Below, piece by piece: positions 1 to 39,735 of a stretch of 39,735 nt of DNA (the first letter of the stretch is position 1; each line of letters starts with the position of its first letter). A program made the translations under genes and the position numbers. The notes beneath the pieces are model-generated. The model was not told where the DNA came from, made no database searches, and saw nothing but the letters and a program-made list of their open reading frames with translations. The stretch is from a virus. Taxonomy: Duplodnaviria > Caudoviricetes. The stretch covers positions 1 to 39,735 of IMG/VR virus record IMGVR_UViG_3300017655_000192; one strand, 5' to 3'.

Positions 1-119
1 AAGCGCAAGCGCCTTGATCAGCCCCGACAAGCATAAGACGCAAAGGAATAGAAGACGTTCTTTGTCTTCAATTCCTTTGTGGCTTATGACCTCGAGGGGC
101 TAGGCGCTGGAGCTAGACA
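1..119. repeat. Bacillaceae intergenic palindromic repeat (REP/MITE-like), possibly truncated at window start
   Basis: Ends in ...gacctcgaggggctaggcgctggagctagaca, a terminus I recognise from Bacillus dispersed repeats; internal hairpin caaaggaatagaagac...gtcttcaattcctttg. Confidence 0.65.
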
Positions 120-162
120 CCCACACTCAGTACAAAATTTTATACTTTCTTACCTGTAGATT

Positions 163-205
163 AAGGGGTACCTAATGATGAAAAATTCACTTGGGTACCC
201 CTTTT
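163..205. terminator. Intrinsic terminator-like hairpin
   Basis: aaggggtacc...gggtacccctttt inverted repeat followed by T-run. Confidence 0.6.
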
Positions 206-605
206 ATATAGGGCGTCTTATCCTTATTAAGTAACTAACAGAAGTAAATAAGGGACAGTTTTCCGATTATGCAAGAAAAATTCCCCCATCCCATTTTCCA
301 CGTTTTCCGGTTAGAAATGCGGCATCTATCCGTCTATTTAACAGATAGGATGCTTAACCTGATCCCCCAACCGATTCCCTACTGGCTGATTTGACACAAT
401 TCACGAATATTATTATATCCAATTAGTTTTATAGAGTATCAATTGAGGTGCAGGTTGAAAATAAAAGAGCCTGATTCTTTTACAATATAGGACCCTGCAC
501 TATTTTATTTTTTACCTACATCTTAAATTGGTTATTAATCCAACCTATTTTAATATTAATTTGGCCACGCACTCCACATGGCTTGGCTGGTGATGGCAGA
601 GCTGA

Positions 606-1807
606 TTATGAATGAGTAGATTCCCCACCGTCTACATGGAGCACTTGGCCTGTAACGAAACGAGAATCATCAGAAGCTAAATACACATATGTTGGGGCAA
701 GCTCAAATGGATGGGCAACCCGTTGCATCGGGTTAAAGGCACCATATACGGCAACCTGGTCTGATGAGAAGCTAGCTGCGATAAGAGGTGTCCAAATTCG
801 CCCAGGTGCTACTGCATTAACCCGGATTCCTCTATTTACCACATTTTTCGACAAAGCGCGCGTGAATCCTACGTTAGCCCCCTTTGTTGCAGTGTAATCA
901 ATCATTTGTTTTTCTCCAACATAAGTCACTACAGAAGAAGTTTGAATGATTGAACTTCCCGGTTTCATGTATGGAAGTGCTGCTCTGGTTGTATAGAAGT
1001 GGGAATAGATATTCACCTTAAATGTATCATCGAATTGCTGGTCCGTAATGTCCGTTAGGCTCTTTTGCTGGAACTGGATCCCTACATGGTTGCAGAGGAC
1101 ATCCAGACGGCCAAACGTCCGGATGGTTTGCTCTACGATTGCGACACACTGCTGTTTATCCCGCAAGTCACCCGGCATTAACAAACAACGCTGACCGAGT
1201 TGTTCGATCCTCGTTTTGGTTCGGTTTGCATCCTCATGTTCATTTAAATAAGCGATGGCTACGTCCGCGCCTTCTTTGGCAAATGCAATTGCGACCGCCG
1301 CCCCAATTCCGCTGCACCACCTGTAATAAGCGCGACCTTTCCTTTTAATTTTCCGCTGCCTTTATAATTTGGGTTTTCAATGATCGGCCGAGGCACCATT
1401 AACCCTTCTACACCTGGATGAAAGAGCTGGCGCTGTTCCGGTAAATTCAACGGAATTTCCTCATACTTAGTTATTTTCCCATAGTTAGGGTACATCGGAT
1501 ATGGGTGTTCCACTTTGTTTGCATCAAACGCTTGTTGCAGCTGTTGGATCTGCTGCAGCTTCATTTGATTCTTCGGACCCATCATTTGATTTTTTTGATA
1601 TTGGCCCATCACGTTGCCCCCTGGATACTGATTTATTTGTGACATGTAATATTGAGACATTTGAGGCATCTGATAATACGGCATCTGATTCGCTTGTTGC
1701 ATATAATTCATTTGCGGTTGGGGCATTTCCGACATTTGGACCAAGGAATCAATATCTTGCATTTGATCGATCTGTGGCATTTGGCGATCTTTCTTTTCTT
1801 GGCTCAT
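606..1807 (-). pseudogene. Short-chain dehydrogenase/reductase (YhdF/YhxC-like) with Q/M-rich N-terminal extension, split by a 1-bp deletion at 1314/1315
   Basis: ORF 1259-1807 ends [13 protein letters not shown]; restoring one A (GGT GGT G[A]C AGC GGA ATT GGG) gives [21 protein letters not shown], in frame with ORF 606-1184 (YTATK catalytic motif, NAVAPG, VDGG); RBS GGAGG upstream of 1807. Confidence 0.85.
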
Positions 1808-1837
1808 GGCAAACCTCCTGATAGTAAACGTTCTGTT

Positions 1838-1867
1838 TACTGTATGATGAGCAGAAAAGTGAAGTGC
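1838..1867 (-). promoter_or_regulatory. Possible SigK-type sporulation promoter for the SDR gene
   Basis: GCAC-N17-CATACAGTA matches the AC-N16/17-CATAnnnTA consensus. Confidence 0.45.
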
Positions 1868-1981
1868 CTGTTTCCATTCAACGAGTTATTATAAGGACAC
1901 CTAGGAAATAAAGACTTGCTCTACATTGATGGGCTTTGAATAAGGTAAAACGTAAGAGAAAATATCAAGGAGGCTGCTATT

Positions 1982-2146
1982 TTGAGATTCGAATTTAATC
2001 CGGAAGTAAAATTATTGCTGGTAAACTATTCCGACGAGAAAGTAAAGATGGATTATATCAATCATTCCTGGCCAATGCCTGAAATTGGATGGAGACCGCC
2101 ATTCTATACAAACCCTCGTTATAGTTTTAATTACCCTATCATTTAG
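1982..2146 (+). CDS. Small 54-aa hypothetical protein (not in ORF track)
   Basis: AAGGAGG at 1967-1973, TTG start 8 nt later, open to TAG: MRFEFNPEVKLLLVNYSDEKVKMDYINHSWPMPEIGWRPPFYTNPRYSFNYPII. Confidence 0.6.
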   Translation: MRFEFNPEVKLLLVNYSDEKVKMDYINHSWPMPEIGWRPPFYTNPRYSFNYPII

Positions 2147-2249
2147 CAAGTTTTTATTTTTTTTGGACAGTTAAGGGAGAGTCAAAAGTCAATCTGGGTA
2201 TACTCCTACTTGCAGAAGTTGAAAAGATTCACAAGTTAACGTCGAAGAG

Positions 2250-2286
2250 CCTGTATTATGGAGTAATTTCTAATACAGGTATTTTT
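2250..2286 (+). terminator. Intrinsic terminator
   Basis: cctgtatta...taatacagg followed by tattttt. Confidence 0.55.
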
Positions 2287-2441
2287 GATTTCAGATAAAT
2301 TAATGGCACTTTGTTTGCAAGTGGTCCGGATGATTTTTTGCAATAGGAACTCTAGGGAGTATCTTGAAGTCAATCGGGTCGATGTAAAAGAAGACGGCAC
2401 ACCGGTTATTCACTACGATTTGCCGCCCCAACATTTGAATA

Positions 2442-2475
2442 GAAGCAGGATTTCCCCTTATCGGGAGCCTGCTTC
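2442..2475 (-). terminator. Hairpin at the end of the displaced rlmD 3' fragment
   Basis: gaagcagg...cctgcttc inverted repeat spanning the stop codon. Confidence 0.5.
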
Positions 2476-2545
2476 ATTTATTAAAATCATCTGCGAAACT
2501 ACCTCGACATGGCTTGAGAGGACAGAATGAATGTCATTTGAGTAG
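2458..2545 (-). other. rlmD: attR: displaced original 3' end of 23S rRNA m5U methyltransferase gene (rlmD/rumA)
   Basis: Translates ...SHVEVVSQMILINEAGSR*, with nearby VDMFPRT; RlmD ends in VDMFPxTxHVExV; serine-recombinase elements commonly target this site. Confidence 0.7.
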
Positions 2546-2564
2546 TCCGTTCTCGGAAACATAT

Positions 2565-2604
2565 CTACTGCGTTTTTGGGGCTATCGGTAGACGGGAACA
2601 TATC
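2565..2604 (-). repeat. 40-bp att-like direct repeat, copy 1
   Basis: ctactgcgtttttggggctatcggtagacgggaacatatc; 33/40 identical to 6281-6320; minus strand encodes DMFPSTDSPKNAV. Confidence 0.85.
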
Positions 2605-2727
2605 CATTGCATTACAATGCTCGTTTATCAATTTCCTAAAAACCAAGCACTTACGAGCTCATACGTTTCCATCCAATTAGATAATAATTTTCTTTGATAA
2701 CTTTATGTCACCTCTTCTAAACCATTC

Positions 2728-4095
2728 CTATATATCAACCCCTATAAGCTGTTTTGCAATTTGGAGAATTTTTTCTTGTCTATTAGGTGAAAGTTGCTTC
2801 ATATAATTTTCCAAATATAATCGTACTACCTGTTCCTCTTCCGATAAATCTACTTGAATGTCCGACTCAAAGGGGTGTCTTTTAATCATTTCTGCAATTT
2901 CAACATCTCCGAGAGTATTAAACAGCAAAATAAATTCCTCTTCTTCTAATTGTGCATCAAGTAATATATCTTCAAAATCATCAAAAGATTTTACTTTATC
3001 CTTTATAAGGGCTAATTTATCAGATGAATATCTGCATCTAATAAGTTCTTCAATTAACTTTCTATAATCTTCATCATCCATTTTAATACTGGATTCAAAG
3101 TGGATTTTCGGCTCTAAATCCGGATTTTGTGGGGTTATAAATACTTTACTGAGGGTATTTAATTTTAGTGCAATTTCTATATTCGTTACAATCTTCGGCA
3201 AACTTCTTTCAATATATTCTTGGAGTAAAGGATTTGTAAGATTTAACTCTTCGTATATGTGATTCGTTGCGTAGTTAATAGTTAACATCAATGTATGATG
3301 ATCATATTTTCGTAATTTTTTATATAAGTATTGAATATCTTCTCCCGTAATATTGAACTCCACTATGTTACGGTTTGCAAGAGAACATCCCAAAGCCGCT
3401 GTTAATACTTGTTCAAAAATATTGATCAATAATTCTGGATAACTCTTGTCATATCCATAAAGTAGATGATGGATGTTTTCTGTTGCAAATTTTTTACAAA
3501 ATTCATTCTCAAGGTATAAATTCTCAAGGTATTTTTGAATAAATTCTATTCCTGCCAAATCATTAACAGGATTGCAAAGCTGATAATCAATAGAAGCGGG
3601 AGAATCATGGGCCTCATACTCTAAGTTGTATAATTTAAAGAAAATCCCAATCCCATTTTCACTAAGTGTCGAATTATAAGAATGATTTATTGTATCTAGT
3701 TTATTCTTTTGAACCATATTATAGATACGCTTTGCTATTTGAAATCTAGTATTTACTAATTTTCTGCCTCTCTCATACAGCTCAGAAATCTTTACTGTTT
3801 TTAACTCGAATGCAGCATAGTCTGGATCTGGTATAGACTTTAAGTATACCCCTATTGAATAAAGATTAGATTTCATAATGCTTTCAGCAGTCTCAACTCT
3901 TATAGAACTGCTTTCACCCATATTATATCTCTCACTTTTATATGCTAAGAGACTAATACATTGTAGCTGAATATTTTCTAAATCAGACTCATTTAAAAGT
4001 CCACAGATATAGGCCTCCTGTAAAATAGAATTAAAATAGAATTCTCCACTCAAATTATGACTATTAATGATATGTTGCTTTTCAATATTCGCCAT
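2728..4095 (-). CDS. DUF6179-like protein
   Basis: About 455 aa from ATG 4095 (MANIEKQ), overlapping the upstream stop; motifs SSSIRVETAE, SIDYQL, GIEFIQKYLENL. Confidence 0.75.
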   Translation of the reverse strand: MANIEKQHIINSHNLSGEFYFNSILQEAYICGLLNESDLENIQLQCISLLAYKSERYNMGESSSIRVETAESIMKSNLYSIGVYLKSIPDPDYAAFELKTVKISELYERGRKLVNTRFQIAKRIYNMVQKNKLDTINHSYNSTLSENGIGIFFKLYNLEYEAHDSPASIDYQLCNPVNDLAGIEFIQKYLENLYLENEFCKKFATENIHHLLYGYDKSYPELLINIFEQVLTAALGCSLANRNIVEFNITGEDIQYLYKKLRKYDHHTLMLTINYATNHIYEELNLTNPLLQEYIERSLPKIVTNIEIALKLNTLSKVFITPQNPDLEPKIHFESSIKMDDEDYRKLIEELIRCRYSSDKLALIKDKVKSFDDFEDILLDAQLEEEEFILLFNTLGDVEIAEMIKRHPFESDIQVDLSEEEQVVRLYLENYMKQLSPNRQEKILQIAKQLIGVDI

Positions 4096-4573
4096 CTTCA
4101 TCCTCCTCATCATATTCATTATCCTCTGAATAATCAGGTGCATATCCATATCGTACATTACGTGCCATTTTCTCCAGTTCTCTTCCTGATAACAATGCTA
4201 GTGATCCTTGGCATTTGCCATCAAAGGAATTTTTCATAAACTTTATCAGTTCATCATCACTAATTAAATCGAGAGTTTCATTTTTATAAAAATAAAAGAT
4301 TTCAATTAACTCATGAAGTGTATCTACATAATTATGCATAGAAATATAAGGAGAATCACAAAACTCCTTGATTATTTTTTCAACTACGCCACCACCAAAT
4401 TCAATACGTCCATTACTTTTTAGTGAAACAGTTCTCGTTTCAACTAGTTCAATGGCATCTTGACAAGATAAAGTTAACCCAAATCTAAAAGTAAAATCAT
4501 TACATTTTACAATTTTATCAACTGCTTGTTTTTGTATTAATGATGAAAATACATTCATAATCTCAAATGACAA
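4082..4573 (-). CDS. DUF6323-like protein
   Basis: RBS GGAGGTGA then TTG 4573; GRIEFGGG, FCDSPYI, FYFYKNET, acidic tail; usual partner of DUF6179. Confidence 0.75.
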   Translation of the reverse strand: MSFEIMNVFSSLIQKQAVDKIVKCNDFTFRFGLTLSCQDAIELVETRTVSLKSNGRIEFGGGVVEKIIKEFCDSPYISMHNYVDTLHELIEIFYFYKNETLDLISDDELIKFMKNSFDGKCQGSLALLSGRELEKMARNVRYGYAPDYSEDNEYDEEDEDGEY

Positions 4574-4638
4574 TAGGATCACCTCCAAAATAAAAATAAA
4601 AATAAAAAAAATAAATATAAATATTTTTCAAATTACTA

Positions 4639-4667
4639 TTGACATTTAGCTAAAAATACGTTATAGT
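4639..4667 (+). promoter_or_regulatory. Near-consensus SigA promoter with no downstream CDS
   Basis: TTGACA-N17-TATAGT. Confidence 0.6.
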
Positions 4668-4708
4668 TAAAATGGTGTATTATTTTTAGTAAACGAATCA
4701 TGAATATG

Positions 4709-4737
4709 ATTATACCATTCACTTTTGATAAAAGCAA
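4709..4737 (-). promoter_or_regulatory. SigA promoter for the DUF6323-DUF6179 operon
   Basis: TTGCTT-N17-TATAAT with extended TG. Confidence 0.7.
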
Positions 4738-4741
4738 TACT

Positions 4742-4783
4742 AAAAAAAGCCACCGTATATTAATATAATCGGTGGCTATCTTT
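4742..4783 (-). terminator. Intrinsic terminator after the recombinase remnant, possibly bidirectional
   Basis: aaaaaaagccaccg...cggtggct. Confidence 0.75.
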
Positions 4784-4787
4784 ATAA

Positions 4788-4893
4788 TTATATTTCAACA
4801 TCAATCACGACTCCAGGCTTAAATCCTATAATTAACTTATCATCAAAGACTGTCACTTTTCAATAATTCGCCTTACTAGCTCCTTACTAGCTC
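4788..4893 (-). pseudogene. Decayed 3' end of a serine recombinase, paralogous to the end of 11434-13005
   Basis: Translates ELVRRII(fs)KVTVFDDKLIIGFKPGVVIDVEI* versus [31 protein letters not shown]; 11-bp tandem ccttactagct at its boundary. Confidence 0.85.
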
Positions 4894-4997
4894 CGCTTTT
4901 ACGCGTTACAAACTTCTTCTCGTTATTGTACAAGGTATTTAACTGCGCAAACATATTATTTACAGATTCAGTGTAGGCAGGAAACTGTTCATAGTAG

Positions 4998-5984
4998 TTA
5001 CTCCCACCAATGCTTTATTTCTGCAATGCTAACATCCCATACTTTAGCGTTTCCAGTAACTATAATTTTAACGTCTTCTATTTCCCCATCAAAATACGAC
5101 TTTACCTTCAATATATGTTTATCTTCATCTTTATCACTAAATTGAACCCACTCTTGTCCATTGATCATAATCTTAACCGAGCCTTCATATACTTCATTGT
5201 CTGGAATACCACAATTAGCATAGAACCATAGACTTTTCTTTTCTAAATTAAATAAGTACTCTTTATCCATTCCATCCTCGCTGCTAAACAAATTAAATTT
5301 GGGCTGTACCTTTTCCCCTAGCACAGTAAAGGTTGGAAGTTTTTTAGTTATTGCTGAGCTTGTATTTATTTCGTTTAATGCTTGAATAGGTCCTACTTTT
5401 TTATTCACATTCACACCATAATCAATTGTTTCAGAAACAACCATAACTCCCACGATTAACATAAGCATAGTTGCTGCTGATGCAACAAGTTTCTTAAAGT
5501 TAAGCTTAGAATAAAATCCTACTCTATATCCCACAAATCCTATCATTGCGCCTAATGTATTAGATATTACGTCCATAATATCAAATGTACCCAAGAAAGT
5601 TAAAGATTGCAACACTTCTAAAAATAAAATCACTGATATAAATAATGCTATAAACTTTCTAAAACGCACTGGATACATCAATGGAATTACTATTCCAAAA
5701 GGGATAAAGGCAGCAATGTTTCCAAAATCGTATAACCATGACATAGTTAGTTCTGGAAACCTTAGTGGGATTCCTTCTGGGACAATCATAAATGTATACT
5801 GATTATAATCGCTTCTTTGATCTATTCTATTAAACCCCAAGAACATGAAATACAATACTAAAATTGTATATACAACGGTTCCTATAAGAATATATATACG
5901 TAATTTATCCTTCATAACCTCGGAACTATTCGCTAACACTTCATTGCCCTTTAGGATTTCTTCTTGTTCGTTTTTCACAATCAA
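4998..5984 (-). CDS. VanZ-family membrane protein with C-terminal soluble (probably extracellular) domain
   Basis: GNIAAFIPFG, EVLQ and FDIMDVISNTLGAMIG VanZ motifs; several TM helices; RBS AAAGGAG. Confidence 0.85.
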   Translation of the reverse strand: MIVKNEQEEILKGNEVLANSSEVMKDKLRIYILIGTVVYTILVLYFMFLGFNRIDQRSDYNQYTFMIVPEGIPLRFPELTMSWLYDFGNIAAFIPFGIVIPLMYPVRFRKFIALFISVILFLEVLQSLTFLGTFDIMDVISNTLGAMIGFVGYRVGFYSKLNFKKLVASAATMLMLIVGVMVVSETIDYGVNVNKKVGPIQALNEINTSSAITKKLPTFTVLGEKVQPKFNLFSSEDGMDKEYLFNLEKKSLWFYANCGIPDNEVYEGSVKIMINGQEWVQFSDKDEDKHILKVKSYFDGEIEDVKIIVTGNAKVWDVSIAEIKHWWE

Positions 5985-6114
5985 AATCTCCTTTCAAATA
6001 ATATCACAGACTTTATCTCTTTTATTAGAGTATGACCCCCGGGGATGTGTATTCCACCTATCTTGTCAACTCAACCTCTTGTCATCAAATAAATCTCATC
6101 AACCTACCCGTTAT

Positions 6115-6170
6115 CTAATCTATCCACTCAACCCTACCACTTTTATGGCGATTGATATGCTTCCACGAAC
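6115..6170 (+). other. Inverted att-like remnant
   Basis: atctaatctatccactcaa matches the attR element-side arm (attcattctgtcctctcaa) at 14/19, followed by gatatgcttccacgaac (DMLPRT core). Confidence 0.5.
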
Positions 6171-6280
6171 TAAAAAGTAAGAATTTCCTAACATTGGTAA
6201 CTCCGTTTTAATACCCGCATTTTACTCAATGTCGGTAAATCTTTTATATATGGGTATTTTTAAATTTCTATTTCTCCTCC

Positions 6281-6320
6281 CTACCGTGTTTTTGGCACTA
6301 TCGGTAGGTGGAAACATATC
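6281..6320 (-). repeat. 40-bp att-like direct repeat, copy 2
   Basis: ctaccgtgtttttggcactatcggtaggtggaaacatatc; minus strand encodes DMFPPTDSAKNTV. Confidence 0.85.
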
Positions 6321-6340
6321 AAAATCTTATGAAAAACTTA

Positions 6341-7315
6341 TTATTTCCCAATTCTATTGTATACAGCTAATGCATCGGTAATATTATATTGTTCAGAATA
6401 GATATCTCCTTTTGCACCAGCTGTAATCAATATATATTCTTGGTGACCCACTTTTGCAAGACTCGCAAGACACAGACCAGCTTCATCGGTATATCCAGTT
6501 TTCCCTCCTAAAATTTCTCCATCAATAATGTTTTGATTGTTGAGTTTTTCAAACATGGTATTGTTAAAGGTTATCCCTCCAGGGTGCTTATTCGTGGGTT
6601 GTGTGGAATGACGAGACGAAGTAAAAATTTCCCTGAAAGTATCATTTTGCAAAGCATAGCTTAGAAGAACAGCCAGATCTTTCACTGTTGTGTAGTGGTT
6701 TTCATTGTGAAGTCCGGTGGTATTTTCAAAATGAGTGTTGTCCATCCCTAGATCTGCCGCCTTTTGATTCATCATAGCTACAAAGTCCTGCTCCGAACCA
6801 GCAATCTGATCCGCAAGCCCAATACAAGCTTCTGCACCACTTGGAAGCATCACCCCGTATAAAAGGTCAATAGCCCTTACCTTCTCACCTGGCTGGAAAC
6901 CGGCCATAGAAGCATTAGCACTGTAAAGACCATTAAAGGTATAGTGGGTAAGTTGTATTTCTTTCTGCAAATTTGTCAAATTTTCTATAGCAACAATAGC
7001 TGTCATCATTTTAGTCAATGAAGCAGGATAGATCTTTTCCTCGCTATTTTTTTGCATCAGAGTGGTTTGATCTTTTAAACGGATCAGAATCGCATTAGTA
7101 CTGTTCAGTTTATCGGGAGATATAGAAATAGAGGAATCGGGTTCTATCTCTGACGAGGGAATAGGCGTTGTTTTATCGACATATTCTTTCTCAAACTCAT
7201 GTTGGTTTCCCGGAGTAATGATGAATTTGAAAACAAAAGCAAAAACAACAACTATCAATAAAAATATTACAAATTCGCGTATTCCTGACTTTTTCTTTTT
7301 TATTTTTCGTACCAT
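6341..7315 (-). CDS. Serine D-alanyl-D-alanine carboxypeptidase (peptidase S11, VanY-D-like)
   Basis: N-terminal anchor, PASLTK (SxxK), SGA at motif 2, HFENTTGL, KTG. Confidence 0.9.
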   Translation of the reverse strand: MVRKIKKKKSGIREFVIFLLIVVVFAFVFKFIITPGNQHEFEKEYVDKTTPIPSSEIEPDSSISISPDKLNSTNAILIRLKDQTTLMQKNSEEKIYPASLTKMMTAIVAIENLTNLQKEIQLTHYTFNGLYSANASMAGFQPGEKVRAIDLLYGVMLPSGAEACIGLADQIAGSEQDFVAMMNQKAADLGMDNTHFENTTGLHNENHYTTVKDLAVLLSYALQNDTFREIFTSSRHSTQPTNKHPGGITFNNTMFEKLNNQNIIDGEILGGKTGYTDEAGLCLASLAKVGHQEYILITAGAKGDIYSEQYNITDALAVYNRIGK

Positions 7316-7382
7316 AATAAATACCTCCTTATTCTGCTTGAAATTATTTAACCACAGAACAAGAAGCTATGTTGGAATTCAA

Positions 7383-7411
7383 TCTTATGAACTTCTTAAG
7401 ATTTTCTTAAG
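7383..7411 (-). promoter_or_regulatory. Putative VanR/OmpR-type binding boxes upstream of the carboxypeptidase
   Basis: tctta(t/a)g at 7383, 7394 and 7405, exact 11-bp phasing; TGnTTAAAT -10-like element near 7346-7354. Confidence 0.7.
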
Positions 7412-8552
7412 ACGGAAGCTTTACTGTAAATGTAGTATTTTCCGGGTTGCTTTCTACAGAAATCGTTCCATTGTGAGCTGTGACAATTTCTTGTGCAATT
7501 GCCAAACCTAGCCCTGCTCCACCGGTGTTTGTGGAACGTGCAGAATCTAATCGGTAAAATTTTTCAAAAATAGTATCAAGCTTTGCCTGTGGGATTGGAT
7601 TTCCCTGATTCATAAAAGTTATAACAATATTTTTATCCTGCTGCCCTGCAGAAATGTCAATGACACTATTTTCATCGCTATAGGCTATGGCATTTTTCAG
7701 AATATTATTGAACACACGGGCTAATTTGTCTGCATCTCCCCACAGAGTGAGTCCGTCAGGTACATTGACAGATATCTGCTTTCCCTGTGGAGTCAGCATT
7801 GGATAGAATTCATCTGCCATCTGCTGGAGCATGAACAGTAAATTTATTTTTTCTTTATTCAAAACAATAGTTTGAAGATTGAATCTTGTGATCTCAAAAA
7901 ACTCATTGATAAGCTGTTCTAATCGATAAGCTTTTTCCAAAGTAATACCGACATATTTTGCCTTCTGTTCAGGTGGCATATCAGGAGCCTCATCCAGTAG
8001 ATTTAAGTATCCTATAACGGAGGTCAGAGGTGTCTTTATATCATGAGCCAAGTAAACGACCAAATCATTTTTGCGCTGTTCGGCATCAAGTGCAGCTTTT
8101 TTTTGTTTTTCCAAGTTGTTTTTTATCTGATTAAGCTTAATTTCCATAAAATCCAATTCCGGTGATAATGTAATTTCATTATCGGATTCCTCAACAAGTT
8201 TATCCATTCCGTTACTTACTTCATCGAAATATTTAGTAAACCAAGAAATTGAAAATCTAAGCAAAATAACTAAGAATATGATAATCACAATAAGTGTAAT
8301 AATATCTTTATTATAAAGAAATGTATACCGATAAATTATTACAGCATCGCTTTCACTCAAATAAAACTTATTCTTTAAAAATTCTACAATACTCTCTCCA
8401 ATATTGAAATTGTCTTGAATTACATCACGCAAAAAAATAACAGTTGCGATCGTGGCAAAAACAATAAGGAGCACTCTAATAAATACTTTTCTTTTTAATT
8501 TTGTATAATCATTGTTTCTCTTATCTCTGTCACTTTTCAATTTTATAACCAA
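7407..8552 (-). CDS. vanS: VanS-family sensor histidine kinase
   Basis: Start MVIKLK as in VanS-A; two TM segments; YLAHDIKTPLTS H-box; NILKNA; GGAGLGLAIA. Confidence 0.9.
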   Translation of the reverse strand: MVIKLKSDRDKRNNDYTKLKRKVFIRVLLIVFATIATVIFLRDVIQDNFNIGESIVEFLKNKFYLSESDAVIIYRYTFLYNKDIITLIVIIIFLVILLRFSISWFTKYFDEVSNGMDKLVEESDNEITLSPELDFMEIKLNQIKNNLEKQKKAALDAEQRKNDLVVYLAHDIKTPLTSVIGYLNLLDEAPDMPPEQKAKYVGITLEKAYRLEQLINEFFEITRFNLQTIVLNKEKINLLFMLQQMADEFYPMLTPQGKQISVNVPDGLTLWGDADKLARVFNNILKNAIAYSDENSVIDISAGQQDKNIVITFMNQGNPIPQAKLDTIFEKFYRLDSARSTNTGGAGLGLAIAQEIVTAHNGTISVESNPENTTFTVKLPS

Positions 8553-9228
8553 CCCCCCATACCGTTTTGATATATTTAGGATTTTCCGCACTATCACCCA
8601 TTTTTTCTCTTAAATGTCGAATATGAACCATTACCGTATTATTGCTGTTACTAAAATACTTGTCTCCCCATACCTCGCGGAACAATTCTTCAGAACTTAC
8701 CACTCGTCCTCGATTGGAACAAAGAACCCAAAGAATAGAAAACTCCGTAGGTGTAAGCGATAACTTTTTCTCATTCAGCGTACATTCACGAGCATCCATG
8801 TCTAACACCAAGCCGGAAAAGGCAATCAAGCGTTCTTCCTGTTTTTGCTCTGGCGAATTATATTTGGTAAATCTTCGGAGCTGCGCCTTTACACGAGCAA
8901 CTAATTCCAAAGGACGGAATGGTTTAGTGATATAGTCATCGGCACCTAATGTCAGCCCGGTAATCTTATCGATTTCTTCTTCTTTAGCTGTCAGTAAAAT
9001 AATCGGAAAATTATGTTTTTCCCTAATCTTCCGACAGATAGTAAAGCCATCAATATCTGGCAGCATAACATCAAGTATCGCAAGGTCCAACTGCTTCGAC
9101 TCAACACATCGGAACGCATCTTGACCGTTATAAAATTTGTATACTGTAAAACCTTCATTTTTTAGATAAACTTCAATTAGATCTGCTATAGCTTGTTCAT
9201 CGTCAACAACTAAAATATTGATACTCAT
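8530..9228 (-). CDS. vanR: VanR-family OmpR response regulator
   Basis: Receiver LAILDVMLP, KPFRPLELVARVKAQLRR, YFSNSNNTVMVHIRHLREKM, KTVWGVGYKIEK; closely resembles VanR-A/D. Confidence 0.92.
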   Translation of the reverse strand: MSINILVVDDEQAIADLIEVYLKNEGFTVYKFYNGQDAFRCVESKQLDLAILDVMLPDIDGFTICRKIREKHNFPIILLTAKEEEIDKITGLTLGADDYITKPFRPLELVARVKAQLRRFTKYNSPEQKQEERLIAFSGLVLDMDARECTLNEKKLSLTPTEFSILWVLCSNRGRVVSSEELFREVWGDKYFSNSNNTVMVHIRHLREKMGDSAENPKYIKTVWGVGYKIEK

Positions 9229-9246
9229 AAATTTTATCCCTTCTTC

Positions 9247-9489
9247 CTACTTGCCAATTGTCTTTTTATACCTCTGCTGGTTAGATGAGGTCTTTTCAAT
9301 TGCCTTTATATTACCTTCTATTTTATTTACGTAGTTTAAAAATAAAGTCCCAAGCAGAAGTCGATCCTTTCTGGGTATTCTATTCCATACATAACCCTTG
9401 AACAGGTCCTTAACAAGAAAGACTTCACCTGCATTCAAGTTTTCAGTTTCCTTAATAGCTTCTTCTAGTAGCTCATTAACATCGCTCAT
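9247..9489 (-). CDS. DUF1413 (LP1413-like) winged-helix ssDNA-binding protein
   Basis: 80 aa; GEVFLVKDLF..W, LGTLF, KTSSNQQRYKK pattern. Confidence 0.75.
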   Translation of the reverse strand: MSDVNELLEEAIKETENLNAGEVFLVKDLFKGYVWNRIPRKDRLLLGTLFLNYVNKIEGNIKAIEKTSSNQQRYKKTIGK

Positions 9490-9536
9490 GTTGTCATCTC
9501 CTTATCAATAACAATATCAACAACATTGTTAATAAG

Positions 9537-9565
9537 ATTATATACACACTACTAACTTTTTTCAA
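9537..9565 (-). promoter_or_regulatory. SigA promoter for DUF1413-vanR-vanS
   Basis: TTGAAA-N17-TATAAT. Confidence 0.65.
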
Positions 9566-9574
9566 TTACAAAAT

Positions 9575-9617
9575 AAAAACCGCCAACCAAAAGAATTTAT
9601 ATCCTGATTAACGGTCA
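9575..9617 (-). terminator. Terminator, duplicate of 11381-11423
   Basis: 39/43 identical; hairpin plus T-run on the minus strand. Confidence 0.85.
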
Positions 9618-9629
9618 CAAATGAGTTAT

Positions 9630-10526
9630 TTATTTTGTAAATAGTTCGCAATTGTATAATATTTCCTTTGTATCAAGTAAGGTAGCTTCTTCTATTCCTA
9701 CATTATTGACTTTCATAAAGGATTGTACCGCTTGGTAACCCACTGCATAACCAGCAAATGGTGATAAGCCAACAGGTTGATAGCCCTGTTCTTTTGCAAT
9801 AGTGTCACCAAACATATAACTACTAACCTCAGCAAATCCTTTAACATCTAGTGACTCCTTTATTATCTCTGTTGAATATTCCAAGTCCTCTTTGTCAAAA
9901 GAAGTAACCCAAGGTCCTAAAAATTCATCACCATACAGTTCTCTTGCAAAAGACTCTGCCAACCCCTCTATAATTAAGTAATCACCAACAGTAACGTTCC
10001 CATGATCCCAATCAAAATATGAAAAACGGATATTATGATGAAATTCATGTGCAATTACAGCAGGTATCTTCGGAATATTATAGGAATTAGGATAAATAGA
10101 TACTTGAATAAAACCTGGGATTCCACCGAACCCACAATATCCCTTTTGCAATTCGAGCTTTTTTGGATCAGCTATATACATTCCAAATTTTAACTCATCG
10201 GCATTTATTTTCAGATTATTTTTTTGAATAAAATTAACACAGGTCTTCAAAGTGTCATAGGCAGTTTGAAGAGCTTGAATTTCTTTTAGCTTCTCTAACG
10301 CAATCTTTCCAGTTTCGGTATTTGATATATCAAGGTAACCAAGCATTTTTGTAGCCATTATTACGTCGTATCCATTAGGTTGATTTGCCTTTAATGGAAC
10401 GTTAATGATATTCCACATTTTTTCAAAGGGCTTCATCATTGAATATCGATAGAAGTCTTCTTTCTCTTCTTCCATACTAAATAATTTTTCATATTGTTTG
10501 ATTGTATCTTCAATTATTATTTGCAT
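9630..10526 (-). CDS. DUF2268 putative Zn-dependent protease (YjaZ/YjfC-like)
   Basis: AHEFHH (HExxH), IIEGLAESF, AGYAVGY; coupled to upstream MerR. Confidence 0.85.
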   Translation of the reverse strand: MQIIIEDTIKQYEKLFSMEEEKEDFYRYSMMKPFEKMWNIINVPLKANQPNGYDVIMATKMLGYLDISNTETGKIALEKLKEIQALQTAYDTLKTCVNFIQKNNLKINADELKFGMYIADPKKLELQKGYCGFGGIPGFIQVSIYPNSYNIPKIPAVIAHEFHHNIRFSYFDWDHGNVTVGDYLIIEGLAESFARELYGDEFLGPWVTSFDKEDLEYSTEIIKESLDVKGFAEVSSYMFGDTIAKEQGYQPVGLSPFAGYAVGYQAVQSFMKVNNVGIEEATLLDTKEILYNCELFTK

Positions 10527-11286
10527 TGCTACCACCTTTCTTCTTTTGATTTACTGAAAAAATTTTCATTGCCTCACTCATAAACTTGGCCAATCCTTCA
10601 CTATACTGATCAATGTTTTGTGTAAAGCGTTCATCTTCAATATAGAGTTGACCTAATCCTTGGAAGGCATCAAGAGAATACTTACCAAAATTCTTATTTA
10701 AAAAGTCATACCATTCTTTAATCGTTTTTTGTACTTCTTGCGAGTTAGGAGAATAATTGCGAAGTTGTACAAGTTTATTGAAAATCACATCCCAATTTTG
10801 AGATAAATCTTGTTGTTCATCTATAGCCATGTCTCTTAATTTTGCGCTTATCTCATCAACAGGTTGATCCCCCCAACGCATGCGAGCCTCTTGTTCATAC
10901 TGGTTGAGTCTAAAGTTAATACCCTCAAACCTTTCTTCGTTCGACATTTTAATTTCTCCCATCGTGTGTTTAATCGTTTTATCAATGGTTTCAATCATTT
11001 TATCGACTCTATTTCGTTTCTCAATTAACATTTTCCGTTGTAAGATTAACGCTTCCTGTTGATTAAATGAAGGGCTATTGATAATCGTTTTAATCTCCTT
11101 CAAGGAGAAATCAAGCTCTCTGAAAAATAAAATTTGCTGTAATTTTTCAAGATCCTCTTCAGAATAAAGCCGATAGCCAGAATAGGTGGTTTCTTTTGGA
11201 GTTAATAACCCAATCTGATCATAATGATGAAGTGTACGAACACTAACACCAACCAATTCAGCTACTTCTTTTACTTTCATACTCAT
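10510..11286 (-). CDS. mta: MerR-family regulator with TipAS domain (Mta-like)
   Basis: VSVRTLHHYDQIGLL, GYRLYS, C-terminal GLGQLYIEDERF. Confidence 0.85.
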   Translation of the reverse strand: MSMKVKEVAELVGVSVRTLHHYDQIGLLTPKETTYSGYRLYSEEDLEKLQQILFFRELDFSLKEIKTIINSPSFNQQEALILQRKMLIEKRNRVDKMIETIDKTIKHTMGEIKMSNEERFEGINFRLNQYEQEARMRWGDQPVDEISAKLRDMAIDEQQDLSQNWDVIFNKLVQLRNYSPNSQEVQKTIKEWYDFLNKNFGKYSLDAFQGLGQLYIEDERFTQNIDQYSEGLAKFMSEAMKIFSVNQKKKGGSNANNN

Positions 11287-11313
11287 GCCTTATATGCACC
11301 TCCTTCAGTTGTC

Positions 11314-11344
11314 ATTATAAAGTATCACGTAACGTAAGGGTCAA
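11314..11344 (-). promoter_or_regulatory. MerR-type promoter with 19-bp spacer and Mta-like dyad
   Basis: TTGACC-cttacgttacgtgatactt-TATAAT; resembles the B. subtilis mta operator. Confidence 0.85.
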
Positions 11345-11380
11345 TAGTTAAATGAGGTAATTCAAACCCTGATCTTGCAG

Positions 11381-11423
11381 AAAAACCACCAACCAAGAGA
11401 ATTTATCTCCTGATTGACGGTCA
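11381..11423 (-). terminator. Terminator of the recombinase operon
   Basis: accgtcaatcaggaga...tctcttggttggtggttttt on the minus strand. Confidence 0.8.
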
Positions 11424-11433
11424 GCCACCAATG

Positions 11434-13005
11434 TTATATTTCTACATCTATCTCAATCCCAGACTTGAATTCAACAGTGAGCTTATCTTCATATATCGTT
11501 ACCTTTTCAATCAGCCGCCTTACCAACTGCTCATCATATTCCTCCAACCCGCAGGACTGTTCATTCAAGAAATCATTCATTTCAGCGATTCGTTGCCTTT
11601 TCCCTTCTCGCTCTGCATTTTCAACCAGTGCATTTTGCTTCAATTCTCGAAGGCGGTAAATTTCATCAGCCACATCTTCATAGTCATTCTTTGACTTTGC
11701 TTGTATAAGAAGCTGTTGCTGTAATTCTTCCAATTTGCCATCAATATCATCGGTGGCAGTATCATTTTCTTCATTTAATATAGTAGCGATATTTATCTGC
11801 AACGTTGAGAGAAAGGATTCTTTTTTAGCCAAAAGGTCGTTAATAGCCTTGACCACCGCTGTCTGCAACGTTTCCTCGTTTATGGTAGGGGCAGTGCATT
11901 CAGACCCTCTTTCCTCCAATCGGCTGACGCATCTCCAAACAATAGACTTGTAGCCTCGGTTATTCCAATGTACCCGTCGGTAAATATCGCCGCAGTGTCC
12001 GCAGTAAACAATACTCGATAAAGCATACTTGCTGCTATAAACTCTCTTTTTACCGCTTTTCCCGCCACGAAGATTGGCTCTTCGAACCATCTCTTCTTGA
12101 ACCTGCATAAAAAGCTCGCGTGGAATGATAGGCTCATGACTGTTTTCTACATAATACTGGGGAACGATGCCATTATTCTTGACTCGCTTTTTTGAAAGGA
12201 AATCAACCGTATATGTTTTTTGTAAAAGGGCATCACCAATGTACTTTTCATTCTGAAGTATTTTTTTCAGTGTTTCTGGTCTCCATTTTGCTTTTCCTGC
12301 TGCTGTAAGAATACCGTCTGCTTCTAGTCCTCTAGCTATTTGTAATAGGCTAGCCCCTTCAAGGTACTCTCTGTAAATCCGTTTAACAACCTCAGCACCC
12401 TTTGGGTCAATCACTAGTTGCTTGTTTTCATCCTTGGTGTATCCAAGGAAACGCTTATGGTTGACCTGAATCTCACCTTGCTGATAGCGGTATTGAATAC
12501 CTAGCTTTACGTTTTGGCTTAAGGACTGGCTTTCCTGTTGGGCAAGGGATGCCATAATGGTCAGCATGATTTCGCCCTTAGAATCCATGGTGTTAATATT
12601 CTCTTTTTCAAAGAATACTGCGATGTTTTTATCCTTTAACTGACGGATGTATTTAAGGCAATCCAAAGTGTTTCTAGCAAATCGGCTAATGGACTTTGTG
12701 ATGATCATGTCTATTTTTCCTGCCATACACTCTTCAATCATACGGTTGAATTCTTCACGCTTTTTTGTATTTGTGCCTGTGATGCCGTCATCCGCAAAAA
12801 TTCCTGCCAATTCCCATTCCTTGTTCTTCTTAATATAGTTTGTATAATGCTCGATCTGAATGTCATAGCTTGAAGCCTGCTCCTCACTATCCGTTGAAAC
12901 ACGGCAGTAAGCAGCGACCCGTATTTTAGGTTTACTTTCACTACTTTTATTATTTCCAATCCGTTTAATGGCAGGAATCACCGTTACATTCCTACTTACC
13001 GCCAC
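11434..13005 (-). CDS. Large serine recombinase (third of triplet)
   Basis: YCRVST catalytic Ser, KSISRFARN, recombinase domain, Zn ribbon CGHC, coiled coil. Confidence 0.95.
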
Positions 13006-13008
13006 TTG

Positions 13009-13422
13009 TTATACCTCACTTTCTATCAAACTGTAGGCATATTCCGCCTGCTTGTATGGATCTTCATATTTTTGCACCAGAGGTTTTGCTTTGAACTTCA
13101 CAGGATAATCCCTTTTCGGCTCATCTTTAAGCTCCCATATCCTTCCTAGCCTTTCTGCTCGTTTTCGTTTTTCTACTCTGGCTTTTTCAAAGGTCTTCTC
13201 ATCAATAATCGGAGGGTAGAATTCATCACCAAGGTAGTGCTTGTTCTGCAACATCTTACTTGCTGTGGCATGGTAGCAGTCTATCCCAGCTTGTTTAGCA
13301 GCATCCTTCAAAGAAAGTCCTGCCAAATATCCTAAGAATAGTTCTTTTACTTGCTCTGATGCTATTTCATCCACAACAGCCTTTCCATCTTCAATTCTAT
13401 ATCCATAAGGTGTGTGACCCAT
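13009..13422 (-). CDS. Short recombinase-domain-only protein (middle of triplet)
   Basis: PYGY start, LQNKHYLG, YPPIID; no catalytic resolvase domain. Confidence 0.85.
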   Translation of the reverse strand: MGHTPYGYRIEDGKAVVDEIASEQVKELFLGYLAGLSLKDAAKQAGIDCYHATASKMLQNKHYLGDEFYPPIIDEKTFEKARVEKRKRAERLGRIWELKDEPKRDYPVKFKAKPLVQKYEDPYKQAEYAYSLIESEV

Positions 13423-14988
13423 CTAATTCACCAACCTTTCCTTCAATGTGATTCCACATTTTAATTCAAATCCTACTTCCTTTCGTGAAAAGACCATAAT
13501 CTTTTCTACGTAATTTTCAAACAGCTCATCCTCATAGCTTGTAAGCATTTTGGACTTAGAAGCAAACTTAAGCAAACGTTCAACCTCGTCTACTTTAGAA
13601 AAATTGCCATTTACGGACCGAGTAAGTTGATCCTTTTCGGCAAGAAGCCTTTCTCTTTCTGCTTCCAGTGAATACTTTTCTTTATTAAACAGAGCAGGTT
13701 CAAGATACCCTTTGGCCATTAACCCCGTCAGCACCTGACTCTGCTCCATGTTGCTTTCAATCTTAGTTTCCAATTCTTCAATTCTGCGAAAACTTGCTGC
13801 ATTGTTCTGGTTACGTAACCCATTCAAAAGTGGTCTTAATATGAACTTCTGACCGAAAATGAGTTTATTCATCATCGTAACAAAAGCAGTCTTTATATCT
13901 TCATCTCGAATGAACCGCATGGAGCATTCATTTATCTGTCTTATATGCTTACTGCAGCACCAAGCGATGTATTTTTTTGTTCCAGTTGAATGAACCCGTC
14001 TTTTAAAGGTACTGCCACATTCAGAGCAGATAATTTTACTGGAGAAAGAATATCGGTTTAGATATTTGCTGTTGCGCTTTTCGATGCCTTTTTCTTTTGC
14101 TCTCTGATTAAGAATGGCATCTACTGCTTCAAAATCCTCATGGCTGATAATTGCCTCATGATGGTTTTCTACTAGATACATATTTTTCTCACCATAATTA
14201 GTGTGCCTATTAAAATGTCTGTCAGTATAAGTCTTTTGCAAAATAACATTGCCAGTATATTTTTCATTGGTCAGAATCCCTCGAATCGTAGTAGCTGTCC
14301 AACGACCACCTTTTTTTGAAGGGATACCCTTTTGATTAAGATCATTTGCAACTTTCTGTGTGCCTTTGCCCGATAACACCTCTGCAAAAATATACTTCAC
14401 AACTTCAGCCTGCTTGGGGTTTACTATCATCTGACCGTCAATGTTTTGATACCCATATGGTGGATAGGAAATTTTATAGGTTCCGTTTTGAAATCGTCTT
14501 TGAATGGCCCATTTAATATTTTCAGAAATGGAAATTGACTCACTTTCTGCAAGCCCACTTAAAATGGAGAGCATCAATTCACTTTCCATTGAACCCGTAT
14601 TGATGTTTTCCTTCTCAAAATAGATATGAACCCCAAGGTGGATCAGTTTACGAACCATCTCCAAGCAATCTGTAGTATTTCTCGCAAATCGGCTGATGGA
14701 CTTTGTAATGATTAAGTCAATTCTCCCAGTTTCACATTCTGATAACATTCTAAGTAGGTCAGAGCGGTTTTCCTTTTTCGTGCCGCTGATTCCCTCGTCA
14801 TAATATAGGCCAGCATATTCCCATTCTGGATTCGCCTTTATGTAGGTTTCATAATGGGCCTTTTGTGCTTGCAAGCTGACTAGCTGTTCATTACTATCTG
14901 TTGAAACTCGGCAGTAGGCAACTACTCGTGTTTTTGGCTTAATAAAAGAGTTGGCTAGATTTCCTTCTATTTTCGTTATCTTTTTCAT
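13423..14988 (-). CDS. Large serine recombinase (first of triplet)
   Basis: RBS GGAGGTGA then ATG 14988; YCRVST, PPYGY, NEKYTG, CSEC. Confidence 0.95.
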   Translation of the reverse strand: MKKITKIEGNLANSFIKPKTRVVAYCRVSTDSNEQLVSLQAQKAHYETYIKANPEWEYAGLYYDEGISGTKKENRSDLLRMLSECETGRIDLIITKSISRFARNTTDCLEMVRKLIHLGVHIYFEKENINTGSMESELMLSILSGLAESESISISENIKWAIQRRFQNGTYKISYPPYGYQNIDGQMIVNPKQAEVVKYIFAEVLSGKGTQKVANDLNQKGIPSKKGGRWTATTIRGILTNEKYTGNVILQKTYTDRHFNRHTNYGEKNMYLVENHHEAIISHEDFEAVDAILNQRAKEKGIEKRNSKYLNRYSFSSKIICSECGSTFKRRVHSTGTKKYIAWCCSKHIRQINECSMRFIRDEDIKTAFVTMMNKLIFGQKFILRPLLNGLRNQNNAASFRRIEELETKIESNMEQSQVLTGLMAKGYLEPALFNKEKYSLEAERERLLAEKDQLTRSVNGNFSKVDEVERLLKFASKSKMLTSYEDELFENYVEKIMVFSRKEVGFELKCGITLKERLVN

Positions 14989-15022
14989 CCTCTCACCTCC
15001 TTCTTGGTATGTCACATATTAC

Positions 15023-15055
15023 CTCTGAAACCCTTATATATCAACGATTTCAGGG
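15023..15055. promoter_or_regulatory. Imperfect palindrome upstream of the recombinase operon
   Basis: ctctgaaacccttatatatcaacgatttcaggg. Confidence 0.45.
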
Positions 15056-15286
15056 CATTATCTCTGCTAAAAAAGGGGAGAAAGTTTGGCGATTTAGTGC
15101 GTCTATCTTGTGGAACTCTATTTCAGTTATTAAGCCTTTTCCGAGCATCTTTCTTAGTAATTTTTCTGCCTGGATATAATCAAACTCACGCTGTAGCTGT
15201 TCCTGTGATACTCTCTTTAATTCAACGCTTTTGTCTATAATCACATCTGAAATCTTTGTAATCTTTTTATCTTCGTACTGATTCAC
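15050..15286 (-). CDS. SHOCT-domain protein
   Basis: KMLGKGLITEIEFHKI; usual position ahead of recombinase triplets. Confidence 0.8.
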   Translation of the reverse strand: MNQYEDKKITKISDVIIDKSVELKRVSQEQLQREFDYIQAEKLLRKMLGKGLITEIEFHKIDALNRQTFSPFLAEIMP

Positions 15287-15362
15287 TAGGAATCACCTCC
15301 TACCTAATAGCCGTGGGAACAGGTCGAAGTTGAGGATTTGAAAAATTTAATATGAATCAGAG

Positions 15363-15403
15363 CATAAAAAAAGAGCCTGCAAGGGAAGAACCCCTACAGG
15401 CTG
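15363..15403 (-). terminator. Terminator after the endolysin
   Basis: agcctgtagggg...cccttgcaggct-cttttttt. Confidence 0.8.
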
Positions 15404-15482
15404 CATAAATCTAATAGTTTAATATTTTATTTGGGAAACTCGATTAAAATCAAGAAACACTGCTTATTAGCTTACCAATTTA

Positions 15483-16184
15483 TTAATCATACTTAATAAA
15501 TGCATCCGTAAAGCCTGCCTTTTTAGCTTTGACAAGCTGTGCCTCAGCATTTGCTTTGTCCGAATATGCACCGATCTGCACACGGTAATATTTCTTTTTC
15601 ACCGGCTCTGCTGCTTTATTTTCTGTACTCAGTAGCTTCTTCACATCTGCACGAAAGGTATTCATACTCTTTCCATGCTTAGGAAACCAGTGCATCACAT
15701 CTGCATGATTATTTGCGATGCCCAGTTTATGACCCTCCGAATGGCAAATGATATCTTTTTCTGTTAAATCATATTCTCGGCAAAGCATCACACAAAGCTC
15801 CACTGCATTCTGCCAAGCCTTTCTAAAATAAGCTTCATTCTTTGAGACATTGTAGCCAACCATCGTAGATCCCTTACCATAGGAAAACCCCGCTGGTTCA
15901 CAAATTTCAATACCAATATGAGTGTTGTTCCCCGCTCCACCACAGTGCCAACCTCTATGGTTCCAAGGTAAGTACTGCCATACTTCTTTGTCATCAACAA
16001 AAGCGTGAACACAAACTTGACGATTGGTTTCACCCGCTTTGTACGACTTATTCCAACGACTGAACCAGTCTGCTGCCATCACACCCGGAGTTGCAGTAGA
16101 ATGGACCATAATTCCTTTTGGAGTAATCTTCTTTCCTGCTGTAAAACAATCATTTCTCGTCATATATTTAGTGTTTAGTTTCAT
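15483..16184 (-). CDS. Endolysin: N-acetylmuramoyl-L-alanine amidase (Amidase_2) with SPOR-like C-terminus
   Basis: IMVHSTA, GWHCG, IGIEICE, CHSE, YRVQIGAY. Confidence 0.9.
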   Translation of the reverse strand: MKLNTKYMTRNDCFTAGKKITPKGIMVHSTATPGVMAADWFSRWNKSYKAGETNRQVCVHAFVDDKEVWQYLPWNHRGWHCGGAGNNTHIGIEICEPAGFSYGKGSTMVGYNVSKNEAYFRKAWQNAVELCVMLCREYDLTEKDIICHSEGHKLGIANNHADVMHWFPKHGKSMNTFRADVKKLLSTENKAAEPVKKKYYRVQIGAYSDKANAEAQLVKAKKAGFTDAFIKYD

Positions 16185-16596
16185 TTTTATCATCCCCCTT
16201 GCCATGTAATTGAGCTAAGACATCTTTCAATTTTTGTGGAATTGGAAGCCCGATTCTTGAGCCATTTTCCATTATGCTGATGCCCTCATTTGAGAGATAA
16301 AAAAAGATGACGGCTGTGCGAATGACACTGCCCTCACCAATCAGTCGGCTGTCAATGATATGAGCAATCCCGACAAGTATAAAAATAAGTATCTTTTTAA
16401 AAATTCCTCTTGCTCCAATTTCACTTGAAAGCTCTTTATTGATAATCGCCACCATAATGCCAGTAATGTAATCCACAATGACAAAAATAATGAGAGCATA
16501 TAAAAATCCATCAAGTCCCCCAAGAAACCAACCCAACCAACCGCCCAATACTGCAATTACAGTTTGCAAAATTACCCAAAGCTCTTTTATTGCCAT
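16168..16596 (-). CDS. Phage holin (Phage_holin_4_1 family)
   Basis: DYITG, GIFKK, NEGISIMEN, GLPIP. Confidence 0.92.
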   Translation of the reverse strand: MAIKELWVILQTVIAVLGGWLGWFLGGLDGFLYALIIFVIVDYITGIMVAIINKELSSEIGARGIFKKILIFILVGIAHIIDSRLIGEGSVIRTAVIFFYLSNEGISIMENGSRIGLPIPQKLKDVLAQLHGKGDDKNETKH

Positions 16597-16631
16597 GTTC
16601 TCCCCTCGCTCTCCATCTGTTTAATCTATAT

Positions 16632-16668
16632 AAAAAGGCGCCTGTGACAAGAGAGCCACCAAGCGCCT
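16632..16668 (-). terminator. Hairpin between tail and lysis genes
   Basis: aggcgc-ttggtggc...gtcac-aggcgcct-tttt. Confidence 0.55.
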
Positions 16669-16681
16669 GTATTTTCATTAT

Positions 16682-17740
16682 TTAATACGGTGCATAATAC
16701 ACATAACCACTAGCTTTCACATAAAATCCGTCACCCGGTACATAGATAGCCCCGCCAAATGTATCTGAATTGGTAGTAGTAAATCCCGGTTGTTCGACTC
16801 CTTCCCAAGTCAGACCATCAGCCGATACATAAAGCATGCCTTCATTGAAAAGAGCATATTTTCCCCAATCTTCCATCCAAATGATGTTCTGTGGATTCGG
16901 AATGTTGTTATTGGCCAGATTCCCAACATGAGATAGGTTTGTTTCTATCAGCTCTGTAGCACTATCGTTCATGACACACAAATTCACATGAAAGATTCCA
17001 CTAACATATCGATATTTCATTACAAAAAGTTTATCGTGAACCGAACGGATATACATATAATAAGTATTTAAATCCTCTGGAATGGTGGTTGTCCATGTAC
17101 CTGGGCTTGAAGTACTTGCCGATGCAATCGACCGATCACCTCCAACGATTCCGATAAATCTCCCTTTATGGGCGGTCATATAGCTAAAGATGGGAACAGA
17201 TGTCCCGTCAGCACCTACCAAAGTCCAAGCCACTCTTTGTGTTAACGAAGCAAAATTGTAATATACAGGAGACTTATAATACCACCAACTAACCACTCCG
17301 GCTCCCCTATTTATGTCATATGCTCCAGTCGTCATGGAGTTTTGTGCTCCTTGACAGTAACCAGCATTATACCAGGTGATGCCATCAAAAGAAGCGATAA
17401 TATTGGCCAAGCCTATAATTTTGGCTAAAAACACACCGTCACCTGCCCATAAAATTTCTGGGGCACCATTATTCCACCAAGAAACATTCACCACGGTCCA
17501 TTTTCCAGTGGTTTTATTGTAGTAGGACGTATATGGGGTCTTTGCACGATACACCGCAATCTGTGCGTTCCCATTGTCGTGAACATCAATTCTTGTTTCA
17601 CTTCCATACTTGGTATAGCCAAAATCGTTATAATATTTTCTATGCCAACTTAAGGTGGGGATGGGAAGAATGAGTTCACCCCTGCCTCCAAAAGCAGTCC
17701 AGATTGCTAGTGTATTGTTAAAATTACTATGGTAACTCAT
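16682..17740 (-). CDS. Putative receptor-binding/tail tip protein, beta-propeller-like
   Basis: Last tail gene; Asp-box-like SFDGITW, SADGLTW, STSSPGTW; aromatic-rich. Confidence 0.6.
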   Translation of the reverse strand: MSYHSNFNNTLAIWTAFGGRGELILPIPTLSWHRKYYNDFGYTKYGSETRIDVHDNGNAQIAVYRAKTPYTSYYNKTTGKWTVVNVSWWNNGAPEILWAGDGVFLAKIIGLANIIASFDGITWYNAGYCQGAQNSMTTGAYDINRGAGVVSWWYYKSPVYYNFASLTQRVAWTLVGADGTSVPIFSYMTAHKGRFIGIVGGDRSIASASTSSPGTWTTTIPEDLNTYYMYIRSVHDKLFVMKYRYVSGIFHVNLCVMNDSATELIETNLSHVGNLANNNIPNPQNIIWMEDWGKYALFNEGMLYVSADGLTWEGVEQPGFTTTNSDTFGGAIYVPGDGFYVKASGYVYYAPY

Positions 17741-17743
17741 GCC

Positions 17744-18901
17744 CTATCCCACCACCTTTTCAATTCCAGTAATCCGACCACTGCTATCGGTCGTATAGTT
17801 ATAACTTGCCGTCTCTCCATCTGCATATGTGATTTCAAATCTCGCTGCATCCACCAACAAAGTGGACACTTCTTTTAATAAAAGCTCTGAAAATATATCC
17901 TCTAAAGTAATGCTCGTAATTCTACCGCTACCATCAGTGGAATAGCTATATTTAACATGATATTGATGTGTATCCCCTTTTTCCACTTCGTAAGTTACAT
18001 TAATAAAACTACCATCAACCGTTAGATTTTTTACGATTGTGTAAGAAACCCCAAGTTGGTCCATTTGGTACTTAAGACCATCAACAGAGCTGCCCACATC
18101 ATTCAGAGAGCTTTCCACTTTGCTCATTGAGTTTTCTATCCGATAAAAAGTATCCGAAATACTTGGTTTGTATCTGCCAACCTCAACTTGAATGTTATAA
18201 CGATAGAAGGGGTTATATTCCAATGAGATAATCCTTGTTTTCACATCAATACCGAGTGGTTTGAATACAATATGGACATTATCTCCAACTGCTAGATTCA
18301 ATAGTTTAAAGAATGAAATATTATAGGAAGATGCATTTTCCCTTGAATCGTGAGAAACAGACACATTAGTAACGTTTTTCGAACCCATTACCGGCTGGTA
18401 CTCCATACTGCCACGGTGCTTACGGATATTAATTAAGTAGTCGTTATATTCAATTTCTCCCCCTAAAATGGCAATGTACTGCATAAGAGCTGCCCTTCTA
18501 GACACTTCCTGGTTAATTTTCATTGTGCAACTATCGGTAAAATCAACTGTGCCAGCTGAAAAAGGAGTTCCTGATAATAGCTGATTTAATCCAGCCGCAG
18601 GATCTCCCGTAAAATCAAACGCATCTATATTAAAAATCTCATCATTTAAAATGTAAGATACATGTTCACACGTGACAGAACAGACTGGAAGGCTACCTTG
18701 TAACGACTTCGCTATTTGTACAATCTCAAAATATTGACCATTAAGCTTTGCCAGCTGTTTTGTTTTTAAAGCGAGGGCAGACTTGGCTAGAACCGTAAAA
18801 GATAGTGTAAACTCTCCTTCTAGCGTTTCCCTTATATTCGCAGACATCACTTTACGGATCGTTTGTATCAACGTGTTTCCTGCATAAATTTCTATCACCA
18901 A
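17744..18901 (-). CDS. Tail spike/Tal-like protein (prophage tail endopeptidase-like N-terminus)
   Basis: GEFTLSF, GQYFEI, CEHVSY, GGEIEYN, VGDNV; coiled coil; duplicated C-terminal TDxSGRIT. Confidence 0.75.
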   Translation of the reverse strand: MVIEIYAGNTLIQTIRKVMSANIRETLEGEFTLSFTVLAKSALALKTKQLAKLNGQYFEIVQIAKSLQGSLPVCSVTCEHVSYILNDEIFNIDAFDFTGDPAAGLNQLLSGTPFSAGTVDFTDSCTMKINQEVSRRAALMQYIAILGGEIEYNDYLINIRKHRGSMEYQPVMGSKNVTNVSVSHDSRENASSYNISFFKLLNLAVGDNVHIVFKPLGIDVKTRIISLEYNPFYRYNIQVEVGRYKPSISDTFYRIENSMSKVESSLNDVGSSVDGLKYQMDQLGVSYTIVKNLTVDGSFINVTYEVEKGDTHQYHVKYSYSTDGSGRITSITLEDIFSELLLKEVSTLLVDAARFEITYADGETASYNYTTDSSGRITGIEKVVG

Positions 18902-18913
18902 ACTGCCCTCCTT

Positions 18914-21514
18914 TTACGAACCAGCAACTCCTAAGTTTCTAACGGTTACTGTATTTTGGTTCCATTGTAGTTGAGCAATAATACGAGTTAACACATTCCC
19001 ATCAATCGTTAATGGAATCGTGATATCAAATGATGCACCACTCTTGCCGCCTTCAACTCCAGTAACCACGCTGTCCATATTTAAATCAAATTCTGTAGGT
19101 ATAGCGCCTTCCATTTCTTTTTCTACATTGCTCATGGCATCAGAGAATCCAACACCAATCCCTTCACCCATGTTTTCACCAATTCCAGCAAAAACTCGTG
19201 AAGGTGAACGAATCCCAAGCACACCTTTTACACTACTGACGATGCCACCGACAAAACCACTAACCTTATCTTTTATCCAGCCAATCATGGAAGCAATCCC
19301 ATTCCAAAGTCCTTGAACTATGTTTACCCCTACTTGTCCAATGGAAACAGCCGCTTTTCCAATTCCAACGATGATGGCAGAAATAATCTGTGGTAATTGC
19401 GCCACAAGCTGAGGGATAGCCCGGAGTAATCCCGCTGCCAACTGAATGATCAGTGAAATACCCAACTCAACAATTTTAGGTAGATTCCCAGTAATAAAGT
19501 TAATGATTGATGAAATAATAGCTGGCAATGCTTCTATGAGTCTAGGTAGAGCATTGATAATTCCTACGGCTAAACCTTCAATAATTTTAAAAGCCGCCTC
19601 CAAAACCATGTCGAGATTGTTGATGATGGTTTCCACAATTAATAGAATCGCTGATACAATGGATGGAATCAGGTTAGGTAAAGCCTCGCCAATCCCAGTT
19701 GCTAGAGTCACAACCATAGTTAATGCAGCTTCGATTAAGGCAGGGAGGTTAGCGAGAATACCGTCTACCAAACTAAGAACAAGATAAAGTGCCCCTTCTG
19801 TGATTTGAGGTAGAGCCTCGATAATCCCTTGAAGTAGAGTCGTTACAATTTGCATGGCTGAATCGATGATCATTGGAAGGTTTTCTACAATCGCACCCAC
19901 TAAGGACATAATAATTTGAAGTCCCAACGTAACGAACTGAGGCAATTGCTCGGTGATGAGTTCTGTTATACCAGCAACGGTCTCTCCTATCACTTCTGCA
20001 ATTTTTTCAAAATCTCCATCCGCTTCATTAATCCCATTCGATAAGCCAGAAAACAAGTCCGTAATTCCAGCAGAAACTTCACTTACCGCTGGTAGAAACA
20101 CCCCTTGTAAGGAACGTTTTACACCCTCAATTCCATCCGTTAGGTTATCGTATTTGACCTCTGTTATTTGAGCCAATGCATCTCCACTCGCGATGGTACT
20201 ATCTTTTATCCCACCAAGAACTGGTAGTATACTGGCTTCTAAATCTTCAAACTGTGTACCAAACAACTGCACACCAATTGTGTTTTTTAGAAGAGGATCT
20301 TCAATCTCTTGAAGTTTTTGAATGACATTAAAGAATGCAGCATTAGCTGTTTCCCCACCTTGGGCAAACTTATTCGTCATTTCTTCTGCATTAAGCCCAA
20401 GTGCAGTGAAGGCTTCCATACTCGACTTACTGCCGTCTTTGGCTCGGATATTAAATTCCTTAACAGCATCCCCAACCTTATCAATACTGAAAGCACCACT
20501 CTCTGCCCCAGCTACTAAACTAGCAATAAACTCATCCGCACTAAGGCCAAGTGACGCATATTGAACGGAATATTCATTCAAGGTATCTAATAGATCGCCA
20601 TTTTTATCGGCACCGTTTTGAGCACCAACGGCAATAATGTTATAAGCTTCATCTGCAGAGATGCCAAAGTTTTTCATAAGAGCACTGGCTGCCCTAGCCG
20701 ATTCTTGCATATCAAAGTCAAAAGTTTTCCTCAAAGCAAAACCGGACTCGGTGGCTTTTTCTAGCTCTTCACCCATGAGTCCGGTTATCTTTTGTACCTC
20801 TGAAATTCCTACTGCGACATCATCCAAGCTATCTCCAAAATTATGCTTGTACACGTTTTGAGCAATTTCTCCCAACTCTTCAAGTTCGGCACCTGTTGCA
20901 CCGGTAGAGGCAGAAATCTGATTGACAGCCATATTGTACTCATCACCAAGTTTTATCAAGCTGACCCCTGTGGCAACCGCTGCAGTTCCAATGGCAGCTA
21001 CAGCTGCTCCGATGGTTGCACCGATTCCTTTTAAGACGCCACCGAGCTTTTCGAACCGACCGGAAGCATCTTCAGTCTGATCCGCTGCATTCTGTACTTC
21101 ATCAGCAAACTCCTCAACTTCTCCTTCAGCATCATTGAATCCTTCATTCAACTCTTGGATGGCTTGATTGTTATTCTCAAGTTCTCGCTCCATCTTCATC
21201 AGTTCAGACTTAGCGTTATTCAGTTGAATTTGCCAATTTTGTGTTCGTCTATCATTCTCTCCAAAAGAATCTGCTGCGTTTCTAAGTGCCGCTTCTAATG
21301 TACTAATTTTATCCTTTTGTGCATCAACTGACTTTGCAAGTGCTCCGTTTCTTGCAGTTAATGCTTCAATGGATTGATCCTGCCGATCAAATTGGGCGGT
21401 GACAAGTTTCATTTCACTTCCTAACACCTTAAAATTTTGATTGATATCCCTCAAGGCATTTTTGAAGTCCTTCTCGCCTTCCACACCGATTCGAAGTCCA
21501 AAGTTATCAGCCAC
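18914..21514 (-). CDS. Tail tape measure protein
   Basis: About 866 aa; GLRIGVEGEKDF start, DKVGDAVKEFNIR, amphipathic repeats, LGIRSPSRVF. Confidence 0.93.
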   Translation of the reverse strand: MADNFGLRIGVEGEKDFKNALRDINQNFKVLGSEMKLVTAQFDRQDQSIEALTARNGALAKSVDAQKDKISTLEAALRNAADSFGENDRRTQNWQIQLNNAKSELMKMERELENNNQAIQELNEGFNDAEGEVEEFADEVQNAADQTEDASGRFEKLGGVLKGIGATIGAAVAAIGTAAVATGVSLIKLGDEYNMAVNQISASTGATGAELEELGEIAQNVYKHNFGDSLDDVAVGISEVQKITGLMGEELEKATESGFALRKTFDFDMQESARAASALMKNFGISADEAYNIIAVGAQNGADKNGDLLDTLNEYSVQYASLGLSADEFIASLVAGAESGAFSIDKVGDAVKEFNIRAKDGSKSSMEAFTALGLNAEEMTNKFAQGGETANAAFFNVIQKLQEIEDPLLKNTIGVQLFGTQFEDLEASILPVLGGIKDSTIASGDALAQITEVKYDNLTDGIEGVKRSLQGVFLPAVSEVSAGITDLFSGLSNGINEADGDFEKIAEVIGETVAGITELITEQLPQFVTLGLQIIMSLVGAIVENLPMIIDSAMQIVTTLLQGIIEALPQITEGALYLVLSLVDGILANLPALIEAALTMVVTLATGIGEALPNLIPSIVSAILLIVETIINNLDMVLEAAFKIIEGLAVGIINALPRLIEALPAIISSIINFITGNLPKIVELGISLIIQLAAGLLRAIPQLVAQLPQIISAIIVGIGKAAVSIGQVGVNIVQGLWNGIASMIGWIKDKVSGFVGGIVSSVKGVLGIRSPSRVFAGIGENMGEGIGVGFSDAMSNVEKEMEGAIPTEFDLNMDSVVTGVEGGKSGASFDITIPLTIDGNVLTRIIAQLQWNQNTVTVRNLGVAGS

Positions 21515-21536
21515 GACTTCACCTCCTCTCTTTTTG

Positions 21537-21571
21537 GGCATAAAAAAGACACCCCGTTTAAAAGAGTGCCT
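21537..21571 (-). terminator. Moron terminator
   Basis: ggcactctttt...ggggtgtc-ttttttatgccc. Confidence 0.7.
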
Positions 21572-21580
21572 AACGATTTA

Positions 21581-21859
21581 TCACAAATAGTACCTAATGA
21601 TTAATCTAGAACCAAATCCTTTTGTCTCTGTATTACCAGCCTTTGGATTTGGTAATTGAACTACTTCATCGCCAGGATTCATGCTTTTATACATTGCTCT
21701 ACAGCAGCTTGCCATTCTAGCATTTTTCCCTTTATGATCTCCCATCATTTTATGAAGTATGCCACTACAAATTTCGATACTGCTTTCTCCAGACTCTTTT
21801 GCATCCACCTTCAATTGCTTAATCTCTTTCACAAAATCCTCAAGCTTTGGAATCACCAT
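21581..21859 (-). CDS. 92-aa moron protein of unknown function
   Basis: RBS AAAGGGG, own extended -10 (TGaTACAAT, 21888-21896) and terminator; SGxLH...RMxSCCxxM...GD...G.GSRLxIRY pattern. Confidence 0.7.
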   Translation of the reverse strand: MVIPKLEDFVKEIKQLKVDAKESGESSIEICSGILHKMMGDHKGKNARMASCCRAMYKSMNPGDEVVQLPNPKAGNTETKGFGSRLIIRYYL

Positions 21860-22029
21860 TACTACAACCCCTTTCCCTTTTATTGGGATTGTATCACAAA
21901 CACTTTTTTGTAAGTCAAGACAGTGACTGTGTATTGTGATTAGTGTTGTGACTGGGAAAAAGGCTTGATTTACCAATGATTTAGAGCAACTTTAGGGCTT
22001 GAAGTTTTTTTCAAACACTAGTATATATC

Positions 22030-22239
22030 CTATATCCCTACAGGAATAACATCATCAATCGAAACTTCCATCAATGGCTTAGCAATTCCCATAAACTGCT
22101 TATGACATTCCCATAAATCCATTAAATAACCCATCGGCATGAGCCACACTTCTTCTTCACTACGATTTAACTGAGCGGTTCCATAATAAATAAGTCGGAT
22201 AAACAGCTCTTCATCGCTTACCCGACTTGCACGTTTTTT
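22030..22239 (-). CDS. Tail assembly chaperone -1 frameshift extension (gpGT-like)
   Basis: Slippery A AAA AAC at 22239-22233; -1 frame reads KRASRVSDEELFIRLIYYG...EVWLMPMGYLMDLW...IDDVIPVGI*. Confidence 0.8.
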   Translation of the reverse strand, partial: KKRASRVSDEELFIRLIYYGTAQLNRSEEEVWLMPMGYLMDLWECHKQFMGIAKPLMEVSIDDVIPVGI

Positions 22240-22643
22240 GCTGGTTCACTCTGTATATGCCGTTTTGTGCCTTTCAACATGGAAACCATAATCGCATTCT
22301 TGTACTCTGCCAATTCAAAAGGAGTAGTCAATAATTCAACTTCTTCCTCTGCCAATAGCTCTTTTTTATCCTCTTTATTTTTCAGATTATGAATCAGAAT
22401 GGACTGATTCGCTAGTAGAGTAATAAGCCAAACAATTTCATCCAGAGCAAGTTCAAAATCCTTTGAATTCATCAGCTTTGTTCCAAGATTCTCAAGACCA
22501 CCATACCTTTTTGCAATTTCCTTTGTCGCCTTCGTGGTTAAAATCAACTTGTATTCTACATCCCCAATTTCAATCACAGCACTTCTTTCCTCAGCTGCAA
22601 AATCAACATCTAGAGTTGAAGGATCCACTTTTTCATTTGCCAA
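22218..22643 (-). CDS. Tail assembly chaperone (gpG-like)
   Basis: Between major tail and TMP; LILTTKATKEIAKRYGG. Confidence 0.8.
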   Translation of the reverse strand: MANEKVDPSTLDVDFAAEERSAVIEIGDVEYKLILTTKATKEIAKRYGGLENLGTKLMNSKDFELALDEIVWLITLLANQSILIHNLKNKEDKKELLAEEEVELLTTPFELAEYKNAIMVSMLKGTKRHIQSEPAKNVQVG

Positions 22644-22659
22644 TGTTCTTCATCCCCCT

Positions 22660-23541
22660 TTACGATACGGTTACCGTAGCCACGTTCGTTTTTACAGCAC
22701 TAGCACCAACTGAAGTCAACACGCAGTAGTAATAATAGCTTCCTGCAATAAGATTCGTTGGGATATCAAAGCTCGCTGACGTTTCCCCATTAATAGCGGT
22801 TCCACCTGTCGTGCTATCGGTTGTATTTTCATACCACTGATAAGTGACAGGATAACTAGTATTCGTGCTTGCAACAACCGATAAACTGCCAGAAATGCTA
22901 CCTTCTACTACTTCTGTTAAATCAGCGGGCTGCACGGTAACCGTAATTGCTGGAGTTACTGGTGAAAAGTCAGGCTCATATACAGAACTAAACCATTTGG
23001 TTATGGTTTCTTGCGCTACACCATTGTCCCCTTCTGTGACCTCCGCTTTCCATGGATGTTTATTTTCAGTGTCCAGCTTATTTCTTCTAAAAACGGTACC
23101 TTCTATGGTGGGACTACTAAACGTAATTGATTCACCTTTTGTCGTAAGGTTCGTTGTAGGAATGCTAAAAATAACTCGATACAACCAAAAGTATCGATAC
23201 TTTCCATTCGCTTTCTTGGCACGAAACCCAACTGCCACAGGATTCCCACCATCTTCACTTCTTGAAACCACGACATTGTTGCTATCAATCTTACTTCCTG
23301 TTAAATCTTGTGCTGCTATGGAGCCGATATCATCAATTCCAAGGGTTAATGTTCCACTATTAAATTCCTTTACAATTTCTGATGCGCCATCATCCGCATA
23401 AAGGATAGCTTCAATGAGTTCAACACTGAGTTCTGCGGTCATGGCCTTCGCTAGTATTTTTGGAGTTCCATATGTTTCAATACCATTCTCATCTTCTGTG
23501 ATCTTGGCATAAAATAAACGGTCCAATCCGATTGTTGCCAT
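22660..23541 (-). CDS. Major tail protein (phi13 family) with C-terminal Ig-like domain
   Basis: MATIGLDRL, LYADDG, YRYFWLY; tail ITVTVQP..YQWY..YYYYC. Confidence 0.9.
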   Translation of the reverse strand: MATIGLDRLFYAKITEDENGIETYGTPKILAKAMTAELSVELIEAILYADDGASEIVKEFNSGTLTLGIDDIGSIAAQDLTGSKIDSNNVVVSRSEDGGNPVAVGFRAKKANGKYRYFWLYRVIFSIPTTNLTTKGESITFSSPTIEGTVFRRNKLDTENKHPWKAEVTEGDNGVAQETITKWFSSVYEPDFSPVTPAITVTVQPADLTEVVEGSISGSLSVVASTNTSYPVTYQWYENTTDSTTGGTAINGETSASFDIPTNLIAGSYYYYCVLTSVGASAVKTNVATVTVS

Positions 23542-23886
23542 TTAATATTCCTCCATTTCATATTCTTTCAAGATATCAATGGCATAATGATGATATTTAG
23601 TATCATCTTCAAACCCGATATACTGTCGATCCGTAATGGTTATATCCGCTTTAAGCAGGATCTTTGTAAGCTGTTTTTTTAATGGTTGGTAATTCTTTTT
23701 TATAAAAAGCGATAGCCGTGCTTCCTCGATAACTGAATGGGCTTGATTATCGGCAAAGAAGTCCAACCTGTCTGACATCGGTGTAATTACGATGTACTCA
23801 TCAGGCGGTTTCTTGGAAAAGACACCTGTTTCAATGGGAATCCCGATGGGTTCAAGTAAGGTATTCAGGTCTTTTAATAGACTCAT
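23542..23886 (-). CDS. Tail completion/terminator protein
   Basis: Position and size; DTKYHHYAID. Confidence 0.7.
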   Translation of the reverse strand: MSLLKDLNTLLEPIGIPIETGVFSKKPPDEYIVITPMSDRLDFFADNQAHSVIEEARLSLFIKKNYQPLKKQLTKILLKADITITDRQYIGFEDDTKYHHYAIDILKEYEMEEY

Positions 23887-24317
23887 AGTTTCTCAATCTC
23901 CTTATTCAGTGCTTTCTCCATCGCCTCTGCACAGGCTTTTCTTGTAGCGGATTTTGTAGGTTTTAGCCACGGTCTAGGAGGTTGGCCGGATTTGCCATAC
24001 TCCAATACAGCTGCCTTCAATGCATTCGAAACTCCCCTACTGTCCTTTGTTGTAGGAATACCCACCCTAAGGTTCCAGTCCCCTTTTGCATCTTGGACTG
24101 CCTTTGTCGTTTCAAGTGATGCTAATAATTCACCAGAAGATTGAGAAGGTTCTTTTGTTCCCTGCCCAATTCTAGCAGCTAGATTACTTTTTGCTTTTTG
24201 AATCACTGGCTCTGCTCCCTTTTCTAATACTCTTGGAACAATGTCATCAAAGTGACGATTTAATGTTGCGATTCTTTCTAAAAAGTCATCCGGCATCTTT
24301 ACTGCTGCTCTTGCCAT
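23883..24317 (-). CDS. HK97 gp10-family protein
   Basis: LEYGKSGQPPRPWLKP. Confidence 0.85.
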   Translation of the reverse strand: MARAAVKMPDDFLERIATLNRHFDDIVPRVLEKGAEPVIQKAKSNLAARIGQGTKEPSQSSGELLASLETTKAVQDAKGDWNLRVGIPTTKDSRGVSNALKAAVLEYGKSGQPPRPWLKPTKSATRKACAEAMEKALNKEIEKL

Positions 24318-24321
24318 AGCC

Positions 24322-24657
24322 TCACCCCTTTGACCCTGTAATTTTCTCAGCCAATACTTCTACATACATGCCTCGCTCTTTGATATCCTCAACACTCAAA
24401 ATGTTGTACCGTTCATCCTTACAGCCAATGACTAAATCTGTGGTTAGCTCGAATCCCCGAGGTTTTCTAAAACGAAAAAGAGAGCTAGCCTCAGAAAAAC
24501 TAGCCCGGTTCTTCCAAGCTTCACTCCCATGACGATTCTCTTTATAAGCCCTCATGGAGGTTAATAGTTGCTCCCCCTCGGTGGCAAATCCTTCTTCATC
24601 TTTAACATAAACAGTGCTAAAAATTTCAATCTGGACATTCATTTTCCCTAAACTCAT
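24322..24657 (-). CDS. Head closure protein (head-tail adaptor)
   Basis: GKMN, DEEGF, FRFR, RYNILSVED. Confidence 0.85.
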   Translation of the reverse strand: MSLGKMNVQIEIFSTVYVKDEEGFATEGEQLLTSMRAYKENRHGSEAWKNRASFSEASSLFRFRKPRGFELTTDLVIGCKDERYNILSVEDIKERGMYVEVLAEKITGSKG

Positions 24658-24968
24658 ATGATCACGTCCTTATTCAATCGAAGGAGCATATTGACCACAT
24701 TCCATACTTGCTTACTCGCTTCCACATTGTCAGCAAAAAAGCCACCCGTGCTACCATCCCGACTTTCATAAAAGTAAGACGATAGCATGATGACAGCCTG
24801 TTCGGTCGTAGGATGCAAAGGATTCTCTTTGTAAAAGCCATCAGGTTTCTTTTGATAGCTTTCTGCATAGGAAACAGCGGCATTGATGAAACCAGAAAGC
24901 AGGACATCGTCTTCATCATGGTTAAGAATAATGTTTTGTTTTACCTTTGATAACAACTCCTCCATCAC
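24654..24968 (-). CDS. Head-tail connector (gp6-like)
   Basis: VKQNI..DEDDVLL..AAVSYAESY..FYESR. Confidence 0.88.
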   Translation of the reverse strand: MMEELLSKVKQNIILNHDEDDVLLSGFINAAVSYAESYQKKPDGFYKENPLHPTTEQAVIMLSSYFYESRDGSTGGFFADNVEASKQVWNVVNMLLRLNKDVII

Positions 24969-24983
24969 TGCTTCCTCCCTTTA

Positions 24984-25205
24984 TTATTCAATGTTCATCA
25001 GACCAGCTGCTTTTAGTTTTGCTAGTAAAGCATTAAAGTCAGTAACAAGTCCAGCTACATCTACAGCAGTACTATCTGCTTGAAGTGCGGCTGGACTTAA
25101 TGGTGTTCCGTCAAAAGCTAACTTTCCTTCTGGAGTTATATCTAATTCCCCACCAATGACGGTTCGATTTCCACCTTGTTCGGTATAATTTTTGACATTA
25201 CTCAT
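24984..25205 (-). CDS. Head fiber/decoration-like protein
   Basis: KNYTEQGG, DFNALLAKLKAAGLM; directly after capsid gene. Confidence 0.7.
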   Translation of the reverse strand: MSNVKNYTEQGGNRTVIGGELDITPEGKLAFDGTPLSPAALQADSTAVDVAGLVTDFNALLAKLKAAGLMNIE

Positions 25206-25215
25206 GAACGATCAC

Positions 25216-26409
25216 CTACGCTTTCTGTTGAAGGACTTTAATCGCTTCAGGAAGAATCAACTTTCCATCCACCCGCTGTGATGCTTTGAAACCAACTTGT
25301 CCTGTTGCGGCATATAATTCATTTAATCTCTGGAAAGAACGACCTTGTCTGTCAGCTACCCAATAGTATCCGAAATCACCAAAAGCAATCGTCTTCGCCC
25401 CAGCTTCCACGGTTGGAACATAGGCAGATGTTTTAACTGGACGATTCAGGATTGTATCAGGTTGACCTGCTTGGATCGAAGGCTGCCATAAGTACTGTCC
25501 ATTCCCATCTTTCAGCTTTCGAATCAGTTTGACCGTCGCATCATTCATGATAAAAATGGCCTTTTTACGATAAGGCGATTTCAATGAGTAGAATAGATCC
25601 ATAATTTCATCCACTGAAACAGCGGTTGCTGAAGTTCCAGTCACGCCAAGTTCCGCTCCACCCGTTGCATTAAAAATGCCAGTCGGTTTTCCGGTACCAT
25701 CTCCAACAAAGAATGCTTCTTCTTCTTTGGCACCAATCCGTCTGGCAAATTCTTTTGCAATATACGCTTCAAGATTAAACACACTATCATTCAAAAGTTC
25801 CTCGGACACTTTAATCATGGTGGCTAATTTATAAGCTCCAATCGAAACTTGTCCAAAGCTATCATCCGATTCAGGAATAAGCCCTTCTTCATCCACCCAA
25901 GAAGCAGTTCCTTTTGAAGCAACCACTGGAATTTTACGGTCTCCTGAGGAAGTTGTGATGACCTTAGCTAATGAACGGAAGATATTTTCCTCTTCTAAGG
26001 ATTCAATGAGTGTTCTTTCAAACTCATCTGGAGCAAGGAATCCACCCTCAGAGTCGGTTCCAATCTTCAAGGCATTCTGTACTTCATAATTACTTTTGTT
26101 TCTCATCGATTTCCAGAACGCTTCCCTGTATTCATTTGTTGCTCGGCCTGTTTTTTGCCCTTCAGCACCCGTTGGCTTTGAAGTAATGGGCTGATTAATC
26201 GGTTTGGAAAGTTCTAAATCAATGGCTTGTTGCCTTTCCAATCGGTCGATTTCCTTACCTAGATTAACGACTTCTGCCTCCATCTTTTCATAGGTGGAGG
26301 TATCTTCAGCTGAAAGGATCCCGTCTTCCCCACGTTTTGAATCAAGAAATGCCTTTGTTTGTTCCCATGCTTTTGCTCGTTTTTCACGTAGTTCTAATAC
26401 TTTACTCAT
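25216..26409 (-). CDS. Major capsid protein, HK97 fold
   Basis: N-terminal coiled coil, EGGFLAP, SEELLNDS, GDGTGKPTG, FGDF, RVDG. Confidence 0.95.
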   Translation of the reverse strand: MSKVLELREKRAKAWEQTKAFLDSKRGEDGILSAEDTSTYEKMEAEVVNLGKEIDRLERQQAIDLELSKPINQPITSKPTGAEGQKTGRATNEYREAFWKSMRNKSNYEVQNALKIGTDSEGGFLAPDEFERTLIESLEEENIFRSLAKVITTSSGDRKIPVVASKGTASWVDEEGLIPESDDSFGQVSIGAYKLATMIKVSEELLNDSVFNLEAYIAKEFARRIGAKEEEAFFVGDGTGKPTGIFNATGGAELGVTGTSATAVSVDEIMDLFYSLKSPYRKKAIFIMNDATVKLIRKLKDGNGQYLWQPSIQAGQPDTILNRPVKTSAYVPTVEAGAKTIAFGDFGYYWVADRQGRSFQRLNELYAATGQVGFKASQRVDGKLILPEAIKVLQQKA

Positions 26410-26422
26410 CCAAATCTCCTCC

Positions 26423-27109
26423 TCAAAATTTTAAGAGGTCTAGCCTCTTATCCAATATGGTGATGTCTGTTCCTGTTTTCTTCTCTCTTTTAGGCAGTTT
26501 GTGCAAAAAGGAATTCACCACCGCCATTTTGTTGTAAATAACCCCTTCATCTGATGACTCTTGATTACTTTCTTCTTGAAACATAATCGCATCAGCAAAA
26601 CCAAGCTCCACCGCTTTTTTTGAATTAAACCAGCTTTCATCATCCATCATGTGTGAGAGTTTGGTCCTTGAAAGACCTGTCTTTAGCTCATAAGCGTTAA
26701 TAATGCTTTCTTTGACCTCGCTCAGCATCTGGATCGCTTTTTTCATTTCAGCTGTATCTCCAAAAGCGATAGTCATGGGATTATGAATCATCATCATGGA
26801 GACGGGTGACATTTGAACTTCACCACCTGCCATTGCAATGACTGAGGCAGCACTAGCAGCAATTCCGTCAATCTTTACGGTTACATCCCCCTTGTAATCC
26901 ATGAGCATGTTGTAAATTTGACTCGCTGCAAAAACATCGCCACCTGGTGAATTAATCCAAACGGTGATTTTCCCACCATCATTGTTTAGCTCTGATTTAA
27001 ACTGTTTCGGTGTTACTTCATCGCCAAACCATGATTCTTCAGCAATGACTCCATCCAGATGAAGTGTCCTGCCGTCTTCATTCTTGACCCAATTCCAAAA
27101 CTTCTTCAT
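26423..27109 (-). CDS. ClpP-like prohead maturation protease
   Basis: INSPGGDV, AASAASVI, MIHNP. Confidence 0.93.
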   Translation of the reverse strand: MKKFWNWVKNEDGRTLHLDGVIAEESWFGDEVTPKQFKSELNNDGGKITVWINSPGGDVFAASQIYNMLMDYKGDVTVKIDGIAASAASVIAMAGGEVQMSPVSMMMIHNPMTIAFGDTAEMKKAIQMLSEVKESIINAYELKTGLSRTKLSHMMDDESWFNSKKAVELGFADAIMFQEESNQESSDEGVIYNKMAVVNSFLHKLPKREKKTGTDITILDKRLDLLKF

Positions 27110-27112
27110 GGC

Positions 27113-28336
27113 TTATCCCTCCTCATATTTTTCTGTCCATGCTCCTGCCTTTGACATGTCGACAAAGTTTCCGTTAACCAAATATTTGTCTCCACCCTGT
27201 TCTTCAGGGATTAAGTTCATCTCTTCTAGTTCTCTAATGTCATTCGCAGACATCACTCCGTTTTGCCGCATGATTTGATAGAATTGCGCTCTTGAACCTG
27301 CATCTCCTCGGAGTCGCCCGTTCAAATTAAACTTGATAAAGTATTCTTTCTTATCAGTTTCACTTAACAATGCCTTCTTCATGGACTGTTCAATTCTCGT
27401 AACCCAAGGTATGATCGTATTGTCGATGAAGCTAATCGATTGATGTTCAATATTACTAAAAGTTGCTTTATCCAAGTTGGCTACCAGATGAGGTGGAACT
27501 CGAAAGATTCTACAAATCTCTTCCGTTTGAAATTTTCTCGTTTCAAGGAATTGTGCTTGTTCTGGTGGAATACCGATACTTTGAAACTTCATTCCTTCTT
27601 CAAGGACAGCAATTCGATGGGCATTGTTGCTTCCTTGATATACGGCATTCCAGCTTTCCCGTATCTTCGATGGGTCTTTAACTACACCGGGATGTTCCAG
27701 CACACCGCCTGGGTTAGCACCATTCGCAAAGAACCTCGCCCCGTACTCTTCGGTTGCAAGGGCCATTCCTATCGCATTTTTAGCCATAGCAATTGGTGAA
27801 TATCCCACCAGACCATCAAAGCCAAGCCCAGGAATATGAAGAACCTCCTCTTTTCGAAGGATTACCGTACCCATGTCTTTTCGATATTCATAGTAAAGTT
27901 CCCCGGTAGAAGTTCTATCCACCGTCATCCTATCAGGCAATAAAGGATAAAGAGAAAGCACATTTCCTCTACCATCTCGGATAATCTGGGCGTAGGCATT
28001 TCCCCATAATAAAAGATGACTCATCAGTGTTTCTCTAAACACGAACGAAGTCATCTCGGCATTTGGCTCATCATGGAGCTTGTAATACAAACCGTTTTCT
28101 ACTGCTTTTTCCTTTCCATTGTCAGTGTATCTGTAAAGATGAAGCGGGAGACTGGCGATGGTTTCTGCCAGAATACGTACACACGCATAGACTGCAGTGG
28201 TCTGCATCGCTGTTCTTTCATTTACTGTTTTTCCACTCGTTGTCCCACCAAAGAAGAAGCTGTAAGTACTTCCTAAAAAGTTGTTCTTTGGACCATCTCT
28301 TGATTGAAAAAGTCTAGATATCAGTGGTATTTTCAT
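27113..28336 (-). CDS. Portal protein, HK97 family
   Basis: VYACVRILAETIASLP, GLVGYSPI, ICRIFRVPP. Confidence 0.95.
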   Translation of the reverse strand: MKIPLISRLFQSRDGPKNNFLGSTYSFFFGGTTSGKTVNERTAMQTTAVYACVRILAETIASLPLHLYRYTDNGKEKAVENGLYYKLHDEPNAEMTSFVFRETLMSHLLLWGNAYAQIIRDGRGNVLSLYPLLPDRMTVDRTSTGELYYEYRKDMGTVILRKEEVLHIPGLGFDGLVGYSPIAMAKNAIGMALATEEYGARFFANGANPGGVLEHPGVVKDPSKIRESWNAVYQGSNNAHRIAVLEEGMKFQSIGIPPEQAQFLETRKFQTEEICRIFRVPPHLVANLDKATFSNIEHQSISFIDNTIIPWVTRIEQSMKKALLSETDKKEYFIKFNLNGRLRGDAGSRAQFYQIMRQNGVMSANDIRELEEMNLIPEEQGGDKYLVNGNFVDMSKAGAWTEKYEEG

Positions 28337-28356
28337 GTTCTCACATCCTAAAATCA

Positions 28357-28387
28357 GGCATAAAAAAAGCACCTCTATTGAGATGCG
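28357..28387 (-). terminator. Moron terminator
   Basis: gcatctc-aata-gaggtgc-tttttttatgcc. Confidence 0.75.
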
Positions 28388-28427
28388 CAATTAACCCTCA
28401 GAATATTTAGAGTTTAGATTACAATTG

Positions 28428-28631
28428 CTATCTAAATTTGTGCTCTTTTCTTCCGCTTATTGGGTTTAGATATTGACCTAAAATACTTATCAACCCTTTA
28501 CTTCTTAAATACCCTATTGCTCCTAAAACCTGATTTTGACTAAATCCAAAACTCATCACATGGTTTTCAATATCGGTTGTAGTACATCCATGGCTTCCTC
28601 TAACATATGCTAACGCAAATTGACTAGGCAT
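28428..28631 (-). CDS. 67-aa small protein, probable winged helix
   Basis: RBS GGGAGGAG, ATG 28631; GCTTTDI...QVLGAIGYLRSKGLI. Confidence 0.65.
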   Translation of the reverse strand: MPSQFALAYVRGSHGCTTTDIENHVMSFGFSQNQVLGAIGYLRSKGLISILGQYLNPISGRKEHKFR

Positions 28632-28647
28632 AACAAAAGCTCCTCCC

Positions 28648-28995
28648 TTATATTTTTTTATACCACATAACATTTGAGGAATCTTTTCCTTCTGCCTCAA
28701 CATTAGTGATTGTTCCATCACTAACTCTACTAAAGAAGGTTTTGCCCAATGTTAATTTTACTCCTTTGGACATCGTCCATTCCGTTCCAAAAAGAAGCTT
28801 AATCGTAAAGCGAGTACCGCTTGATAACTGATCAACTTTTTCAATTAACTTCTTATAACTTTCACCAAACTCATTATTTTGCAAGATCTCCCCTTTAATA
28901 TATAAAGGTACCGTTAACCCTTTCTTTTTAGCTTTTTTCTGCAGACCTTTAAATTCGTCATCTGTAAAAAGAATCTGGACACTTTTGTTTCCCAT
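28648..28995 (-). CDS. RHH + DUF1413-like fusion protein
   Basis: N-terminal SVQILFTDDEF..AKKKGLTVPLYI (CopG-like); C-terminal GTRFTIKLLF..W..LGKTF..KDSSNVMWYKK parallels 9247-9489. Confidence 0.7.
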   Translation of the reverse strand: MGNKSVQILFTDDEFKGLQKKAKKKGLTVPLYIKGEILQNNEFGESYKKLIEKVDQLSSGTRFTIKLLFGTEWTMSKGVKLTLGKTFFSRVSDGTITNVEAEGKDSSNVMWYKKI

Positions 28996-29041
28996 ACAAT
29001 AAATCTCCCTTCTACTCTATAATGTTCTTTCACTTAATTTC

Positions 29042-29107
29042 ATTATACAGTAGAAATTCTGATTTACAATATATTTTTACTGAAATATATTATTCAGTAG
29101 AATTTCT
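29042..29107 (-). promoter_or_regulatory. Moron promoter with operator-like repeats
   Basis: TTGTAA-N16-TATAAT; cagtagaa(a/t)ttct at 29048 and 29095; inverted tactgaa/ttcagta at 29078-29099. Confidence 0.6.
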
Positions 29108-30650
29108 ATAAAATTAATATCCCTCGACCATCATAAACACTCTCTCGATTTTCATTTCGAATTGCCCGATCCAGTGCCATGATCAAAGCAACCGCACCAT
29201 CAATCCGCTCAGTACTTTTTTCTTTATCCGGCTTAATGTTTCCCGCCGGATCGGTTTTGACAAAGATGTTATCCATCATCCATCGTAAAACCGGATTTCC
29301 ACCGTGAACGATTCTTTTCTCAAGAGTAATCTTCATCAATTCTTTTGATGCTGGTGACATATCCTTGTACCCTTGTCCAAAAGGAACAACAGTAAAGCCC
29401 ATTCCTTCAAGGTTCTGAACCATCTGCACAGCACCCCATCTGTCAAAGGCTATTTCTTTAATGTTGTACTTTGTCCCTAGTTCTTCAATGAAAGCCTCAA
29501 TGAATCCGTAATGAACAACATTCCCTTCAGTAGTTTTGATATATCCTTGCTGCTCCCAAATATCATAAGGAACGTGGTCTCTCCTTACCCTTACTTTCAG
29601 GTTTTCATCTGGTATCCAGAAGTAAGGAAGAACAATGAATTTTTCATCGTCTGTTCTCGGTGGAAATACCAACACAAACGCTGTAATATCTGTTGTGCTA
29701 GAAAGGTCCAGCCCAGCAAAACACTCCCTTCCACGGAGGCTATCCAGATCAACTGGATCATCACAAGCATCCCATTTCTCCATTTGCATCCAACGGGTCG
29801 ATTGCTTCACCCATTGATTCAGTCTCAGTTGTCTAAAGATATTTTCTTCTGCAGGATTTTCTCTTGCACTAATAAACGCATTTCTAACTTTCTCTATGTC
29901 AATGGTATGGTCCAATGATGGATTGGCCTTATACCAGTTCTTTTCATCGGTCCAATCATCGTCGTCTTTGATTCCGTAAATGACTGGATAAAAAGTAGGG
30001 TCAATCTTTCTTCCCTCGATAATGTCTACCGCTTTTTGATGGACTTCATAACAAATAGAATTCCGATCGGTTCCTGCGGTTGTGATTAAAAAGAAGAGCG
30101 GCTGTAATCGAGCATCCCCAGAACCTTTTGTCATAACATCAAACAATTCTCGGTTTGGCTGGGCATGCAATTCATCAAAGACAACCGAATGAACATTCAG
30201 ACCATGTTTCGTATAAGCTTCAGCGGATAATACCTGATAAAAACTATTGGTAGGTTTATAGACTAGCCGCTTCATTGACATGACGGGTTTGAATCTTTTT
30301 CTAAGGGCGGGCGACTGATCCACCATCTCCACTGCAACATCAAAAACAATCGAGGCCTGTTGCCGGTCAGAGGCACAGCCATAAACCTCTGCTCCCCACT
30401 CACCATCAGCGCAAGTCATTAATAAAGCTACAGCAGCGGCAATTTCACTCTTTCCATTTTTCTTTGGTATTTCAATATAGGCAGTATTATATTGTCTATA
30501 TCCATTTTCTTTGACCGTACCAAATACATCTCGGATGATTTTATCTTGCCAAGGTAGAAGGTCGAAAGGAACCCCACGCCACTGACCTTTCGTATGTTTT
30601 AAGCAGTTGATAAAGTTAACGGCATGCTGAGCCTTTTCCTCGTCATACAC
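29106..30650 (-). CDS. Terminase large subunit
   Basis: IPKKNGKS Walker A, VVFDELH, ITTAG, GLDLS, IDGAVA. Confidence 0.95.
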   Translation of the reverse strand: MYDEEKAQHAVNFINCLKHTKGQWRGVPFDLLPWQDKIIRDVFGTVKENGYRQYNTAYIEIPKKNGKSEIAAAVALLMTCADGEWGAEVYGCASDRQQASIVFDVAVEMVDQSPALRKRFKPVMSMKRLVYKPTNSFYQVLSAEAYTKHGLNVHSVVFDELHAQPNRELFDVMTKGSGDARLQPLFFLITTAGTDRNSICYEVHQKAVDIIEGRKIDPTFYPVIYGIKDDDDWTDEKNWYKANPSLDHTIDIEKVRNAFISARENPAEENIFRQLRLNQWVKQSTRWMQMEKWDACDDPVDLDSLRGRECFAGLDLSSTTDITAFVLVFPPRTDDEKFIVLPYFWIPDENLKVRVRRDHVPYDIWEQQGYIKTTEGNVVHYGFIEAFIEELGTKYNIKEIAFDRWGAVQMVQNLEGMGFTVVPFGQGYKDMSPASKELMKITLEKRIVHGGNPVLRWMMDNIFVKTDPAGNIKPDKEKSTERIDGAVALIMALDRAIRNENRESVYDGRGILIL

Positions 30651-31125
30651 CTTTACCACCACCTTGAAAGAGCATAAATTCCATTGGGTCATCTGCATCA
30701 CTTGGTTTGTCTACCACAATTCTACTTCTCGATGAAGGAGTTAATCCGAACTGCTCACAGAACCGATTCATAATTTTTAAATAGCTCTGGGCGATGGAAA
30801 CCTGCGGCACCTGTTGCCAATATCCTGAAGGAGTTTTTACAATGGTTCCATGCTTGGTAATAAACTCTTCGGCCTCTTTCCATCTAGCATAGGCTTGGCA
30901 ATATCCCGCAAAGGCAGCCATATCCACTTCAGTCAGGATACCTAATTGCTCCAGTTGCTTGACCATTCTTCGCCACTCTTTCTTAGCTTCAGGTTCAAGC
31001 CAAGTTGGGCATCTTGGTGCTTTCTTTTCAGGTTTCGGTTCATTCTGATTCAAATCTCGCTTTCCTGGATTGCCTTCTAATGCTTTCAGTGCAGTTGGCT
31101 TTGGTTTCCTTCCACGTTGAGCCAC
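30643..31125 (-). CDS. Terminase small subunit, P27 family
   Basis: RGRKPKPT, GNPGKR, AKKEWRR, FGLTPSSR. Confidence 0.93.
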   Translation of the reverse strand: MAQRGRKPKPTALKALEGNPGKRDLNQNEPKPEKKAPRCPTWLEPEAKKEWRRMVKQLEQLGILTEVDMAAFAGYCQAYARWKEAEEFITKHGTIVKTPSGYWQQVPQVSIAQSYLKIMNRFCEQFGLTPSSRSRIVVDKPSDADDPMEFMLFQGGGKGV

Positions 31126-31198
31126 AGGCGCCACCTCCTTTCAAATTTGGCATAAGAAAAGAGCCTACCTCCTGATAGACTCCAATTGATTCATTCCT

Positions 31199-31414
31199 TT
31201 AGTTCTTCCATATTTCCATCTTGAATTCTCCTTCAAAAACCATCCAGCGTATTTCCCCATCTTCAAGTTGTAGGACTAACATTCCAGGTAATAGATACAT
31301 TTCATTTTCTTGATATCCTGATGCTTCTAAATCTCGTTTCTGCTGTAGTAAAAGTTCCATTCCCCTTACTGCATCAACGTTTCCTTGTAGCAGTTGAACC
31401 ATATCTCTGGTCAT
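31199..31414 (-). CDS. Hypothetical protein (71 aa)
   Basis: RBS GGAGG inside repeat copy A; terminator at 31149-31182. Confidence 0.65.
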   Translation of the reverse strand: MTRDMVQLLQGNVDAVRGMELLLQQKRDLEASGYQENEMYLLPGMLVLQLEDGEIRWMVFEGEFKMEIWKN

Positions 31415-31422
31415 TCAAACAA

Positions 31423-31477
31423 CCTCCCTGTGTTTTGGTATGTCTATACATCACTCTAAACACAGGGATTATCAAGT
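31423..31477 (-). repeat. Promoter/RBS repeat, copy A
   Basis: cctccctgtgttttggtatgtctatacatcactctaaacacagggattatcaagt. Confidence 0.85.
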
Positions 31478-31692
31478 TAATTTTTATCTCCCTTAATGCC
31501 TTTATAGTTGTAATTGCCCTTCTTAATTTCCTCATGGTCCGCTTTGACTGCCTCACCATAGTCAGTCCGCTTGGATTCCTTGTCCTTGCAGCTTAAGCAA
31601 ATGCAATCGGTATTGTACATGGACATAATCCGCCCGCCTTTTAAGTTGCTGCCACAGCGGTCACAATTCGTTTGTGTGAAGAACTTATCCAT
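31477..31692 (-). CDS. Small zinc-finger protein
   Basis: CDRC...CLSC; overlaps upstream stop. Confidence 0.75.
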   Translation of the reverse strand: MDKFFTQTNCDRCGSNLKGGRIMSMYNTDCICLSCKDKESKRTDYGEAVKADHEEIKKGNYNYKGIKGDKN

Positions 31693-32437
31693 TCGGCCCA
31701 CTCACCTTCCTAAAGGCTCCGCTTCCCTCAAGGTTTTGCAGGAGTGCCTTCCTCGTCGTTTTGTACTCAGGGCCATTCATCCCAAGGCGAATCAGCCAAG
31801 TTCTAAAGGCGTATTTTGGATTGTCATCCTGGGCTCGTTTAAAGGTTGCTCGCTTTTGATTTTTGGCATTTTGGTTGATAAATACGGTAAGGTCCTGAAA
31901 GGCCGCAACCTTCTCTGAATCCCAATTTTGCGCTGCTAGTTTGATAGTGAATGTTTCTTTTTCAAAATCAAAAGCTACGCCTGGAATTCTCTTAACTCCA
32001 AGTTCATCAAGTGCCTTCTTAAACTCCTCAATGCCACTTGTTTCCTTCTCGCCCAAATCCTGTGGAAAGGTATCATCTATCAGCGGCTCGTTTGTTTCAA
32101 ACGCCATCATGATCAGGTGCTGTTTGCTATAAAGCATGTTTACTAGATTTCTTAATGTGTTTCCGGTGTGACCCTCAAGCGGGAGCGTTACTTCAATCCC
32201 ATCCAAATCAAGAACCGCTGGCTGTTCCTCACCTGTTTCTTCTTCAGGCTCTGGCGGATTAGTTATCTCTTCAAAGGTTTTCACTTCTCCGGCTGAGTTT
32301 GTAATCGTGCCCTGCCTGTCAATGGTGTAAGTTTCATCCTTGGTTATAATTTCGTAGGCAAAGGTTGGAACGTTTAGATACTTGGGTTTCACTCCTAAAA
32401 ATTCTCCTAGTTTTTTGACCATTTCTTTTCGTTCCAT
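31685..32437 (-). CDS. Conserved phage protein (often labelled virulence-related)
   Basis: YLNVPTFAYE, LRNLVNMLYSKQ, NPKYAFRTWLIRLG, LEGSGAFR. Confidence 0.75.
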   Translation of the reverse strand: MERKEMVKKLGEFLGVKPKYLNVPTFAYEIITKDETYTIDRQGTITNSAGEVKTFEEITNPPEPEEETGEEQPAVLDLDGIEVTLPLEGHTGNTLRNLVNMLYSKQHLIMMAFETNEPLIDDTFPQDLGEKETSGIEEFKKALDELGVKRIPGVAFDFEKETFTIKLAAQNWDSEKVAAFQDLTVFINQNAKNQKRATFKRAQDDNPKYAFRTWLIRLGMNGPEYKTTRKALLQNLEGSGAFRKVSGPNG

Positions 32438-32445
32438 TTTCACTA

Positions 32446-32501
32446 CCTCCTGTGTTTTGGTGTAGTACATATATCACTCTTAACACAGGTAATAGCAAGT
32501 C
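32446..32501 (-). repeat. Promoter/RBS repeat, copy B
   Basis: cctcctgtgttttggtgtagtacatatatcactcttaacacaggtaatagcaagtc. Confidence 0.9.
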
Positions 32502-32562
32502 ATTCCTGACCAAAATGAGTATATTTATAGACCAATAGAAAAAGGCCCGTTAAGGCCCCACT

Positions 32563-32877
32563 CTAGTCATTTTCAATTGCTGTATATCTTGGATAACTAT
32601 AGCCTTCGCTGTTCACTAAAACTTTTTCACCCGTATCTTTATTGATCACTCTAATGCAGCGGGCCTCTCGGTTCTGATTCACTCCACCGTCTTCCTCAGT
32701 GATCCAAGGTTGGTCGTTAAAGAAGTCGTTGGCAAAGTTTTGAAAATCGCTGTCTTCTAACTCAACTTCTTTCGTTACGATGTAACTTTGCCCTCGCTGC
32801 CCTTGCTTAATGGCTTCTATCGTAATTCCCTTCAGCTCCGCTAGATTACTAACTTTCCTTCCAAACAATACTTTCAT
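32563..32877 (-). CDS. DUF6329-like protein
   Basis: FGRK start, VLVNSEGYSYPRY end; terminator at 32539-32560. Confidence 0.7.
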   Translation of the reverse strand: MKVLFGRKVSNLAELKGITIEAIKQGQRGQSYIVTKEVELEDSDFQNFANDFFNDQPWITEEDGGVNQNREARCIRVINKDTGEKVLVNSEGYSYPRYTAIEND

Positions 32878-32887
32878 TTAATCATCA

Positions 32888-32942
32888 CTCCTGTGTTTTG
32901 GTGTAGTACATATATCACTCTAAACACAAGGTATAGCAAGTC
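32888..32942 (-). repeat. Promoter/RBS repeat, copy C
   Basis: ctcctgtgttttggtgtagtacatatatcactctaaacacaaggtatagcaagtc. Confidence 0.9.
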
Positions 32943-32966
32943 TTTTATCGAATTTATAGCCTAACC

Positions 32967-34475
32967 TCAATTCGCATTTTTTGTGTAATGCTCATGTATA
33001 TTTGATAGCACAAATAAAACACATGGTAATGCAACACCATTACCCCACATTTTGTATTCAGCAGTATCAGAGTGTGGTTGTTTTAACCACTTGATAATTT
33101 GTTTTCTTGTTTTTGGCCGTTTACTTTTACCCATTATATTTCTATGCGTTTCCCACACTTCTGTCCAAAATAAAATCTCGTCTTCTGTTGGCTCCTCCGT
33201 ACCAAGGTCACTACACCAATCGTCAGGGAAACCTTGAAGCCTAGCACATTCAGTCGGTGTTAATCTACGTACTATACAGTTTGGTTCATTAATGAGTGGA
33301 GGATCTTTGTAATCTGTCGCAACTAAGGTATTTGCAACTTCTTCTCTCGCATGTGTAAAATGGGAGTTCTTACTTGCTGAAAAAATTAGATTATTCCCTT
33401 TCATATCTTCCCCACTTTGTACAGCAACTACAGCAATTCCCCCTTGATTACTGTCAGGCACATTTCCAGATGTATCGATTGTTCTTGAAATAGAACTTTC
33501 ATAAACATTTGCTCTAACATTCGCAGTACCTTCTGAAGTAAAACGAACATCAAAAGTTTTAGGAATGTCCATTACAAACGGTTGATTGTTTCCACCAGTC
33601 CCATAAACTGATAAAACCGTTTGAGCAACTTCCATTGGTCCTTTAACCCTCGCATCTCTACCATGATTTTCAAAAATAAGCGGTGGATGATTAGATTGAG
33701 CACGTAGTGTTGCCGTCATTCCATTTGTGACATCCATACGACTGCCACCTTGGTCATTTAGGCAGAGTTCGCTTGCCGCTCCAGAGCCATTTTCAAAACA
33801 TGAGGTAGTTCTTTCCCTCGCTTCTCCGCCCTTCGTAAAATTCCCCGACAAGCACTCTCGCTTAAATAATATTTGGGATGCACTTTGTCCATTAAAATCT
33901 GCGACAAGAAAGATACGTTTTCTACGCTGGGGAACTCCCCAATATTGTGCATCGAGGACTCGCCAAGCGAGTGAAAAGTTTTCTCCCACAATTTCACCTG
34001 CGTTTTCCCATTTGTTAGGTTTAGTGATAACAGTATTCTCTTCTTTGATTTTACAGAATTCTTCGAGGACACTTCTGAAGTCTTGTCCTTTGTTTGACGA
34101 GAAGGCACCACAGACGTTTTCCCAAACTGCATATTTTGGATGCTCACCATTTGTTTTATACCTCATTTCTTTTATAATTCGGATAGCTTGATAGAATAAG
34201 GATGACTGCCTTCCATCAAGTCCTGCTCGCTTTCCTGCAATAGACAAATCTGTGCAAGGAGAACCAAATGTGATAATGTCTACAGGTGATAAGTCCGCTC
34301 CATTTAGTTGGCTAATATCTCCTAAATGATTCATTTGTGGTATTTGTTTTGTCGTTACTCTAATGGGGAACGGTTCTATTTCAGATGCCCACAATGGCTC
34401 TATCCCACTGAGCAGACCCGCTAACGGAAAACCGCCACTTCCGTCAAACAGTGAACCGAGCGTCAACTTACGCAT
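32967..34475 (-). CDS. C5 cytosine DNA methyltransferase with long variable region
   Basis: FDGSGG, SPCTDLS, ENV, PQRRKR, RRLTPTECARLQGFP, GNGV. Confidence 0.95.
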   Translation of the reverse strand: MRKLTLGSLFDGSGGFPLAGLLSGIEPLWASEIEPFPIRVTTKQIPQMNHLGDISQLNGADLSPVDIITFGSPCTDLSIAGKRAGLDGRQSSLFYQAIRIIKEMRYKTNGEHPKYAVWENVCGAFSSNKGQDFRSVLEEFCKIKEENTVITKPNKWENAGEIVGENFSLAWRVLDAQYWGVPQRRKRIFLVADFNGQSASQILFKRECLSGNFTKGGEARERTTSCFENGSGAASELCLNDQGGSRMDVTNGMTATLRAQSNHPPLIFENHGRDARVKGPMEVAQTVLSVYGTGGNNQPFVMDIPKTFDVRFTSEGTANVRANVYESSISRTIDTSGNVPDSNQGGIAVVAVQSGEDMKGNNLIFSASKNSHFTHAREEVANTLVATDYKDPPLINEPNCIVRRLTPTECARLQGFPDDWCSDLGTEEPTEDEILFWTEVWETHRNIMGKSKRPKTRKQIIKWLKQPHSDTAEYKMWGNGVALPCVLFVLSNIHEHYTKNAN

Positions 34476-35703
34476 TATTGTTCACCTCAAGGTCACTATA
34501 CTTATACTTCTTGTTATCTCTAAGAAGATATACACTCTCATCAACACCGACCTGTTCAATAAACCTTTTGACAATCACATCTGCATATTTCTCATCTAGT
34601 TCAATCATGTAACAAATCCGATTAGTCTGTTCGCAAGCCATGAGAGTAGATCCGCTCCCGCCAAAAGGATCTAATACAATGCAATTGCTCATGCTACTGT
34701 TTTGAATCGGATAGGCACACAAGTTAACCGGCTTCATCGTTGGGTGAAGAGCATTCTTCGACGGTCTATCGAAGTTCCAAATAGTGCTCTGCTTTCGATC
34801 GGCATACCAGTTATGCTTTCCATCCTTTAACCAACCAAATAAAATCGGTTCATGTTTCCATTGGTATGGACTTCTGCCAAGAACCAGACTCTGCTTGGCC
34901 CAGATACAAACACCTGATAAGTAAAAGCCTGCATCCTTGAAGGCCTTTCTAAAGTTGTAGCCTTCCGTATCCGCATGGAACACATAGATGGATGCATTCT
35001 TTTCCATACTAGCCGCCATATTCTTATAGGCTTTGAGTAAGAAGTTATAAAACTCTTCATCTTTCAAGTTATCATTTTTGATGCTGCCAGCTTGAGATGA
35101 GTAATTAACATTATAAGGCGGGTCCGTTACGACAAGATTTGCTTTCTGACCATTCATAAGAACTTGATAAACCTCTGGATCAGTACTGTCTCCACAAATT
35201 AATCGATGCCTACCAAGTAACCACACGTCACCTTTTTGGGTAATAGCTGGTTCAGCTAATTCCTTCTCGACATCAAAATCGTCTTCCGTAATATCTTTAT
35301 CATGTACCTCATTAAAAAGCTGATCGATTTCTGGTGGGTCAAAACCAGTAAACGAAACGTCATAGTCCAAAGACTGCAAATCCTGAATAAGGTCAGCTAA
35401 TAGTTCTTTGTTCCATTCACCGCTGATTTTATTTAGGGCAATGTTAAGAGCTTTTTCTTTTGTTTTATCAATATCAATAACGACACAGTCTATTTCCGTA
35501 AAACCTAATGTCTTTAAAACTGTGATTCTTTGATGCCCACCAATCACCGTCATATCTTGGTTAACAATGACAGGTTCTACATAACCAAATTGTTCAATAC
35601 TCTTTTTAATCTTTTCAAATTCACTGTCCCCCGGTTTCAATTTCTTCCTAGGGTTATAGCTCGCAGGAATTAAATGATCAATGGGTAGCTTTTTAAATTC
35701 CAT
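34468..35703 (-). CDS. ParB-like + N4/N6 DNA methyltransferase fusion
   Basis: YNPRK, IGGHQR; DPPY, HPTMKP, DPFGGSGST; start MEFKKL at 35703. Confidence 0.93.
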   Translation of the reverse strand: MEFKKLPIDHLIPASYNPRKKLKPGDSEFEKIKKSIEQFGYVEPVIVNQDMTVIGGHQRITVLKTLGFTEIDCVVIDIDKTKEKALNIALNKISGEWNKELLADLIQDLQSLDYDVSFTGFDPPEIDQLFNEVHDKDITEDDFDVEKELAEPAITQKGDVWLLGRHRLICGDSTDPEVYQVLMNGQKANLVVTDPPYNVNYSSQAGSIKNDNLKDEEFYNFLLKAYKNMAASMEKNASIYVFHADTEGYNFRKAFKDAGFYLSGVCIWAKQSLVLGRSPYQWKHEPILFGWLKDGKHNWYADRKQSTIWNFDRPSKNALHPTMKPVNLCAYPIQNSSMSNCIVLDPFGGSGSTLMACEQTNRICYMIELDEKYADVIVKRFIEQVGVDESVYLLRDNKKYKYSDLEVNNNA

Positions 35704-36130
35704 CTTCTTCACTCCAAAATCTTGATTTGATATAGCAATCATGGCTACAGAACTTCCGCTTCTTGTTCCCGTAGCAACTGAACGTTTTCTTGCATTGTGG
35801 ACACGTATAGTTATAAATGGCTGTCTCTCTTTTCTTTCTCGCTTGAGGATTTTCATTCCACCATTTTCGGCGGCATTCATCAGAGCAAAACTTCCGTATC
35901 CTACCTCGCCCCTTTTGTTTAAGGAGTTTACCGCAGGAGGAGCAGAGGACATGGTTCTTCATTTGTTCCTTAACATTTAATGCAACAACTTTTGCATCCC
36001 CATCTAGACCATTTTGTTTACAAAAGATACGTACAGTATCACGAGATTTTCCCAATACCGCAGCGATTGCTTTATACCCAACTCCTTTAAGCCGCAAGTT
36101 ATAGATTTGTTGCCTTTCGGCTTCGGTCAT
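35693..36130 (-). CDS. HTH (sigma-70 region 4-like) plus zinc-ribbon protein
   Basis: GYKAIAAVLGKSRDTVR; CSSC, FCSDEC, CPQC, FCSHDC. Confidence 0.8.
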   Translation of the reverse strand: MTEAERQQIYNLRLKGVGYKAIAAVLGKSRDTVRIFCKQNGLDGDAKVVALNVKEQMKNHVLCSSCGKLLKQKGRGRIRKFCSDECRRKWWNENPQARKKRETAIYNYTCPQCKKTFSCYGNKKRKFCSHDCYIKSRFWSEEDGI

Positions 36131-36382
36131 TACCCCTACTCCTTTCTGCGTAAACAGTATTTAAAAGGGCAATAAAAAAACGCATTAATAGCTATTAAGC
36201 AAGCTAAAATATGCGTTTCATTCATATTTTTAGTTTTTTAATTAAGACTGTTAGAATTCAGTTCTGACAAGGGATGAACACTACTTTTATCATTTCCTCA
36301 ATCGAACCTTTTCGCAAAATCTAAAGATGCCTAAACCCTTCCCACCATTGAGGTGAAGCTCATATTTAGTCCTTCAAGAGTA

Positions 36383-36476
36383 ACCCCCCTTGTTTAATTC
36401 TGCGAAAATTCACGCGAAGGGGGCGCGCGGTCGCCATAAAATTAGTTGTAGAGATTTGACCTCCCCTAGGGGGTCC
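36383..36476 (-). other. Putative cos/packaging region
   Basis: GC-rich gaccgcgcgcccccttcgcgtgaattttcgc directly after the HNH gene, the usual location in HNH/P27-terminase phages. Confidence 0.55.
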
Positions 36477-36477
36477 A

Positions 36478-36831
36478 TTAAAACGTATAAACTGGATATT
36501 GATCTTCTACTCTTGTCTTTCGATCGTGACATCTTTTACACAAAGGTTGCCAGTTGTTTTCATTCCAGAACAGACTCTGGTCTCCTCGATGTGGTTTGAT
36601 GTGGTCGACAACCGTTGCTTGAGTCAGCTTTCCTTTCTGCTCACAGCGTTTGCAAAGAGGGTGAGCGTTTAAGAATCGTTTGCTTGCTTTCCTCCAACGG
36701 TTATCATAACCACGGTCGCTTGCATTGGCTCTATCATCTACATGAAGCTTCGCATGAAACTCACAGTACTTATCATCAGTCAACAAAGGACAGCCGTTGT
36801 GTTTGCACGGCTTCTTTGGTTTCTTTGGCAT
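36478..36831 (-). CDS. HNH endonuclease (terminase-associated, HK97 gp74-like)
   Basis: RGYDNRW, HPLCKRC, VVDHIKPH, NWQPLCKRCHDRKT. Confidence 0.93.
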   Translation of the reverse strand: MPKKPKKPCKHNGCPLLTDDKYCEFHAKLHVDDRANASDRGYDNRWRKASKRFLNAHPLCKRCEQKGKLTQATVVDHIKPHRGDQSLFWNENNWQPLCKRCHDRKTRVEDQYPVYTF

Positions 36832-36855
36832 TGTTCTCAACTCCGTACTCCAATT

Positions 36856-36889
36856 AAAAAAGCCCCGAAGGTTAAGTCCTTCAAGGGCT
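36856..36889 (-). terminator. Hairpin plus T-run ahead of HNH
   Basis: agcccttgaagg-acttaa-ccttcggggct-ttttt. Confidence 0.6.
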
Positions 36890-36964
36890 CGTAACTATGC
36901 TACTTCTACAGCTTATACTCTATCACATTTGTAGGATGGCTTTTAATGGCGTGTTTGTAAAAGT

Positions 36965-37002
36965 AAAAGAAAAACCCTGAAAGGAACTGGACCTTCAAGG
37001 GT
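36965..37002 (-). terminator. Terminator after the late activator gene
   Basis: acccttgaagg...cctttcagggt-ttttctttt. Confidence 0.65.
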
Positions 37003-37021
37003 GTTGTGGGTACTCCAGCAT

Positions 37022-37453
37022 TCATAAACATTCCACCGTGCTGCTTTCCAATCGTTCGTTGGCTTCCTTCAATGCCTTTCGATGTAACCGATAAGTCCAA
37101 CGTAAATCATAACCCATAACAGCGGCGACCTCCTCCCAAGTGCTGCCCCCAAGATAACGGAGCTCTAGGAGCAACCGGTGAGAAGGGCTTTCGATTTCGG
37201 CAATGAAGTTGGATAAATCTCGCTTTAAGTCTATCAACTGATCAATGTCAGCATTAATCTCTTCTTCAAGGCTCATTAACTTCACAAGAGCATTTTCCAT
37301 CGGCGAGCGCTGTTTGGTTCCTTGAACTTTATCGGTTTGCATCGCCGATGTTGTTTTTACTGCTAAGTCTCTTAACAAGGCCATCTGTTCCAGTTTACTG
37401 TTGATTCGTTGGTCCAGCTTAAAAGCCTGGGATAAATATTCTTTAGCGTTCAC
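37022..37453 (-). CDS. DUF1492/ArpU-RinA-like late transcription activator
   Basis: AKEYLSQA, LLELRY..WEEVA..Y..RLHRKAL. Confidence 0.85.
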   Translation of the reverse strand: MNAKEYLSQAFKLDQRINSKLEQMALLRDLAVKTTSAMQTDKVQGTKQRSPMENALVKLMSLEEEINADIDQLIDLKRDLSNFIAEIESPSHRLLLELRYLGGSTWEEVAAVMGYDLRWTYRLHRKALKEANERLESSTVECL

Positions 37454-38840
37454 CGTTGATTCCTCCTGTATTTCCACAAGGCAAACCCTCTTTGTATTTA
37501 TTTATTTCCGCCTTCACCGCTTCAATCAAGGCCGCTTGCCTCACGTCTTTATCTTTCAGCGCTTTCATCACACGTTCATCTATTGTACCTTTTGCTATCA
37601 GATGGTGGATGACCACTGTATCCTTTTGCCCCTGTCGCCAGAGCCGAGCATTGGTTTGCTGATAAAGTTCCAAGCTCCATGTCAATCCGAACCAAACAAG
37701 AATAGAGCCTCCAGCTTGCAGATTAAGTCCATGCCCCGCAGATGCTGGATGAATGACGGCAACAGGAATTTCTCCTTTGTTCCATCTCCTTATGGAATCA
37801 GCATTGGATAAAACTTCAACCTCAAAGCGTTTTTGTATCCGAATCAAATCATGCTTAAACCAGTATGCGATCAAGACAGGTTTTCCATAAGCTCCTTCGA
37901 CTACATCCTCTAACGCATCCAGCTTATGATCGTGTATGTAAATCACCGCACCTTGATCATCATAGACTGCACCATTGGCCATTTGAAGGAGCTTTCCAGA
38001 TAATGCAGCCGCATTGGCTGCAGTAATTTCCTCACCTTTAACCGTTGTTATCAGATCCCATTTCAAACTGTCGAGAGTTTCCATTTCCTTTTCAGAAAGC
38101 CTGACTGAAACTTCGTTTATGACTAGCTCCGGCAGTTTAAGATAATCGGATCCTTTCATGCTGATAGTGATATCCGAAATCTTTCGGTAGATAGCTTCTT
38201 CTGCTCCCGGCTTTGGTTTGTAAGAGTATATAACTTGCTGATTGCGCTTATCCGGCACAAAATAATCTTCCCTGTATCTACCAATAAACCGCCCCAGTCT
38301 TTGCCCCATGTCCAAAAGTCGATATTCTGCCCATAAATCCATCAAACTATTAGATGATGGTGTCCCTGTAAGCCCAACAAACCTTTTAACCAAAGGTCTA
38401 ACTTTCATTAGGCTTTTAAACCTTTTTGCTTGGTGGGATTTAAACGATGACAGTTCATCTACCACTACCATATCAAAATCAAAGGGAATGCCGCTTCTAG
38501 AAATGAGCCATTCTACGTTTTCTCGATTGATAATATACACCTGTGCTCTTTTCATAAGTGCTGCTTTTCTCTGAACCTCAGAACCAACTGCTACGGTATA
38601 TTTAAGCCCCTTAAGATGATCCCACTTTTCAATCTCCGCAGGCCATGTATCTCTAGCTACTCGAAGGGGTGCAATAACCAGAACTTTGCGAATAAGAAAG
38701 CTATCCAATGTCAAATCAAAAATCGAGGTTAAAGTAATAACACTTTTACCAAGACCCATTTCTAAAAACACTGCCGCTATGGGATGCTCTAGTATGAAGT
38801 TTGTTGCATAGGTCTGATATTTATGAGGATCGTATTTCAT
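37443..38840 (-). CDS. SNF2-family helicase
   Basis: MGLGKS, VVVDELS, LTGTP, GHGLNLQ, QTNARLWRQG. Confidence 0.93.
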   Translation of the reverse strand: MKYDPHKYQTYATNFILEHPIAAVFLEMGLGKSVITLTSIFDLTLDSFLIRKVLVIAPLRVARDTWPAEIEKWDHLKGLKYTVAVGSEVQRKAALMKRAQVYIINRENVEWLISRSGIPFDFDMVVVDELSSFKSHQAKRFKSLMKVRPLVKRFVGLTGTPSSNSLMDLWAEYRLLDMGQRLGRFIGRYREDYFVPDKRNQQVIYSYKPKPGAEEAIYRKISDITISMKGSDYLKLPELVINEVSVRLSEKEMETLDSLKWDLITTVKGEEITAANAAALSGKLLQMANGAVYDDQGAVIYIHDHKLDALEDVVEGAYGKPVLIAYWFKHDLIRIQKRFEVEVLSNADSIRRWNKGEIPVAVIHPASAGHGLNLQAGGSILVWFGLTWSLELYQQTNARLWRQGQKDTVVIHHLIAKGTIDERVMKALKDKDVRQAALIEAVKAEINKYKEGLPCGNTGGINGER

Positions 38841-39102
38841 TGAGTATCCCTCCAATCTGCTTAACATCATCAATGACATAACAGGAAAAGCCTAACTTCC
38901 GTAATTGCTTTATTCTTCTAATCTGTAACAGGCGAGGTTTCTTTCCGGGAGCCTTTAATTCCACAAATGCTATCTTCCCAAGTGGTAAAAGCACTAGGCG
39001 GTCTGGCATCCCATCTAAACCTAGACTAACAAACTTCGCAGCAATGCCTCCCATCTTTTTTACCTCAACCACCAGTTTCTTTTCTATATATTTTTCAAGC
39101 AT
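38821..39102 (-). CDS. VRR-NUC domain nuclease
   Basis: EKYIE, GMPDRL, FVELKAPG, LQ. Confidence 0.9.
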   Translation of the reverse strand: MLEKYIEKKLVVEVKKMGGIAAKFVSLGLDGMPDRLVLLPLGKIAFVELKAPGKKPRLLQIRRIKQLRKLGFSCYVIDDVKQIGGILNEIRSS

Positions 39103-39127
39103 AAATACCTCCCATATAAAAAGGCTC

Positions 39128-39413
39128 GGAACAAGAAAACAACTTTGACCCAATTTTCCTATACGCGCGTGTATACGTGTATGCACAGGCTACTATTACT
39201 TCTTTTTACTATTTATAAATAAATAGGATACTTCTTGTTCCACTTGTTCCGAACCGTTGATTTTCCTTATCATTACTAACTTTAGGGAAAGAACCAGTAT
39301 GGGAACAATGTAAGGTACAACTTAGCGTTGTTCCTCGACTCGGGAATAAGCTCGTTGCTTTCCGTAGACAGGAAACGTCACAACACCATTCTTGTTCCCA
39401 GTGTACTTGTTCC
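39128..39413. other. Putative replication origin with GGAACAA(G) iterons
   Basis: ggaacaag 39128; cttgttcc 39234, 39243, 39391, 39406; ggaacaa 39302; ttgttcc 39328; AT-rich core ca. 39192-39226. Confidence 0.5.
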
Positions 39414-39735
39414 ACTCACTGATCTTTCTCATAATGGCACCGATGGCATAGGAATCTGAAGGCTTTAGCATGGATGCCTCTTTACCGAAACACTCACACC
39501 AAATTTCCATATTGCAGACAAGGGTTCTGTGTACTGTTCCAACCCGGGTGCCGCCGCCAAATTCGCTACCGCCAAGGAAATTTCTACGCTCGTACAAAGA
39601 CATCGTGTCCCAATCATCCGGCAAGAGCGTATCCAAGTAAGTACGAACTAGTCCTTCTCGTTCATCTGTTTCCATGGCATCTGCCTGTTCACTAGTTGCC
39701 ATGGATACATCATCACCTTCAAGGTAGAGTTTTTC
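39322..39735 (-). CDS. Virulence-associated E (VapE) primase/helicase, C-terminal part, truncated by window
   Basis: Open to window edge (EKLYLEG...); DEREGLV..YL, VCNMEIWCECFG, YGKQRAY. Confidence 0.85.
   Translation of the reverse strand, partial: EKLYLEGDDVSMATSEQADAMETDEREGLVRTYLDTLLPDDWDTMSLYERRNFLGGSEFGGGTRVGTVHRTLVCNMEIWCECFGKEASMLKPSDSYAIGAIMRKISEWNKYTGNKNGVVTFPVYGKQRAYSRVEEQR

Follow-up and report, generated by a model that had tools for sequence, protein, structure and literature searches.

The window – the whole 39,735-nucleotide stretch of viral DNA analysed here – carries a triple-serine-recombinase prophage inserted near the 3' end of rlmD, an rRNA methyltransferase gene. The prophage island spans 51,595 bp (about 52 kb), from attL within rlmD on contig C27 to attR at 2510-2511. 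A near-identical relative, G005, provides the empty rlmD site: it aligns with the window as far as 2511 and with C27 from the same codon onward. The rlmD tail found at attR lies in frame within the intact rlmD of G005, G007 and G018. Together, the empty site, attL and attR show that the prophage lies within the final codons of rlmD and brings a replacement tail, and they bear out the prediction that a serine-recombinase element targets this gene. The features are:

2458-2509, minus strand: displaced 3' tail of host rlmD, HVEVVSQMILINEAGSR-stop (B' arm of attR)
2510-2511, minus strand: attR crossover dinucleotide, CA of a His codon (comparison with G005)
2512-2535, minus strand: 24-bp attR P arm, which repeats the attL P' arm (C27) imperfectly and in inverted orientation
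2546-2607, minus strand: pair of attB-left-like half-sites at -54 and -93 relative to the crossover; constitutive right end (57/57 ends)
2728-4158, minus strand: DUF6179 gene (Pfam PF19677)
4082-4588, minus strand: DUF6323 gene (Pfam PF19848)
4735-4785, minus strand: hairpin 3' of the recombinase relic, native to a second prophage (-18.3 kcal/mol)
4788-4893, minus strand: remnant of the 3' end of the third recombinase gene from a second prophage; frameshifted and carrying an 11-bp duplication (L125)
4913-4991, minus strand: 79-bp piece of an unrelated phage cargo gene (L032, last cargo gene, 84.8%)
4998-5984, minus strand: VanZ-family gene (Pfam PF04892); closest named relatives clostridial (82%)
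6105-6281, minus strand: left-end relic of a second element, first 28 positions lost (left-end profile positions 29-189)
6281-6323, minus strand: right-end stub with the first attB-like half-site only (right-end profile positions 2-43)
6341-9228, minus strand: vanR-vanS-like pair and S11 D,D-carboxypeptidase (84.9% to L085 over 9252-6321)
9247-9489, minus strand: DUF1413 gene (Pfam), a common first gene after the recombinase
9575-9617, minus strand: post-recombinase hairpin, second copy (repeat)
9630-11286, minus strand: Mta (MerR-TipAS) and DUF2268 genes, between two hairpin copies (relatives compared)
11381-11423, minus strand: post-recombinase hairpin, first copy (-24.5 kcal/mol)
11434-15015, minus strand: serine recombinase triplet of 530, 137 and 523 aa (Pfam Resolvase/Recombinase/Zn ribbon)
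15050-39735, minus strand: prophage body (lysis, tail, head, terminase, methylases, helicase), onward via C16 to attL on C27

The original prediction read the 9 kb of cargo between the triplet and rlmD as an integron-like array of four units (Mta-DUF2268; DUF1413-vanR-vanS-carboxypeptidase; VanZ; DUF6323-DUF6179), captured and exchanged stepwise at recombination scars. All of the proposed scars are real, but they do not appear to mark exchangeable cassettes. Right ends were counted in 56 of 80 recombinase relatives; the 24 without a right end in the available DNA were excluded (15 were too short and 9 were not). L120-L122 are near 100% identical, host flank included, and so did not enter as independent cases. 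Both attB-like motifs are present in all 56 relatives with a readable right end (57/57 including the window's own), and the attR P arm is likewise conserved in the 56. The 'tandem att cores' at 2546-2604, proposed as one of the scars, are thus the ordinary right end of this phage family, which rules them out as a local record of repeated integration. The 9-kb cargo contains four attB-like motifs, where the frequency in the remainder of the genome predicts 0.13.

The junction at 6281 is of a different kind. A 40-nt repeat links 2565 and 6281 (33/40 identical; best of 20 shuffles 22), and at 6281 the right-end stub is fused directly to a left-end stub, the crossover core being deleted. The left-end relic is 79.5% identical to the prophage's own left end and contains an inverted attB-like motif at 6151-6170. 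Judged from these matches, 6281 is a dead end-to-end junction without a crossover core; the att-like sites predicted at 6281-6320 and 6115-6170 are real recombination relics, but very probably not sites of exchange. A screen for internal scars flagged six loci, of which L060 and L088 were dropped, their match being the tail of their own recombinase beyond a premature stop, and another was the window itself; such scars occur in only 3 of the 56 relatives and in none of the other 53, despite highly mosaic cargo. Breakage of dead junctions at the edges of half-sites was not supported as a general rule, as 33 of 36 left-end matches start intact and the three partial ones come from this lineage (two) and an intron insertion (one).

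A second recombinase 3' end, predicted at 4788-4893, is present. Its tail (4788-4884) is 72% identical to the window's own recombinase gene, and its counterpart is the intact triplet of L125, another prophage that matches window positions 4881-2729 at 94.8%, including the relic and DUF6323-DUF6179. The same 4735-4785 hairpin follows the intact recombinase in L125. These matches show that the relic and DUF6323-DUF6179 evidently derive from another, intact triplet prophage; the 11-bp duplication of the relic is absent in L123. DUF6179 was not found in viral contigs, and 401 genomes of the phylum gave only matches of at most 49%.

The vanR-vanS-S11 segment matches L085 and four clostridial genomes up to 6321, where the match ends, and is a clostridial module that has no upstream promoter region of its own. 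The NCBIfam cut-offs are passed by VanR and VanS (420.6 against 350 and 403.9 against 400), while VanZ and the carboxypeptidase fall below van-specific cut-offs. The cargo ORFs include no vanH, D-Ala-D-Lac/Ser ligase or vanX, so this is not a van glycopeptide-resistance operon. The label 'envelope stress' suits the vanR-vanS-S11 peptidase genes and VanZ but not the remaining cargo. A plasmid search gave vanRS-like genes (about 66%) as its top matches, with coverage of the query below 80% in every record; among viral contigs, DUF2268 and the S11 peptidase were found only on the contig of L105.

DUF1413 is the first cargo gene in L025, L028, L045, G053 and others. Its end has eight different continuations besides the window's, all scar-less, and the joint between DUF1413 and vanR carries no scar. 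We therefore rejected DUF1413-vanR-vanS-peptidase as one unit: the genes of the proposed four-unit division lie where predicted, but DUF1413 belongs with the post-recombinase slot.

The duplicated post-recombinase terminator was confirmed as a 43-nt repeat at 9575 and 11381 (39/43 identical; best of 20 shuffles 26). A terminator scan did not call the hairpins (4 found, 4.1 expected), but they do fold and are putative terminators. Mta-DUF2268 lies exactly between the two repeat copies and is the only unit that is present or absent at its scar – present in L078 and L105, absent in G053, L045 and L118. Homologous or illegitimate recombination between phages is the likely explanation for this unit. 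A promoter-like site for DUF1413 (9565-9537, 11/12) follows the second hairpin copy.

The expectation that cargo changes exactly at the scars holds in part. Three boundaries in relatives coincide with the terminator repeat, the edge of 6281-6323 and the start of the recombinase relic, but the breaks between DUF1413 and vanR and after DUF6179 (in L124, L125 and L126) are scar-less. Large parts of the block recur at high identity: 96.9% over window 13973-5287 in L105, 98.7% over 6578-2713 in L124 and 97.2% over 5321-2502 in L123, the last with another host's rlmD tail. Near-identical pieces cover 2582-11542 in four runs from four other studies, with no depth at 1500-1983. This recurrence in other hosts implies mobility, and the vanRS-S11-VanZ set, of clostridial origin, moves between hosts in sludge and soil communities. 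Neither an excised circle nor an empty site was found in the contigs, which drop rare forms, of four possible source runs.

These results suggest that the 9-kb cargo probably arose by tandem accretion plus deletion and moves as one unit. The 9 kb forms the variable right end of the prophage and is likely what remains after at least two related prophages stacked at rlmD and were trimmed by deletions, with the distal 3.8 kb likely the remainder of at least one older, related tandem prophage. An intact phage would have entered the attL of a resident element, and deletions would then have taken the crossover core of the junction and most of the older phage. Mta-DUF2268 may have been gained or lost through recombination between similar post-recombinase hairpins, and vanR-vanS-S11 may have joined through short microhomologies, leaving vanRS to be transcribed from the putative DUF1413 promoter. 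Because the older prophage would have shrunk into the distal 3.8 kb, the whole block would excise and travel as a single piece bounded by the outermost attL and attR. No single donor can be assigned to the VanZ gene and the 79-bp fragment, so the stacked elements may number two or three. Stacking is common, since a phage-type P' arm follows the right end in 15 of the 56 relatives and a second right end lies within 10 kb in four (L026, L056, L083 and L098); we did not find an intermediate with both prophages intact and this cargo.

Integrons combine an IntI tyrosine recombinase with repeated attC sites and gain accessory genes stepwise, the newest element being proximal. The outcome here is alike – stepwise accessory gain beside a recombinase, newest element proximal – and an array from which the triplet excises or inserts single units at att-like sites would accommodate the presence or absence of Mta-DUF2268 exactly between hairpin copies, the end of the vanRS-S11 match to L085 and the clostridial genomes at 6321, and the start of the L125 match within the recombinase relic. 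We nevertheless consider such an array very improbable. Each of the four scars is a different type of sequence (hairpin copy, dead junction, gene relic and normal phage end) rather than a copy of one repeated site such as attC, the internal junction has lost its core, most relatives have no internal scar, and the breaks at the DUF1413 end and after DUF6179 are scar-less. No tyrosine recombinase family was detected among the 59 ORFs scanned (48 in the window and 11 in the rest of the island). Contigs of eight runs held no joint between 9575 and 11381 and no other unit-sized joint except one, a weak 2565-6290 joint in one run with 21 letters on its short side, which we set aside as another phage's end. 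The units bring their own promoter-like sites, and the unit added would be a whole phage, later trimmed. That the block occurs nearly whole in other hosts is the outcome the original prediction had itself named as contrary to exchange at att-like sites; its modular, stepwise origin, site-specific relics and element-end homology stand.

Ordinary mosaicism between co-infecting or co-resident phages, without tandem integration at rlmD, would build the cargo by homologous exchange in the recombinase 3' end, the hairpins and the right end, plus illegitimate joins. Consistent with this, the relatives' cargo is mosaic with mostly internal breakpoints, the identity of L078 is uneven (lysis-recombinase DNA 91%, first cargo 97%, head genes only 67-72%), and illegitimate recombination between co-infecting phages could yield the same relics. 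We regard it as unlikely, although less so than an integron-like array: a head-to-tail tandem leaves just this order, in which a right-end stub joined to a left-end stub precedes a second recombinase tail with its native cargo and then a right end, and intact tandem junctions are common in relatives. Tandem accretion plus deletion is also favoured by the hybrid of one element's right end with another's left end at 6281 and by the relic of a second element's recombination module, matched in L125.

Gene gathering by prophage stacking and trimming is a known route; published work describes accretion with decay as well as the excision of tandems at rum driven by a phage integrase (PMC5704250, PMC13651849). 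The locus is a well-resolved example of such gathering by rlmD prophages, with donors traced for three of four units. SMphage/phi-m46.1-type prophages at rum (rlmD), such as phi-SsuFJNP3_rum (MN270260.1), share the target gene (PMC13651849, PMC7168690) and similarly carry variable cargo between core and att site; the label SMphage-like follows the SMphage description in PMC13651849. Ten core proteins of phi-SsuFJNP3_rum are 54-71% identical to those of the window (TerL 66%, portal 62%, capsid 56%, PolA 62%) and its recombinases 40-69%, with a truncated triplet just after rum in its record (rec3 69%), while its tail and tape-measure genes had no match at E 1e-8. The right-end profile matched neither of the two named phage records. 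Unlike in the rum phages, the host here is of Bacillaceae type, and a phage in decay rather than an ICE forms the other half of the tandem.

In tandem accretion and cis-mobilisation of CIMEs, a functional element likewise lies beside a decayed one at one att site, and the composite captures genes (PMC5704250, which cites Pavlovic 2004 and Bellanger 2011). A strict CIME keeps both att sites after integrase loss; the decayed part here is not one, because its left junction has lost the att core. The recombinases here are also serine rather than tyrosine enzymes, and the intact element is gene-proximal. Streptococcal ICE triplets similarly have three co-oriented serine recombinase genes, a very short direct repeat and cargo CDSs between triplet and target gene, but target mutT, traG and hsdM, with single integrases at rumA (PMC4701971), whereas the phage triplet here targets rlmD. 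Several large serine recombinases, stacked islands and a methyltransferase target gene also characterise SCCmec and tandem SCC-like cassettes at rlmH (PMC11470126); there the tandem cassettes keep live att sites and are excised, in contrast to the coreless internal junction here. The window's recombinases fall far below Ccr cut-offs.

We also considered a role for the half-sites themselves. The outer motif is abutted by 37 distinct cargo ends, with T at -2 in 37/37, a purine at -3 in 33/37 and background beyond, and at least 25 nt upstream of it are shared in only 3 of 666 pairs of cargo-end types. Two donors could be traced; each breaks at the edge of the motif and is similar to its first 4-6 bases. 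What appears to be the tail of another right end comes directly after the crossover in L047 and L053. Bound recombinase might conceivably set the point at which cargo joins, the half-sites serving as landing sites for other elements too, though we doubt it: serine recombinases cut at the centre of their site, here about 21 bp to the other side of the outer motif, not at its edge, and binding-site selection with a deletion bias would also yield a sharp edge. There are only two donor cases, and the intact target predicted from L047 and L053 had 0 matches in viral contigs, the left junctions of both lying off-contig. We tentatively raise an extended attP in which the attB left half-site occurs twice, at fixed distances, on one side and once, inverted, on the opposite side; such an attP would be unusual among serine recombinases. 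The half-sites would possibly be accessory triplet-binding sites, with the outer copy as cargo-joining point and landing site. Active half-sites would add to tandem accretion plus deletion and are compatible with it. If functional, they would give a reason why three recombinase genes are kept, a direct test of triplet directionality control, and a cargo slot guided by the recombinase in phages whose family spans Bacilli and Clostridia and often carries resistance genes. The recombinase is shared at 92-96% with Clostridia, Bacilli and Erysipelotrichia, and the commonest cargo in the 56 relatives is of resistance type (MFS, ABC-F, nucleotidyl- and acetyltransferases).

The window occupies positions 6522-46256 of contig C16 in its source genome, G000. 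This contig overlaps contig C27 by 224 bases, and on C27 rlmD closes with a phage-supplied tail. In genome G005, whose flank is 99% identical, rlmD is uninterrupted and carries the tail of window 2458-2509, which places the crossover at the CA of a His codon (2510-2511); the same comparison sets the island size at 51,595 bp. Since a 24-bp arm within attR and a 24-bp arm within attL form an imperfect inverted repeat, both outer att sites look complete. Core-protein identity to the published phage phi-SsuFJNP3_rum is 54-71%.

The original prediction read the ~9-kb cargo between the recombinase triplet and attR as an integron-like array of units captured stepwise at att-like scars. All of the genes and scars that it named are found in the window:

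11381 and 9575: copies of the post-recombinase hairpin
6105-6323: head-to-tail junction, including the att-like site 6115-6170
4788-4893: recombinase relic
2546-2607: pair of attB-like motifs at the right end, the phage end at the rlmD tail

These relics are real. A 43-nt repeat has 39/43 identity (best of 20 shuffles, 26), a 40-nt att-like repeat has 33/40 (best of 20 shuffles, 22), and the cargo holds four attB-like motifs where 0.13 are predicted from the rest of the genome. The interpretation built on them is partly supported: instead of an integron-like array, the region is probably a tandem of prophages that collapsed at the rlmD hotspot, a kind of structure already known.

Profiles built from relatives show right-end positions 2-43 abutting left-end positions 29-189 (6281-6323/6105-6281), with the second motif, P arm, crossover and P' arm all absent from the 6281 junction. 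The predicted att-like site at 6115-6170 does contain a motif; it is the inverted motif of an ordinary left end, present at +139 to +163 in 7/15 P'-type junctions. Judged by its sequence, 6105-6323 is a dead head-to-tail junction. In relative locus L085, vanR-vanS-S11 comes immediately after a tandem junction located at a site of rlmD type. This module recurs at 79-85% identity in several of 401 phylum genomes and is evidently clostridial; the cargo has no gene for a ligase, so the module does not qualify as a van resistance operon.

A second donor is traceable through the metagenome locus L125, where an intact triplet (DNA 74% identical to the window triplet, third protein 82%) is followed by a hairpin of identical type and DUF6323-DUF6179, at 94.8% identity to window 4881-2729. 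The 4788-4893 relic is evidently the recombinase tail of an L125-type phage with its native cargo. Upstream of it lie 79 bp from a cargo gene known in L032, making a third donor possible.

From the observed relics and spread, we infer an origin that we consider likely: a phage would have integrated into the attL of a resident related element, the core of the junction, along with the bulk of the older phage, would have been lost to deletion, and the resulting composite would later have excised between the outer sites. PMC13651849 describes tandems at rum (rlmD) arising by site-specific accretion, their excision by phage integrases, and rum prophages whose cargo lies between the phage core and the att sites; accretion and CIMEs (decayed elements) are treated in PMC5704250, and serine recombinase triplets and rumA in PMC4701971. 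Prophages at rum are also treated in PMC7168690, and tandem SCC-like cassettes at rlmH in PMC11470126.

Exchangeable cassettes fit poorly with how the cargo recurs. Relative loci match window 13973-5287 at 96.9%, dead junction included (L105), 6578-2713 at 98.7% (L124) and 5321-2502 at 97.2%, but with a different rlmD tail (L123). Contigs from four runs of four other studies span 2582-11542 in pieces of up to 6.7 kb with few differences, and these runs have zero depth at 1500-1983. The block therefore appears to move as a whole. Contigs of four possible source runs contained neither an excised circle nor an empty site; contigs drop rare forms.

The predicted change of cargo at scars holds for Mta-DUF2268. 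In G053, L045 and L118 the recombinase is followed by a single hairpin and DUF1413, while in L078 and L105 Mta-DUF2268 is flanked by both hairpin copies. As this hairpin is widely shared and lacks att character, exchange through short homology is likely; a joint skipping Mta-DUF2268 was not listed in contigs of the four other-study runs and the four possible source runs. Several other breaks are scar-less. The DUF1413 end has eight continuations among relatives besides the window's, vanR joins it at the vanR ribosome-binding region without the upstream region present in L085, and L124, L125 and L126 diverge from the window at or shortly past the DUF6179 end. When the 56 complete cargo regions (median 5.9 kb) were checked for the four kinds of scar, an internal one turned up only in L057, L078 and L089, after removal of L060 and L088, whose matches were their own recombinase tails.

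We surveyed 80 loci whose third recombinase is closely related, with a right end readable in 56. Two attB-left-like motifs are present in 56/56, their positions relative to the crossover being mostly -94/-55 or -114/-64. The pair at 2546-2607, predicted to be tandem att cores left by local recombination, is thus a fixed end of the phage family and does not record local events. Elements often stack at rlmD, since a phage-type P' arm follows the right end in 15/56 and a second right end lies within 10 kb in 4/56; some of these 15 arms may represent old tails by now fixed in the host gene.

The collapsed-tandem reading does not account for the sharp motif edge and the junction diversity. Three bases beyond the first motif, conservation ends abruptly (T at -2 in 37/37 junction types, purine at -3 in 33/37); the 56 relatives and the window comprise 37 right-hand junction types, and only 3/666 type pairs share at least 25 nt upstream. 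Both traceable donors break at the first-motif edge, where 4-6 bases resemble the motif. Serine integrase sites normally span 40-50 bp, according to bioRxiv 10.1101/2025.05.02.651858, so the fixed extra half-sites suggest putative accessory binding. A right end that is an extended attP with accessory recombinase sites is nonetheless a tentative reading, and we hold it to be rather unlikely. Searches of open-access papers yielded no description of such half-sites; supplements, among them the att-site figure S4 of PMC13651849, may bear on the point.

Cargo of the L031 and L030 groups is 95% alike up to the exact first-motif edge, and one group has 1.1 kb extra with a rifampin ADP-ribosyltransferase domain gene. 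In L047 and L053 the crossover leads not into an rlmD tail but into what resembles the interior of a right end belonging to another element. Sequence resembling a putative group II intron end splits the P' arm motif of the att site in L118 (near 8019, - strand) and L103 (~4670 after the recombinase). Across Bacilli, Clostridia and Erysipelotrichia (L025-L104) the third recombinase is 92-96% identical; the cargo behind it comprises 328 ORFs in 150 protein clusters, including resistance-type genes, GmrSD nucleases and spore germination operons (67 representatives scanned).

At the island's left end (C27:862-1 and C16:59989-59620), ~1 kb separates attL from the phage's own left-end sequence, which lacks the first 26 profile positions. 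This insert consists of two 500-bp copies, 72.7% alike; 996 bp of the duplicate unit occur at 98.9% downstream of the phage in L061, and a similar unit follows an rlmD paralogue on contig C39. The phage replication region contains an SfLAP membrane gene and a divergent TetR gene (C16:50022-51417). Within the window, a second DUF1413 gene lies between terminase and portal (28648-28995), three 58-nt direct repeats precede small genes in the phage body (31424-32945), and a host short-chain dehydrogenase with a Gln/Met-rich N-terminus occupies two frames (606-1807), its DNA 99% conserved in G005.
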